This document shows positions 1 to 64,000 of a stretch of 64,000 bases of DNA, piece by piece. Position 1 is the first letter of the stretch. Each line of letters opens with the position of its first letter. Both the position numbers and the translations under genes were made by a program. The stretch comes from Hypanus sabinus (taxonomy: Eukaryota). The stretch lies in contig NC_082713.1 of NCBI RefSeq assembly GCF_030144855.1, positions 56,978,001-57,042,000 of the forward strand. Reading direction: 5' to 3'. Under the pieces are notes generated by a model, which was not told the origin of the DNA, did no database searches, and was given only the letters and a program-made list of their open reading frames with translations.

Positions 1-300
1 GCAATCTGACTTCCTCAACATGAACACCGTCCGAGAAATATCAAGGTTAAATATAGTGTCTGTGCGAGACTGTAAACGAACCGGGGGACGATTCAACACA
101 AAGCGGCCCGGAGTGAGAGTGGAATCCGTTCCGCCAGATTTTTACCTGCATTTCCCGAACGTCCCCTATGTTGACATGGCCGACAATGCGCCTGCGCGTC
201 TTCACGCACGACATCGCCCTCACCAGGTACACTGCCCCCTGCCCCGGCTGACAAACACCCGCACCCATTGCTCATTCCCGCTCTTCACCAAACTGCAGCA
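1..300. promoter_or_regulatory. CpG-rich promoter-like patch (NRF1-like and YY1-like motifs)
   Basis: Locally high CpG density; TGCGCCTGCGC at 187-197 (NRF1-like), ACATGGC near 174-180 (YY1-like), ACTTCC near 9-14 (ETS-like). No recognisable protein in any frame. Confidence 0.35.
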
Positions 301-427
301 TTTCCTGATGATATTTCAAATTTTCCACATCTGCAGTTTCATACCTTTCTATACTGTATGGGAAATTAGTCAAATATTTAAACCCAAATGCGATGCAAGG
401 CCATCTGTTCTGATATAAAATTATTAC

Positions 428-590
428 AACATAAGAAGTGTGTGCAGGGGTGAGCCATTCAGCCCCTCAAGTCTACTTCACCATACATCAACATGGCCAC
501 TCACTTCCTCCAGGGCAGGAAAATGTGTGGAATCTATCTCTGCTTTAAATGAACTGAGCAAAAGAGCTTTATGGGATACAAAATTTCAGA
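428..590 (-). mobile_element. Degenerate CR1 LINE 3' end
   Basis: Resembles reverse-complemented CR1 3' tails elsewhere in the window (ACATAAGAAG...GCCATTCAGCCCCTCAAG...ATCTATCTCTGCTTTAAAT). Confidence 0.55.
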
Positions 591-826
591 GAAAGAAGTC
601 TAAGAGTCCGCGCACAAAAGCCCCAATAAAATCAAGCACTTATTCCCAAATCTCGGGTTAAACTATAATTTTCTGCGCCAAGACCTCAAAGTATTCTCTC
701 CCTGTTACCCTGGGCCGCTGAGCCAAAAACCTGTCCCTTTGTACCTGAGACAGGAAAAAAAAAACTCAAGAGGCCCTTACAATCTACTTCCACACTGTCG
801 TTTTGCTCTTGTTCATCCTGCAGGTG

Positions 827-1081
827 TTATAGGCTGTAACGATACATTTTCGGTGTTTCTTTCTCCACTAAGCTTGCTTCAGTAATTGCCACGAGCATTG
901 GAAATTGTTTGGTTGCAGCACGCACTACAAGAGACTTGAGACAAGGAAGAAAACAGCACAGCACAAGCGCACAGCTCAACAATACAATACTGACAGTTAT
1001 TGCTATTTTATTCAGCCATGCTCCCCATCCTCCGAGTCTACTTTCTAACCAGTCAAAGAACTGATGTCCGGACCCTGCATT
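827..1081 (-). pseudogene. env: ERV env remnant: membrane-proximal region, TM helix and cytoplasmic tail
   Basis: FFDWLESRLGGWGAWLNKIAITVSIVLLSCALVLCCFLPCLKSLV: Trp-rich segment, hydrophobic helix and CCxxPC motif typical of fish ERV1 TM; stop at 827-829. Confidence 0.85.
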
Positions 1082-4000
1082 CTGTGCGCATACCTCGCAC
1101 TGTGACAAGACAAAGTCCACTGAAGCATGTAAATAAGGTGACCAAAAACCATCCTTCCTTATTTTCTTTATCACTTCCCCCCTTGCACAATGGTCAATCC
1201 CATGCGCTTCTGAAATCAGAATCGTCAGTAGAGGGGTGGGCGCTACCAACAAACCGTCTTCCATGCTCCATAAGCCTTCCAGGTTCTGCTTGGCCCCCCT
1301 TCGTCTCCACATTGTCTGTTCTGCCAAAGTTGCCTTACCTTGTATTTCAATTAGGTCCTCTACCTCAGGTTCTGGAGTTAGGCTTGCCTGGGGGGCAATG
1401 ACAGCTGACGTACACCCAGACGCTTTTCTGGCTGCCTCGTCCGAAGCTTGATTTCTCTTTGTTATTACATCATTTCCCTTTTTATATGCCTGACATTTTA
1501 CTATAGCCAATGCTTTAGGTTTCAATATGGCTTTTATTAAGTCTAGAATTTGCTGACAATGTTGTATGGGATCTCCATTACTTTTTTAAAAACCTCTCTG
1601 CTTCCACATTGCGAACAAATTGCATACTCCATGAGCATATGCCGAATCAGTATAGATGTCTACTTTCTCCCCTTCCATCATTTCACATGCAGCTGTCAGG
1701 GCTTTGATTTCTGCTAGTTGGGCAGAACACAGTTGGGGACAGGACTCCATCCTAATAATCTTATAGCTCGACTGATCCTGCTGCACTACTGAGAACCCTG
1801 CATGATTTCCATCATAATCCCTGTAACAAGAGCCATCTACGAACAGAACCTTTTTATCTGCATCCTCTAGTGGTTCTGACCGTAAATCTGCTCTCAATTT
1901 GGCAAATGTCATCGTCTTCCCTACACAATCATGGGGTTCTCCTTCATAGCCCAAAGGGACAAAATCGGCTATATTACTGGTAGTGCATCTCTGTATAGTT
2001 ATGTCAGGAAATGTCACTAGCATCTGATACACTGCTATCCTCGCTGGCGTCAGCACAAATTTCCCTCTTTCCAGCAATTCTGCTACTTTGTGGTGTGTGT
2101 ACAGAGTCACAGGATAGCCCAGGGTTACAGATGATGCCTTTTCATATGCAGAGTACAGCGCCGCCAATCCCTGATAAAAGGGTGGATACCCCTAAGCCAC
2201 CTCATCTAGTCTCTTACTGTAGTATGCTATCGGCTGCTTTGCTTTTCCTGTGCCTGTCTCTTGTGTTAGAACCGCTGTGACATAACCCTCCTGTCAGTTG
2301 GATACATACAAATGAAAAACCTTCTCGTAGTCAGGCAAAGCTAATGCTGGTGCTGACTGCAATTCCTGCTTAATAGTATTGAAAGTTATCTCCGCCTCTC
2401 CATTCCACTGTAAGCTGTTCTTCAAATTTGTATGTCCTGCTTCTTTCATTATCTTTCTCAAAGGTGCCACAATCTCAGCATATTCTCCTATCCAATCTGA
2501 GCTGTACCCTGCCATTCCCAAAAACGTCATCATCTGCCCTACAGTCTGGGGTTTTGGGGCCTTACTTATTGCCTCAATCTGATCTGGTGCTATCACCTTC
2601 ACTCCCTTGGATATTACCCTGCCTAAGTATTCCACTTGCTGCGTGCAAAATTGCAGTTTCTTTTTGGATACTTTATGTCCTCCATGCGCCAGCTTCTCTA
2701 ACAGAGTTATAGTGTCCTGATCACACTGTTCCTTGCTGTGGGAGCAAATCAGTAGGTCATCCACATACTGTAACAATGTACTTTCCAATGGTATGCCCTC
2801 TAAGTCTGCCTTCAACACCTGATTAAAAACGTGTGGTGAATGTTTAAACCCTTGCGGCATTCTGGTATAGGTATACTGAGCATCTCTGTAAGTAAATGCA
2901 AACAGATACTGACACTGGTCGGCTAGAGGAATGCTGAAGAAAGCCGAACACAGATCATTCACTGAAAAGTAACTTGCGTCTGGTGGAACAATAGTCAAAA
3001 GCGTGTGTGGGTTGGGGACTACCGCTGGCCAGTCCTCTACCACATCATTTATCGCTCGCAAATCATGCACCAATCTCCACTTGGATTTATCTGCTTTTAA
3101 GATCGGCAGCAACGGTGTATTGCATGGACAGTTTGTTCTTTTAAGCACTCCTATTTCAAGCAAGCCCTGTACTGTCGATGCTATTCCCTCTTCTGCTTCT
3201 GGTCTTAGAGGGTATTGTGGTCTCCTGGGTGGAATTGCTCCCCTTTTCAGCCTTATTTCCACCAGACTAGCTGTTTTTATTTTCCCTCCGTCCGTGTCAT
3301 GCTGTGACCACAGAATAGATGGCTACTCATCTAACCTTCTATCTTTCTGCTGGCTTCTTTCCTTTCCCAGCAATGGCATGTGTGTTTGGGGAGTTATTTC
3401 GACCTCTCTCACTGTCCCTACCATATCTACACTTACCACTATTTTAATGCAATTGTTGTCTTCCGATATCCACACCTCTGGCGTGATTTTCCTCCACACT
3501 GTTACAGTTTCAGCACTCTTAACTAAGGGTCCTAAGTCTTTGGACTGATATCCCTTATTTACCAACAATGTTACGTGGGGAACAGCCTGTATCCTGTACC
3601 ATTTTTCTAAAAAGGTGTTCCACTTAACTTGTAAAGCTGCCCCTTGCTTTCCAATTATCACAGCCTCCCCTTCTAGGTGCTGTTGGGTACATGCCTCCAG
3701 GTGCCATCTCTCCTCTAACTCCCTGTTCTGAGTCTCGTCAAAAATCCCTGTACAATGTAGCTCAGATTTGGGCATTACAGCCCTGGGTAATAAAGCCTGC
3801 ACGCCCTTTTTCCATTTTTCCCAGGTTTCCTGAATCTGATCTGCGATGTCTCCTATCCAAAAGACATTAGCCTTCTTGTCTTCTCGCACTATCAATTGAG
3901 CCCCTGCTCTTTCCACACTCAGCCCATTTCTGGTGCATTCTAATTTTAATTCCAGTTTCAATAAGGCATCTCTGCCTAACAAATTAATCGGAGTTCCTTT

Positions 4001-4287
4001 AAATACTAGCACCGGCAAAACAATTACTTTATTTCCCATTCTCAACCGCACTGGAGCTGTGCACTGTGTCAACTGTGTTTTCCCCGAGAACCCTACCGTC
4101 TTAATAAACTTTCCTGACAAGGGAAGGTGAAGGGCATACTGTGGCTGTACACAAGTGTACGTGGCTCCAGTATCCATCATCATTGGTGTCAGTTGCCCTT
4201 CTAACATAACCTGAACAATGGGTTCCTCGTCTGCCTCCCTTGTTATCATTGGGTAATATCCCTTCCCACTCGAGTTCTCGGGGCACC
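1082..4287 (-). pseudogene. pol: ERV pro-pol (protease, 2H-phosphoesterase-like domain, RT, RNase H, integrase N-terminal zinc finger), disrupted
   Basis: ORF pieces 3323-4249 (MMMDTGATYT, NLLGRD, HCT, HVT), 2294-3262 (NTPLLP, DLRAIN, DLCSAFF, MPQGF, QYVDDLL), 1586-2167 (FVDGS, SAQLAEI, YTDSAY), 1082-1525 (HGIDH...CEVC). Confidence 0.95.
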
Positions 4288-6655
4288 CTAATACCTCGCA
4301 TAGGGATTCACAGGTCCACTTGGGCCTGTGGGGGCTGGTTCTTGGCTAAACTTTAGTTCCCTTCTTATCGGTTCCTGCTGGTGTGTGACAGGCCATGGTG
4401 TAAACGGACAATCTCTTCTCATGTGACCTGGCTGATTACATCCCCAGCACAATCTCTCTACCTCTCTTTCCCCCCATTTCCTCACTGGTCCCCTCTGCCC
4501 ATAGCTCCTCTGTCCCCCTCCTTGGGACTTCCAGTCCTGTCTGGGCTGTTTGAATTTAGTCTGTTCCTGATAGGGCATTTGTGAGAATGCTCCTCCAAAG
4601 ACTTTGATTATTGGCATGGGGTTTTCCGGCCCTTGTCTTACAGTATGATCAGTTCCTCCATATAGTGGTGCTTCATCCAGTTTGATGGCTGTACTTGGAC
4701 CGGTGGTTGCTGGCAGCATCTTTTTGCTTTTCCCTTTTTCCTTCTTTTTGAGTTCTTCGAGCTGCATTTGTATTAACTTTCTTTTGCACCTCTTCCTGCC
4801 AACCTCAGCCAACCTTCATTTGTCTTTCCGGTACTTCTCAACCGCATGGACTACGTGGTCTCTAAATTCTTGTGGGGTCATTGACATCAGCCCAACCACT
4901 TCCTCCAGTTTGGATTTTACTTGCGGAGGCATTGCATCAAAAATGCTATGTCGGAACAGTGTGGTGATAAATAAGCTATTTTCCACCTCTTGCTCAGTCT
5001 CCAGTCTCCACCTTTTCAACTGGTTTTCTACGTAGGTTGCTGGGTTTTCAGTGTCTCCCAGTGGATCCCCCTTTAAGGCTTTGGGGTCCACTTTGGGTGG
5101 ATAAAGCTTCCTGGGGGCCTACCATACCCTCTGCCTCACTCTGTCAAACCCGTCTCCATCAGTTCTCTGGTCGTTCGAGTTTACTATGCCAGCCATTTCC
5201 ATTAGTTCATTAAATTTGGAGGTTCCCATCAACCTTATCAATAGTGCCTTCAAATCTCCCATAGCCAATAATCGTCCCACTGTTTCTTCTTCAAAGGCTC
5301 TAATCCATTTCCCTGCTCCTTCATGTAGATTGGGCGAAGTGTTTTTCAGCCCTTCTAGGTCCTGGGATCCCCAGGGGATGTACTGCACTTGTCCTCATCC
5401 TTTAACTAACAATGGCATCATTCTTCCTCCTTCTTCCCACCTGCCCTGGCTCTCCTCCTCACCTGACTCCCCATCTGTCTCAGGGTATGTCTTTACTGCC
5501 TCCCACACAAATTTTTCCGGGGGTCCTCTTCTTCCCTCGGTCTCCTTGTGGAGTCCTTCCTTTCTGTCCTGATTCAATACTTGGTTGGCCTCTGGAGTAT
5601 TTTTCGCATCTCCTCTGGCAATCCCCTCTCAGTAACTTATCTAGCTCTCTCTCTACTTCCGTACGTCGCTTCCCTACCGCCTCCTTCTGCTCTTCTAGGC
5701 TTCTGCCTCCTACCTCTTCCCCAAAAATTCTCGTATCCTCTCTCTCTCCACTTAACTCTTGCTCCTCCAATGAGTCACCTTCTCTTTCTTCCTGTCCGTG
5801 TCTGTACACCTGTGGCAGGGACTCCTCATGATCCTTACTCGTGCTTGATTCCCTTCTCTCTTGTGTTTCTCCAAGACTCTCATCTCCTATCTTTTTTCCA
5901 CTTCCCCTTGAATGCCTCATCTCTTCCTGCCCTGATGAGCCCCTTTCTTTTCTAGTCTGTTTATTTCTATGGTATAACCGATAATCCTCATACTCCTTTT
6001 CCTCTCCCAAGTACTTCATCCGTTCAATCTCTTCTTTTTCATTTCTCTCTTTGCATGTTCCACCTTTATCCTTTCTGCCTGTATCTCCTTCCATATCACC
6101 ACTTTTTCCTTCTCGTATTGTTTTTTTTCCTTCTTGTATTGTTTTTTTCCTCCTCATTATCCCAAACTTGTACTTCTCCCTGCATGTTTACTGTTCCTGT
6201 CAGCAAGGGGCAATGCTTAAGGGTTCCTTCCTCATTATAGGGAGGGGGCTTTTCTGTTTCTGTCGCATCCGGGTACGGAGCTGAAGCCAGCTTCTCACCA
6301 TACCTTCCTCTCTCTCTAACAGGCTGTTTCTCCAGCACCTTAGTGTCTTCCTCGCTTGTAATCAATATTCTCCCTGTCCTCCTCAGCCTTTCTCCCTCTG
6401 TTCTGAAGAGTTTTAGCACTTCCATTTCTCGTTCTCTTTTTTGCCCTCTTTTCTTAGATTTATCTTTTGGTTTGTAATTTTTAATTAGTGCCTCCATTTC
6501 TTCGCACAAGCTTACATCAAACGTTCCTTCTCTTGGCCATTTTGTGACCAGGTTTTTGGTTCTCTTTTCCCATTTTTCTGAAGTTTTTGTGATCTCATAT
6601 TTATTTACCAGGATTTTTTGCTCAGAATCTCTACTGCCGTTCCTTTACCTGTCAT
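4288..6655 (-). pseudogene. gag: ERV gag, frameshifted and with stops
   Basis: Probable ATG at 6655; KWPREGTF matrix-like motif, KPPPY late domain, capsid-like YIPWGSQDL/GAGKWIRAFEE, CWGCNQPGHMRRDC zinc knuckle, TAG at 4288-4290. Confidence 0.9.
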
Positions 6656-7298
6656 GTTGTTCTCTCTTTTTAAGGTATTCCAGAGATTCACAGTTCGTTT
6701 ACTGGATAATTTTATTTACTCTAATTCTATGCCTAGTCTATCGTCTATCTACCAGCGTTTTAAACTATATATTGGACTGTCCTTGTTTCCTATTCTGTTC
6801 TGCCCGTACAGACCTCTATTCAGAGCTGTATCCACAGAACTTGCTCTTTGCACCTTGTCTATTCAGACCTATATCTCTTAAGGTGGTTTCCACGAGGATT
6901 TTCTCTATTTTCCCTTTCCCTGCCCATTCAGACCTTCGTTTTATATGAAGCGGTATCCATAGAGATTTACCAACACCACGTGGAATTTTTCTTAACTTAA
7001 CTTCTTATTAACTTATTTGTACTTACCCTCACTGCAGTGTTTTTGATCAATCCTCTGAGCCTCCTGTTAACCCCCAATTCTGCTAGATTCTTTGGACTGG
7101 AGAGACCCTTTGCAGTGGTTCCACACTTCTGAGACTCCAAGACCTCCCCAAAACCAACAGAATTCTTAGTCCAAATTGTCGCAAAAAGCGCTTACCTTTT
7201 GTTTGGGTGCGCCCTTTATTCTGTTAGCCTTGTGGGGGTCCCTAGAGGACTAGGAAGCGTCCCCAATCTGCCGTTTCCTTTCCGCGGGTCCCTTTCCG

Positions 7299-7316
7299 GT
7301 CCTGCTGCGGTCGCCA
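7299..7316 (-). promoter_or_regulatory. ERV primer-binding site (tRNA-Ser-like)
   Basis: TGGCGACCGCAGCAGGAC starts after a 4-nt spacer following the LTR end ...CCACGACA. TGG complements the tRNA CCA; the TGGCG...GCAGGA pattern resembles tRNA-Ser 3' ends (tRNA identity is inference). Confidence 0.75.
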
Positions 7317-7320
7317 ATTT

Positions 7321-7470
7321 TGTCGTGGTTTCTCGTGCCCCGCGGGTGACCAGGAGGCTCGGGGGATTCTTCAGGAAGTATTGAACTTTAATTTGCAAAT
7401 CAAAGTTTAACCCTTCTTGAAGAATCTTCTGCATCTCCTGGTCGTTTGTGGGGCAGGAGAAACCACGACA
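7321..7470. repeat. 150-bp imperfect palindrome of LTR R/U5-like sequence occupying the 5' LTR position
   Basis: TGTCGTGGTTTCTC...GAGAAACCACGACA; 58 of 75 positions match the reverse complement without gaps; centre ATTTGCAAAT at 7391-7400. Confidence 0.9.
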
Positions 7471-9505
7471 ATAGCACCGCTTGGCCTCTGAGTTTCTCCG
7501 CATGCCATTTAGCCTGAAGAATGCAGCACAAACTTTCCAACAGCTGATCGACTCTGTACTAAAAGACTTAGATTTTCTTTTCGTTTACCTGGATGATATA
7601 CTTGTCACCAGTACCTCAAAATCCAAACACGTATCACATCCTAGCACACTTTTCAAGCGCTTAAGCCTTCACATCTTGCTTATTAATCCTGCTAAATGCA
7701 GTCTGGGTTGTCAACCATTGACTTTCTCAGTCCTCACATCTCTGCAGTAGTTGTAAACCCCTCCCATGGAAAGTCACTGCAATTATGGATTTCCCACCAT
7801 CCAGCACTACTACAAAAGTACAAGAGTTTTAAGGTATGGTAAATTTCTATCACCGCTTCATTCAGCCGCTGAACTTATTCTCTCCCTGTATAGTGTCCTT
7901 AAAGGCAATGTTCCTAATTGCGTGCCTGACTGAGAGTAGACATGACCAGAGTATTTCATGACACCAAGCGAGCTCGTTCCAACATGACCCTATACCTGCT
8001 CCCCAACACACCTAGAAGCCATTACTACTAACTCTTCCCAGGTTGACTATGCCAGCATGGCAGCCGGCCAAACTACTGACCCAGAGGTCCAGGCTTCCTG
8101 AACAGCAGTCACGGGCCCGTGGATGACTGACGTTAAGCTCAAGGAAGCTGGGGTCTCTCTCCTGAGCAAGGCCTCAGCCGGACGCCCTCAGCCCATAATG
8201 CCCGCAAGATGGAGGCAGACCGCTTTTAACTCCATTCACAGATCTTCGCATCCGGCTGGAAGGCCTTACAGAAACTGTTTGCACTAAAGTTTGCGTGGCA
8301 CGACCTTAGAAAAGACCTGTGTGATTGGAGTGCAGCCAAGTTGAGTGCCAGTGGGCAAAAATTAACTGTCACGTTCAGGTACCACGAGCACCTTATCAGA
8401 TCCCTGTGCAACCTGGATGGTCCTCTTCACCCCTCCTGTGGTTTCACGCATCTCCTTACCATTGTGGACCGTAGCACCGGCTGGCCAAAGGCCATTCCTC
8501 TAGCATTGACGATGGCCGCAGATGTGGCACAGACACATGTTCTGAGGTGTTCGGTTTGGCAACACATCTGATATTTCCTCTGACCGTGGTCCCCAATTCT
8601 TATCAGACCTCGGGGCTGCGATGGCCCACAACCTCGGCGTTAGGCTACATCACACCGTGGTGTATCACCCGCAGTCCAAGGCCTGTGTGAGTAGTTTCAC
8701 AGATCCGTAAAGGCTACTCTGATAAGTTTTGGCATGATCGTCTCCCGTGGGTCCTGCTGGGGCCCAGAACAGCTCTAAAAAAAGATCTGCATAGCTGAGA
8801 TGGTATGCAGGCAGTCATTACGCGCACCAGGTGATTTTGCTCCTGAAGCCACAGCCACCTGGTCAGCAGCATTCTGCCCTCTTCAGAAAATTCAATTCCT
8901 TTGCACCTCTTCCTACCTCCCATCATGGTGTCCTGTTGACCTACAGTCCACCTCGTTCACTTTCATCTGCAATTTCATCTACAATTTCATCAGCACAACA
9001 ACATCTCCATAAGCTCCCTTATGATGGCCCATTCTGCACTTCAGAAAGGAGACAAAAGCCTTTTATCATCGATAGGAGGAGTAAACCTGAATGTATTTTG
9101 GCCCACCAAAAGTTGGAGGGTCCCATTACCACGTCCCTGGTGTCACGTCATGATCAGGAGTGTGTCCACACACCTCCAGAGAGCCGGAGGCGCCTGCTGT
9201 TACTCTAGTCATGGAGCATGGGACCTGAGCTGGGCGGCTCGCCCAAGCTCCAGGGAGGCTCACATTGCCGGCTGTGCTGAATTCTGGGGGTTTCTGTGTA
9301 GAGTAATATAACAGACGCATAATTCACAACCACCCACATTCAGTTGGGGTTCACTTTAAGAGGCTGGTCTGACGTGATGATGTAACAACGTGAAGTTTTA
9401 ACCGCACTTTATGCTCTGTGTTTGGTTGATAATAAAGGGAGTTGATATGGTGTCTCTTAAACTTAAAACGCCTCTGCCATTTTATTTGCGAAAACCTACA
9501 CTGCT
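7471..9505 (+). mobile_element. Degenerate Ty3/Gypsy LTR retrotransposon (RT C-part, integrase, PPT, 3' LTR about 9297-9505)
   Basis: EFLRMPFSLKNAAQTFQQLIDSVLKDLDFLFVYLDDILV (RT); HLLTIVDRSTGWPKAIPL and SDRGPQF (IN); G-rich tract at 9286-9290, then TGTAG..., AATAAA near 9431. Confidence 0.85.
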
Positions 9506-9604
9506 ATGTAAAACTATACAACCAAGAAATAGCAGGCAAAAGATTGAGCATTTGAAATGGTTCTGTTCTTTGCAAAACAATGCCTACTTCAAGACTCCAA
9601 TTCA

Positions 9605-9695
9605 GGCATAACCCTGGTAAATCTCTTCCGCAACCTTTCTAAAGCTTCCACTTCCTTCCAAATATGAGGCGACCAGAACTGAACACAATATTACC
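9605..9695 (-). mobile_element. CR1 LINE fragment
   Basis: GGTAAATCTCTTCCGCAACCTTTC...GAGGCGACCAGAACTGAACACAATATT matches the CR1 copies at 53272-54472 and 58930-60800. Confidence 0.75.
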
Positions 9696-10267
9696 TTTCA
9701 TCTAGACTAGGGGCTGTGATACCAATCTACACTCTGATTCAGGAAGGAGCTGTTTGGACACTGGGAAGAGGCAGTTGGGGGAGGGGCACAGGAGGTCACT
9801 TCTAAAGAAACAATGACTAAATTCTGCAAATTGCCGACTACAAGGAATGATAGACATAAATTGATACATTTGAGTGCAGAAATGGACGAAGAAGGAGTTT
9901 ATTATGGGTTATGCTGATAATTAGATAAGAAAGCTCCAATTCTTACATATGACTGTTAGGTTGAATACGTTGGCACTTCAGCAAAGCTGTGAGTAAAATG
10001 CCATGTTATTCTAGAATTAAAACAAGCGACTGTAAAATGCACATTGGCTATTCGCTGTAAGAACGTCAGCAATTGGTGGACACATTGTTTTTTTTTTACT
10101 TATTTGCATGTTTGCTTTTGCAATATATACAGTGTAGATCAATCTAATGAAAAGTCCCATAAAGTTATTTTTAATTATGAATATCTGTGTCACAAATGAA
10201 AATGCAACTATACGGTCAAAAAATTTCAGTCTATCTTTTATGTTGTAAACGGAAATGGGAGTATAAA

Positions 10268-10379
10268 GCAAACACGAGGAAATGTGTAGATGCTGGAAAT
10301 TCAAGCAACACACACAAAATGCTGGTGGTACGCAGCAGGCCAGGCAACATCTTTAGGGAGAAGCACTGTCGACAGAGTC
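10268..10379 (-). mobile_element. Short Penelope-like 3' end insertion with 13-bp TSD
   Basis: Same tail as the element at 25324; ATGGGAGTATAAA duplicated at 10255-10267 and 10380-10392. Confidence 0.85.
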
Positions 10380-10699
10380 ATGGGAGTATAAATCTTGGCT
10401 TTAACAAAATTAGATGTACTTATCTGTCCTATGGTTCTCTCGCGATTGAGTTGCCACCGTGATACTTCCTATGCTTGAACATTAGCAAAGAAGCACCTTC
10501 TCCGCTGCCTTTGCATGTGTGACTTTTCCATTGATCCTGAGCTTCTCCGCTTGTTTTCGTTCAATCAGCTCTTCCCATTATTCCCATCAATCCTTCATTC
10601 TGCCCAGCCCTCACCTTCCTTGTCCCTTAAGCATACAATCGCTTATTCGTTAGCTTTGTTACATTGTTTTGTTTCCATCCTCTACAAAAGTATCAGAAA

Positions 10700-11041
10700 T
10701 TCACCACGTACAGATACGACGCCAGAAGTCCTACAACTTCACCGCTCTCAAACCACTCTCGCAGCTCATGCTGGGAAAACTACAATCATGGCCCCCGGTC
10801 CTTCATCTAATGGCTGCAACTTCATGACGACTACAACTGCTTTTTCGATGGCGTGAAATATTTTTAAGAACCGTCCCATTTTACAAATGTCACACAATGC
10901 GAAAATGACCCCATTAATCTTTATATATGATTATTATCTCAGGCATTTCTTTATTTAGCAGTTGATATTTTGCGGGCATGAGTCCGGACACTTAGTGTGC
11001 GGGTCTTTCTATATCCAGGTCGGAAGACTGCTCTGTGGATC
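10700..11041. promoter_or_regulatory. PIN4 promoter region with ZNF143/THAP11-type motifs (possibly bidirectional)
   Basis: CpG-enriched; CATGCTGGGAA at 10767-10777 followed by ACTACAA, second GACTACAA near 10829; directly upstream of PIN4 exon 1. Confidence 0.55.
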
Positions 11042-11087
11042 ATGCCTCCAAAAGGGAAATCGAAGGCAGCTCCTAAGGGTGGGAAAG
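11042..11087 (+). CDS. PIN4: Parvulin-14 peptidyl-prolyl cis-trans isomerase, coding exon 1
   Basis: MPPKGKSKAAPKGGK(G); GT donor at 11088; phase 1 matches exon 2. Confidence 0.93.
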
Positions 11088-11736
11088 GTGTGTTTCTTTC
11101 AAAATGGTTGATATTTAAACCTGTCTTTTGCAAACATACAACGATTACTGTATTTCGTGTCTACTCACTTTGGTATATATATAAAAAATACTTTCACAAT
11201 CCGTTATAAGATATAGAAATCGATGTTGATCAGTAATGGGCAGCCAGAAATGAAGAAGTGTTTATTTCTAAGGAAGTCTTTTTTTTCTCGGTTGAGGATG
11301 GAACTCAGATTGTGCTAAAATGAATGCCAAGTGACATTAATGCTATTCATTGGCAGTAACATGTATGCCCATTGAGTGTACGTTGTGTGTTGCAGTCTAC
11401 ATAATCGACAAATTTTGTTTTATCCATACATAGAACGCAAATAATTATTCTAAAATCATGCTAAAATTCTGTATCTTATTTTGTAGGAACAATATGTGCA
11501 TAACATTTTCAACGATATATGTAATAAGATGATTTATGTGTTAGAGAATCATTCATTGTTAACCAACGTTTCTTTTGATGGTGTAGGAAGTACAATAATC
11601 TTCAGGATCCTGGAATAGCTTTGGGAAAAACTGGTCATTTGCACACATTTCATTTCCTGCTTCCTGAAAGTGCAAATGGATATTATGTGAAAGTAATTGA
11701 TTTAAGTATGAACTTTGCTGGAATGACTTGGTCATT

Positions 11737-11910
11737 CAACACACACAAAATGCTGGTGGAACGCAGCAGGTCAGGCAGCATCCTGACGAAGGGTCTCGGC
11801 CCAAAACGTCGACAGTGCTTCTCCCTATAGATACTGCCTGGCCTGCTGCATTCCACCAGCATTTTGTGTGTGTTGCTTGAATTTCCAACATCTGCAGATT
11901 TCCTCGTGTT
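11737..11910 (+). mobile_element. Short fold-back Penelope-like insertion with hammerhead motif, 12-bp TSD
   Basis: About 46-bp inverted arms flanking CTGACGAAGGGTCTCGGCCCAAAACGTCGAC; GACTTGGTCATT (11725-11736) versus GACGTGGTCATT (11911-11922). Confidence 0.85.
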
Positions 11911-12129
11911 GACGTGGTCATTGTTGGGCCTACATTTGAAGAATACAGATGCTCACTTCAAACATCTCTTCCACAACATACATAAAAATATACCCCAAAG
12001 ATTACGCTGTTCAAAATAAATTTATTATCAAAGTACATAAATGTCACTATATACTACCTTCAGAATCATTTACTTGCCAATATTTAAAGGAAAAGAGAAA
12101 TGTAATTAAATTTTCCAAAGATTTCCTCA

Positions 12130-13095
12130 TGTTTGATATATAAACTGACACCACTGTCATTGGCCAAATCAGAGGTGGTGATGAATTTGGGAGATTGAAA
12201 ATCTGGTGGCGTGGTGCCACAACAATATCCTCTCACTCAACGACAGCAAGACCAAAGATCTGATTATTGACTTCAGGAAGAGGAAACTGGAGGAATTCCT
12301 TGTCGGGGGATCAGAAGTGAAAAGGGTCAGCAATTTTTAAATTCCTCAGCATTATTATCTCAGAGGATCTGGCCTGGGTCCAGCTTAAGTGAATTACAAA
12401 GAAAGCATGGCATTACCTCAACTTCCTTAGAAGTTTGTGAAGATTCGACATGGCATCTAAAACTTTGACAAACCTCTATATATGTGTGTTGGAGAGTATT
12501 TTGGTATCATCATAACCTGGTATGGAAACACCAATACCCTTGAATGGAAAAAAACAACAAAAAGTTGTGGATACAGCCCAGTCCATCATGGGTAAAGCCC
12601 TCCCCACCACTGAGCACATTCACAGTGCTATTGCAGAAAAGTAGCATCCATCATCAAGGACACCACCACACAGGCCATACTCTTCCTGTTGCCATCAGGA
12701 TGAAGGTACAGAAGCCTCAGGACCCACACCACCAGATTCAGGAACATTTATAACCCCTCAGCCATCTGACTCTTGAACCAGTGTGGATAACTTCATTTAA
12801 CTTCACCATCCCATCACTGAACTATTCCCACAACTTATGGACTCATTTTCAAGAACTCTACACGTTCTTGGTATTTTTATATTTATTTTTACTTATTTAT
12901 TATTGTTATTAGTTTTGTATTTGCAGAGTTTGTTATATTTTTCACTTTGGTTGCTTTGTTCATCCTGTTTGGTGTGGTCTTTCTTTAATTCTATTATGTT
13001 TCTTGGATTTACTAAGTATGCCTGCAGGAAAACAAATCTCAGGGTTGTATAAGGTGACATATGTACTTTGGTAATAAATTTACTATGAACTTTTT
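12130..13095 (+). mobile_element. Rex1/Babar LINE 3' fragment
   Basis: Decayed ADDTTV...LSLNxSKTKELIIDFR...ESIL...TWYGN coding remnants, then a T-rich 3' UTR ending AATAAATTTACTATGAACTTT. Confidence 0.8.
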
Positions 13096-13204
13096 GAAAG
13101 ACTTGACAAACAAGCAATGTTCAAAAGAAAACAAATTGCGCATATAAAATTGAAACTGAGAACTTGAGTTGTAAAGTGTCCTTGAAAGTGAATCTGTAGG
13201 TTGT

Positions 13205-13760
13205 AGAATCAGAATCAGGCTATTATCACCAGCATGGGTTGTGAAATTTCTTAATTTAGCAGCAGTAGTTCAATGCAATACATAATACAGAAGAAGAATA
13301 AATAAATAAATAAATTACAGTGTATGTATAATATTTTTAAATATGCAAAAACAAATAATATATATTAAAAAAGTGAGGTAGTATTCATGGGTTCAATATC
13401 CATTTAGGAATCGGAATGCAGAAGGACGGTTTTCTGGTATCAACCTGGGTCATCAGCCTTGATTGCCACAGATTTAGCCTTCACCAGACGATGGACCTCT
13501 GGGTTCATCCATGGCCTTTGGTTTGGGAATGTACAGCAAGTCTTTGTAGGCACACAGTCATCGACACAGGTTTTAATGAAGTCAGTAACAACTGCAACAT
13601 ACTCATCCAGATTCGAAGATGAATCAGTTTAGAGCGCTGGGTAATTAAGTTATCCATAGTGGTTCAAGAGCCTGATGTTTGAAGGATAATAACTGTTCGT
13701 AAACGTGGTGGTGTGGGACCCAAGGATTCTGTACCTCCGGCCTGATACGATCAATCATGT
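13205..13760 (-). mobile_element. Rex1/Babar LINE fragments
   Basis: AGAATCAGAATCAGG tail, 3' UTR similar to other copies, and decayed coding remnant (GGTTTCTGGT...ATCCATGGC). Confidence 0.6.
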
Positions 13761-14061
13761 ATGTAAGCTCTGTATGATTTTTAAACCTCGTATGCAGATT
13801 CTTTGAATGTGAGGGGCTTCAGTCACCAGTTTTTGCCCATGGGTATAAGTAGAGGGCAATGTTTTTAAGTAGGTTTGAGAAATAACATGCAAATAGAAAT
13901 ATCTTTTTTAACTCACATCAAGGTAATATACAGAAAAAATCAAAATTGAATGCACTTAATTCAGTCAGAACTACATATTATGTTTTAACAGAAAAGAAAT
14001 GAAACCAATTGTTTTGCACGATACGCAAGTTGGAGTTAAAAATCCGAAGTCACAAAAGATT

Positions 14062-14371
14062 GTGGTGGTGGCATCCATCGGTCTCGAGAGACAATGGATC
14101 TGCGCCTGGAGTTTCCAGGGCGCAGGCCTGGGCAGGGTTGTATGGGAGACCGGCAGTTGCCCAAGCTGCAGGCCTTCCCCTCTCCACACCACTGATGTTG
14201 TCCAAGGGATGGGCATTAGGACCCATGCATCTTGGCACCGGTGACATCGCAGAGCATGTGTTGTTAAGTGCCTTGCTCAAGGACACAAACGCGCTGCCTC
14301 AGCTGAGGCTCGAACCAGTGACCTTCAGTTTACTAGTGTGATGCCTTGCCCACTAGGCCACGCACCAACAC
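14062..14371 (-). mobile_element. Full-length tRNA-derived SINE with CORE-like domain and RTE-like tail
   Basis: Minus strand: A box TGGCCTAGTGG, B box GGTTCGAGCC, CORE-like GTGTCCTTGAGCAAGGCACTTAAC, (CAC)n tail; flanking duplication (CAC)AAAAGATT at 14051-14061 and 14369-14379. Confidence 0.85.
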
Positions 14372-14629
14372 AAAAGATTACAAAGATTGTAATGAAACAA
14401 TACAGTGGTTTATTCCCTTTAAGAGACATTAATACATTAACACCTAACATTGTTATTTCTCAATCACCACTGCTTTGTTAGATTCACATTAACAATGGCA
14501 TTTGTGCTTAGATCCTGCAACAGTAAAGGGATCTGTCCACGTCAGCCATGAGGAATTTGGGGTTTTAAGTTCAGGATTTTAATGGTTCATGAATCCCTTT
14601 GAGCTACGAAGCAGCGTAATCACTAAATG

Positions 14630-15215
14630 GGGGGAAATGCAGGATACAGCAGGTCAGGCAGCATGTGTGGAAAAGGGTGCAAAGTTAACCTTTTGCAGAA
14701 TTAGGAAAGAGAGAAAGTTAGTCTCACAATGCAGCAGGGCGGCCAATTCTGATACAGAGAAGCAATTAACCTGAATTTGTGAGTTCACTATTGAGCCTTG
14801 AGGGCTGCAGCACACTAGATGTGTCGTTGTTCCTCAAGCTTATATCGGGCCTCATTGTAAAAATCCAGGAGGCTACAGACAGAGTCAGCCAGAGAATTAA
14901 AGTGACAGGCAAGCTGAAGTTCAGGTTTGCTACTGCAGACTGAACGAACATCGATAAGGCTTCATTGTGAGTGTGGAATGTGGTGGGCCTGATTGGAAAA
15001 AGTGTAGCTGCTTCTTGTTAGCGTCCCTGGATGATGGTAAGGGGAGAGGGAAAGTGGCGTGTGGTTCACCTACTGCATTTTCACGGAAAAGAACCCTAAA
15101 AAGGAGAGTGGCTGGTCAAGATGAAAAATTGAATGACAGAGTCCAGGAGGGAATGATCCTCTGAGAATGCTGACAGGTTGGGGGGGGGGGGGGTTGGGGG
15201 GAGGTTGGAAATCAG
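14630..15215 (-). mobile_element. Old Penelope-like fragment
   Basis: CAGCAGGTCAGGCAGCATGTGTGG tail and ATTGAGCCTTGAGGGCTGCAG...TGTTCCTC remnant resembling the reverse-complemented GIY-YIG C-terminus. Confidence 0.55.
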
Positions 15216-15924
15216 ACTGGTGGTTAAATGTTACAATTAGGCCAATAATAATTCAGCAGACCTCATCAGCTGTGATCAGGCTGTTTGATCCAGGGCTGTG
15301 ATCATGCCCTGTATATTGTTTGGCAGACACTTGGATGCAGTAATATTCGGTGGAGAACCAATAGGGTAAAATATAAAGTATAATGTCAAGATCCCAGCGG
15401 TAACTCTTTAAATCAGATAGAATTCATAACTTTCAATATCAATGTACTCCTCATTTCGTTATGATTAAATTATAAAGGTGGTAGTTTATGGGTGTTTGAT
15501 CCATTTGCTGTTGTTAAGAGATTTTAATAAGCTCATTTTGTGTGGGAAGTACAAAGTCTAAATGGGAATCCTGGTTCTATTTTATAATGGGTGAAAGTAA
15601 CTGATGCAATTCATCCAGTTTTTTGTTGGCTGCAGTCCTAAAAAATTCCCAGCTGTCTTCCTGCAAGTATCTCCGAATGAAAGCTTACTTACTGTTTAGA
15701 ATCTTTTCCCTCAGAGTAATCAAGTTTTCAATTAGCTTTATATCCATATGCAAAAACAGGAGAGGTACTATGGTATGGAAACTGGTTAACAAATTATTTA
15801 TTTATTCTTTGAGCAGATAGCTTATTACGGGTAAAAAGTGATGTGTCTTCATAATTCAATTACGCTGCTACTCAATGATTCCCTGTAATTCGGAATTATT
15901 AATACCTTAAAGACAAAGAAATTG

Positions 15925-16070
15925 GTCATTGTAAATTAACTAGAAAGGTTAATTGGTCATTGTAAATTGTCCCATGATTAGGCTAGAATTAAATCAGGGC
16001 ATTACTGGGTGGCACAGCTCAAAGGACCAGAAGGGCCTATTCCACAATGTATTTCAATAAATAAATACAT
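15925..16070 (+). mobile_element. HE1/V-SINE-like 3' fragment
   Basis: TTAATTGGTCATTGTAAATTGTCCC...GAAGGGCCTATTCC...AATAAATAAATA, immediately before the PIN4 exon 2 acceptor. Confidence 0.6.
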
Positions 16071-16090
16071 TCTATTTTTATGTCCTTAAG

Positions 16091-16155
16091 GTGCAGCTGG
16101 CGGTGATAATGCCGATAAGAAAGATAAAGGACCCAAAGGGGGTAATGCAGTTAAG
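16091..16155 (+). CDS. PIN4: PIN4 coding exon 2
   Basis: AG|GTGCAGCT...GTTAAG|GTAAAT; (G)AAGGDNADKKDKGPKGGNAVK. Confidence 0.93.
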
Positions 16156-16499
16156 GTAAATAATCAAATCCTATTGTATGCCTTTTGTTTGGGACCTGTG
16201 CTCTTAACTGATTTCATTCCTCCCCCATCTTCTCCGAAGTTAAAATAAACACTTGTTTCTAATCTGTCCCAGTTTAGGTGAGGGTCATTGACCTTAGCGG
16301 TATTTCTTCTATTTCCTTCTCCATTGATGCTGTTTGATCTGCTGAATATTTCCAGCATGTCCTGCCTAAATTCTGTCAGCATGTTGATTTTGCACTTGGG
16401 GTGAGAACATGATTAGACCTGGTAAACCATAAATACCAACATCCCTGGTGCAGACAAAGCTGCTCCCTGCCCTCACCTTGGGTTCTCCATTTTGCTAAT

Positions 16500-17840
16500 T
16501 CCTCTGCATACTGTCCACTGATTATACAAGTTAAATCAATTCAAAGGGAGATAAAGTCCTGGCCGGAAGGAGCAAGCTCAGCATTGTTTTGAAAACACAG
16601 ACTGGAACGTGTTCAGGGAAGCACTTACCTATAACATCGATGAATGTTCGAGAGCTGTGACTGGCTACATTGAGAAGTGTGTCAGTGTTATTAAATGCAT
16701 CTGTGTGAGGAAAAATCAGAAACAAGGGCTGAGAGCTGAGGACCCGGCATGGCTAGGGGATGTGGATTCTGCCTTCTAATTGGGCATTAAAACAGCAAGA
16801 GGTGCACTTTCCCACAACATCAGGAAGGCAAAAGGAATTATTCAAAGCGAAATATACAACCATTTCTATGACACCAGACGGCAGGGCATTCAGACCATAA
16901 GGCCACCCTGTGTGTCATCGACAGTGGTATTTCTCTTCCTGATAAGCTGAATGCCTTTTACTCTCAGTCTGATGCATGGAATAATGTACCCGTGAGGAAG
17001 CCCCCCCCCGCCCACCAAAGGAGCAGGCACTTTTGTCTGCCCACATCTGCTGTATGTAAGACCCTAGCCAGGGTCAACCCATGTAAAGCTGCGGGACCTG
17101 ATAACATACTTGGTCAGGTACTGAGGGACAGTGCAACCCAGTTAACAGAGGTTCGAACAGTCATCTTCAACATCTTTCTGGAAGAGTCTGCTGTTCCCTC
17201 ACGCTTCAAGGCAGAATCATCATTGTGGTGCCCAAGACTACCATCCAGAGGCACTGATCTCAATGATAATGAAGTACTTTAAGAGGCTGGTTATTAGTCA
17301 CATTAAATCCTATCTTCCTGCTACATTGGACCCTTTCCAGTTCACTCATCACTCAAATTGGCCCACTGATGATGCCAAAGCTTCTGTACTCCTCTCTGTC
17401 CTGTCCCACCTGGAAATTGGTGCTTCATGTGCCAGGATGTTGCTTATCGGCTTCACCTTCATGCTTCATACGATCATCCTTCAGAAGCTGATGAGTAAAC
17501 TGTCCTCGTTGGGTCTCAACATGTCTCTCTGTAACTTCTTGACAGAAAGGCCGCAATCAGTCCATGTTGGCAGAAACATTTTGAACTCCATGATACTGAG
17601 CACGGTGATCCCCAGGGCTGCGTGCTCACGTTGCTGACACGTGACTGCATTGCTAGATCCACTTCTGCACATACACTGTTCTCTGTGGAAAGAGTTACAA
17701 ACACTGTTTCTGGGAGTGTACGTCGCAGGTGATCTCACCTGGTCCCTCAACACCACCTCTTTAGTTAAGAAAGCATGGTAGTAGCTCCACTTCCTGAGGA
17801 GGTTGAGGTGAGTGAGGGTCCCTTTCTACCCTCCTCCCCC
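16500..17840 (+). mobile_element. Rex1/Babar LINE fragment (RT region)
   Basis: RVNPCKAAGPDNILGQVL, MKYFKRLVISHIKSYLPATLDPFQF, NFLTERPQSV. Confidence 0.85.
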
Positions 17841-18950
17841 ATTTTGGAGTAAATTTGCGGTATTGGTGTTTTTATCAATGTTACAAAGGGCATCTTCATT
17901 GACTTTGAGGGGTATTTTGAATCTTGAATGCACTGTCCTACCACCAGGCATCAATGTTGCTGCAGTACCTGATGATGCTGCAGCAATAGCAACCCCTCCA
18001 TCTCCCCTAACTTTAGCGAGGATCAAGTTGATGATAAATGTCCTGCCCGTTCCTCTTGGTGCATCAGTGAAAACCATTGAAGAGAGATTCCTTTCCAAGC
18101 AATTGCACACATATTCATATACTTCTCTTTGCTCATTATTCAATAGGGGCTCCTTCTGTGAAACAAATTCCTGCTGTTCATCTCTGCTGTATTGCAGTTC
18201 ACACAATAATTCCAGATTGCCAGCACTTTGAGTAATTGTACTGTTTTTTGGTGTTGGCAAGTTATATTCTTCAAGTATTTTGCCCAAGTTCTCTTGGAAA
18301 TACAGAAGAAATACAGAAGAGCTTGTCTATGATGCCTCTCATCGATCATGATATTAGGATCATTGATAGTTCTCCTCTCCATTTGTAAGAAATCCTCAGA
18401 CATTGCATTCTTGAACTGGTTCCATAATTGCTGTGGATTGTTGACTTCAGTGTTTGTTAGCAAGACAACAAACAAATCTTTCATTGCTCTGGGCATTCTT
18501 GTTATCTCCGCTTCTTCCATAGTTTGCTGCCAAGGATCGTCAGCTTGCAACAATCCTCACTCTCTACAGACATCTTTCAATGATGTAAGGATATCTCCAT
18601 TATGTGTTTTCAATGATTTGAAAGATACCGGTCCCTTTATGTGATGAAGAATAAGTCTCAAATAGTAGAGGTCACCACTTCATGGAGAAACGGTATACAC
18701 TTGACCCAGAACGTTTGCTTCAAAAATCCTCGAGTAATCCTCCACTCTTTTCCTCATTCTCCTTCTTTCCCATCTCTTATTAGTCCAACTGTAGAATCTG
18801 GGAATATCTGCACAGTACAGGGTTCTTGCAAGTAGATCGCGAGTACAAAGATCCATGAATTCTGTTAAAGTGGTTCTTGAAATATCATTATTCAGTTGCA
18901 CAGCAGCATTATCTCGAAAGAATACTTGGACCCGATATATCTGCCTGTCA
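17841..18950 (-). mobile_element. Helitron RepHel fragment (region upstream of and including the PIF1-like helicase start), disrupted
   Basis: TTLTEF...YADIP-like, YTVSP, KGPVSF, LLQADDPW..MEEA, LNNEQREVY, DAPRGTGRTF (decayed Walker A), ASSGTAATLMPGGRTVHSRFKIP. Confidence 0.9.
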
Positions 18951-20359
18951 AATACTGTGTAATTTCGTCTTCTCTATTCACTCCAAAAATTGCCTGATCA
19001 CTCAAAGATGGGATCGGGTCTGTGAGCATCGTGAGGCGCTGCTGAGGCTGGCCATGCTCATGCATCTTGGTGTCGCGACCCGATTTCCATGATGGCTGAC
19101 ATCGGATGTCAAGTCAAAACAGGGCAGTTGATTTTGGCAAATGAACAATTTTATACAAATATATAACCCTGAATTTTGCCTGCATTCTGTAAGTTAGTGC
19201 ATTTTAAGTCGATTTAGCCACTTTCCAGATGTGAGTAGTGAGATTACTAATTCTGTGGTAACTGAACCACTTCACCATTGATCTTTCCAGCTTCAGCTGG
19301 GATACTGCCTTCTCATTTAGCCTTGTCTAATCTGAGTTAAAACAAGACCTATTCAGCTGCATTGGTCACAGGGTAGTAAGGCTGGATCAGAACAACTGCC
19401 CTATAAATTCCTCCAAGCTCAGTGGAAGGGTAACTGAACCAGTGTCAGGGTCATCTCCTGGTACCATAATCCCAACTTCTATTTACATTCAGTAGGGTAG
19501 ACCATGTGGCTTGTATATCGAACACCAGACTCCCAAAACAGACTGTTCTCTGTTTTGAGTTCTGCCATGGGAGGAGATTACTGGCCAGACAAACAAGAAG
19601 CCCTCAAAGCTTCGTTGAAGTATAGCTACTTCAGTGATTCCTGAGAATTGTTGGTCCATAACTGCCTAAAGTAAAGAAAAGACGTTCAAGATGGCGTTTA
19701 AAACCTTGAATCGATAATTCAGCCTATGCAATAGAGCCAGCTGAAAGCAACAATGGCATCAATGCTAGGCATATTAATAATATTAAAGTTGCATGGGGAG
19801 CACATAGAAGTCCTGCTTATGCGGCAGGAGTTAATCATTTCAGAAATTACCCAACTATTCTGTCCTATCAAGCACCTCTTGTCCCATATGTATATAGAAC
19901 TTCAACAGGCTCCCCGAACCCAAAAGTCAGAATGAAAGTGATTCATAGTGTTGTACAGAGAAGCAGCTTGGAAACAGAATCTTTAGTCTACAAGTCTGCA
20001 CCAACTACCATGCTTCTATTTTTACACTAATCCAATTTTATTCACTCTGTGTTCCCACATACTCAATCATTTCAATTGCCCAAGAAACAGGATCAATCAT
20101 ATACAGGAATTCTGGTTGATTTTTTTTGTTAACTTTTTAATCTGCAATTCCAGGAGAATTAATCTGGTTTCTATATAAAATAATGTTTAAGGAAATCTGA
20201 GCTCAGTGCTCACTCGTCCTGTTCTGTAGGACTTGGTGCTGAATTTGATGGTATATTTACCTACAATTCCATCAGGAAAGTTTGCGGTTCAATTTTTTTT
20301 TTGTTCAACTTTGATTTTGATTGTCTAGTGGAAGCATTACAGTATTTATGTTGTTGCAG

Positions 20360-20479
20360 GTAAGACACATCCTCTGTGAAAAGCACAGTAAAATCATGGA
20401 AGCCATGGAGAAGTTGAAGTCGGGCATGAAATTCAATGAAGTAGCTAGTCAATACAGTGAAGACAAAGCCAGGCAAGGA
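20360..20479 (+). CDS. PIN4: PIN4 coding exon 3
   Basis: TTGCAG|GTAAGA...CAAGGA|GTAAGT; [40 protein letters not shown]. Confidence 0.97.
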
Positions 20480-20790
20480 GTAAGTACAAAACAAAAAATA
20501 TATGAACATCAGATTCCTTATGGTAGTATGCTGGTAAATTGTAAAGATTTCTGAACTGCCTTGATATGAAATGTATATGGCTGCAATGCTAGTCAAGAGA
20601 CAAGTTTGTGTTTGCTGACATTTCAGTGAACCTGCATAACTTTATTATGATGTGTGTTTAAGTTCACAATTAGCAGCCTAGTTATTTGGGCATATTCACT
20701 GCATCAAGACCTGAACATGCTCATTAAGTGTTTTCTTTCAATGTGTTTCAAATAAATGGCATGTGTGTAAATAATTGTTTCTATTTTTAG

Positions 20791-20949
20791 GGTGATCTGG
20801 GCTGGATGACCAGAGGTTCAATGGTGGGACCCTTCCAGGAAGCTGCTTTTGCCCTCTCTAACAGCACAACAGATAAACCCATATACACAGACCCACCTAT
20901 AAAAACTAAATTTGGTTACCATATAATCATGGTTGAAGGAAAAAAGTAA
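20791..20949 (+). CDS. PIN4: PIN4 coding exon 4 (to stop)
   Basis: TTTTAG|GGT; [52 protein letters not shown]; total 129 aa. Confidence 0.97.
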
Positions 20950-21149
20950 AATAAATTTATTTTCATTTCTCAGAAAAACCTTACCTGTTTAGACACATAT
21001 TAGTTTTATTGGTTGTAAAATTAAATTGAAGAATGACTCCCTTTGTATATCCTTTTCTTCATGCAATAATTACTTTTATGCAACCATTACTTTTTATTAG
21101 AGAAAAGCCAACAGTTCTGTTTTTTAAATATTCTGATTTAATATGTCCA

Positions 21150-21155
21150 AATAAA
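21150..21155 (+). terminator. Probable PIN4 polyadenylation signal
   Basis: AATAAA about 200 nt after the stop in an AT-rich 3' UTR (another AATAAA lies right after the stop). Confidence 0.5.
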
Positions 21156-21584
21156 AAATTAATCATAATGCCTGTATTGTAAATATGGTTTAAAGTTATC
21201 ATATTTGTCAACCTTGATTCAAAATGAATTCTCTCCTTTGGATTAATAATTTACTACATCACTTGAACATTGTGAGAGTCTATTGTCTTATCTGCTATCC
21301 ACTTCTGAATTCCATTCTAATCTTCCCTTCAGCAATTGATTGCTTTCACACCTGTCATATTGGCACCAAAATATCTTAATGCAAACAAGAAAAGAGCATT
21401 ATTAGAAGGATCAAACTCTATATCAGCTATTTGAATCTAGAATCAAGACACATCCATTCTCAGGTGCAGTGGTTAGAACTAAAGACCTGCTGTGTAACTC
21501 TTGCATATGGCTAAAGATTTGCTTCATAAGCAGCATCTGGAGTGACCTAGAATATTGTCAAATGATATCAATCGATAAAGGAGT

Positions 21585-21815
21585 AGCCATCTTGGTCCAT
21601 CAAGCCTGTACCACCATTCAATAAGATCATGGCTGATCTGGCCATGGACAGCTCCATCCAGCTGCCTTTTCCCCCAGAGTCTTTAATTCTACTGCTATGA
21701 AAAAATCTACCTTATTGTCTTAATTATACTTAATGAGGTTGCTTCTACTGCTTCCCTGGGGAGAGAATTCCACAGATTCACTACTCTCTGGAAAAACATC
21801 TTCTCTTCATCTCCT
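21585..21815 (-). mobile_element. CR1 LINE 3' end
   Basis: Reverse complement of the CR1 3' end seen at 37900-38145. Confidence 0.8.
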
Positions 21816-21829
21816 ACCTGTGTGACATT

Positions 21830-23370
21830 ACCATTACTAGGGAGATGTTTCTTGGGAAACTGAAAGATCTGAAGGTAGGTAAGTCAACTGGACCAGATGG
21901 TGTACACCCCAGAGTTCTGAAAGAGGTGGCTGTAGAGATTGTGGAGGCATTAGTAATGATCTTTCAAGAATCACTAGATTCTGAAATGATTCTGGAAGAC
22001 TGGAAAATTGCAAATGGCACTCCACTCTACAAGAAGGGAGAGAGACAGAAGAAAGAAAATTATAAGCCAGTTAGTCTGACCTCGGTGGTTAGGAAGACAT
22101 TGGAGTTGATTGTTAAGGATGTGGTTTTGGGGTACTCGGAGGCACATGATAAAATAGACCGTAGTCAGCATGGTTTTCTCTAGGGAAAATCTCGTCCGAC
22201 AAAATCTGCTGGAATTATTTGAAGAAATAACAAGTAGAATAGACAAGGGAGAATCAGTTGATGTTGTCTATTTGGATTTTCAAAAGTCCTTTGACAAGGT
22301 GCCACACAAGGCTGCTTAACAAGCTACAAACCCATGGTATTACAGGGATGATTCTAGCATGGATAAAGCAGTGGCTGACTGGCAGGAGCCAAAGAGTGGA
22401 TATAAAGGAAGCCTTTTTTGGTTGGCTGCTGGTGACGTGGTGTTTCACAGGGGTTTGTGTTGGGCCAGATTCTTTTTGTTATATGTTAATGATTTGGATG
22501 ATGGAATTGATGGCTTTGTTGCAAAGGCTGCAGACAATATGAAGATAGGCATAGGGGCAGGTAGTTTTGAGGAAATAGAGAGGCTACAGAAGGACTTAAG
22601 AGAATGGACAAAGACATGACAGATAGAATACAGTGCTGGGAATTGTACGGTGATGCACTTTGGTAGAAGGAATTAAAAAGTTGACTATTTTCTAAGTGGG
22701 AAAAAATGCAAAAACTGAGGCGTAAAGAGATTTGGGAGTACTTGTGCAGGATTCCCTGAAAATTAATTTGGAGGTTGTATCTGTGGCAAGAAGGGCAAAT
22801 GCAAATTTAGCATTCATTTCAAGAGGACTAGAATATAAAGGCAAGGATATAATGCTGAGACTTTATAAAGCACTGGTAAATCTTGTGAGAAGTTTTGGCC
22901 CTAATCTTAGAAAGGATGCGCTGAAACTGGAGAGGGTTCAACGGTTCACGAAAATGATTCCAGATTGGAATGGCTCTGGGTCTGTATTCACTGGAATTTA
23001 GAAGAATGAGGGATGACTTAATTGAAACTTCTCAAATGATGAAATGCATCGATAGTGGATGTGGAGAGGATATTACCTATGGTGGGAGAGCCTAGGGCCA
23101 GAGAACACGAACAGAAATGAGGAGAAATTTCTTTAGCTAGAGAATGGTGAATCTGTGTAATTCATTGCCACAGACCACTGTGGAGACCAGATCTTTTATG
23201 TACATTTAAGGCAGACGTTGATAGATTCTTGATTGGTCAGAGCAGGGATATGGGGAGAAGGCAGGATATTGGGGCTGAGAGGAAAAATGGATCAGCCATA
23301 ATAAAGTGGTGGAGCAGATTCAATGTGCCAAATGTCCTAATTCAGCTCCTATGTCTTATGGTCTTAAGGT
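21830..23370 (+). mobile_element. CR1 LINE, 5'-truncated, decayed
   Basis: KSTGPDGVHPRVLKE, WKIANGTPLYKKG, NYKPVSLTSVV, SQHGF, YVNDLDDG, ADNMKIG; ends CCTATGTCTTATGGTCTTA. Confidence 0.92.
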
Positions 23371-24375
23371 ATTACAGGAAAGATATCAGAATGGATAGTA
23401 GATTGGCAGACTGGTAGGAGACAAGGAGTGTGAATAAAGAGGGCCTATTCTGGTTGGCCAGTAACTAGTGGTGTTCCACAGGGACTGGTATTGGGACCAT
23501 TCCTTTCCATGTTGTATGTCAATGATCTGGATGATGGAATAGATGACTTTGTGGCAGATAATACGAAGATAGCTAGAGGGGCAGGGAGCATTGAGGAAGC
23601 TGGAAGTCTACAGAAGGACTTAGACAAATTGGGAGATTGGGCAAAAAAGTGGCAGATCGAATATATTGTGGGGAAGTGTATGGTTGTACATGGTGGTCAA
23701 AGAAATAAAGGCAGACTATTTTCTAAATTAGGAGAAAGTTAAAAATTCAGAGGTGCAAAAGGACTCGGGAGTCCTGGTGCAGGATTCTCTGAAGGTTAAC
23801 TTGTAGTTTGAGTTGCTGGTAAGGAAGGTAAATGCAATGTTAGCATTTGTTTTGAGAGGACTAAAATACAAGAGCAAGGACGTGATGATGAGGCTTTATA
23901 AGGCATTGGTCAGACCACACAAAGTATTGAGAGCAGTTTTGGGTACATTATCTAAGAAAGGATGCACTGGCATTGGAGACCTGTTTGATGACTCTGGGCC
24001 TGTACTTGGAAGAATGAGAGGTTGATCTCATTGAAAGCCTAATAAATATTGAAAGACTTGGGAGTGGATGTGAAGAGGGTGTTTCCTATAGTGGGTGAGT
24101 CAAGGACCAGAGGGTATAGCCTCAGAATAGAGGGATGTCTATTTAGAACAGAAATGAGGAGGCATTTCTTTAGCCAGAGGGTGGTGAATCTGTGTAATTG
24201 ATTGCCAAAGATGGCTGTGGAGGCTAAGTCCTTGAGTATTTGATAGATTCTTGGTTAGTCAGGGTACTAAAGGTTACAGGCTAAAGGCAGGAGAATGGGT
24301 AGATCAGCCATGATGGAATGGAGGAGTAGATTCAATTGGGAAAGGGTCCTAATTCTATTCCTCAGTATTTGTTTT
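23371..24375 (+). mobile_element. Second tandem CR1 LINE, 5'-truncated
   Basis: VTSGVPQGLVLGP, YVNDLDDG, KANAML-like, RLYKALVRPH, CR1 3' UTR. Confidence 0.9.
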
Positions 24376-25408
24376 AACGGTGGCATAACCCTTTAATTCT
24401 GAAAGCATAACCATGTTAGGTGATTGTTTGGCTTTTCTTTGGGTCAATTCTCACAGCTCAAGACCAACTCTCCAACTGCTTGTCATGAAAGAATATGCAG
24501 AATCAATTGAAATTTGAATTCTTTGTTAATTCTTAAATAGTATGCAGGTCACTGTGAGATAATCATTCCAGTTTAATTTCTGTTAAGTGATGGGTTTTTG
24601 TAGCCTAGTTATTAACGTATTGGAAATCCAGGAGGTAATACAGGATGGACAATAAATATTGGTCTTCTCAGTGAGATCTATGCACCATCTAGGAATAGTA
24701 AGATTATATTTTGTCATATTGGGTGGAATAATTAAAAGGCATTCTAAATCCCTGTAGGAGGTAGCATCAATTACATTGCTGTGGATCTGGAGTCACAGAA
24801 GCTCCACTAGGTAGTAGGAGAGATTACTTTAAGCTTAAAATGAAGCCAGATGGATTTATGTTTCTGGTTAAATTAATTTAATTAAAATGCTGCTCTTAGT
24901 ATGAATCAAATTGAAACTCCTCAAAACTCAGGTGATACTTGAATTTGTACCTCTGAATTGTTAATACATCTGTCTGGATTACAAGTGCAACAATTTAATC
25001 ACTATTCTAACCATCCCACGTTTTGGATATTGCTCCTCTGAATTCTAACTCCAAATAATTTGTGAACAATGGGCTCAGTACCAATTCTTGAGAAATTCCA
25101 ATTCCAATTCCAATTTTTATTTCTTTAACTAAGCATGTTTAACTCCTAATTTCTGAGCAAGAGAGAGGTGACTTAATTGAGAAACCCGAGGCAGACAAGT
25201 GGCAGAGGTGTAGTGGTAGGAAATGAGACTGGTGAGAATTACAGAACAAGGAACCAGGAAAATGTAGAGATTGGGAGAGCAGAGATCATGGAGAGATTTA
25301 AAATCCAAGGAGGGGATTTGTAAAGAGCAAACACGAGGAAATCTGCAGATGCTGGAAATTCAAACAACAACACACACAAGCCAGGCAGCATCTATAGGGA
25401 GAAGCGCT

Positions 25409-25442
25409 ATCAACGTTTCGGGCCGAGACCCTTCGTCAGGAC
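25409..25442 (-). ncRNA. Minimal type I hammerhead ribozyme motif (Penelope-associated)
   Basis: GTC-CTGACGA-A-GGGT(CTCG)GCCC-GAAAC-GTT-GAT: intact CUGANGA and GAAA cores, short stem II, palindromic ACGT stem III, NUH triplet. Confidence 0.75.
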
Positions 25443-27897
25443 TAACCGAAAGGAAAGATAGTAAGAGATTTGAAAGTAGTGGGGGGAGAGGGAAATGCAA
25501 AATGATAGGAGAAGACCGGAGGGGGTGGGATGAAGCTAAGAGCTGGAATGGTGATTGGCGAAAGTTACAGAGCTGGAGAAGGGAAAGGATCATGGGACGG
25601 GAGGCCTCAGGAGAAAGAAAAGAGTTGGTGGGGAAAGCACCAGAAGGAGATGGAGAACAGGCAAACAACTAAATATGTCAGGGATGGGGTAAGAAGGGGA
25701 GGAGGGGCATTAACGGAAGTTAGAGAAGTCAATGTTCATGCCATCAGGTTGGAGGCTACCCAGCCGGTATATAAGCTGTTGTTCCTCCAACCTGAGTTTG
25801 GATTCATTTTGACAATAGAGAAGGCCATGGACAGACATACCAGAATGGGAATGGGACGTGGAATTAAAATGTGTGGCCACTGGGAGATCCTGCTTTTTCT
25901 GGCGGACCGAGCGTAGGTGTTCAGCGAAACGGTCTCCCAGTCAGCGTCAGGTCTCACCAATATATAAAAGGCCACACTGGGAGCACCGGACCCAGTATAT
26001 CACACCAGCCGACTCACAGATGAAGTGTCGCCTCACCTGGAAGGACTGTCTGGGGCCCTGAATGGTGGTGAGGGAGGAAGTGTAAGGGCAGGTGTAGCAC
26101 TTGTTCCGTTTACAAGGATAAGTGCCAGGAGGGAGATCGGTGGGAAGGGATGGGGAGGGACGAGTGGACAAGGGAGTCGCATAGGGAGCGATCTCTGCGA
26201 AAAGCAGAATGGGGGGGGGGGCGGGGAGGGAAAAATGTGTTTGGTAGTGGGATCCCATTGGAGGTGGCGGAAGTTACGGAGAATTATATGTTGGACCTAG
26301 AGGCTGGTGGGGTGGTAGGTGAGGACAAGGGGAACCCTATTCCGAGTGGGGTGGCGGGTGGATGTTGTGAGGGCAGATGTGTGGGAAATGGGAGAGATGC
26401 GTTTTAGAGCAGAGTTGATGGTGGACGAAGGGAAACCCCCTTGTTTAAAAAAAGAAGACATCTCCTTCGTCCTGGAATGAAAAGCCTCATCCTGAGAGCA
26501 GATGCGGTGCAGACGGAGGAATTGTGAGAAGGGGATAGCCTTTTTGCAAGAGACAGGGAGGGAAGAGGAATAGTCCAGGTAGCTGTGAGAGTCTGTAGGC
26601 TTATAGTAGATAGGCCGTCTTCATTAACTTTGCCTCCAACTTTCACCCTGCCCTCAAATTTACCTGGTCCATTTCCGACACCTCCCTCCCCTTTCTTGAT
26701 CCTTCTGTCTCCATCTCTGGAGACGGCCTATCTACTATATGCCTACAGACTCTCACAGCTACCTGGACTATTCCTCTTCCCTCCCTGTCTCTTGCAAAAA
26801 GGCTATCCCCTTCTCACAATTCCTCCGTCTCCGCTGCATCTGCTCTCAGGATGAGGCTTTTCATTCCAGGACGAAGGAGATGTCTTCTTTTTTTAAACAA
26901 GGGGGTTTCCCTTCGTCCACCATCAACTCTGCTCTAAAACGCATCTCTCCCATTTCCCACACATCTGCCCTCACAACATCCACCCGCCACCCCACTCGGA
27001 ATAGGGTTCCCCTTGTCCTCACCTACCACCCCACCAGCCTCTAGGTCCAACATATAATTCTCCGTAACTTCCGCCACCTCCAATGGGATCCCACTACCAA
27101 ACACATTTTTCCCTCCCCGCCCCCCCCCCATTCTGCTTTTCGCAGAGATCGCTCCCTATGCGACTCCCTTGTCCACTCGTCCCTCCCCATCCCTTCCCAC
27201 CTATCTCCCTCCTGGCACTTATCCTTGTAAACGGAACAAGTGCTACACCTGCCCTTACATTTCCTCCCTCATCACCATTCAGGGCCCCAGACAGTCCTTC
27301 CAGGTGAGGCAACACTTCACCTGTGAGTCGGCTGGTGTGGTATACTGCGTTCGGTGCTCCCAGTGTGGCCTTTTATATATTGGTGAGACCCGACGCTGAC
27401 TGGGAGACCGTTTCGCTGAACACCTACGCTCGGTCCGCCAGAAAAGGCAGGATCTCCCAGTGGCCACACATTTTAATTCCACGTCCCATTCCCATTCTGG
27501 TATGTCTATCCATGGCCTCCCCATTGTCAAAATGAATCCAAATTCAGGTTGGAGGAACAACACCTTATATACCGGCTGGGTAGCCTCCAACCTGATGGCA
27601 TGAACATTGACTTCTCTAACTTCTGTTAATGCCCCTCCTCCCCTTCTTACCCCATCCCTGACATATTAAGTTGTTTGCCTGTTCTCCATCTCCCTCTGGT
27701 GCTTCCCCCCCCCCCCTTTTCTTTCTCCTGAGGCCTCCCATCCCATGATCCTTTCCCTTCTCCAGCTCTGTATCACTTTCGCCAAACACCTTTCCAGCTC
27801 TTAGCTTCATCCCACCCCCTCCAGTTTTCTCCTATTATTTTGCATTTCCCCCTCCCCCCACTACTTTCAAATCTCTTACTATCTTTCCTTTCGGTTA

Positions 27898-27931
27898 GTC
27901 CTGATGAAGGGCCTAGGCTCGAAACGTCAAC
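27898..27931 (+). ncRNA. Minimal type I hammerhead ribozyme motif (Penelope-associated)
   Basis: GTC-CTGATGA-A-GGGC(CTAG)GCTC-GAAAC-GTC-AAC; catalytic core intact, stem I weakened. Confidence 0.7.
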
Positions 27932-28344
27932 AGCGCTTCTCCCTATAGATGCTGCCTGGCCTGCTGTGTTCCACCAGCATTTTGTGAGGGGATTTGTAAC
28001 TGGGGTTTCAAGGCTTTAGTTCCTAAAGAGGTTCCCAAGTACAGGTTAAGGAGTGGTAGAGGACAGTATAGTGGCAGTAATTAAGTATACTGAAGATGTG
28101 GGTTTAAGAGCCAGATAATATTTTGCATAAACAGAATAGCTGGTAACACTCTTTAACTCACATCCCAAAAGGAGAGACGAGAGAATTGAGGAAACCTTTT
28201 ATGATGAATATGAGATGCAAAATGGTGATTGAATTTTCTTTTTATTCTAGTAATATCATCAAGAAACTTCAGTCTATCAATTTAGATTAACATAGGATGA
28301 TAGAAATGCCAGTTCTCTGGATACCTAAATATCATTACAGTCAA

Positions 28345-28730
28345 GAGATGGAGCTGTGCAGCACAGAAACAGGCTCTTCAGCCAACCTTCCACCCATCTA
28401 CACAATCTCATTTGCCCACCGTATTTCATATCCTTCTATACCTTGCTCCTGCATCAGTGTATCCAATTCCATCACTCCCTGGGCAGCACATTCCAGATAT
28501 CAACCACTATGTATGAAACACTTCCCATGAATTCCTTTAAAAACTCCTTCCTCGCACCTTAAATTTATGCTCTCTTGGTTTTTAAAGCCCCACCATGGGA
28601 AAAGAGGTTCTGACCATCTATCTACCCTATCGGGTTACCTCTCAGTATCCTTTGCTCCACGGAAACCAAATCCAGCTTATTCAGCATCTCCACATAGCCT
28701 AAGCCTGTGAATTTTGGCAAAATCCTGGAG
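28345..28730 (-). mobile_element. Old CR1 3' fragment
   Basis: CAGCACAGAAACAGGCTCTTCAGCC...CACCTTAAATTTATGCTCTCTTG reverse-strand CR1 tail. Confidence 0.65.
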
Positions 28731-28899
28731 AGAGGCAACTTTTTGTATTCAGCATATCAGGGAGTCAAGTATTCCCATTTTACAACTATTAAAGCTAATA
28801 TCTGCAGCCACAGGCACTGCAGTAAGTAATGTTCCAACCTATTAAAATCAACTAACAATGTAAAGAATGGACTTGAGAATCAGAGTGTGATAGCTGGAA

Positions 28900-30930
28900 G
28901 CTCAGGGGAGGTCTCCGTGTCTCAGAAGCTGTGGCTACTGAGGAGGGCCTGAAGTAAAACTGAAGCGCAGGGCTCTGAACCCACACACATACCACTCACA
29001 CACTCTTTCTCCTACCATTCTTGGGTCTCTGGAAAATAAAACTTAAGACTGCAGTACCAGAGGGACATCAGGGACTGTTGGGTACTCTCTTTCACAATGA
29101 CATAGCTTACCCAAAGCACTCGGGACATACTGTTCTACTCAAAGGGCTTCATTATCTACTGCATGGACTGGATGGTAGCATTGGTGGCATTTGCTTCAGG
29201 TTTAACTCTTCATGGCGCACAGACATGATTCACCGAACCTGGAACATCTGCCAGTCAAGTATCACCCATCTTGCCCGCTGAGGGAGTTCTCTGCAGTCAC
29301 TCTGATAGCAGTGTACATTCCCACACCTAGCAGATGTCAGGCTGGCACCGGAAGAGCTTGGTACCATAACCAGCAGTTAGAAGACTCTGCACCACGATGC
29401 ATTATCAATTATAGCGAGGGATTTCAGCCCAAGCAGTTTGAATAGTCTCAGTCCAACAAACGTGACTGGTGAAATGAAACTGTTACAGAAACAGCATTGA
29501 GGAATCCTTCTACATCCGTTTGTGACAGTATGCCTGAGAGTCCAGCTGGGACTTAGATGATTGACAATAGTGAGAACTGAGAGGAAGCTACCGCCACAAT
29601 GAAGGAGGCTGTGAACACTGCCAAGAGAGACCGGTAAAGATGGAGGACCTTCGCTGCTGCTCGAAGTGCCAGTGGCATGACGGGCAGTGAAGAAGCAAGC
29701 CTGAATAAGTCTCTTGCCAGCCACCAACACACTTGATCACTGTTAACACCACCATCAAGAACACTTACCAAGCCATTCCAGGCCCACAGTACGGCAAGCC
29801 CAATCACTCGGTTGTACTTACAAACAAGCTGGATGAACTCAGCAGGTCGGGCAGCATCCGTTGCTGCCCGACCTGCTGAGTTCATCCAGCTTGTTTGTTA
29901 TGTCTTGATTTGACCACAGCATCTGCAGTGTACTTTGTGTTTACTGGGTTGTACTTCTACTCCAGGCATATTGGCAGTGGCTGAGGATGGCAAAGGAATA
30001 GTCAATGAGAGCAAAGGACCACTTACAGGACAGCTTTTAATCAGTGCACTGGGCCAAATTCAGCAATTCATCTTCAGATCTGAATGAATATGCCACAGTA
30101 TAATTGACTTCATCAAATCCTGTGTTGATTACTCTGTACCTCCAAGAGCATATCAAATCTCCCAAAATGAACCAAGAGATTTGCAGTCTGTTGAGGGCTA
30201 GATCCATGGTATTCAAGACAATCTCTCCAGAATTCCAAGAAGTATCCAGGTATGACCTATCGAAGGCCGTTGTGAGAGTGAATCGGCAATTTCATGTGTA
30301 GTTGGACACAATTGAATGCACAACAGCTGTGGCAAGTATTACTTCCTAATAAGATGAATCCTAGCAGCACAAACGGAAATGATACTTCACTCCCTGATGA
30401 ACTCGAGAGCTTTTATACACACTTTGAAAGAAAGAATAACACCATATCAGTGTGAACCCCAGAGTATCCAACAATCTTGTGATCTCTGTCTTGGAAGCCA
30501 ATATCCAAACACCTTTCAACAGGGAGTCAGACCCTTGTATCTGTCTGGGTACTCAAAGCCTGTGCTGGCCAACTGGCTGGAGTATTCAAGGACATCTTCA
30601 ACCTCTGTCTGCTGAGATCTGAATTTCCCACCCGCCTCAAAAAGGCAACAATCACTCCTGGACTCGAGCAGCAGCATGAGATGCCTTAATAACTATCACC
30701 TGACCACACTGACATTTACTGTAATGAAGTGCTTCAGGAGGTTGGTTAGGTCTAGAATTAACTCCTGCCTAAGCAAGGACCTGGACCCGATGTAAACACC
30801 TATAGCCACAACAGGTTTACAGGAGAAAATCTCACTTGCTCTCCACTCAGCTTTGAAGCAGCTAGACAACCACGACATGTATGGCAAGCTATTGTGCATC
30901 AATTTAGAGCTTGGTGTTCAACTTCAACTA
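28900..30930 (+). mobile_element. Fragmented Rex1/Babar LINE (endonuclease to RT) interrupted by other insertions
   Basis: PLREFSAVTLIAVYIP (APE endonuclease), MKCFRRLVRSRINS...LDP (RT); interrupted at about 29450-30070. Confidence 0.65.
29820..29942 (+). mobile_element. Tiny fold-back Penelope-like insertion (near-perfect hairpin) with 14-bp TSD
   Basis: ACAAACAAGCTGGATGAACTCAGCAGGTCGGGCAGCA-loop-TGCTGCCCGACCTGCTGAGTTCATCCAGCTTGTTTGT plus CAGCATCTGCAG...TGTGTTT tail; ACTCGGTTGTACTT (29806-29819) versus ACTGGGTTGTACTT (29943-29956). Confidence 0.8.
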
Positions 30931-30932
30931 GG

Positions 30933-31230
30933 TTCATTTCAGGAGGTCAAGTTTTAAGATAGAATGTAATATTAATGGCAAGACTCTGGAATCATAATGG
31001 TAAGACTGGAGAATCAGCGAGATCTTGGGGTCCATGTTCATAGGACATTCAAACCTGCTATGCAGAATGACAGTTTTGTTAAGAAGCTGTATGGTGTGTT
31101 GGCCTTCGTCAACCATGGGATTGAGTTCAAGAGCAATGAGGTAATGTTACAGCTATACAAGACCTTAGTTAGAGCCCACTTGGACTACTTTGTTCAGTTC
31201 TGGTCACCTCACTACAGAAAAGATGTGGTT
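30933..31230 (+). mobile_element. CR1 LINE fragment
   Basis: ENQRDLGVHVH...[27 protein letters not shown]. Confidence 0.88.
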
Positions 31231-31235
31231 ACCTG

Positions 31236-32310
31236 GGGTTCAAGTTCAGTTTATTGTTATTCAACTGCACACGTATGCTACCAAATGAACATGACTTTGG
31301 TCCAAGCTGTCCAACACAGTACATATAACTCACACGCATAACGCTAAGTAATACTACCACAAACAAATTAAGAAAATAATATGGTGCATATACAAGAAGT
31401 AAATTGTATAATGCTACTGGCACTCCATGCCAGATGAGATTGTGGTGGCAGAGAGTTCTGTAGTTTTGCAGATTGAGGGAAGAAGCTTGTTCCCATCCTA
31501 ACAGTTCTTGTCTTAATGCTATGGTGCCTTCTGTCTGATGGTAGGGGTTCAGAGATTGTTGAACGGATGGAGGGATCACTGACATGCACAGCACTCCTGA
31601 TAAATGTCTCTAATGGGTGGATGAGAGACCCAATGATCCTTGCAGCACTACTCGCGATCCATTGTAGGGACTTCTGGTCAGATGGCTTACCAGACAGTGA
31701 TGCAGCTAGTCAGGTCACTCTTGATGGTGTTCCTGTAAAAATTGGGTAAAATGGGTGGGGGAGCCTCACTTGCCTCACTCTCCTCAGGAAGTGGAGACAC
31801 TGTTGGGTTTTCTTGAGGTGGTGTTGAGGCACCAGATGAGGTAGTCTATTATGTACCCTCCCAGAAAGTTGGTGCTCCTAGCTCGCTCCATGGAAGAGCC
31901 AATTATATGCAGTGAGGAGTGATCAGCCTGTACCTTCCTGAAGTCCACAATCATCTCTTCAGTCTTGTCCATGTTAAGAATCAAATTGTTGTGCTCACAC
32001 CACTCTACTATCTGTTCCACCTCCTCTCTGTATGCGGTCTTGTTGTTGTTAATGATGAGGCCAGCCACTGTTGCGTCATCAGTGAACTTGATGGTATGAT
32101 TTGAACTGGATCTAGCAATCCAGTCGTACATCAGCAGACTCTGCACACAGTCCTGGCGAGAGCCAGTGCTCACCATGATGGAGCTAGAGATGTTTCTGCC
32201 AACACAGACTGACCATGGCCTTTCTGTCAAGTCCATGATCCAGTTACAGAGGGATGTTGAGTCCCATCAAGGACAGATTACCCACCAACTTCTGAAGGAT
32301 GAGTATTAAA
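31236..32310 (-). mobile_element. Rex1/Babar LINE 3' fragment
   Basis: LTERPWSV, IKFTDDATVAGLI, YREEVEQIVEWC, KTEEMIVDFRK; tail AATAAACTGAACTTGAAC. Confidence 0.88.
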
Positions 32311-32329
32311 TGTCAAGTGTTGCTCTACT

Positions 32330-32812
32330 CTGTTAGGAGTTTCAGAAAATTTGTTATATCATCAAAGATACTCACGAAGTTCTATGGATGCATGGTGGAA
32401 AGTATTCTGACTGGTTGCATCAGAGCCTGGTTTGCAGCCTCCAACGCATAGGCTTACTAGAGGCTGCAGAAAAGTTAGTCTCGGGCAGCTCCATCACGGG
32501 CACAACCTTCACCACAATTGAAGTTATCTTTAAGAGGTGACACCTCACGAGGGATCCTCATCACCTGGGACATGCCCTGTTCCCATTACTACCCCCCAGG
32601 GAGGTGCTATAGGAGCCTAATAACTCTTACTCAAGGAATTAAGAATAGTTTCTTCCACTTAGTCAACTGATTTTAGAAAATTCCATGAACCTATGAACAC
32701 TACTCCATTTTTGCACTATTTCTGTAATTTATTGATTTCTATATATTTGTAGTGCACTGCTGCAACAAATTTCACATCATATGTCAGTGATAATAAATCC
32801 GATTCTGAATTA
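32330..32812 (+). mobile_element. Rex1/Babar LINE 3' fragment
   Basis: ESILTGCIxAW remnant, HHPGH-like, tail AATAAATCCGATTCTGA. Confidence 0.7.
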
Positions 32813-33207
32813 CCTCCACTGTACTTCTGAAAATGGTCCCACCATCATGTAGGACTTGTATTTGGAACTCATCAATATAGAATCGGGAAAAAACAAAAAC
32901 CAGATCTGTATAGCTTTAAAAAAAATTTCTAACTCCAAAACCCAATAAATAAATCATTCCACTTAAAAATTTAGATAGTGTTCTTAAGCATAGTTACAGT
33001 CAAAGGCTACTTAAACATCATGAACAAATCTTAGTTTATGGCTCTGGACAGGTATTACAAAAGCTCCAACACAGGAAATTCTTAAATTGTATAAAACAGA
33101 TCAAGTTCAGAGGAAGTTTATGGGGGGATAGCAGTTTAGTGAAGACAGTAGTGAGGAATGGACATTTAGATTAAATGTTAAAATAGTTGAATCATGAATC
33201 ATGTTCG

Positions 33208-33378
33208 TAGAACATAGAAATTTACAACACATTACAGGCCCTTCAGCCCACAATGTTGTACCAACCATGTAACTTACTCTAAGAGACTGCCTAGAATTTC
33301 CCCAGTGCATAACCCTCTATCTTTCTAAGCTCCATGTACCTATCCAAGAGTTTCTTAAAAGACCCTAATGTATCCGCA
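33208..33378 (-). mobile_element. CR1 3' tail
   Basis: AGAACATAGAAATTTACAAC...CTTAAAAGACCCTA, matches 58930-59100. Confidence 0.8.
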
Positions 33379-33882
33379 CAGAAAATTCAGACACAGGAAG
33401 ATTTGCTTATCCCAGAAGTAAAAGTTCAATACTAAATTGCTTTAACAGGTGAGAAATGTGTAACCTGAAGTTTGTTTATCAACTGTGTTCATCTTTCTTC
33501 CCCAAACCCCTCCCCATCCCAGACTTAACAGAAGTCTTTGTTTGACCAAGAGTGGAATTTCCAATTAATCCTTCTAGCTTGAATGAGTGTCACAAATTTC
33601 AAAATACACACAAATGACCTTTGAACATCAAAGAAACTCAACTGAAAGGTTCAGTCACAAATGTTTAGATACATAGGGTTCATGCTGTTCCTGGAACAAT
33701 AGCATGATCTGCAGTACTCAAGGGTTATAATACATTTGTGCACAAGCATAAATTATGTTTCTGCTGAAATCTAACAGCTGCTAGTATTATGTTTGGAACA
33801 GATGAGGCCACTTGTTACAAATTTTCCCACTTTGCATTAATAAGTTTACCACAAGCAAGACCAATAAAGAATAGAACTTGTA

Positions 33883-33888
33883 TTTATT
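33883..33888 (-). terminator. Candidate polyadenylation signal of the TMEM47-like gene
   Basis: AATAAA on the minus strand about 450 nt past the stop codon. Confidence 0.4.
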
Positions 33889-34338
33889 AGGAATAAGAGA
33901 ATTAGATGAAGTAGTAAAACAAAGGTCAAAACAATGCTGAAAACACAGAAATTAATTGCCAATTTCTGGAATAGTGCATTTACTAACATTAAGCAATCAT
34001 TGTCCAATTAGAATAATGTTTCAGCGAGATACAATATGTGCATAATAAAAGACAATCATTTCTTCTTGGAATTAACTGAACCCAAAAGCAAACTGTATAA
34101 AGGTTGCACAAGACCATTAGGAGTCATTTCTCATGACTGAAGCTTTCTCTTTTTACTTGAACCTTACGTCTTTGCTAAAAGCTGCACTTTATGAAGAATT
34201 TGTTTCTGGAATGTCTGCTGTCCATTGTGATCTTGTTCAATACTTATTCTCAAATTCATGTTTTCTAACTGTCTTTGAGCAGCAAAACCTCATCTTGCCA
34301 TTAAATCTTAAGGTTCATAAGGTCAGTAAGTACAGAAG

Positions 34339-34542
<204 letters not shown>

Positions 34543-35966
34543 TTAAAGATAGGGTGATATTGCAATGTACCATTTCCTTTATAGCTCTGAGAATTTTCCA
34601 GCAATTACACTTTCTTACTGATTATTACAAGTTGATCTGGCCAAATCCCACTACATTACCATGCTGCTCTACAGAGAGATGTGTTTCTCCCGGTTCCACC
34701 CCCTTGCTTCCAATTCTCCACTCTAATTATGAATACAAGATTAAAGCAATTCCTTTTGAGTAATTACACTCTCCTAACTTAACCATACTTCCCAAGGAGA
34801 TCCACCCATCAGTTCAAAAGCCTAGATCTAGATCGACGTTTTGATTAGCACAGGGGCAAGTCTGACTTGGGCACATGATCTACAGTGACATGTTTAAGAG
34901 TGCAAATCAGTTACTCTTGGATGTGGCTTTAGAGGCCAAGACTCCTACATAAAGTATGGGATCGTGGTTATTCATTACTGTAGGGTTATTCCATATATAG
35001 CAAAAATATTTATTGAATCCTAGGCTTTACTACTTTGGTATTTGGGTTTTATGACCATGCTTTAGTTCTGAAGCATACACTTAACATAACTGAACTCATA
35101 TCCTAATATGCATTATGCTCAATAACAATCCAAGTGGTTGTTATTGAACACAGGCATATACAGCAATACTTAGAAATAATTTTCTACTCTTAAAGTACTT
35201 TTGAAAAATTCAAACCCTTTTTCTAATCAGATAGATTGCACGATATCACCATTTATGAGCTGACTTGGAGGGTGCAAACATTTGGTCAGTAATCAATCTC
35301 AGCATCAGCATTAACCAGTGAAAAACATTTGCTTGGAAGCCAAATGTTAATTGAGATGCCCCTCTGTGCTTTGCAACCAAGGTGCAATGTCCAAATATGG
35401 TAAAGTCATTCAAGAAAGAGAAATGCAAGCACCCATGGAATGCAAGGGTGGGGAGAGGAGAAAGGCTGTCTGAATTCCCTTGCTCTATCATCACAAAGGA
35501 ACTTCTGTGCATAGGTATATCAATGTGCACAAAAATCGGGCATTGTCTGATGTATCAACAATATCAAATTACTTAAGTTTATATGTGACACATAATGCAG
35601 TTCAAAGGAAAGCAGCCTCACAAGTATACTTCTGACTGTGTTCGGATACAAGAAAACAGAACATTTTTAATCTAACAACAAAGAGTCGTGAGTAGAGTGA
35701 GGCCTTGACATTTATAAATCACTTCAGTTTATATGTGCCATGACCTCCAGAAAACAGTCCCAGAAATTTCCTTCTGACCGTGTGGACGGAGGGGGGGGAG
35801 GGGGGGGGGGGGGGGGGGGAGGAGGAGGAAATTATTTTTGAAGAAATTCCTAATAACTGTTAATTTCCAGGTTGGATTGAGCAGCTATTTCCACAACGTG
35901 TCAGGAGCAACTAAAATACACACTTGTCTGCTACCCAGATGCTATAAACATCATGCACCCACTCAC

Positions 35967-36107
35967 CTGAAATGAACAGCATAACAGATATTGTTCTGTG
36001 ACAGTGTTTGTGAGCACCATTGCAAAGTGAGATCACAGCAAAGAGAAATGCAATGAGAGTGATTGATCCTCCAGCAAGTAGTAGCACCAGTGTAGCGATC
36101 TGCCAGT
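35967..36107 (-). CDS. TMEM47-like protein, coding exon 2
   Basis: CCAG|AC TGG...TCA G|GTGAGT; (D)WQIATLVLLLAGGSITLIAFLFAVISLCNGAHKHCHRTISVMLFIS. Confidence 0.95.
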
Positions 36108-37212
36108 CTGGATGAAGAAACAGAAGTTTTAGAAAAAGAGAGAACTCAAGGCATTTACAGGGACAATCTCATTACGGAGAAGGGAAGGATGGAATTGGGT
36201 TGCTTATTGGATGAGGGTGAGTGGATTGCAGTCCTCCTTCAGTTCACCCACAGTGAGCTGTGTTCCAAGATTAGGATGTATCACTGCATTTAACAATCCT
36301 TTATAAAAATATATTAAGCACTGCAGACATTTTAATTTTGTTTATCTCACATGCAAAACTAAGTTCTTCCACTGTATTGTGGTACATCACAATAATAAAC
36401 CAATTCTAAATCTAGATAATTGGCTTGAAGTTCCTCCAACGGAGAGGAATTTATCTCATAAACCACAATTCCAGATGCTGCTTCTGCTCTGTTCTGAATT
36501 TAAAATCCACTGGGATTGAGAAGCTTCTCTGATCAAAAACATCACATTGTTTTCCCCCATAGAAGAATACTCGCTCGTAGTTGATGTCCGGAAATTCGCT
36601 TGGAATCTCTTTTGTTGAATATGGAGTTGAATAAATAACTCAATATTTCCTAAGATGCTCATACACAGAAAGCTTCTATAGGATTGTCAGTATCTCTAAT
36701 AAGCAATGCCAAAGAGCAGCAGGTCCTGAGTCAACTTTATAGGGATCATATAATCAAAAATTTATAGGCTGAATGTTATGATTTATTGTCTACATTTATA
36801 AATGACCATACTCATCATTCATGCCTCAGCATTCTGCACCAGAAAACCAAGGAGCTCAGGATCAGGTCCTGTGCACCTGACTGTCTACTCAGCCACTGAA
36901 TTCACCAGGCCATTCAGCGGAAGAACAGCAATTCCCTGCAGATAGCCCAGGTACACGTTGCATCCAGCCCTGACTGGCATAGGATCTACATCCCTCATCA
37001 GCTGAATGGTGTGGCTGACTGCAGGAAATGCAAATATTTGAACTGCTTTAATTATTTAAATCCAGATTTTGATACCCTAGGTTTTCTTGTATCTTATTCA
37101 CTGGATGCCAATGGGGACATAGGGCTGAAGAAAATGTAGGACTATGGTAATGAATCTGTGCAATGAGCCGGGTCTCAATACAGTTCAAAAGAGTTCCATA
37201 TTAATCACCTGG

Positions 37213-38147
37213 GAGAGGGGACTGGGTGTACTGTATCTAAGTTTGCAGATGATATTAAATTGAGTGGAAAAGCAAATTGTGCAAAAGATACGAAGAATCT
37301 TCAGAGAGATATAGATGGGTTAAGTGAGTGGACAAGGGTCTGGCAGATGGAGTACAATGTTGGTAAATGCAAACTCATCCACTTTGGAAGAAAAGTGTAA
37401 GAGCAGTTTATTATTTAAATGGTAAAATATGCAGCCGTGCAGAGGAACTTGGGAGTGCTTGTGTACAAATCACAAAAGGTTGGTTTGTAGATGCAGCAGG
37501 CCATCAAGAAGGCAAATGGAATGTTGGCCTTCATTGCTAGAGGGATTGAATTTAAGAGCAGGGAGGTTTTGCTGCAACTGTACAGGGTACTGGTGAGGCC
37601 ACATCTGGAGCACTGTGCGCAGTTCAGGTCGTTTTTACTTGAGGAAGGATATACTAATTTAGGAGGTGGTGCAGAGGAAGTTCACCAGGTTGATTCCTGG
37701 TGATGAGGCTGTTATACTATGAGGAGAAATTGAGTAACCTGGGACTATACTCGCTGGAATTCAGAAGAATGAGAGGAGATCTTATAGGAACATAAAATTA
37801 TGAAAGGGATAGATAGAGGCAGGAAAGTTGTTTCCACTGGTGGGTGAGACTAGAACTAGGGGACATAGCCTCAAGTTTCGGGGGAGTAGATTTGAGATGG
37901 AGATGAGGAGGAACTACTTTTCCCCAGAGAGTGGTGAATCTCTGCCAAATGAAGCAGTGGAGGTTACCTCAGTAAATATATTTAAGACAAGGTTAGGTAG
38001 ATTTTTGCATAGTAGGGGAATTATGGGGAAAAGGCAGGTAGGTGGAGATGAGTCCATGGTCAGATCAGCCATGATCTTATTGAATGGTGGAGCAGGCTTG
38101 ATGGGCCAGATGGCCGACTCCTGTTCCAATTTCTTGTGTTCTTATGT
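37213..38147 (+). mobile_element. CR1 LINE, 5'-truncated
   Basis: SKFADDIKL, KKANGMLAFIARGIEFKSREVLLQLYRVLVRPHLE, TRTRGHSLK; CTTGTGTTCTTATG tail. Confidence 0.92.
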
Positions 38148-39539
38148 TAATCCCTTTTGGCTGCAAGTCAAAAAGCGGGTTTACTTCGAATTGTAGGGAA
38201 TCAGAAAATAAAGTAGCTAAACCAAGAAGAACTATTTCACTGTTCCAAGTTATTTTGCCTTTGTACATATTTCAAGTTCAGAATAAAGCTGACATCCAGA
38301 CCCCACACCTCCTCTATTACTAATTAACATCATGGATGTCAAACTCACCTCAGCACCATGTTTCTCTACAAACACCACATGCCTTGATTCCTTCAGCAAT
38401 CAAAAATTTATCAAAATTTAAAAATAAATACAAATAGTAAATACTGGAACTATGGGAAGAGAAAGAATTAATGTTTCAAGCCAAAGGCACTGGGTCAGTT
38501 CTGCGCTCTTTTTGGCAAAGAATCCAAAGATTCGCTGATCTCTGACATCATCTGGCAATTAACCATTACCAATTGATTATAACTCAAGTGAGCCAGGAAA
38601 CTATTTTAGGATTATCAGCGTTGGCAGTGTCAAGTTATATTGCACTGCAGCTGTGACATAGCCTTGGATTTCCCTTGCAAACAACAATTTTCCTCTCCTA
38701 CCTCAAGTGCACCAAATCATTATCTGATAATTCCAATTCATCCTCACAATCTAGCATGTCACCCTTATGGCGAATTAACTAGCCTGAGGGGAGAAAAGCA
38801 CTGGCTGCGGATGTGGTGGCGGAAGAAGAAAAATAGCTGAGCCAGGCACACTTCCACCAGCATTAACCGGAACTGGGGGAAAAATATGGGGTTGAGATCC
38901 CAAAAGAAAAATGTGGCAGATTTTGGACGTCTGAAATAAAGGCAAGAAAATGCCAGAATTTCTCAGCCAGTAACTACGCAGAATCGGTTGATGTTTCAGG
39001 TCAGTGATTTTTCACCAGGATTCCTGGTTGCTTTTTCCATCCTGTGCAAACAGGAGGCATTTGGGGAGGGGTGGGGGAGAAGAGGGGGAGAAAGTGCTAC
39101 TTTCCATTATCTACTCTGGATGAAAACATCAAGCTCGCCTTAGCCAGGGAATTTGTTGGTTTGCACTGTGCAACCTGGAGAGTTCCTGATAGTGGCACGG
39201 GGAAGTGAAATTAGCCTTGACTTTCTGTTGTATCTTATTTACTAATTCCCCAACTCTGATTTCCATTATTCAAGAAATTCTCCAAGGTTATAAGTTTACC
39301 AAAAAACAAAATGGCTGTGATTATTATACACTGATCAGAACTGAGTTCAAAGCTCCTTTGTAGGATTAGTACTTCTGAAATCTGGGGCAGACTGCACTGT
39401 TCACGTTTGACACAACAGGACTGAGCAGTTCTAATTATCACCTCAATGATTGGGATATTGGCCTGGGAGACGTCACTGTTGTTGGCTTGCTTGTCCTTTC
39501 AATGGATTTGAAGGTTTTGTGCACTATTTTCGGGTATCA

Positions 39540-39935
39540 TTCTATTCCCTTGAAATGTCTGTTATAGGTCATCCAAGATGTAGAAGCGTTTAGGAGGGCA
39601 GGGGGCATTACCATCTAATACCCACTATGTCAGAGACCTTGATCTTCAATCCCTCTTTTCCTCAGCTGTGCTCCAGATATTGATCCACTTGCTCGGTGAA
39701 GTACATGGCGAGAGGCCATACTCCCAACATCCCCTTGATCAATATGCTCCTACTGTACTATACCACCCTCTGATAATAATTTAGCAGCTAGACGCTGGAA
39801 TACAAGAATGGTGACCATTACCTTGTAGCTAACTCTCAGCAAAGAAACATCGATGAAAGAATTCCTGATCGCCTCCAGTATGCTTGCACAGCCCAACAGA
39901 GAAAAAGGGCGTTTGAAGATCAAGGTCTGCACAAA
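39540..39935 (-). mobile_element. Old non-LTR (RTE-like) fragment
   Basis: Decayed VQTLIFKRP...RVSYKVMVT RT-associated remnant; family assignment uncertain. Confidence 0.35.
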
Positions 39936-40944
39936 AGATGCTGGGATTCTAGCCCACCCTGTAATCCTTGGCAAAGAACACTGCTAAATCACTGGGAGAG
40001 TTGCCCAAATATCTGTTTAAACCTCTGCTTGAGCCAGCTTAGTGTGCTGATAACGACAACTATATGGCATAAAAAAATGATACTCTTACAGTGAAAGGAG
40101 TTGCCAAATTCAAATCACACTTAATTTGCTATTTTAGTTTTTGAAGTAGTAGTACCTTCTCTTCATCAAGAGGATTACCCATTTTCCCCATTCTTCTCTG
40201 CCCCCAAACCACTGCACAAAACAGGAACGATGTCTCTCAGTTTGCTGTTGCAGACTGAATAATTACTCCAAAAATAAATACTGATTACAATCCTAATCTT
40301 AGAGATCTTAAGTAGAGTTTTCATTCAAAATCCTGAAAAAGAAAATATACCCATTTCAGGGGTGCAATTTTAGTTTTCCAGCATGTGTCCCTAAATTTCT
40401 GGCTCTCTTCTCTTTGTGCCCTAATAAAATTTAGGATAGGCATCATGAGAATGACTCCATATCTTTGAATCCTGCACAAATTAAATTGATGTTTGAACGC
40501 CAGAAATTTTATTTACAGAATTAATTGTGCAAACTCTCATAATGACTGTGGGGTTGAATTACCGAAAAATTAAACAGATGTACAGAAACAGATGCAACTA
40601 CTGGCCAGCCCTGGGGTTTCTACAACTGCTATGTTGGGGTATTTGGAATTTGCAGCTGTTTGGAATGGAAGTGAAGGGCACCATGGAAACGATTTAGCTA
40701 ATAACATACTCTTAAGGCTAAACAAACACTTCGTAATTCAACCCAAGTGAAGGCAAAGTTACAACAGCTGTCTACACAGTCTACCGTCCTTCTACCGAGT
40801 TACACTGCCTGTTGAGTCAACAGATAATTGCCGGTCAGTGTGCTGCAATTCACAAGACTTTAGGAAGGGGAGAAATTTGCAAAGTTGCTGCTGACTATGC
40901 AGTGAGACTCATCTATCCCAGAAATAAAAGAGTGACCATTTTAC

Positions 40945-41350
40945 CCAGCTATGCATCCCTTAATTTGTTTAAAATATCTACATGGAAACCCTTCATCCTC
41001 CTTCGCTCCAGGGGAAACAGTCCCAGCCTATCTAGTTTCTCCATACAACTCAGGCCTTCCAGTCCTGGCAACATTCCTGCGAATGTTTCCTTCACCCTAT
41101 CTTGCTTAATTGCATCCTTCCCATAGCATGGCCACCAAAACATCACATATATACTAGACATAACCTATAATCTGTACAACTGTTCATAGGACATCCTAAC
41201 TCCTGCTAAAATGGCTCAGCTGATGAAAGAAAGCATACCGTAAACCATTCTTACCACTCAGTCGCCTGGGTTGCCACTTTCAAGAAACTATCTATTGTAC
41301 CAAAAGGTCTCATTATTCAATAACACTCTCTATGGCCCTACCAATCATTG
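40945..41350 (-). mobile_element. Old CR1 fragment
   Basis: MLPGLEGLSCMEKLDRLGLFPLERRRMKG. Confidence 0.8.
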
Positions 41351-42384
41351 TTAGATTGCTAACAATTATTATTTACTATGCCTTAATGAATGATCGCAAA
41401 AGTCACTTCACATTAGAAAGATTGGATTAGTTATGGTTAGTTGGGTCATTTCAAAGTCAGAAGGTTGTGTGGGGTGGGGGGGCTCAAGTAATACTGTAGA
41501 GACTTGAGCTCAGAACACTAGCATAACACAGAGAGTTCTGCATTTAAGCTGAAGAAATAATTTTTGATGTTAAATCTAGACCTTGTCCAATCTCTCAAGA
41601 TGGATATAAAAGATCTGGTTGGCGTGTTTTGAAAGAAAGTAGAAGTTATAGAGTTGACATGATGCTACCACATCACTTTATGTGGGTACTTGCTGTTCCC
41701 TACATCACATCAGCAATTCTACTACAGCCAATGGAATATATCTGAAATGTGCTCAGGCATGACAAGTGGCAGCAAAGGATAAAATCTGAATGCAAATCTC
41801 TCTTGGATCTCCTTACAGAATTAATTCGCCTCCACTCCTTTTCTTCACAGAAAGGCTCTAATGACAAATGTTCTTGATTACCACCAGATTCTCAAGCTTT
41901 ATGACACAACCAAACTCCATAGCCAGAATGAAATAAAATAAGTCTAAATGTAACTTATTATTGAACATCCTGCCTATTTCTCCCATCTGTAATCAAGGTC
42001 AGGGAATAGTGCCACAGCTCTTTCTTCAGAGAATAACCTTATGGCACAGTGATCAGAGGACTGACAGTCTAGCAGCAATTTTTGAGGAGAGATTTTCCTT
42101 TTATTGATCATTTCCACCATTGATGTGTCACAGCTTATTCTCTGGGGATCTCCCATCAATGAAGAGCTTCTCCCTTTGAATCATAATAGGACAGACAGTT
42201 TTCTGAGTGGCTACCATACCTACAAGTAAAGCCCAAAGCTTGATTTCAGCTTGCTGTTAACATCTTTCTCTGGCAAGGGGGCTGCATTGTTATTAATGCC
42301 CAAGGGTTAAGTAGTGAGAGGAATTAAAACACACCAGGGTCCCAAGACCTAATTGCTATGTCATGTCACTATCAGATATCAACT

Positions 42385-42720
42385 ATATTGTTATTTTACT
42401 ATATACATTATATAACGTATATAATCGTAATGTATATAGAAATGAGACGGTTTTCTGAACCACAGCACCGGAGTACACATAACACACAATAACTTATGAA
42501 GGCAAGGATAAAATCTACAGATGAATCACACATAAATAACAAACTAAAGTGCACAAATTAAATACTGTAAGGATTAACCAGTGACACTTTGAATGTGGCA
42601 GGGAGTTCAGAAGCCTAATGGCCCAAGAGAAGAAACACTTTCCCCCCATCCTGACCATTCTCGTTCTTTATGCATTGAGGTCTCCTCCCTGATGGTAGAA
42701 AGTCAAAGAGGATGCTGGAT
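42385..42720 (-). mobile_element. Rex1/Babar 3' fragment
   Basis: GGGAGTTCAGAAGCCTAATGGC...CTCCCTGATGGTAG reverse-strand Rex1 3' end. Confidence 0.65.
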
Positions 42721-45569
42721 ACAAGGGTGGGATAATCCTTTGCATGAACAATGGATAAGATTAGAACCATCTTCAACTGCAATGCTCCTAAAAGTTACAA
42801 TACAAATTGAGAGCATCCAGTTCTTCAGGTCAATGCTGGTTGAAGGATAACAGATTAATAATCCCTCTTCCCAAATTTCAACCTGTAAATTTAGAGTACT
42901 GTTAAAATGCAAAAACAAATTTTGTCTGCTCTAAACCCCTCAGATGGAAAGATAGCCCCACCCCGTAGAGGAAAATATCCTTAACATTCCACAGAGGAAA
43001 TTAGCTTATATTGATACCTTTTATCTATTTAATTAATTCAAAGGAGGTTTAGCATCATTGGGAGTGTATTTATTGTCCTTGTCAAGTTGCTCTTAAACAG
43101 CAAAAAGAAATCAAATTCTTACAAGTAAGAGGTGGTCAGACAGCAACTGTTGGGAGTGAAACAGAATTATTTCAGGAGATTAAAGGTGCCAGTAGACCTG
43201 CTGAATGTTTCTACCTTTTCCTGTTTTTATTTCAAATTTCCAGCATCTGCAGTATTTTGCTTTTAGATTATTGTTCAAGTTGACCAGCTTGCTTGACCAT
43301 TTCAGAAAGCATCTCAGTGTCAACTGAGACAGGGTTATTGCCTACTCTGAAGGACACCACTAAAGTGGATGTGTTTGTAATGACGATCCGGTTGCTTCAA
43401 AATCATTACTGCAGTTAACTTTTCCAACATATTTTATTTATTTAATTCAAAAAGAAAGGGATTCAAACATATTTTGTGCATCATAACCTGGCCTTTCAAT
43501 ATTGGTTTAGCAAATGTGCGATTGTAACTAATACTTTATCCTGTTTACCCAGCTAAACAGAATGAAAAGACTCCTCAAAGCCTTTCAGTTAAATACTGTG
43601 TGAATTTCCCCTCTGCATTCTTCACTGAAAAACTTACTTTAGCTAATCTGTCCAGCCCTTGTAATATCCTTGTTCTACACATCTTCATTGACAGTTTTCA
43701 GATCTGCATCCACTGGCCCAACTAGTGTTTTTAATACAGTTTTAACACTGCCTTCTTTTATATTCTGTGCCAGAACTAACACACAAAGGTACACTATATC
43801 CCTTCTCAACTATATTAAGGTACTGGTGGAAATGTATTCCAGAACCCCTTTGTCCCTTTGTATGCAAAACTGGGCATGAACAGAATTGTTTGTGAACAAA
43901 CAATGGAAGTTAGATTAGGTACCACACAGAACCTGGGTAATGCTAAATCATAGCTCAACATGCTTATGAAAAGGAGAGGGTGACAAATGGAATGAAAACT
44001 AAGTAAACTGTTCTTTCACAATCATAGGGCATCCCAAAGTAATTATGCTATTTTTGTAATTGCCAAGGTAGCGCAGTCAATATGTTCACACCAAACTTCA
44101 ACACTGTGATAATAACCAGATAATCTGTTTTGTCTGACGTTGACTGAAGGATAATATTGGTTACTGCACAATAGATAATTCCTCGCTCTTCTTCGAAATA
44201 GCTCCATGGCGTTTTATCAGTCCGAGAGAGTGCATGAATCACTGACACAAAATCACCAGAAAGATGTCACTTCTGGCAATAAGAGACTCCTTCAGTTTGA
44301 GCCTAGATTCGTGCTTGGGTTCTGGAACAATGATGGAATCTAGAATCTAACAGAGGCACAAATGCTATCAAATAAGCCATAAGGGGGAGAAAAGCCCATA
44401 GATTCTCATATTCATTGTGGATTAAATGTAAAACAAAAACATTTCAGTGACAGACAGATACTCTCTGAAAATTTTTGTCATCCAATTTGAACCGCAAAGG
44501 AAATCCAACAATTAAACTCATACATTTTGTCACAAGACTAGGTGGGATCTGTTACTTTGGTGTATTGGGTAAATTTAATGGTGGTCAGCTTTCAGTATAT
44601 CACACAAAAGTCTGCTGTCACACTTTGCACTGGACTTCAACATTCTATGCTACCATTAACCTCCCAAATATACTTAAGTGTCAGAATCAAATGACCACCA
44701 TAAGAGCAATTACAAACCAAAACTGTTTTAGAACGTACAACAGTAGTGTACAGCACAGGCCATTCGGCCCACCATGCGCTGCCGACCCTTTAGCCTACTC
44801 CAAGATTATTAATCTAGCCCTTCCCGTCCACAAAGCCCTCAATTTTTATAATTAATGCTTCAGACTATATTATCATAGTTAATGCACGTTAGTGTTAATC
44901 AATAGCAACTATTTCTTTCAAAAGCATATTTCAAAACCGCAGATCGCACTCCTCTTAAATAGACAAATTTATCTGAGTGTTAGCCCCTTTTCTTAAAGGT
45001 GATTAGTCGTACCAACATTTCGATCTTCTCTACCAAAATTATGTTTTCCTTCAGTTTTGCGGCCAGTAAAAAGTTCCAACCAGTAAAGCACAGTTCCAGC
45101 GCCCAAGTTTCCCACTCGGCAAAAGCACTGGTCTCCGAAGCAGCTTTTATTTGTGTTGGTTTCCTTCCCTGTAGACTCACTTTACCCGCACTTTATTTCG
45201 ACTTCTGTCGCTCACCTCCCCCCAAAACAAATCTCTGAACCTTTGTTAGGTAGAACTCGTATAGCAAGGAGAAACTTTCCCCACAGTGAACACCTTCCAA
45301 CGACCCTCTTCACAAACAGGACCAAAACTTTAAAAAAAAGTTACAGATGAACCGGAAGGTGGCTCAAAGCAGCGGTGAGAGATCTTAGCCCCTAAAGTTT
45401 CTCCAATAAAACAGGCGTGATGGTGGGCGAGGGAAGGACTGGGGAGGTGAGGGGAGCTTCAGTCGTCAGCTAGCAAAAGTAAACAAGAAAAAAAAGGAAT
45501 GGTTTCTAAGTTGAGCTGAAATGTGTTTTTAATGAGGTGAGGAAATTGCGCGTTAATTGTAAGTCCTAC

Positions 45570-45765
45570 CTGTGTGGAGTACAGACTCGCAGTACCATCC
45601 AGCCATGGTTTGTTTGCAGTCATCCCAGAGCGAAAGCGAGGACCGCTGGGCAGTGACCCAGGCTGGACTCAGCAAAGAGACCACGTCCAGGCTCAACGCG
45701 ACAAAGACACAAATCAGGGCGATCAACTTAAAGGGGCGAACTACGCGCACTTCATCCACAGCCAT
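45570..45765 (-). CDS. TMEM47-like protein (PMP22/claudin family), coding exon 1
   Basis: ATCATGGCT start; MAVDEVRVVRPFKLIALICVFVALSLDVVSLLSPAWVTAQRSSLSLWDDCKQTMAGWYCESVLHT; G|GTAGGA donor; W-SLW-C-C claudin-type motif; phases join to 172 aa; CpG-rich surroundings. Confidence 0.95.
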
Positions 45766-46427
45766 GATCTACCGCAAGTGTTTTCCTCGGCACGAAAGGA
45801 TAGACGTTGAGCTTCTCCTTCGCCAGCCCAGCGAACCGCAGGAGGCTGTCCTTCTGCAAGTGATTAGCCGAGCCTTCTACCCACAGCATCGTAATGCCTT
45901 CACTAACTGCTGCGTGCTCATCCAGCAAATTGAAGCGATTCCTCGGACGCGTTTTCGGACTGCCTACAATTTATCATCTCAAGGGTCTTTGCAAAACAAT
46001 CAACGAGGCAAACAGTTTTTTTTAAAAAAAAATCACTCTGGTTTAGCTGCCGCGCCAGGGCTCAGGCAATTCATTTGTTCCCAAGCAATCAAGTTTAATA
46101 CATAGAATGGCTACAGTATATTCCTCTTGCTAAGCCTCTGTAAGAATTTGGTTAGTGTATCCCGTGGTCTTGAAAATTCTTTTCTTTCAAATATTTGTTC
46201 CCCTTTTGGACGGTAATATTGAATCTGCCTCCACTGGCAAATCTCACAATGCATTCCAGAACCGATCCAGCAGTTCAATAAAAATACTTCTCATTCACTT
46301 TCAAAGTCCACTCCTGCTAAAGGGATCCTCAATGTTACTATCACATCTTCTGGCACCTTCCTTTCCCAAAAAGAACAAGTTGTTTGTCCAATCGTGCCTG
46401 AACCAGGCGCTGAATCTTTTGAAGGCG

Positions 46428-47105
46428 GAATAGAATATTAATATTAAGACTCTTGGCAGTGTGGAGGATCAACGATATCTTGTCCATAGGACACTCAAAG
46501 CTGCTGTGCAAGTTGACAAGTGTTGGTGCATTGGCCTTCATCAACTGTGGGATTGAGGTAATGTTGCAGCTATATAGGACCTTAGTTAGATCCCACTTGG
46601 AGCACTGTGTTCAGTTTTGTTTACCTCATTACAGGAAGGATGTGGATATTATAGAAAGAATGCTGGGGAGATTTACAAGGAAGTTGCCTGGATTGGAGAG
46701 CATGCCTTTTGAGAATAGGTTGAGTGAAATTGGCCTCTTCTCCTGGGAGTTACGGAAGACGAGAGGAGACCTGATAGAGGTGTATAAGATGATGAGAGGA
46801 ATTGATCATGTGGATAGCCAGAGGCTTTTTCCCAGGGCCGAAATGGCTAACATGAGGGGGTTTAAAGGGGCTTGGAAGTAGGTACAAAGGGGATGTCAGA
46901 AGTGAATTTTTCACACAGAGAGTGGTGGGTCCGTGGAATGCACAGCCAGCGGAGGTGGCAGAGACAGGTACAAGAGACTCTTAGACAGGTACATGGAGCT
47001 TAGAAAAATAGAGGGCAATGTGGTATGGAAATTCTGGGCAGTTTCCAGAATAGTTAATGGTTTGCGCAACCTTGTAGGCTGAAGGGCCTGTAATGTGCTG
47101 AAGAT
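46428..47105 (+). mobile_element. CR1 LINE 3' fragment
   Basis: LQLYRTLVRSHLEHCVQF...GDLIEVYKMMRGID. Confidence 0.9.
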
Positions 47106-47721
47106 TAACTTGATGATAAAGATTCATCAAGTCTTCCTTGCTCTATTTATGAAGGTCAGGTATCTGTATTTTAACACCTTTCTCAACTTGGCTTGCTACT
47201 TTCAATAGACCATACATTAACCAGCAGAACTTTCTATTCTTATACCCTTTCAGAAATGCCCCATGTTGCTTTTCTGATTCTTTCTAATGAAGTGTAAAGA
47301 TTTTCCATTCACAGCATTACTTTTTCAAATCCCATAAATGTCTAACTTCCTGGCTTAATCCTGTCTCCTAACACTTCTGCCTTGTGTCATCTGCCAACTC
47401 TATTTCCTGTTTTTCATTGTACTGTGGCCTTCTGTTTGCTCTGCAAACCTTCTGTTTCTTTCTCATCTGTTTGCTCATGCAATTTTAATCCATTGTCAAA
47501 GGCCACCATATTCCTGCAATAACAATCAAATTTGTATAATATCACTCTTGTAACATTCAAAAGCAATGGTCAAAGAAGGTGACAGGTGGGACAGTGTCAG
47601 TATCTGCGAAAAGCCTCCTTAACCAAGCCCAGGAGCAGCATTACAAGGTAGTCTTCTGACTTGTGTTCTCCTCTCTGGTGTCCAAGTATGAATGAAACTG
47701 ACGGCAAGGGAGTGAAATTAC

Positions 47722-47960
47722 AGAATCGGAAATCAGGTTTGTTATCACTGACATTTGTCATGAAACTTGTTGTTTAGTGGCAATTGTGTCATAAAACATA
47801 CTATGATTTACAATATTAATAAATGGTGCAAAAGACAAATAACAAAGTAATTTAATGGGTACATGGACCATTCAGAAATCTGATGGTGGAATGGAATAAA
47901 CTGTTCCTAAAACACTGAGTGTGAGTCTTCAGGCTCCTATACCTCCACTGTGATAGACTA
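47722..47960 (-). mobile_element. Rex1/Babar 3' tail
   Basis: AGAATCGGAAATCAGGTTTGTTATCACTGACA... similar to 13205. Confidence 0.65.
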
Positions 47961-47979
47961 TGAGCCCTGACATCATCAT

Positions 47980-49275
47980 GACTTTGATGCTATGCTCCAC
48001 AGCTATCAATGCCTCTGGTCAATCTGTTACACGACTCAAAGTAAAGAACTGATCCAGGAATTTCCTGTCTGTTTAGTGCAATGCAAGCCCAGCCAGACCC
48101 ATTCCCACACCATCAGTCTCCTGTCAATAATCAGCTAAGTGATGGAGGCTGTTGTCAAACATCAATAAGCTGCGTGTTGATGTACACTAGGGGTTCTACC
48201 ATACCATGAACATTCACTTCCAGCTTCACTAAAATCACGGCCCATAAATGACTCTCAGGCTGTCATTGACCAGTTTTGCATGAAGGAGGCATGGAAAGGA
48301 AAATAGATGTGGTTGTTTTGGGGGGGGGGGGTTAATCATCCCAGTCCCAGGACATCAGGGCAGGATTTCTTCAGTGTAGTGTCATTGGTCCAACAATCTT
48401 CAGTCGCTTGAATGAGCCTTCCTCCATCAGGTCAGAAATATGAATGTTGATTGATTACACGATGTTCAGTTCCACTCACAATTTATAGAAAGTGAGGCAA
48501 TTCCCCCTCTGTTTGAGGAATGCACGTGTGGAGAAGCGGCAAGCAAACTAATCTCATTCATCGTCCTAAGAAGGACTGTCTTAACAAAGTTCAGTTAGCT
48601 CCTCTAGACATTAGCATCAGAAAGCCTCAGCACATGCATCCATTTCTGGAACTTGGTGGATCATTTGACAACTGAGAAGGCCAGCAACAATGAAGACATC
48701 TGAAAATCATGGTACAACCTGTGACTGTGGCAAGTGGCAACCATGCAATATCACTTGGTGCACATCGCCATGACAAACTGGGGAGGTGCGTTATATTCAT
48801 CAATGGAAAAAGTATGCCTTTGATGGATAGGAAGAAGGACACCCACGGAATTTCCATTGGCCAGAAGCTTAATGGAAATGTAGACATAAATACATGGGCT
48901 ACAACACAGAGACCAGAAGCTGTGTTGAGTGGCCCACCTGCTAACATACCAGGCACTTTCCACCATCCCTATAAGGCATGTTAGGAATGTGAAGATATAC
49001 TTTCTACTTGCCTGCATGAGTTCATCTCCAAAATTACCAGGGAAGCTCAACAACGTAGCCCACTTGAGCTTTCTTTGCCTCTACCACTGAACTGCGGTGT
49101 AGACCAGCTACAAAATTCAAAGCAGAAACTTGCACAGCCTCATGAATAGCACTTCCCATATTTAGATCCTGCATCACGTACAAGGACAAGTGCAGTACTT
49201 CCACAAAAGCATTACTAATTGCAAGCTCCTCTCCAAATCTGACTGGGCTAAATCAAAACCCTTGAATTCCCCGAG
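47980..49275 (+). mobile_element. Old CR1/L2-group LINE fragments
   Basis: Decayed RT remnants (GxxQxSVIGPTIF, DKWQ-like, YKAC) with many indels. Confidence 0.5.
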
Positions 49276-50002
49276 CAAACTATCTTTGATCCAAGGGACT
49301 GAAAATGATTTAAGTCTGATTCAATTGGTTTGTTTATCTGCTATTATACCCCTTTTATTTTCAGTGAATTTGTTTCATAACATTCAGCCTAGGTCTCAAG
49401 GTCTGAGAGTGCTAATACTCCTGCTAAAGGAAACTTAAAATAACACAAGAGGGCCCATGTCAATAGCCTTAAATGAATTACAGTAACAAAGAAACTCAAC
49501 TGCACTGCCAGGCAGTGTTATATTGCACACATCAAGGATATGAAGTTACATATACAGTGAGCAAAGATTTACTTAAAGGAGTGCTGCTTGATACCGAGAA
49601 CATGAGAAATATTTAGCCAAGGCTGAAATGCTATATCACTTTGCAGCAGAATAGACATCATGCATTGCATGTCATGCTGGATGAGTTCTTATGAAACAAC
49701 ATTTCAATCACTGACCTTGGGCATGCTACACAGGATTTGCTGATAATAGGGGATCAAGTTATTCTTTGACTGTACTATGTAGAGAACTTTACTGCAGCAC
49801 AGGATGTCTGGATCAAGTGGCACTTCCCAGGTGAAATTATCTCTTCGGGCATGACTACTGTCCTTCTATTTATTGGTGGTACCACTGAACTTCATTATAC
49901 CTGGTGCAGAGATACTAAATAGAGCCCATGTTACATTTTCTTCTTGCAAACACACACAGTATTGTTATTTCTTAAAAAATACATACATATTAGTTTTTAA
50001 TT

Positions 50003-50345
50003 TAGAGATACAGTACAGTAAAAGGCCTCAATGAGCCATGCAGCTTATTTTTCTAAGTTCCATCTGAGAGACTGTATTGTATCTGCCTCTACCACCATCA
50101 CTGGCAGTGCATTCCACGCACCCACAACACTGTGTGAAAAACTTACCCCTGACATCTCCTCTGTACCTACTTCCAAGCACCTTAAAACTATGCCCTCTCG
50201 TGCTAGCCATTTCAACCCTGGGAAAAGCCTCAAACTGTCCACACGATCAATGCCTCTCATGATCTTATACACCTCTATCAGGTCACCTCTCATCCACTGT
50301 CGCTCCAAGGAGAAAAGGCCAAGTGATTCTCATACGCTTTCCAAT
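50003..50345 (-). mobile_element. CR1 3' fragment
   Basis: RGDLIEVYKIMRGIDRVDS, TRGHSFKV. Confidence 0.88.
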
Positions 50346-51314
50346 CCAGTGCAGTTTATGTGCTGGATACAATGGTTTGTGGGGTAGTAGGTAAACACGG
50401 TGGGGGGGAGGGGGGATAAGAGGGTAGGATTGGAGAGAGAACAAAAGGGAAGGACTGTGCAAAAGTGGCAGAAAGGTGAGATAACAAGACAAACTTGAAT
50501 GGAAACAAGGAGAGAGGGTGTTAATTGAGCAAGTAAAGAGACTAACTATCTGACTAGATGAGATGTTAAAGGAAGTATTTACTGAAATCTCAAAATGGAA
50601 ATACAGTGAAAAAAGCTCAAGGTGTAACTGTATTAAGTCCAGAAGGCATCAATATGTAGGGAAGGTGCGTTTTCTCCAGACTGATGTTCCTATAAGCAGG
50701 AAGTTTTCTGTAGTCAGAAATACGCAGTGGATTTCAATCCAATGTCTGTCAAATCTTGATGTGAGAAGTAACTGAGAACTAATTTACAACAAAACGCTTT
50801 TCATTTAGACTCACACATTAACAGAGATCCTTACTTCTGCTGGCAGCTCTGTAGAGAATCACCAGCAACACCTTACTCACGGTAAATAGTCCAGATCTCA
50901 GAAGAATGCAGCAGGCAGAGATCACTGCTCTATGGGAGAACAGCACGTAGAGTTGCTGCCTCAAGGTGCTTATACTCAGTGGGCCGAAGGCTTACATCCT
51001 TATCGTATCTCTCTATGACTTTGTAACAATGAGCTTTTTGCAGAGTGTAAGGTCGATCTTTAAAAGTGGTCTTCCTCAATGGTGCATCGATGTTAAGGCT
51101 TTGTCTCTTGAGATATGGGAGGTGGTCCACTTTTTCCGGAGTCCAGTGATGAGCTCTTATTGTCGAAGGGATGTATGGGTAGATTGGTAGGGGGCATCAG
51201 TTTTTTTTTAGATGAAGTATTGTGCCCAGTTCCTTACACACTCAACTGGTTGCATTGGTGGGTCATATCATTCACATGCCCAACATCAGACTCCGAAAAC
51301 AAGGATCTTTTCTG

Positions 51315-51645
51315 AGCTCTGTTGTGGGCAGATGTAACAAAGTTGACTGAGGTAACAAGGGGGCATAGCTTTAAGTTGTTGGGAGAAAAGTATGGGGGGG
51401 TAGGGGTAATGTCAGAGATAGGTTTTTTTACACAGTGTGTGAAGCACACCGCCAAGGGTAGTGGTAGTGGCAAATACATTGGGGACATATAGGAGATTCT
51501 TAGATAGGCACACGGATGAAAGAAAAATGGAGTGCTACGTGGGAGAGAAGGTTAGATTGATCTTGGAATAGGTTAAAGAGTCGACACAGCATTGTGGGCT
51601 GAAGGGCCTGTATGGTGCTGTAGTACTGTTCTGTGTTCTATATTC
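51315..51645 (+). mobile_element. CR1 3' tail
   Basis: ACAAGGGGGCATAGCTTTAAG...GAAGGGCCTGTA...TGTTCTATATTCTA. Confidence 0.8.
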
Positions 51646-52485
51646 TAACAACTTAAGGATATTCTGAATGCCTCTTTGGGTAAAAAAAAAGTGTAGCAAC
51701 CCCACCAACTCCTGGCCCACAGGATGGAGAATGAACATACAGGATCATTTTGATCATCTTAGGTCTGTTCATTCAGAACACAGAGTAAATGGCAGAAAGA
51801 GTGTAGCACCTCCCAAACCAGCTACCCACCTCTCAAGCACTTTCAGCCCTACTGATGTCCAGCTCTGGTATCAGAAAGTGGAAGTAAGTCATCCTTGATC
51901 TTGAGAGATTGTCAAAAAAGAAGATATTAAAAAAATTGGCTTAAATTAAAGAGCTAAGTTTGAGATGTCTACAGATCCTTCAAAAATGAGCTGTGTATAA
52001 CTGGTATAAATAGGTATAAACTAAAGGACAATACTAATGGGCTACTCAACCCAGCAGAAAAGAGACAAATAGAATTCAATCCATGAGAAGTACAATTTGG
52101 TAGGAAGCATGAAGAGCGACAGTATAAGTTAAATGGTAAAACTTTAAATGGAATATGGGAAGATGCCCTGGATGTGAACATATAAAAATACCTTTGAAAT
52201 TAGCATGATTGCATGATGTGAAAGGTTCTCAATGCTGGGGTACTAAACTGAGAACACTATGCTTATCCTCAATAAAATGTTAGTTCTGTTCTTTTGAAAA
52301 AAGAAGTCTAGTTCTAGACACCACACTCTAAGAATGCAAGGCCTTGGTAAGCTAAAGAGAACCTTCACCAGTATGGTGGGATACTTTATGGTACAGACTA
52401 GTAGAAAATACTATGGGCTTGTGAGGTAGGTAGACCACCACACAGCTAATTTTTGTAGACAGAGCACAGAATTTAGAATGGAATA

Positions 52486-54672
52486 ACACACAAAAAATGC
52501 TGAAGAAACTCAGCAAGTCAGGTGGAATCTATAGAAGGAGATAAACCGATGACATTTTGGGCTGAGACCCTTTTGTCCATCCATCCCCTCCCACTGATCT
52601 CCCATTTGACACTTACCTCTGTAAGCTTGACAAATCCTACATCTCCTCCCTCCGTACAATTCAGGGTCTTAACAATCCAGCCGGGAGAGTCTGTTGAAGT
52701 CATCGATTGTATCCAGTGTTCACAGTATGGCCTCCTTTACATCAGAGATGCCCAATGCAGATTGAGGGACTGTTTTGTCAAGCACTTCACTCCATCTGTT
52801 GCAAAACACAGCATCTCTTGGTGACAATTCACTTCAATGCAACTTCCCATTCCCATTCTGACATGACTGTCCATGGCCTCGTCTACTGCCCTGCTGGAGC
52901 CACACTGAGCAACATCCCAAATTCTGTCTGCGTAGCCTTTAACCTGATGGCATGAACACTGATTTCTCTTAACTTCTGGTAAAGTCTCCCCTCTCCCTTC
53001 TTTCTTTTCCCATTCCCCATTCTGGTCACCCTCTCGCTCCTCTTCACCTGCTCTTCAGTTCCCACTGGTTTCCCTCCTTCCCTTTCTTCCATGGTCCACT
53101 GACCTCTCCTGCCAGATTCCTTCTGAGAGGTTAGGAGGTGAAAGGTGGAAGAGGTATCGGGCTGAAGAAGAAGGAATTCGTTAGGAGAGGACAATGGACT
53201 ACAGAAGAAGGGAAAGGAAGAGGGGAACCTAAGGGAGGTAAGAAGAAAAGGGCTGAGAAGGTAACTAGAATGGCTCCATGTACCTATTCAAAAGTCTCTT
53301 AAAAGACCCTATCGTATCCGCCTCCACCACCATTGCTAGCAGCCCATTCCACGCACTCACCACTCTCTGAGTAAAAAAACTTACCCCTGACAACCATTTC
53401 AGCCTGGAAAAAGCCTCTGACTATCCACACGATCAATACCTCTCATCATCTTATACACCTCTCATCCTCCATCACTCCAAGGAGAAAAGGCCGAGTTCAC
53501 TCAACCTATTCTCAAAAGGCATGCTCCCCAATCCAGGCAACATTCTTGTAAATCTCCTCTGCACCCTTTCTGTGGCTTACACATCCTTCCTGTAGTGAGG
53601 CGACCAGAACTGAGCACAGTACTCCAAGTGGGGTCTGAACAGGGTCCTATATAGCTGCAATATTACCTCTCAGCTCCGAAATTCAATTCCACGATTGATG
53701 AAGGCCAATATACCGTACAGCTTCTTAAACACAGAGTCAACCTGCGCAGCTGCTTTGAGAGTCCTATGGACTCAGACCCCAAGATCCCTCTGATCCTCCA
53801 CACTGCCAAGAATCTTACCACTAATGCTATATTCTGCCATCATATTTGACCTACCAAAATGAACCACCTCACACTTACAACACACACAAAATGCTGGTGG
53901 AACACAGCAGGCCAGGCAGCATCTATAGGGAGAAGCACTGTCGATGTTTCAGGCCGAGACCCTTCGTCAGGACTAACTGAAAGAAAAGATAGTAAGAGAT
54001 TTGAAAGTAGTGGGGGGAGGGGAAATGTGAAATGATAGGTAAAGACCAGAGGGGGTGGGATGAAGCTAAGAGCTGGAAAGGTGATTGGCGAAAGTGATAC
54101 AGAGCTGGAGAAGGGAAAGGATCATGGGACGGGAGGCCTCAGGAGAAAGAAAGGGGGGGAGCACCAGAGGGAGATGGAGAACAGGCAAACAACTAAATAT
54201 GTCAGGGATGGGGTAAGAAGGGGAGGAGGGGCATTAACAGAATTTAGAGAAATCAATGATTATGCCATCAGGTTGGAGGCTTCACATTTACCTGGGTTGA
54301 ACTCCATCTGCCACTTCTCAGCCCAGTTTTGCATCCTATCGATGTCCCACTGTAACCTCTGACAGACCTCCACACTACCCACAACACCTCCAACCTTTGT
54401 GTCATCAGCAAACTTACTAACCCATCCCTCCACTTCCTCATCCAGGTCATTTATAAAAATCACCAAGAGTAAGGAACTGCCTGCTTGTACTCCTCCTTCC
54501 CCTCCTCCTTATTCTGGCTTCTGCCCCCTTCCTTTACAATCCTGAAGAAGGGTTTCGACCTGAAATGCTGCCTGTTTATTCCTTTCCATTGATGCTACAT
54601 GACTTGCTGAGTTCCTCCAGTAATTTTTGTACGTTGCTCAAGATTTCCAGCATCTATAGGATCGCGTGTTTA
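52486..54672. mobile_element. Nested cluster: older fold-back Penelope-like element, interrupted by a CR1 (about 53272-54472, -), itself interrupted by a younger Penelope-like piece (53879-54281, -)
   Basis: GIY-YIG remnant VIDCIQCSQYGLLYI at about 52700; CR1 INDLDEEVEGWVSKFADDTKVGG; inner insertion flanked by TCACACTTA/TCACATTTA; Penelope tail resumes 54473-54672. Confidence 0.85.
53940..53973 (-). ncRNA. Hammerhead ribozyme motif (stem III mutated)
   Basis: GTC-CTGACGA-AGGGTCTCGGCCT-GAAAC-ATC-GAC. Confidence 0.55.
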
Positions 54673-54844
54673 TTCCAAGAGACTGTCCAAGAAGTATGAT
54701 TGGAACTTATGCTCAGAAACTGTAAGATTTAATTGTTGTTGACATTACAGTTTTGAAATTCGAGGTCATTGTAAAAATACCAAGAGTTGTTGGGTACAGA
54801 GTTCACAGAGGCCTGGAATCCTGGAGAAGGTTGATTTGTATAGA

Positions 54845-54860
54845 AGCGCCCCCTGCTGGA
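54845..54860 (-). promoter_or_regulatory. Consensus CTCF-binding motif
   Basis: TCCAGCAGGGGGCGCT matches the CCASYAGRKGGCRS core in non-repeat sequence. Confidence 0.65.
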
Positions 54861-55712
54861 GAAAAGACAGCATTGTGGTTAAAATAAAGAAAGAAGCACA
54901 GCTCCAAAATACAGAAGTTGTCATTCCTCCTTTGGATTCAGTTCATGGAAAAATATGAACACTATCACATATTTGGCAATGGGTTATGTTACAATTGAGT
55001 ACTTTGCAGACATTGGCGTACAGCCTGCTCCTGGGAGAGCTGCTGATTTCATAGAAGTAACTCCATCTGCAGGAATGAGAATAAATCTGTGGTTAAAAAA
55101 ATAATAAGTTATTTAAGACCAGAAAATTTGTTTACTGTCCAATTTTGAATTTAAGATTGAAGGAGAAACTGAAAGCAATTTCTTGCTGCCATAAATTCTG
55201 CAGTGGAATGTCCTGCATTTAGGAAAACTGTAGGCATCAGCACAACAAAGAGTAAATTTGATGTTTTTATTTCCTGAATTTAATGTAGCATGACAGCTTC
55301 AAAGATTGCATAAATATTTCATTGCTTTCATTTATTATCCATAAACAGAAGAATCACCCCTCTTTACTGCGTGCAACAGTGCTTTTGCTAAACCAACCTC
55401 ATGAAGTCGGTCAGCATGCAAATTAATGTGCCCATGACTAAAGGACAGGGCGCTGGCATCAGCAGTCTGGCATCATACTATTATGCAGGGACTGAAAACA
55501 TTAAATTATGAAGACTTAGACTGAGATGGCATTTTCCTGAGGACAGAAGATTAAAGTTGAGGAACCAGAGTTGAAGGACGGAGTTTAGAATAATTAAAGA
55601 AGCTAACAGTGAGGATGAAAAGAAACTTAGTTTCAGTGGAGGAGCTCAGATAATAGAGGTTTAATATTGCCATTAGATTTCGACTGCTCTGGAATGCTGT
55701 CATGACATATAC

Positions 55713-55915
55713 GGGCAACACGATAGCATAGCCGCTGGCGTAATGCTATCACAGCAGTAGTGACCTGGGTTTATTTCCCGCTGCTGTCTGTAGGAGTTTG
55801 TAGGTTCTCCCGGTGACCGTCTGGGTTTCCTCCCACATTCCAAAAACGTATGGGTTAGTAGGTTAATTCACAGGGCTGTAATTTGGCGACGTGGGTTCAT
55901 TGGGCTGGAAGGGTT
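55713..55915 (+). mobile_element. HE1/V-SINE-like tRNA-derived SINE
   Basis: Decayed tRNA head (GACCTGGGTTTATTTCCC B-box-like) and V-domain GGAGTTTGTAGGTTCTCCC...GGGTTTCCTCCCACATTCCAAA...GGTTAATT. Confidence 0.8.
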
Positions 55916-56357
55916 CAGTCTTCCCTCAAAAGTCTGTTAAGGTTGGAAGTCAATTGAGAATTGTAGGGGAAAGGATTGGGGAAAGACTTGGAGAGTGGGA
56001 CTACACCGACCCTGAATGCACTCAGTGGGATTAATGACCTCATCCAAAATGGAGTTTGATAGATTATTTCAAAGACAAAGCTCCTAAGGGTTGTGGAAAG
56101 AATGTACCTGTTACCTAAATTAATATTAGCTCAAGTAACTAATTCCTGTTGCTTTGTTGGCTGTTGAGAGGAAATTGCTAATTTTGTTTTGTCAGCAATA
56201 TGACTGCACTCTTGGCTATATATTTGCTTCATAATCCACAGAACTCAACTAATGGCTTAAAATCATGAGCTAAACTCCACCATGGCAGCTGAGTAAAATT
56301 TCATTATTTGAGTTACTGTGGACTGAAAAGCAAGTCATAGTGACCATGAAACTGTTG

Positions 56358-56560
56358 AGCAGCAGATACAAAGTGCTTGAGGAACTCAGCAAGTCGGGCA
56401 GCATCTATGGAGGGGAATAAACAGTCAAAGTTTTGTCCCGATGAAGGGTTTTGACCCAACATCCCTTCTATAGATGCTGACCGACTTCCTGAGTTCCTCC
56501 AGAACTTTTTGTGTGTGTGTATTGCTCAAGATTTCCAGCATTTGCAGAATCTCTTGTGTT
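56358..56560 (+). mobile_element. Short fold-back Penelope-like insertion with 13-bp TSD
   Basis: Inverted arms GAGGAACTCAGCAAGTCGGGCAGCATCTAT / ATAGATGCTGACCGACTTCCTGAGTTCCTC around a decayed CCGATGAAGGG hammerhead; CATGAAACTGTTG (56345-56357) versus CATGAAACTATTG (56561-56573). Confidence 0.8.
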
Positions 56561-57091
56561 CATGAAACTATTGGAATGACACAAAAATCCAATGTAGTTC
56601 ACTAATGTTTTGGAGGTACTGTAGAGAACAGTACCATCCTTGCACAGTCTGATCTATATATGACATTATATCAAGAGCAATACAGTTGATTGCTCTCTGG
56701 AATTTTAACTCTGTTGCTAAGCCATTATACATTGCTTTTTCTCATCCTGTCAGCTATCCCCATTTCCATCCATTTCGTTACTTGCTTGTAAATGATTAAA
56801 TATCTTCTTTTGGTTGCAAAGGGAAAAAACTGAAATTAGAAGTTGACATACACTTTGACATATGCATACTTGTCTGTTTAGTTTACAAGTGTAACTGTTT
56901 TCTGTTGTTAGTCACTCATTCTTTGCTTTATTTTTCCTCTGATTTCTCTGTCCTCAACCTCCCTTGTTGTTGGAATGAAACTCAATACAAGCTTAGCAAA
57001 CAGCAGTACATTCATTGAATTTGACAATTTAAACCTGTATTTTGTCAATCAAGGAGTTGGAGGAGACTGGCTAAGTGAGCTATCTGGGGTT

Positions 57092-58018
57092 TGAGAAGGG
57101 ATCTCGGCTCGAAACATCAACTGTTTACTCTTTTCCATAGATGCTGCCTGTCCTGCTGAGTTCCTCCAGCATTTTGTGTGTGTTGCTTGTGTTACGAACC
57201 CCGTAACTGGGTCACCTACCAGCAAAGATAGAGAGGTCCGTTGAAGTCTGATGGTACTATTTTTAACAGTATTTATTGGTAAAAATACACAAAAATAATA
57301 TCAATGCAAACATACAGATAACATATGTCGTCAGTACTAAATCTAAAAGTGCGGGTATAATAATAATCAATAAGAAATAAGCTCTATCGTTGTCTAGGGG
57401 ATAATGTATTGTCCGATGGAAATATAAAAGTCACTCAGTTCATTCAGGCTTCAGCCTTTGGGGACCGCTGGGTTTTCAATTGTTGGAGAGAGAGAGGGGT
57501 TTTGAGAATAGAAACTTGCCAGCTTTCCTTTATCCACTCTTGATCCGTATCCATCCTTTAGTGAGGCCGTTCCGTGGAGGACTTGTCATCCAGGCAAGGA
57601 CGGACACACACACAAGCCTCCACCGGTCTCATATGTTTCTCCTGGTGTGTCTGAAGGGGTTGTTCCCCAGACCCTCTTTTATCCTTACTCACGGGGTCTC
57701 AGATGTCAATCAGGTTGGGATGATGCAATCCCTCAACCAGCCCACTCTGGTCATTCCCTGAGGGATTCAATGAATAGTACAGTACTCAATACACAATTCC
57801 GTCTCCAAGAGACAATGGCCGTTATCCGTGGCTTTGTATCGCTGAGGACAGGACACATTTCAACCTTGAGGATTCTCTCTCATTTCCTGGGTCCCAGACC
57901 TGAATTAATAGCGATCTTGTGATTCTCATAAAGGAGGGGGCTACTTTGTACCCTTCGGCCCCTCAGAGTTGTGGCACATTTCTAACACTTGGATTTCCAG
58001 CAGATTTTCTCCTGTTTG
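57092..58018 (+). mobile_element. Penelope-like tail split by a solo LTR
   Basis: GAAGGGATCTCGGCTCGAAACATCAAC...GTGTGTTGCTTG | LTR | (CTTG)GATTTCCAGCAG. Confidence 0.75.
57190..57987 (-). mobile_element. Solo LTR (798 bp), Gypsy-type 4-bp TSD
   Basis: TGTTACGAA...TTCTAACA termini; CTTG duplicated at 57186-57189 and 57988-57991; minus-strand AATAAA near 57272. Confidence 0.9.
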
Positions 58019-58929
58019 GGGCCAAATTTATCAATTATACAATAAAGTCAATATATTATAAAAACTGGGTCTGTTAAGAAGTTTAACAGAAACTGCAACA
58101 AAAGTTTGTACAAAATATATGCTAAAAAGTGCAGTGAATTGGGGTCCATTACATCAACTTAACAATACGGTAACTAATTGACTTGATTGACAGGGGAAAC
58201 ACCCAATGTTTATCAAGGTCTACCATTAGCACTGTCCAGCTACATTAATCCCGTTTATTCCTCCTCCAGACTCAACATTTAATTCTCTACTTGCCCAAAG
58301 ACAACCTTTGCACCAATGTCCCTTTTAAAATTTAGTCACTCCAGTCTTTCAAAGTGTCACAGACCTTTTCTTTTGCATTCTCCATTTTTTCCTTTCAATG
58401 GTCTCTCCTGCCTTACAATATTTTCTGCTTTTACTTCAGAATTGCCAGACCTGCAGTCTTTAGCTTGGATGTTCTGTTTCTCTTCAGAACCACTCTGCTC
58501 CCACCAGGTTTTACTTTTACTCAAGGCTGTAGCTGATCAAGGCATTGTTCAGATTTTGCCAAAGGTTCTGCAATTAGAAGAGGCAACAACTCTTACAGCA
58601 GGAAGATAGACAACAAAGCCCGAATCCTGCATGGAGCGGTGCCTCCCCGAAAAAAAAACACCGAACTGTAAAATTATTGGAGTTCAGGAGTCCATTTGTT
58701 GCTGTAAGAGCATCAGGTCAGTCCCATCCCCTTCCTCTTTCCTATTAACCCTGAAATGATTTTCTATTGATATACCTACCTAATAATTTTTTTACGAGTT
58801 ATGATTAAATTTGTTTTGTTTACCATTTCAGACAGTGCATTCCAGATTATGAATACTTGCCAAATGAAGCAATTCTATAACTCTTGCCTGTTTTGTTTCT
58901 GCTGGCTGACCAGTATTTTCTGTGGTTTA

Positions 58930-60800
58930 GAAAAATAGAAAACCTACAGCACAATACAGGCCCTTTGGCCGACAAAGCTGTGCCGAACGTGTACTTACTT
59001 TAGAAATTACCTAGGATTACCCATGGTCCTCTATTTTTCAAAGCTCCATGTACCTATCCAGGCATCTCTTAAAAGACCCTATTGTATCCGCCTCCACCAT
59101 CATCGCTGGCAGCCCATTCCACGCACTCACCACTCTCTTCATAAAAAACTTACCCCTGACATCTCCTCTGTATCTACTTCCAAGCACCTTAAAACTACGC
59201 CCTCTTGTGTTAACTATTTCAGCCCTGGGCTATCCACACAATCAATGTCTCTCGTCATCTTATACACCTCTATCAGGTCACCTCTCATCCTCCTTCGCTC
59301 CAAGGAGAAAAGGCCAAGTTCACCCAACCTATTCTCATAAGGCATGCTTCCCAATCTAGGTAACATCCTTGTAAATCTCCTCTGCACCCTTTCTATAGTT
59401 TCCACATCCTTCCTGTAGTGGGATGACCAGAACTGAGCATCCAAGTGGTGCCTACCAGGGTCCTATATAACTGTAACATTACCTCTCGGCTCTTAAACTC
59501 AATCCCACGCTTGATGGAGGCCAATGCTCTGTACGCCTTCTTAACCACAGAGTCAACTTGTGTAGCAGCTTTGAGTGTACTATGGACTTGGACCCCAAGA
59601 TCCCTCTGATTCTCCACACTGCCAAGAGTCTTACCATTAATGCTATATTCTGCCATCATATCTGACCTACCAAAATGAACTACCTCACACTTATCTGGGT
59701 TAAACTCCATCTGCCACTTCTCAGTCCAGTCTTGCATCCTACTGATGTCCCGCTGAAATCCCTGGCAGCCCTCCACACTATCCACAACATCCCTAACCTT
59801 TGTGTCATCAGCAAATTTACTAACCCATCCCTCCACTTCCTCATCCAGGTCATTTATAAAAAAAATCACGAAGAGAAGGGGTCCCAGAACAGATCCCTGT
59901 GGAACACCACTGGTCACCGATCTCCATGCGGAATATGACCCATTTACAACCACTTAAGCCTTACATGGGGTAACTTACCAAATGCCTTGCTGAAATCCAT
60001 ATATACTGCATCTACTGCTCTACCTTTATCAATGTGTTTAATCACATCCTCAATAAATTCCATCAGGCTTGTAAGGCACGACCTGCCTTTGACAAAGCCA
60101 TGCTGACTATTCCTAACCATATTATGCCTCTCCAAATGTTCAGAAATCCTGCCTCCAAGGATCTTCTCCATCAACTTACCAACCACTGAAGTAAGACTCA
60201 CTGGTCTATAATTTCCTGGGCTATCTCTTCTCCCTTTCTTGAATAAAGGAACAACATCTGCAACCCTCTAATCTTCCGGAACCTCTCCCATCCTCATTGA
60301 TGATGCAAAGGATCATCGCCAGAGGCTCAGTAATCCCCTCCCTCCCCTCCCACAGATGGCATGGGTATATCTCGTCTGGTCTTGGAGACTTATCCAACTT
60401 GATGCTTTCCAAAAGCTCCAACACATCCTCTTTCTTAATGTCTATATGCTCAAGCTTTTCAGTCTGCTGTAAGTCATCCCTACAATTGCCAAGATCCTTT
60501 TCCATATTGAAAACTGAAGCAAAGTATTCATTATGTACCTCCGCTACCTCCTCCGGTTCCATACACACTTTTCCACTGTCATACTTGATTGGCCTTATTC
60601 CCTCATGTATTATCCTCTTGCTCTTCACATACTTGTAGAATGCCTTGGTGTTTTCCTTAATCCTGCTCGCCAAGACCTTCTCATGGCCCCTTCTGGCTCC
60701 CCTAATTTCATTCTTAAGCTTCTTCTTGCTAGCCTTATAATTTTTCTAGATCTCTATCATTTCATAGTTTTTTGAACCTTTTGTAAGCTTTTATTTTCTT
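58930..60800 (-). mobile_element. CR1 LINE, 5'-truncated, internal deletion near 59955
   Basis: IKENTKAFYKYVKSKR, SLTSVVGKLME, SQHGFVKGRSCLT, YMDFSKAF, SGVPQGSVLGP, SKFADDTKV. Confidence 0.95.
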
Positions 60801-61725
60801 CTGTTTCAGATTTCCAGCAGATTAATTTTTCACCCCTTCCCTCTCAGTCCTGAAGAAGGGTCTCAGCCCAAAATGTTGACTGTTTACTCTTTTCCATAGA
60901 TCCTGCTCGGCCTGCTGATTTCCTCCAACATTTTGTGTGTGGTGCTCTTCATTTTTTGTGTTCCTTGATTGCTGTATTTTAGATAAAGTATGGTGGACAT
61001 TGGTGATAATAGTGGATTTAGTTCAAGCTGTTGATGTGCAGAACATTATTTTTTAAAGGAGAAATGTTGATTCACTCTGACAGGAGCTCCTTGAGATGAT
61101 TCAGACACTAGGTACTCGAGATTCTGGAACCTGGAGCAATAAGTAATCTGCAAGAAGAATTCAAAGGAGAATGGGAACCATAAGGGGAGAGGTAAATGAC
61201 AGATTGAACCAGATGGGAGTGACTGGGAGAGAGGAAGACCTGTGTGTGAAACAGGTGAACAGAACTGGGAGGGTGGGAGCAAAGATGGGTGAAGGGGTAC
61301 AGAATGGACTGACTTCTCCCCCAAAATTTTTGATCCACCTCTGGTCTTTCCATTTATGGCCCACCTACCTACCCTACCTGGCACGACCTGCCTGACAGCT
61401 TATACCCCTCTTCAGTCCATCAATCACCCCAGAAGCCTTTCTCACCACTCCCCTTCTCTTCTTTATACCGGTGATCTCGCCTCTTCACTCTCAGTCCTGG
61501 TGCAGAGTTTTGACCCAAAATGCTGACAAGTTTCTTTCCCATCACAGGTGTGTGCTCGACCTGCTGGGTTCTCCAACAGATTGTTTGATGCTCCTTTAGA
61601 CAACTGTTGCTAAATGTAGGAATCTTTCTGAAGCTTTAATATCACCCATCTTCAAATTTGAACTCTGCTTCTTTCTCACTGGATGCTGACTAACCTTATG
61701 GATATACCCAGCATTTTCTGTCATG
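60800..61725. mobile_element. Cluster of old Penelope-like tails with decayed hammerhead motifs
   Basis: CAGTCCTGAAGAAGGGTCTCAGCCCAAAATGTTGACTG at 60845-60882; CAGTCCTGGTGCAGAGTTTTGACCCAAAATGCTGAC near 61492; short inverted segment 61245-61380. Confidence 0.65.
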
Positions 61726-61924
61726 TGCTCCCACATCAGAATTCTAAGGAAGGTCTGAGCAAGTTGGGGCTGTGCTCTGTGAAGTTTAGAAGATTAAAAA
61801 ATTACTTAAATGAAACATTTATTATTGTGAAGGCAATTGACAGGGTAGATGCCAAGAAATGTTTCATTTTATGGGGAAATCTGGAACTAGGCAATATATA
61901 GTCATAGAATTACATTGTTATTGC

Positions 61925-62580
61925 CTGCACTGTTCTGTGTTATTATTGATGGTGAGGATGTGGATGTGGTGAGAACCTACAAGTACCTGGGGGTGCACCT
62001 GGATGACAGGCTTGAGTGGAGCACTAACAGAGGCTGTGTACAAGAAGGGTCAGAGTCACCTCTACTTGCTAAAGAGACTAATGGCCTCTTCTTGCCTGAT
62101 GTTACCAGTACAATCTTCTACGCAGTGGTGTGCTGGGGCAATGGCATCAACATGGGTGATGACAATAGGCTCAATAAACTGATTGGAAAGTCTGACTCTG
62201 TTATAGGAGTCAAACTGGACACATTGGGCTCTGTGATAGAACAAAGGACCCTACAGGAAATCTTGGCAATGCTGGACAATATTTCTCACTCTCTGCAAGT
62301 CACCTTGGCTGAACCGAGGAACACTTTTAGTAATAGACTAAGACAACTGCACTGCTCCAAAGAGCACTATATGAGGTCATTCTTACCCTCGGCCATTAGG
62401 CTCTATAATAAGTCAATCTATAGCCGAGAATGTTATGACACTCCTGGTAGACTGTTTGAGGTAACCTATTTTTCATTTTTTATTTATTTCCCTTCTAATA
62501 TTTGCATATCAGTGCACTCGTAATGCTACTGCGACACTGTAATTTCCTTTGGGATCAATAAAGTATCTATCTATCTGTCT
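61925..62580 (+). mobile_element. Rex1/Babar LINE 3' fragment inserted in a CR1 remnant (61740-61890 and 62680-62920)
   Basis: IDGEDVDVVRTYKYLGVHLDDRLEWS, STIFYAVVCWG, RSFLPSAIRLYN; tail GGGATCAATAAAGTATCTATCTATCT. Confidence 0.9.
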
Positions 62581-64000
62581 CCAGCACAGGAACATTCCAT
62601 TCATCCTGGCTGATCCATGTCAAACAAAATTCCCATTGAAGTTAGTCACATTTTCCCATGTGTAGCTCAGAACAACTATCTAAGACAGAGAAAAAGGACT
62701 TTTTCTTCAGAGGGTGTTGAATCTTGGAAATTCTCTACTCCAAGAATTTTGGACTATATTCAAAGCTGAGAACGACAGATTTCTGGACTATAGTGGATTC
62801 AAGGCATCATGTGGGAAAAGGAAATGGAGCCAAGATAATATCAGCTCTGACTTTATTAAATGACAGAGCAGACTGAAGGGGGGCCATATGCTCAGCCCCG
62901 CTACGGTTTCCTGTGTACTTACCTTCTTTTACTGACTGTCATGTTGTTGATTCAACTGATTGAAATTAAACATGACAATCAGAAGGCAAGGGTCATTGCC
63001 AAGACATTAGGAGAATGGGTGCCCCTGATCTTTTGTTCTCCTTTACAGAGAGTGCTGGACTTGTTGTGGTGCCCCTGAAGCACTCAACCAGCTGACTCCA
63101 GCGTTGTGCAACGGTGCATCTTATCAACTGAGACAGTGGGAGGTGGAAAAGTTCTGCCTCTGCAGAATACAGGAAGACAGAAATCCATTATTGAACAGCA
63201 TTCGCTTATCTTGCTGGAGATGTGGTGTTGACTGGATATGGGCCAAAATTCTGTCAGGTCTGCAAAAATTTGCAGACGCAGAGCTAAAAATAACTTTAGC
63301 TGCAAATATGTTTCTCTTAGTCTGGAAGCATATGTTGTGTCATATGCTGAGAGAATCTCCTGCAGTGCAATGTCGTTTTGAGAATAAACGGCAAAAACTT
63401 ACTGCCATTCTAATGTTTGAAAGGCACTCATGAGTCAACCAGTTTTGCAATATTGAAAGTTGTGTGTACATGTGATTTCTATTCGGCTTCACACATATTT
63501 GTATTCCAAATGCAGACTATAAATATCACTTTACAGATAAACCTTGCCTTGGTCTGCGGCACACATGGCTAGAACTTGCAAATTTTGGCAAGGCAGTAGC
63601 TGTTAAACAACTGCAGTTCATCAAAAACAGAAATGTTGTTATGGGACAGAAACGCGGCTAAATTGTTCACGATGTGAGCGGTAGGATTATGGGAAAACAA
63701 AACTCTGGCTGCAGGGAGTTCACAAACAATGTTGCCTATTCCATGCTGAAGGCCGTTCTTGATTTAGGTTAGGAGAACCAGCTGTAGGGAGATTACCAGC
63801 TGAGGATGTGCTAAGACTCCGCTCTCGCGATCCAGGTGGGGAAGAAGCTTGCTGGTATCAGGATCAAGCCAAAGGAAAGGTTTCATTATCTCATGATGCG
63901 TTACTTCTCAAAAATGCAAAGATATATTAATATAATTACATAGTAAAAACATCTAAAGCAGGACTTCCCACCCTCTTTTTTCCAAATATCATGGACCCCT

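Follow-up and report, generated by a model that had tools for sequence, protein, structure and literature searches.

Background

CNPase carries two HxTx motifs and catalyzes the 3'-hydrolysis of 2',3'-cyclic nucleotides (PMC11629607), and 2',3'-cyclic RNA ends are described as being cleaned up by 2H domains (PMC9503650). CNPase-like or 2H domains have also been noticed in fish retroviruses, by Mazumder et al. 2002 and Basta et al. 2009 as cited in PMC9503650 and PMC4977317, and the initial annotation of the locus treated here was right to mention such an earlier notice. A literature search found no activity test of these domains, and the reason why fish retroviruses retain an extra nucleotide-processing enzyme is a standing small puzzle. 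The element described here lies in a window of 64,000 nt, by which we mean the whole stretch of DNA analysed. It resembles the published cases in combining a 2H/CNPase domain with an epsilon-like fish retrovirus, but its host is cartilaginous, whereas the citing review, in the passage concerned, names ray-finned fish only. The domain type is already in print and the window copy is a further member of it, a defective one that contributes only the cartilaginous-fish host range.

Organization of the provirus

Both the gag-pro-pol-env order and an RT nearest to the gammaretroviral type identify the element as a class I (gamma/epsilon-like) fish ERV (Table 1). The best PDB matches of the RT were p80 RT/RNase H chains (E 2e-66), with the MMLV-labelled RT chains at ~1e-49 and Pr125Pol chains at 1e-32. 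Identity of the RT to the corresponding part of 20 related Pol proteins of retroviruses is 42-57%, and those that carry a name come from teleosts. The copy is defective: pol has four in-frame stops, the integrase core is lost and little of env is left; since the stop at 3323-3325 splits the domain from the RT, it cannot make a whole Pol. The alignment of a full Pol relative by tblastn ends at 1061, at residue 1049 of 1347, and no integrase core was found downstream of it. Across 51 aa the adjoining Env segment shares 41% identity with the C-terminal end of a protein that carries PF00429 (P0173); it gave no match to P0089 or to Pfam, and we infer that an internal deletion joined the integrase fragment to the Env tail.

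At the other end, the putative LTR, folded as the segment 7320-7471, gave -81.1 kcal/mol (z -11.8), and exact copies of its terminal 14-mer occur solely at its two ends. No second copy of this 150-nt element was found within the 64,000-nt window, and a search of Rfam over 1-9000 gave 0 matches.

Of the 24 sequencing runs listed, 20 contain part of the stretch compared and none contains half its words, and its shares in the two RNA-recorded runs are small (0.08-0.09). Among 40 of the 88 read differences, 13 of the 26 in the domain were synonymous, as compared with 21% for random changes, a signal that is weakened by transition bias and by the limit to these 40 differences and is given no weight here. 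Those listed touch the catalytic codons at third positions (3569, 3575), with none at 3749-3757.

Table 1. Features of the provirus and of its 2H domain, in window coordinates
Feature	Position	Strand	Basis or detail
Env transmembrane anchor and short tail	827..1060	minus	in frame with integrase fragment
Integrase zinc-binding domain	1079..1237	minus	PF17921, E 0.0028
RNase H	1592..1855	minus	PF00075, E 1e-12
Further in-frame pol stops	2294-2296, 2192-2194, 1586-1588	minus	sequence reading
Reverse transcriptase, class I (gamma/epsilon-like)	2297..3322	minus	RVT_1, E 2.6e-28
In-frame stop between 2H domain and RT	3323..3325	minus	sequence reading
2H phosphoesterase domain, CNPase-like (P0002)	3395..3898	minus	168 aa; model, structural matches and homologues
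Catalytic motif 2, H-V-T	3569..3577	minus	His 3575-3577, Thr 3569-3571; context VPHVTLL
Catalytic motif 1, H-C-T	3749..3757	minus	His 3755-3757, Thr 3749-3751, then Gly; context ELHCTG
Retroviral aspartyl protease	3941..4231	minus	Pfam RVP PF00077, E 5.3e-10, aa 39-135 of ORF 3323-4345
Protease DTG motif, Asp codon	4172-4174	minus	within protease 3941..4231
Gag region, interrupted by stops and frame change	4288..6644	minus	ORF pieces; tblastn of P0085 at 4759-5364
Gag segment with the zinc knuckle	4288-4815	minus	PF00098, E 5.9e-05
Primer-binding-site-like 18-mer, begins TGG	7299..7316	minus	4 nt past CA end of putative LTR
150-nt TG...CA element, putative 5' LTR (whole or partial)	7321..7470	minus	self-complementary throughout

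Position and motifs of the domain

The initial annotation had drawn attention to about 160 extra residues between the protease and the RT, with two intact H-x-T motifs whose His lie 60 aa apart, in an ORF from an ATG at 4247-4249 to the stop at 3323-3325. Our reading agrees throughout: the ORF has these ends, the extra stretch is the 168-aa domain, both codons read as His at a spacing of 60 aa, and Pfam places the protease (RVP) on one side and the RT (RVT_1, in the next same-frame segment) on the other. Of 20,000 shuffles, 1.6% produced by chance two H-x-[TS] motifs at a spacing of 50-110 aa, and 0.03% the stricter, hydrophobic-flanked pair. The H-phi-[ST]-phi pattern of the 2H superfamily is present twice, as HCT and HVTL, aside from the Gly at position 4 of motif 1, a site filled by a hydrophobic residue in no fewer than 165 of 171 relatives. 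This Gly is probably a private change of the window copy, because nearly all aligned sequencing reads differ from the window at that codon.

Predicted fold and structural relatives

The AF2 model of the domain (pLDDT 95.5, pTM 0.89; 94.4-95.5 across five models) superposes on CNPase and has both His at the starts of predicted strands (E49-54, E108-113). Foldseek against the PDB gave 50 matches at E<=0.001 (best E 6.1e-6), and each of those listed was a CNPase, a RICH or 6u05, a fungal tRNA ligase. In VIA, over 48,161 representatives, CNPase 2xmi came first (Z 16.0, rmsd 3.9, 164 aligned) and the runner-up reached Z 9.4; ranks 1-16 and 18-20, 19 of the top 20, were named 2H enzymes, with a mitoribosome chain at rank 17 and an uncharacterised protein at rank 21. 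The model and these matches agree on the two-lobed 2H fold, as the initial annotation had proposed. CNPase was the closest structure among the 2H families (Z 16.0-16.9), human CNPase 1woj giving Z 16.9 at rmsd 2.5 over 159 residues, followed by goldfish RICH (13.4) and the fungal tRNA-ligase CPD of 6u05 (13.2). Every 2H family other than CNPase, RICH and Trl1 stayed at Z <=9.5, including LigT (8.3-8.9), MHV ns2 (8.4), Usb1 (7.9), plant CPDase (7.8), Acb1 (7.5), rotavirus VP3 (7.3), AKAP18 (7.3) and the penguinpox cGAMP PDE (6.7). The domain did not group with the viral 2',5'-PE subfamily (ns2, NS4b, VP3, AKAP7; Z 7.2-8.4, identity 8-14%), and bat NS4b appeared at E 0.13 in the BFVD structural search. 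In the ESM Atlas the top clusters scored 0.96, with PF08302 tRNA_lig_CPD in 18-63% of their members, at a recognition value of 2187, below the tool's line of 2300. The domain is thus predicted to have the CNPase fold, with CNPase as its nearest solved relative.

Sequence searches did not reach this assignment. Pfam gave no match at all for the domain, phmmer against the PDB gave at best an unrelated chain at E 0.48, and the domain profile matched 0 PDB chains at E<=10. A first profile search was set aside, as the RT carried in its alignment dominated; it brought up a single 2H protein, RICH of goldfish, at E 1.8. Pfam CNPase was touched by one of 37 members (E 0.011), 2_5_RNA_ligase2 by three and LigT_PEase by two (E 0.04-0.13). 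By the Pfam cut-off the domain does not belong to the CNPase family (PF05881), and its relation to CNPase is a claim of working alike, not of membership.

The top structural matches in BFVD were Q2VF30_1 (TM 0.86, E 1e-11), the WEHV1 Env Q9WHI8 (0.81, 8e-11) and the WDSV Env A4GTG3 (0.72, 2e-7), and giant-virus CPD-like proteins came next. Fish retroviruses thus appear to carry a CNPase-like fold in two polyproteins, Pol and Env, the Env location being taken from Foldseek rows that give no residue ranges. No WDSV, WEHV or salmon-virus protein was among the matches of the word-indexed protein search. For WDSV Env a cytoplasmic loop has been predicted that is bounded by aa 874 and 1045 (PMC3185748), and judging from its length this loop is likely the fold in walleye-virus Env.

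Conservation and descent

The protein search returned 138 matches to the domain at E<=0.001, of which P0125, with DUF7507 repeats, was rejected as a false positive. The nearest named relatives come from the stingray Hypanus sabinus (87-89% identical), where two of three copies have lost one catalytic Thr, and teleost ERVs, among them those of zebrafish, salmonids and pufferfish, have homologues at the PR-RT junction. The named matches, a minority of all matches, include no tetrapod. Two matches labelled as bacterial MAGs (P0204, P0206), on contigs of 2-3 kb, probably represent fish sequence that was binned with gut bacteria.

Conservation was scored with a profile built from 63 of the stretches that it later scored, after removal of P0125, of the doubtful or partial P0051, P0126, P0034, P0068, P0079 and P0131, and of every stretch of less than 150 aa. 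In motif 1 the His was kept in 154 of 164 relatives and the Thr/Ser in 160 of 165, and in motif 2 in 173 of 178 and 172 of 177, respectively. Both motifs were retained in 131 of the 144 stretches that cover all four catalytic columns (76/99 in a cruder MAFFT alignment) and in 37/37 Pol proteins of at least 900 aa with a YxDD motif, which are not independent, several being salmonid near-relatives. The motifs are therefore conserved across relatives, in keeping with a condition that the initial annotation set for its reading, and their retention at a mean domain identity of ~32% (21 proteins) suggests that the catalytic residues are under selection in the family. The His-His spacing among relatives is 60-68, with a mode of 63.

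In the 132 proteins with a match of at least 120 aa, the domain has PR upstream and RT downstream in 23, PR upstream only in 20, RT downstream only in 32, neither motif in 53 and an off-place motif match in four. Divergence of the domain follows that of the RT (Spearman 0.76 for the 210 pairings among 21 proteins; 0/2000 permutations as high), and the domain and RT trees, from which P0133 was excluded for its short RT match, recover the same five-member clade with support of 1.000 and 0.973. This suggests that the domain was inherited together with the RT. The domain is not peculiar to cartilaginous fish: it spans a broad teleost ERV clade, and in the tree of 21 proteins the element from the window falls within the teleost ones. 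A role tied to the RT is weakened by relatives that keep the domain and lack an RT match or the YxDD motif (P0078, P0089, P0109/P0145).

Discussion

The best explanation, to which we assign a probability of roughly 0.55, is that the 2H domain between PR and RT of this defective fish-type class I ERV was, in active virus, a 2',3'-cyclic phosphodiesterase, metal-independent and carried in the virion. It would be made as part of Gag-Pro-Pol and then packaged into the virion, where the viral protease would free it or it would stay attached to the RT. Acting like CNPase, the His/Thr pairs would convert a 2',3'-cyclic phosphate into a 2'-phosphate with a 3'-OH. Most speculatively, the substrates would be cyclic-phosphate ends left on viral RNA or primer tRNA by metal-independent host RNases, or 2',3'-cNMPs, so that damaged RNA termini would be tidied up by the enzyme around the step of reverse transcription. 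It is the far higher Z for CNPase, RICH and the fungal CPD than for the viral PDEs that points to 2',3'-cyclic-phosphate chemistry, although the fold alone does not settle the substrate. Of the two functions proposed in the initial annotation, the second, RNA-end processing, is thus favoured by the likeness to CNPase, whereas degradation of 2-5A or cyclic dinucleotides loses its place as the lead (Z 6.7-8.4 vs 16-17). That the same fold matches the Env of WEHV1 and WDSV means that adjacency to the RT is not required, and the majority of retroviruses manage their replication with no enzyme of this sort.

An unlikely reading, yet one that deserves serious weight, is that the domain hydrolyzed an immune messenger (2'3'-cGAMP or 2-5A) and, delivered with the incoming core, blunted cGAS-STING or RNase L. 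Reverse-transcribed DNA triggers cGAS, and a fold that occurs in Pol and also, to judge by structural matches, in Env is as expected of a portable accessory function. Animal viruses use the 2H fold on 2-5A, e.g. ns2, NS4b and VP3 (PMC8406329), avian poxvirus and phage 2H enzymes act on cyclic dinucleotides (PMC13577500), and these viral enzymes are all among the VIA structural matches. Against this, they match far less well than CNPase, the His spacing departs from the superfamily average of 80, and the domain family occurs mostly in teleosts. Teleosts, to our knowledge, lack OAS/RNase L, an absence for which a literature search gave no confirmation; the elephant shark has an OAS. Recent work on viral cGAMP PDEs (including PMC13577500) leaves retroviruses unmentioned in the text available. 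A convergent origin from host 2H PDEs has been proposed for viral cGAMP-cleaving enzymes (PMC13577500), and a CNPase-derived domain could likewise have switched substrate. Along these lines fish retroviruses would have acquired a CNPase-type gene at an early stage and turned it into a virion-borne nuclease for an innate-immune messenger such as 2'3'-cGAMP, kept catalytically intact across bony and cartilaginous fish and placed in the Pol of one clade and in the cytoplasmic Env loop of the walleye viruses; we consider this scenario doubtful. We know of no enzyme antagonist of nucleotide signalling in any other retrovirus.

It is improbable that the domain's chief role was to mimic host CNP or compete with it, with catalysis secondary. 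Host CNP is membrane-associated and reportedly attaches to retroviral Gag: it binds the MA of HIV-1 and hinders particles from forming at the plasma membrane (PMC7471995). CNPase is the nearest fold, and the WDSV Env loop, about as long as the domain, would place it at the inner membrane face. However, the columns preserved best are those of the catalytic His and Thr/Ser, despite the low overall identity, which argues for catalysis, and 11-16% identity to CNPase is low for a surface mimic. We give about as little credence to other RNA phosphodiester chemistry, cleavage or formation, during reverse transcription, be it Usb1-like 3' trimming, LigT-like 2'-5' ligation or opening of ADP-ribose-1'',2''-cyclic phosphate. 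The fold is common to Usb1, LigT and plant CPDase, the weak Pfam touches include 2_5_RNA_ligase2 and LigT_PEase, and macro domains, which act on related ADP-ribose products, occur in other fish ERVs, but all three enzymes lie far below CNPase and the Pfam touches are marginal. A chance motif pair, or a dead passenger or spacer domain, would fit the silent sequence searches, the defective window copy and the Thr losses in stingray, but it is rejected for the family in view of the confident 2H model, the Z of 16-17 and the family-wide motif retention, losses in endogenous copies fitting post-insertion decay and only the window copy being dead as part of Pol.

The puzzle of why fish retroviruses retain such an enzyme is therefore sharpened: the domain appears CNPase-like and not ns2/VP3-like, it travels with the RT, its catalytic residues are kept in all 37 long Pol proteins, and its fold is predicted also in walleye-virus Env. 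As the domain is small and soluble, its substrate is directly testable. A cyclic-phosphate activity, if true, would suggest that retroviral replication includes a step of RNA-end repair, and would give a viral handle on the purpose of CNPase; activity on cGAMP or 2-5A would mean a retroviral immune-evasion enzyme.

Comparison with known systems

The nearest systems are the catalytic domain of vertebrate CNPase and fish RICH (PF05881; 1woj, 2xmi, 2i3e), which share the fold over ~160 of the 168 residues (Z 13-17) and have two HxTx motifs, as does the viral domain; the latter, however, is ~40 aa shorter, only 11-16% identical in structural alignments, below the Pfam threshold and set inside a viral polyprotein. 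The CPD of fungal tRNA ligase (Trl1; PF08302, 6u05) is close as well, both by structure (Z 13.2) and by the nearest ESM clusters (0.96), but the viral domain has no ligase or kinase module and is 10% identical to it; the small CPD-like proteins of phages and giant viruses are grouped with Trl1 CPD as near systems. The viral 2',5'-PDEs (MHV ns2, MERS NS4b, rotavirus VP3) and cGAMP PDEs (Acb1, avian poxvirus) are likewise viral accessory enzymes of the 2H superfamily, but they belong to another branch of it, with 108-125 residues aligned at Z 6.7-8.4. Finally, WEHV1 and WDSV appear to have the fold in their Env, whereas the element in our window has it in Pol, together with a short Env tail.

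A predicted 2H fold between protease and RT

The minus-strand ORF at 3323-4345 carries a retroviral aspartyl protease (PR) at aa 39-135 (Pfam RVP, E 5.3e-10), followed by approximately 200 residues for which a Pfam search gave no match; RT is the next segment in the same frame (RVT_1, E 2.6e-28). The paired H-x-[T/S] motifs from which the initial annotation had proposed a 2H-phosphoesterase-like domain here read back as claimed, with His codons at 3755-3757 (ELHCTG) and 3575-3577 (VPHVTLL), 60 aa apart. Since 1.6% of 20,000 shuffled sequences contained an H-x-[TS] pair so spaced (0.03% a stricter pair), the motifs by themselves are a suggestive pointer to a 2H domain, short of decisive.

The proposed fold was borne out by modeling. 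The AlphaFold2 model of the domain, built from a 70-sequence alignment, had a pLDDT of 95.5 and a pTM of 0.89, and its best Foldseek matches in the PDB were CNPase (E 6.1e-6), the goldfish CNPase relative RICH and the fungal tRNA-ligase (Trl1) CPD entry 6u05. CNPase also ranked first in a VIA-align comparison over 48,161 chains (Z 16.0, rmsd 3.9, 164 aligned), with lower Z for drCPDase (9.4), archaeal 2'-5' ligase (8.9), MHV ns2 (8.4), Usb1 (7.9), Acb1 (7.5), rotavirus VP3 (7.3), AKAP18 (7.3) and the penguinpox cGAMP PDE (6.7). A further structural comparison gave Z 16.9 for human CNPase (rmsd 2.5, 159 aligned), 13.4 for RICH and 13.2 for 6u05. Independently, ESM Atlas returned PF08302 tRNA_lig_CPD clusters with a score of 0.96, the family being found on 18-63% of members and the recognition falling below the tool's line. 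Sequence methods (Pfam, PDB sequence and profile searches) do not link the domain to the CNPase or Trl1-CPD families. Together, these model-based matches without a sequence-level counterpart argue that the domain is a 2H superfamily member similar to the CNPase/Trl1-CPD branch, though outside the Pfam CNPase family.

Conservation and descent

Closest among the named proteins are three from Hypanus sabinus (87-89% identity), which makes a cartilaginous-fish host likely; two of the three have lost a catalytic Thr, as decaying insertions would. An exhaustive phmmer search found 138 relative proteins at E<=0.001, one of them a false positive; those named are ERV-derived proteins from many teleosts: seadragon, pipefishes, smelt, Danio, cichlids, salmonids, Takifugu, loach, mormyrids, killifish and characins. 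With a profile built from 63 stretches, His1 was retained in 154/164 and the motif-1 Thr/Ser in 160/165, and the corresponding counts for motif 2 were 173/178 and 172/177. Conservation of the motifs across copies, a check named by the initial annotation, was likewise found: both were whole in 131 of 144 stretches, comprising all 37 proteins of at least 900 aa with YxDD and 94 of the 107 others (76/99 in a cruder alignment).

Among the 132 proteins with a long domain match, 75 had PR before the domain and/or RT after it, at the distance expected and free of any motif in conflict, 53 had neither motif and 4 had an off-place match; by these motif matches, the place of the domain between PR and RT is fixed across the family. 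In the 21 proteins with both domains, RT and 2H pairwise identities (means 49% and 32%) were correlated (Spearman 0.76, 0/2000 permutations), and in both trees, which are unrooted, the window element grouped with the same four relatives (smelt, pipefish and two others). The correlation and the shared five-member grouping fit a single acquisition of the domain before the clade spread.

Four proteins from tilapia and pipefish (P0078, P0089, P0109, P0145) have protease, 2H and RNase H/integrase parts with no RT match or YxDD; the two RT-less pipefish proteins are 943 aa each, on separate contigs. These could be RT-less non-autonomous elements retaining the domain, or gene-model artefacts. The names Siah1, neuronal calcium sensor 1 and RAD9B on P0005, P0078 and P0089 misfit retroviral sequence and look like misannotations.

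Among the sequencing runs listed, 18 contained related DNA (word shares 0.33-0.45); they carry eight coded organism labels and, in addition, labels A-J. Four runs compared with the domain stretch showed many near copies. Their differences at 3390-4250 were mostly C>T and G>A (35/63 places in run X22), the pattern that methylated-CpG decay would give.

Structure of the defective element

Features of the retroviral element (window coordinates)
Feature	Position	Strand	Remarks
Gag pieces, with zinc knuckle	4288-6644	-	upstream of pro
Pro, 2H domain, RT, RNase H, integrase zinc finger		-	one shared frame, in that order after gag
In-frame stops	3323-3325, 2294-2296, 2192-2194, 1586-1588	-	pol frame
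Integrase zinc finger to Env membrane anchor and short tail	827-1237	-	single frame; integrase core and Env ectodomain missing
TG...CA element, 150 nt	7321-7470		self-complementary throughout; 7320-7471 folds at -81.1 kcal/mol (z -11.8)

The copy in the window is defective, and its RT is closest to the gammaretroviral type among solved structures. Alignment to a full-length Pol relative stops at 1061, short of the integrase core, and the Env anchor and tail show 41% identity over 51 aa to P0173, a relative carrying PF00429 (Env), with no match to P0089; a deletion inside the element would have joined the integrase fragment to the Env anchor. A PBS-like 18-mer comes directly after the TG...CA element, both lying upstream of gag. 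As an LTR, if it is one, this element would be unusually short and palindromic; the 64-kb window contains it only once, and Rfam gave no match. Abutting it are plus-strand pieces of a second LTR retroelement (7475-8700), with RVT_1 at 7475-7747 (E 8.4e-13) and an integrase-core-like match at 8440-8689, which by motif looks Ty3/Gypsy-like. The gag and pro frames share 58 nt (4288-4345) in different reading frames, reflecting either an indel of this copy or a frameshifting junction; stop-codon readthrough is described in related fish viruses (PMC13517186).

Possible function and comparison with other viruses

It can be hypothesized that the domain is synthesised as part of Gag-Pro-Pol, packaged in the virion, and performs CNPase-type chemistry, described as 3'-hydrolysis of 2',3'-cyclic nucleotides (PMC11629607). 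Its likeliest use, at a probability of about 0.55, would be opening cyclic-phosphate RNA ends left by metal-independent RNases, which 2H domains of cells and viruses are reported to do commonly (PMC9503650). Thus, of the functions initially proposed, RNA-end processing is favored over the lead idea, degradation of 2-5A or cyclic dinucleotides. Although the 2H fold is reported to have been recruited several times against cGAMP or 2-5A (PMC8406329; PMC13577500), those enzymes are structurally more distant from the model than CNPase, and we consider such a role unlikely. That the domain mimics CNP, given a report of host CNP blocking HIV-1 particle formation (PMC7471995), seems a slim prospect, and some other RNA chemistry is about as improbable.

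The best structural matches in BFVD were Q2VF30_1 (1072 aa, TM 0.86), followed by the Env polyproteins of two walleye retroviruses, WEHV1 (Q9WHI8, TM 0.81, E 7.9e-11) and WDSV (A4GTG3, TM 0.72, E 1.9e-7). For WDSV Env, a cytoplasmic loop is predicted to link two helices, one at aa 850-874 and the other at aa 1045-1069 (PMC3185748). From the structural match and the loop length (~170 aa, the size of the 2H domain), we infer that this loop is a 2H fold and the likely site of the match. If so, one clade of fish retroviruses carries the fold in Pol and another carries it in Env, and both placements would put it on the inner side of the virion. This probable Env placement and the relatives carrying the domain without RT argue against a close tie to RT.

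No functional test of the domain was found in the literature searched, most subscription papers being outside its reach. Term searches found neither phosphodiesterase nor CNPase in a shark ERV paper (PMC4422223, where "domain" was also absent) or a zebrafish ERV survey (PMC8672886), nor "retrovir" in the viral PDE papers PMC13577500 and 10.1101/2025.08.21.671373, though the supplements of the latter might list retroviral matches. The CNPase-like 2H domain of this defective provirus is real and conserved, and its kind has been on record for some twenty years: certain ray-finned fish ERVs are reported to encode a CNPase or macro domain (PMC4977317, citing Basta 2009), and the new member described here is likely from a cartilaginous fish.

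Follow-up and report, generated by a model that had tools for sequence, protein, structure and literature searches.

A 150-bp palindrome at the end of a stingray endogenous retrovirus is probably a scar of two fused, oppositely oriented LTR ends

Introduction

Among the class I endogenous retroviruses (ERVs) of fishes, the coelacanth element CoeERV1-1 has ordinary LTRs of 462 to 475 nt and 4-bp target site duplications (TSDs) (PMC4255032). Repeats in opposite orientation form a second group of relevant systems, since inverted LTR pairs form double-stranded RNA (dsRNA) in mammals (PMC12711578), and inverted repeats are less stable when they are longer, more similar and unspaced (PMC7999016, section 2.1). 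With regard to the LTR end and its RNA, HIV-1 has a polyA hairpin and a long-range U5-AUG duplex (PMC3495914), and ADAR-like A-to-G clusters are reported in the U3 of BLV, in a span of about 70 bp (PMC8025556).

Here, we analyzed 64,000 nt of Hypanus sabinus DNA (the window), in which a preliminary description had noted a palindromic unit at positions 7321 to 7470, in the place of the 5' LTR of a provirus on the minus strand. It had offered two readings, either two related LTRs fused in opposite orientation or an LTR family with a genuine hairpin or long terminal inverted repeats. The provirus resembles CoeERV1-1 and other fish class I ERVs in its gag-pro-pol-env order, its MLV-like reverse transcriptase (RT) and its tRNA primer binding site (PBS), as well as in an excess of LTR ends over interior sequence that is consistent with solo LTRs. 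However, in the window copy an inverted LTR end takes the place of the U3 in the 5' LTR, and a 3' LTR, the integrase core and the larger part of env are missing. The palindrome resembles inverted pairs of Alu or LTR elements, which are sources of dsRNA and Z-RNA, in that opposite copies of one family fold back on each other. It differs from them, as far as they are covered by the consulted parts of PMC7999016 and PMC12711578, in having no spacer and a fusion at an internal motif, in its arms of 75 bp that are 77% alike, and in that its fold is predicted from DNA. In a literature search that left most subscription papers outside, we found no description of a palindromic-LTR ERV family or of a fused U5-U5 scar.

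Results

Geometry and fold of the palindrome

Over their whole length and without a spacer, the two halves of 7321-7470 pair at 58 of 75 positions. The 17 mismatches comprise, on the plus strand, 11 G·T pairs, 3 A·C pairs (G·T on the minus strand) and 3 others, so that our recount was identical to the gapless 75+75 bp pairing, the 17 mismatches and the 11-versus-3 wobble split reported before. The TG...CA ends and the adjacent PBS, 4 nt inside the left end, were also both found as described, and the terminal inverted repeat is perfect over 14 bp. Within the window the palindrome is present in a single copy and ranks first, the next-best zero-loop palindrome pairing at 42/75 positions (background mean 18.8, sd 4.0). 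When folded as RNA (z = -15.4 on the plus and -11.2 on the minus strand) or as DNA (z = -11.1 and -9.8), the 150-mer was more stable than each of 200 shuffles. Three weak Rfam matches were obtained, none at threshold (best 25.4 bits against a gathering score of 60). A comparison of the letters flanking the 150-mer revealed no direct repeat that could be a TSD. Taken on its own, the wobble split is borderline (two-sided p = 0.057); the directionality of the G·T pairs is the sharper signal, the G lying in the left arm in 10 of the 11.

The provirus on the minus strand

The features of the locus are collected in Table 1.

Table 1. Features at and around the palindrome (window coordinates)
Feature	Position	Strand	Basis or remark
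RNase H end and integrase N-terminus running into env transmembrane tail	827..1585	-	tblastn of relative L008
Protease, RT and RNase H remnant, class I (gamma/epsilon-like)	1586..4345	-	3 stops in 673 aligned pol codons
gag remnant with zinc knuckle, stops and frameshifts	4288..6644	-	
Leader segment complementary to U5, candidate long-range duplex	7049..7073	-	1 of 300 shuffles as good
PBS, tRNA-Arg-like	7299..7316	-	13 of 18 letters match by eye the tRNA-Arg PBS quoted in PMC11905727, the first 8 among them
Left arm, U5 end of the provirus's own 5' LTR, rare type	7321..7385	-	4 nt from PBS; low depth in 4/4 runs
Quasi-palindrome within the family LTR, 18/20 self-complementary	7386..7405	+	contigs match rightwards from 7384-7386
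Right arm, putative R/U5 end of a second LTR, common type	7386..7470	+	top depth in 4/4 runs
Gypsy 3' half, begins mid-RT, candidate 3' LTR ~9297-9500	7471..9500	+	

Judged by RT similarity, the provirus is a class I (gamma/epsilon-like) ERV with an MLV-like RT. Among solved relatives, the RT matched the MLV/XMRV type best (E = 1.7e-66), followed by the next group (8e-35) and HIV-2 (4e-19), and fish ERV proteins were the best database matches, one from Hypanus sabinus reaching 79% over 47%. The PBS is followed by the gag-pro-pol-env order of class I ERVs. Two direct-repeat LTRs and a TSD are missing from this truncated copy, which lowers its completeness and not its class. Relative to L008, a fish relative with 60% Pol identity, the integrase core and most of env are deleted near 1080. 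Beyond the env tail we found neither a PPT nor a 3' LTR, and the window holds no second LTR copy. A diverged 3' LTR considered at 400-900 was discarded, as 30 and 204 of 300 shuffles scored equally well. On the minus strand, just after the env stop, a strong polypyrimidine tract with an AG forms a splice-acceptor-like site (~745-770) that hints at a 3' accessory exon. The 3' tail fragment of an element that we take to be a LINE adjoins the truncated 3' end of the provirus (~420-575). No tRNA gene was found in the window.

Together with L007, L008 is one of 2 among 40 candidate stretches in genome contigs, both being fish-type ERVs inside bacterial MAGs and likely host contamination. Neither carries a 5' LTR or a leader, and in L008 a purine tract precedes an LTR-like stretch of more than 470 bp that is free of any long inverted repeat. 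The pol and env ORFs of L008 are near-intact. The viral contigs gave no match to two LTR-end patterns and no Gag or RT relatives. All six matches of a 19-nt LTR-end motif in metagenome contigs were set aside as chance, for they span only 19-34 nt in unrelated contexts.

The right arm is the end of a common, longer LTR

Contigs from 4 of 24 listed runs (X1, X5, X7 and X9, from four organisms) were placed on window positions 7000-7700. In 4/4 runs, depth over the right arm (7408-7455) exceeded that over the left-arm core (7336-7383) by a factor of 35 to 120; summed contig depth does not equal copy number, a limit on all depth ratios given here. The respective depths were 1610/1041 versus 19.5/2.4 in X1, 168k/131k versus 2.2k/6.3k in X5, 98k/54k versus 1.7k/2.6k in X7 and 366k/264k versus 5.4k/8.3k in X9. 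In X1, the run nearest to the window, mean depth at 7360-7383 was just 2.4. Right-arm depth also exceeded leader depth several-fold, which is the pattern expected of LTR ends versus interiors.

Past 7470, the contigs diverge into unlike flanks (31 in X7 and 24 in X9, with agreements of 0.39 and 0.38). Since these flanks are unrelated, 7470 must be a true element end. The right arm ends there exactly at the CA that abuts the Gypsy RT, like an end made by an integrase. A Gypsy-like reading across the right junction had raised a Gypsy origin of the arm end, which was rejected given that 7470 is the terminus in many contigs. Among the matches listed, a common upstream sequence unlike the left arm was present before 7384-7386 in three of the four runs (one contig in X1, one in X5 and eight in X7, the last with an agreement of 0.87). 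This indicates that the right arm and the central 20 bp belong to one longer LTR. The right arm thus terminates an ordinary LTR of high copy number; the palindrome is not the LTR of the family.

On the PBS side, contigs among the matches listed depart from the window at 7339-7341 and continue with right-arm-type letters (2+2 contigs in X1), and one X7 contig joins 7341 to 7449 on opposite strands. The usual U5 of this provirus family is therefore of the right-arm type. One X1 contig is identical to the window over 7443-7700 (0 differences in 258 nt); its LTR-side part measures only 28 letters and falls below the 31-letter rule applied for bridging the Gypsy junction. No contig joining the left to the right arm across the centre was present among the listed contigs of the four runs.

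Contig depth, flanks and upstream sequence all support the earlier proposal of opposite LTRs fused at the central palindrome. The proposed hairpin or long-TIR LTR is not supported: upstream of 7384-7386, other copies run on into sequence that forms no palindrome, the contigs on the PBS side proceed as right-arm type, and the LTR candidate of L008, at more than 470 bp, is ordinary. The expectation that each arm would map to an abundant LTR subfamily of its own held for the right arm and failed for the left one, whose type is rare.

The central 20-bp motif

The quasi-palindrome at 7386-7405 is native to the LTR of the right arm and folds on the minus strand only (-2.8 kcal/mol). Being its own reverse complement at 18/20 positions, it constitutes a short direct repeat between two oppositely oriented LTRs; by the same symmetry, the LTR pair of a single provirus has it as an inverted repeat. 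It may have served as the homology at the junction. As the whole motif matches the plus-oriented LTR, the sequence places the join between the LTR ends probably near 7385-7389. The 75+75 symmetry is consequently real as pairing and partly apparent as an equality of two arms. As for the ATTAAA or ATCAAA that the preliminary description assigned to an R/U5 segment in each arm, the ATTAAA of the left arm may be just the complement of the central motif.

The left arm and its G-for-A excess

The left arm is the U5 of the provirus itself, in a rare sequence type, without the U3 and most of R. It differs from the right arm at 15 of the 44 positions in 7342-7385, and 10 of these carry G for A on the plus strand. 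With the right arm as reference, G replaced A at 10 of 19 A positions, compared to 5 changes at the 25 other positions (p = 0.03). The outer 21 bp of the palindrome contain no A on the plus strand. When both arms are read as U5s in their own sense, 10 T-to-C stand against 2 C-to-T differences (p = 0.039). As to the 14 wobble-type mismatches, one A·C lies inside the native central motif, another A·C is found in the window copy alone, one G·T varies between copies and 10 others oppose a left-arm G to a right-arm T.

The divergence of the arms (23%) far exceeds the decay of the provirus (about 3-4%), as gauged by 11 listed leader differences in 321 bp and by the 3 stops in 673 aligned pol codons. 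At 4% decay, at least 14 changes in 65 bp would arise with P ~2e-7. The leader next to the left arm shows the reverse pattern, with 8 of its 11 listed differences being C-to-T or G-to-A in the window copy. On balance, the left arm probably stems from a rare or older subfamily whose U5 drifted by U/C exchange under pairing with the leader.

The G-for-A excess could also be a one-off hypermutation of the left arm. Reverse transcriptase is known to produce U-to-C hypermutation under skewed dNTP pools. An excess of A-to-G clustered on one strand, as left by ADAR-type editing, is present here (10/19 versus 5/25), but the changes do not fall on the packaged sense strand, being T-to-C in the proviral sense. 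For the avoidance of 5' G neighbours expected of ADAR, the counts were 2/6 versus 8/13 (p = 0.35). The left arm is thereby like the ADAR clusters in the BLV U3 in having a clustered one-strand excess, over some 45 bp of LTR, and unlike them, within the part of PMC8025556 consulted, in that it affects the antisense strand, the U5 and one arm only, with a neighbour bias that is not significant.

Pairing between U5 and the leader

The leader segment at 7049-7073 is predicted to pair with the U5 of both arms in a single register. It matches the left-arm U5 (7344-7368) at 21/25 positions, all of them Watson-Crick, and the right-arm U5 (7423-7447) also at 21/25, by 15 Watson-Crick and 6 G·U pairs, so that G-C in one copy stands where G·U stands in the other; two pairs are broken in the duplex. 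Against the energy background, which gives a modest contrast, the left-arm U5 was equalled or beaten by 1 of 1140 tiles and the best leader tile of the right-arm U5 by 17 of 1140. T positions that face G in the leader are C in the left arm in 5/5 cases, compared to 2/6 of those that face A (p = 0.06). The left arm fits the leader of its own provirus better than the right arm does.

The arrangement is reminiscent of HIV-1 in two respects: close to the LTR end, a hexamer resembling a poly(A) signal is enclosed by a short stem, and a C/U-rich stretch of U5 can pair with a G-rich stretch of the downstream leader. It differs from the HIV-1 case (PMC3495914) in the length of the duplex, which is 25 bp, in the place of the partner segment, some 230 nt beyond the PBS and some 400 nt ahead of the gag region, and in the common hexamer, which is non-canonical. 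As the pairing is predicted from two real copies, the likeness is one of analogy only. If the pairing covaries across real copies, it would be a regulatory RNA structure of cartilaginous-fish retroviruses. The proviral leader also holds a second long stem-loop on the minus strand (~7130-7260), a candidate packaging or dimerisation structure.

Discussion

We are fairly confident that the palindrome arose by fusion of two U5 ends through some host-level route. As for the route, we lean slightly toward a deletion in the host genome that joined two independently inserted LTRs of opposite orientation. In this scenario, an LTR would have inserted on the plus strand into the Gypsy RT with the provirus nearby on the minus strand, U3 facing U3. 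The 20-bp motif near the LTR end would have offered a short direct repeat between the two LTRs, and slippage or microhomology-mediated joining at the motif would have removed both U3s, the spacer and the 5' half of the Gypsy element, which is absent from the window. The product would be U5-motif-U5, and the unlike arms would be accounted for directly. The palindrome probably survived since its arms were already about 23% different, in keeping with the lower stability that section 2.1 of PMC7999016 ascribes to longer, similar, unspaced repeats. We infer all of these junction steps; seen directly are the common right-arm end with its varied flanks, the centre within that LTR and the rare left type. 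Against the deletion, a second event is needed for the missing 3' LTR, and the subfamily of the left arm is assumed rather than seen as separate copies, while the leader of the provirus is near the common type.

The main competitor, which we hold to be unlikely, invokes one plus-oriented provirus in the Gypsy element. Recombination between the quasi-palindromes of its two LTRs would have flipped the interior, creating the U5-U5 junction here and a long, unstable U3-U3 palindrome at the other end, whose later deletion also took away the PPT and the 5' half of the Gypsy element; differences between the arms would stem from non-identical LTRs or from later A-to-G hypermutation of one arm. Such an inversion yields the observed order of inverted interior, PBS, U5, motif, U5 and Gypsy 3' half, and a single deletion then covers the absence of the 3' LTR together with that of the Gypsy half, which the deletion route does not achieve in one step. 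It also suits a leader near the common type, whose U5 is of the right-arm type, and the replacement of A by G at 10/19 positions versus 5/25 other changes (p = 0.03). However, the U5s of one provirus start out identical, so that 23% divergence against about 3-4% decay requires an extra mutational step. Moreover, the right arm has at most one matching A-to-G change, and the neighbour counts (2/6 versus 8/13, p = 0.35) show no significant ADAR bias. A more specific version is rather improbable: a single provirus inverted between its poly(A)-region quasi-palindromes into a perfect U5-U5 hairpin, one arm of which was then A-to-G hypermutated on one DNA strand, in a family whose 25-bp U5:leader duplex is kept by G·U/G-C exchange. 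Were inversion and hypermutation true, the germline would here preserve a trace of adenine deamination, or of hypermutation of strong-stop DNA, that stabilised a palindrome.

There is little probability that two LTR copies were mis-joined at the 20-bp motif during assembly or that a hairpin arm was mis-called. The centre is unspanned among the listed contigs, and the left-arm core of X1 reaches a depth of 2.4 at 7360-7383, as an artefact would predict. On the other hand, the right arm and Gypsy side are matched without a difference over 258 nt, the mismatches are patterned, and the left arm fits the leader of the provirus better than the right arm does. Fold-back read chimeras produce near-identical arms, and those seen here are only 77% alike. 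More improbable still is a genuine 150-bp hairpin or long-TIR LTR family or subfamily, or a MITE-like palindromic element at the PBS. The TG...CA ends, the perfect 14-bp terminal inverted repeat and the very stable fold would suit it, and left-arm depth above zero in X5, X7 and X9 leaves room for a minor copy set. These features are outweighed by the 35-120x depth imbalance, the longer upstream LTR, the right-arm-type U5 at the PBS and the ordinary LTR candidate in L008, and a hairpin LTR would have no room for a U3 promoter. Of the marks of a MITE, terminal inverted repeats are present, whereas there is no TSD and just a single copy in the window, and the unequal depth of the arms argues against a multi-copy unit. 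Equally remote is a fold-back during reverse transcription, in which the minus strong-stop DNA would have folded onto itself at the quasi-palindrome and used its own U5 as a template before the product was integrated. The motif does fold antisense to its LTR (-2.8 kcal/mol) and not in the sense direction, and on the right the unit terminates cleanly in an att-like CA. Nevertheless, self-priming predicts identical arms, not arms that are 77% alike, and a centre in the orientation of the provirus, while the observed centre matches the oppositely oriented LTR; this explanation is already largely refuted.

The 150-mer is thus best likened to an inverted pair of class I ERV LTR copies that became fused, by which it is mostly explained, and it is most likely an inert scar. 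Perfect pairing runs outward from the centre for only 5, 6 and 2 bp, which makes cruciform extrusion at 7321-7470, a potential raised in the preliminary description, unlikely. By analogy with inverted LTR pairs, either strand would form dsRNA if transcribed; both U3 promoters are gone. As best explained, the locus is a one-off scar of two copies of an abundant LTR, of a kind known from inverted repeat pairs, and matters little in itself. It illustrates cleanly that inverted LTRs can fuse by way of a short quasi-palindrome inside them. It also cautions that the resulting scar, given TG...CA ends and a PBS, can be mistaken for a hairpin LTR of a new type. If the left arm were instead a unique hypermutant, it would record a strand-specific A-to-G process written into germline DNA.

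With regard to the surroundings, PIN4 exons lie at about 11042, 20363 and 20821, and the start near 11042 is 3.6 kb from the palindrome, in agreement with the roughly 3.5 kb noted earlier. A GC-rich, promoter-like stretch with splice-donor-like sites was observed at ~130-240, and the ERV and the Gypsy element apparently lie between this stretch and the start of PIN4. Further along, 25377-27963 holds a 2.6-kb inverted repeat with a 94-nt spacer, whose arm identity rises from 92% on the outside to 98-100% near the centre. Its ORF pieces presumably derive from a Penelope-like RT/GIY-YIG element. The repeat could be an assembly fold-back; as it stands, it is a much stronger hairpin or cruciform candidate than 7321-7470.
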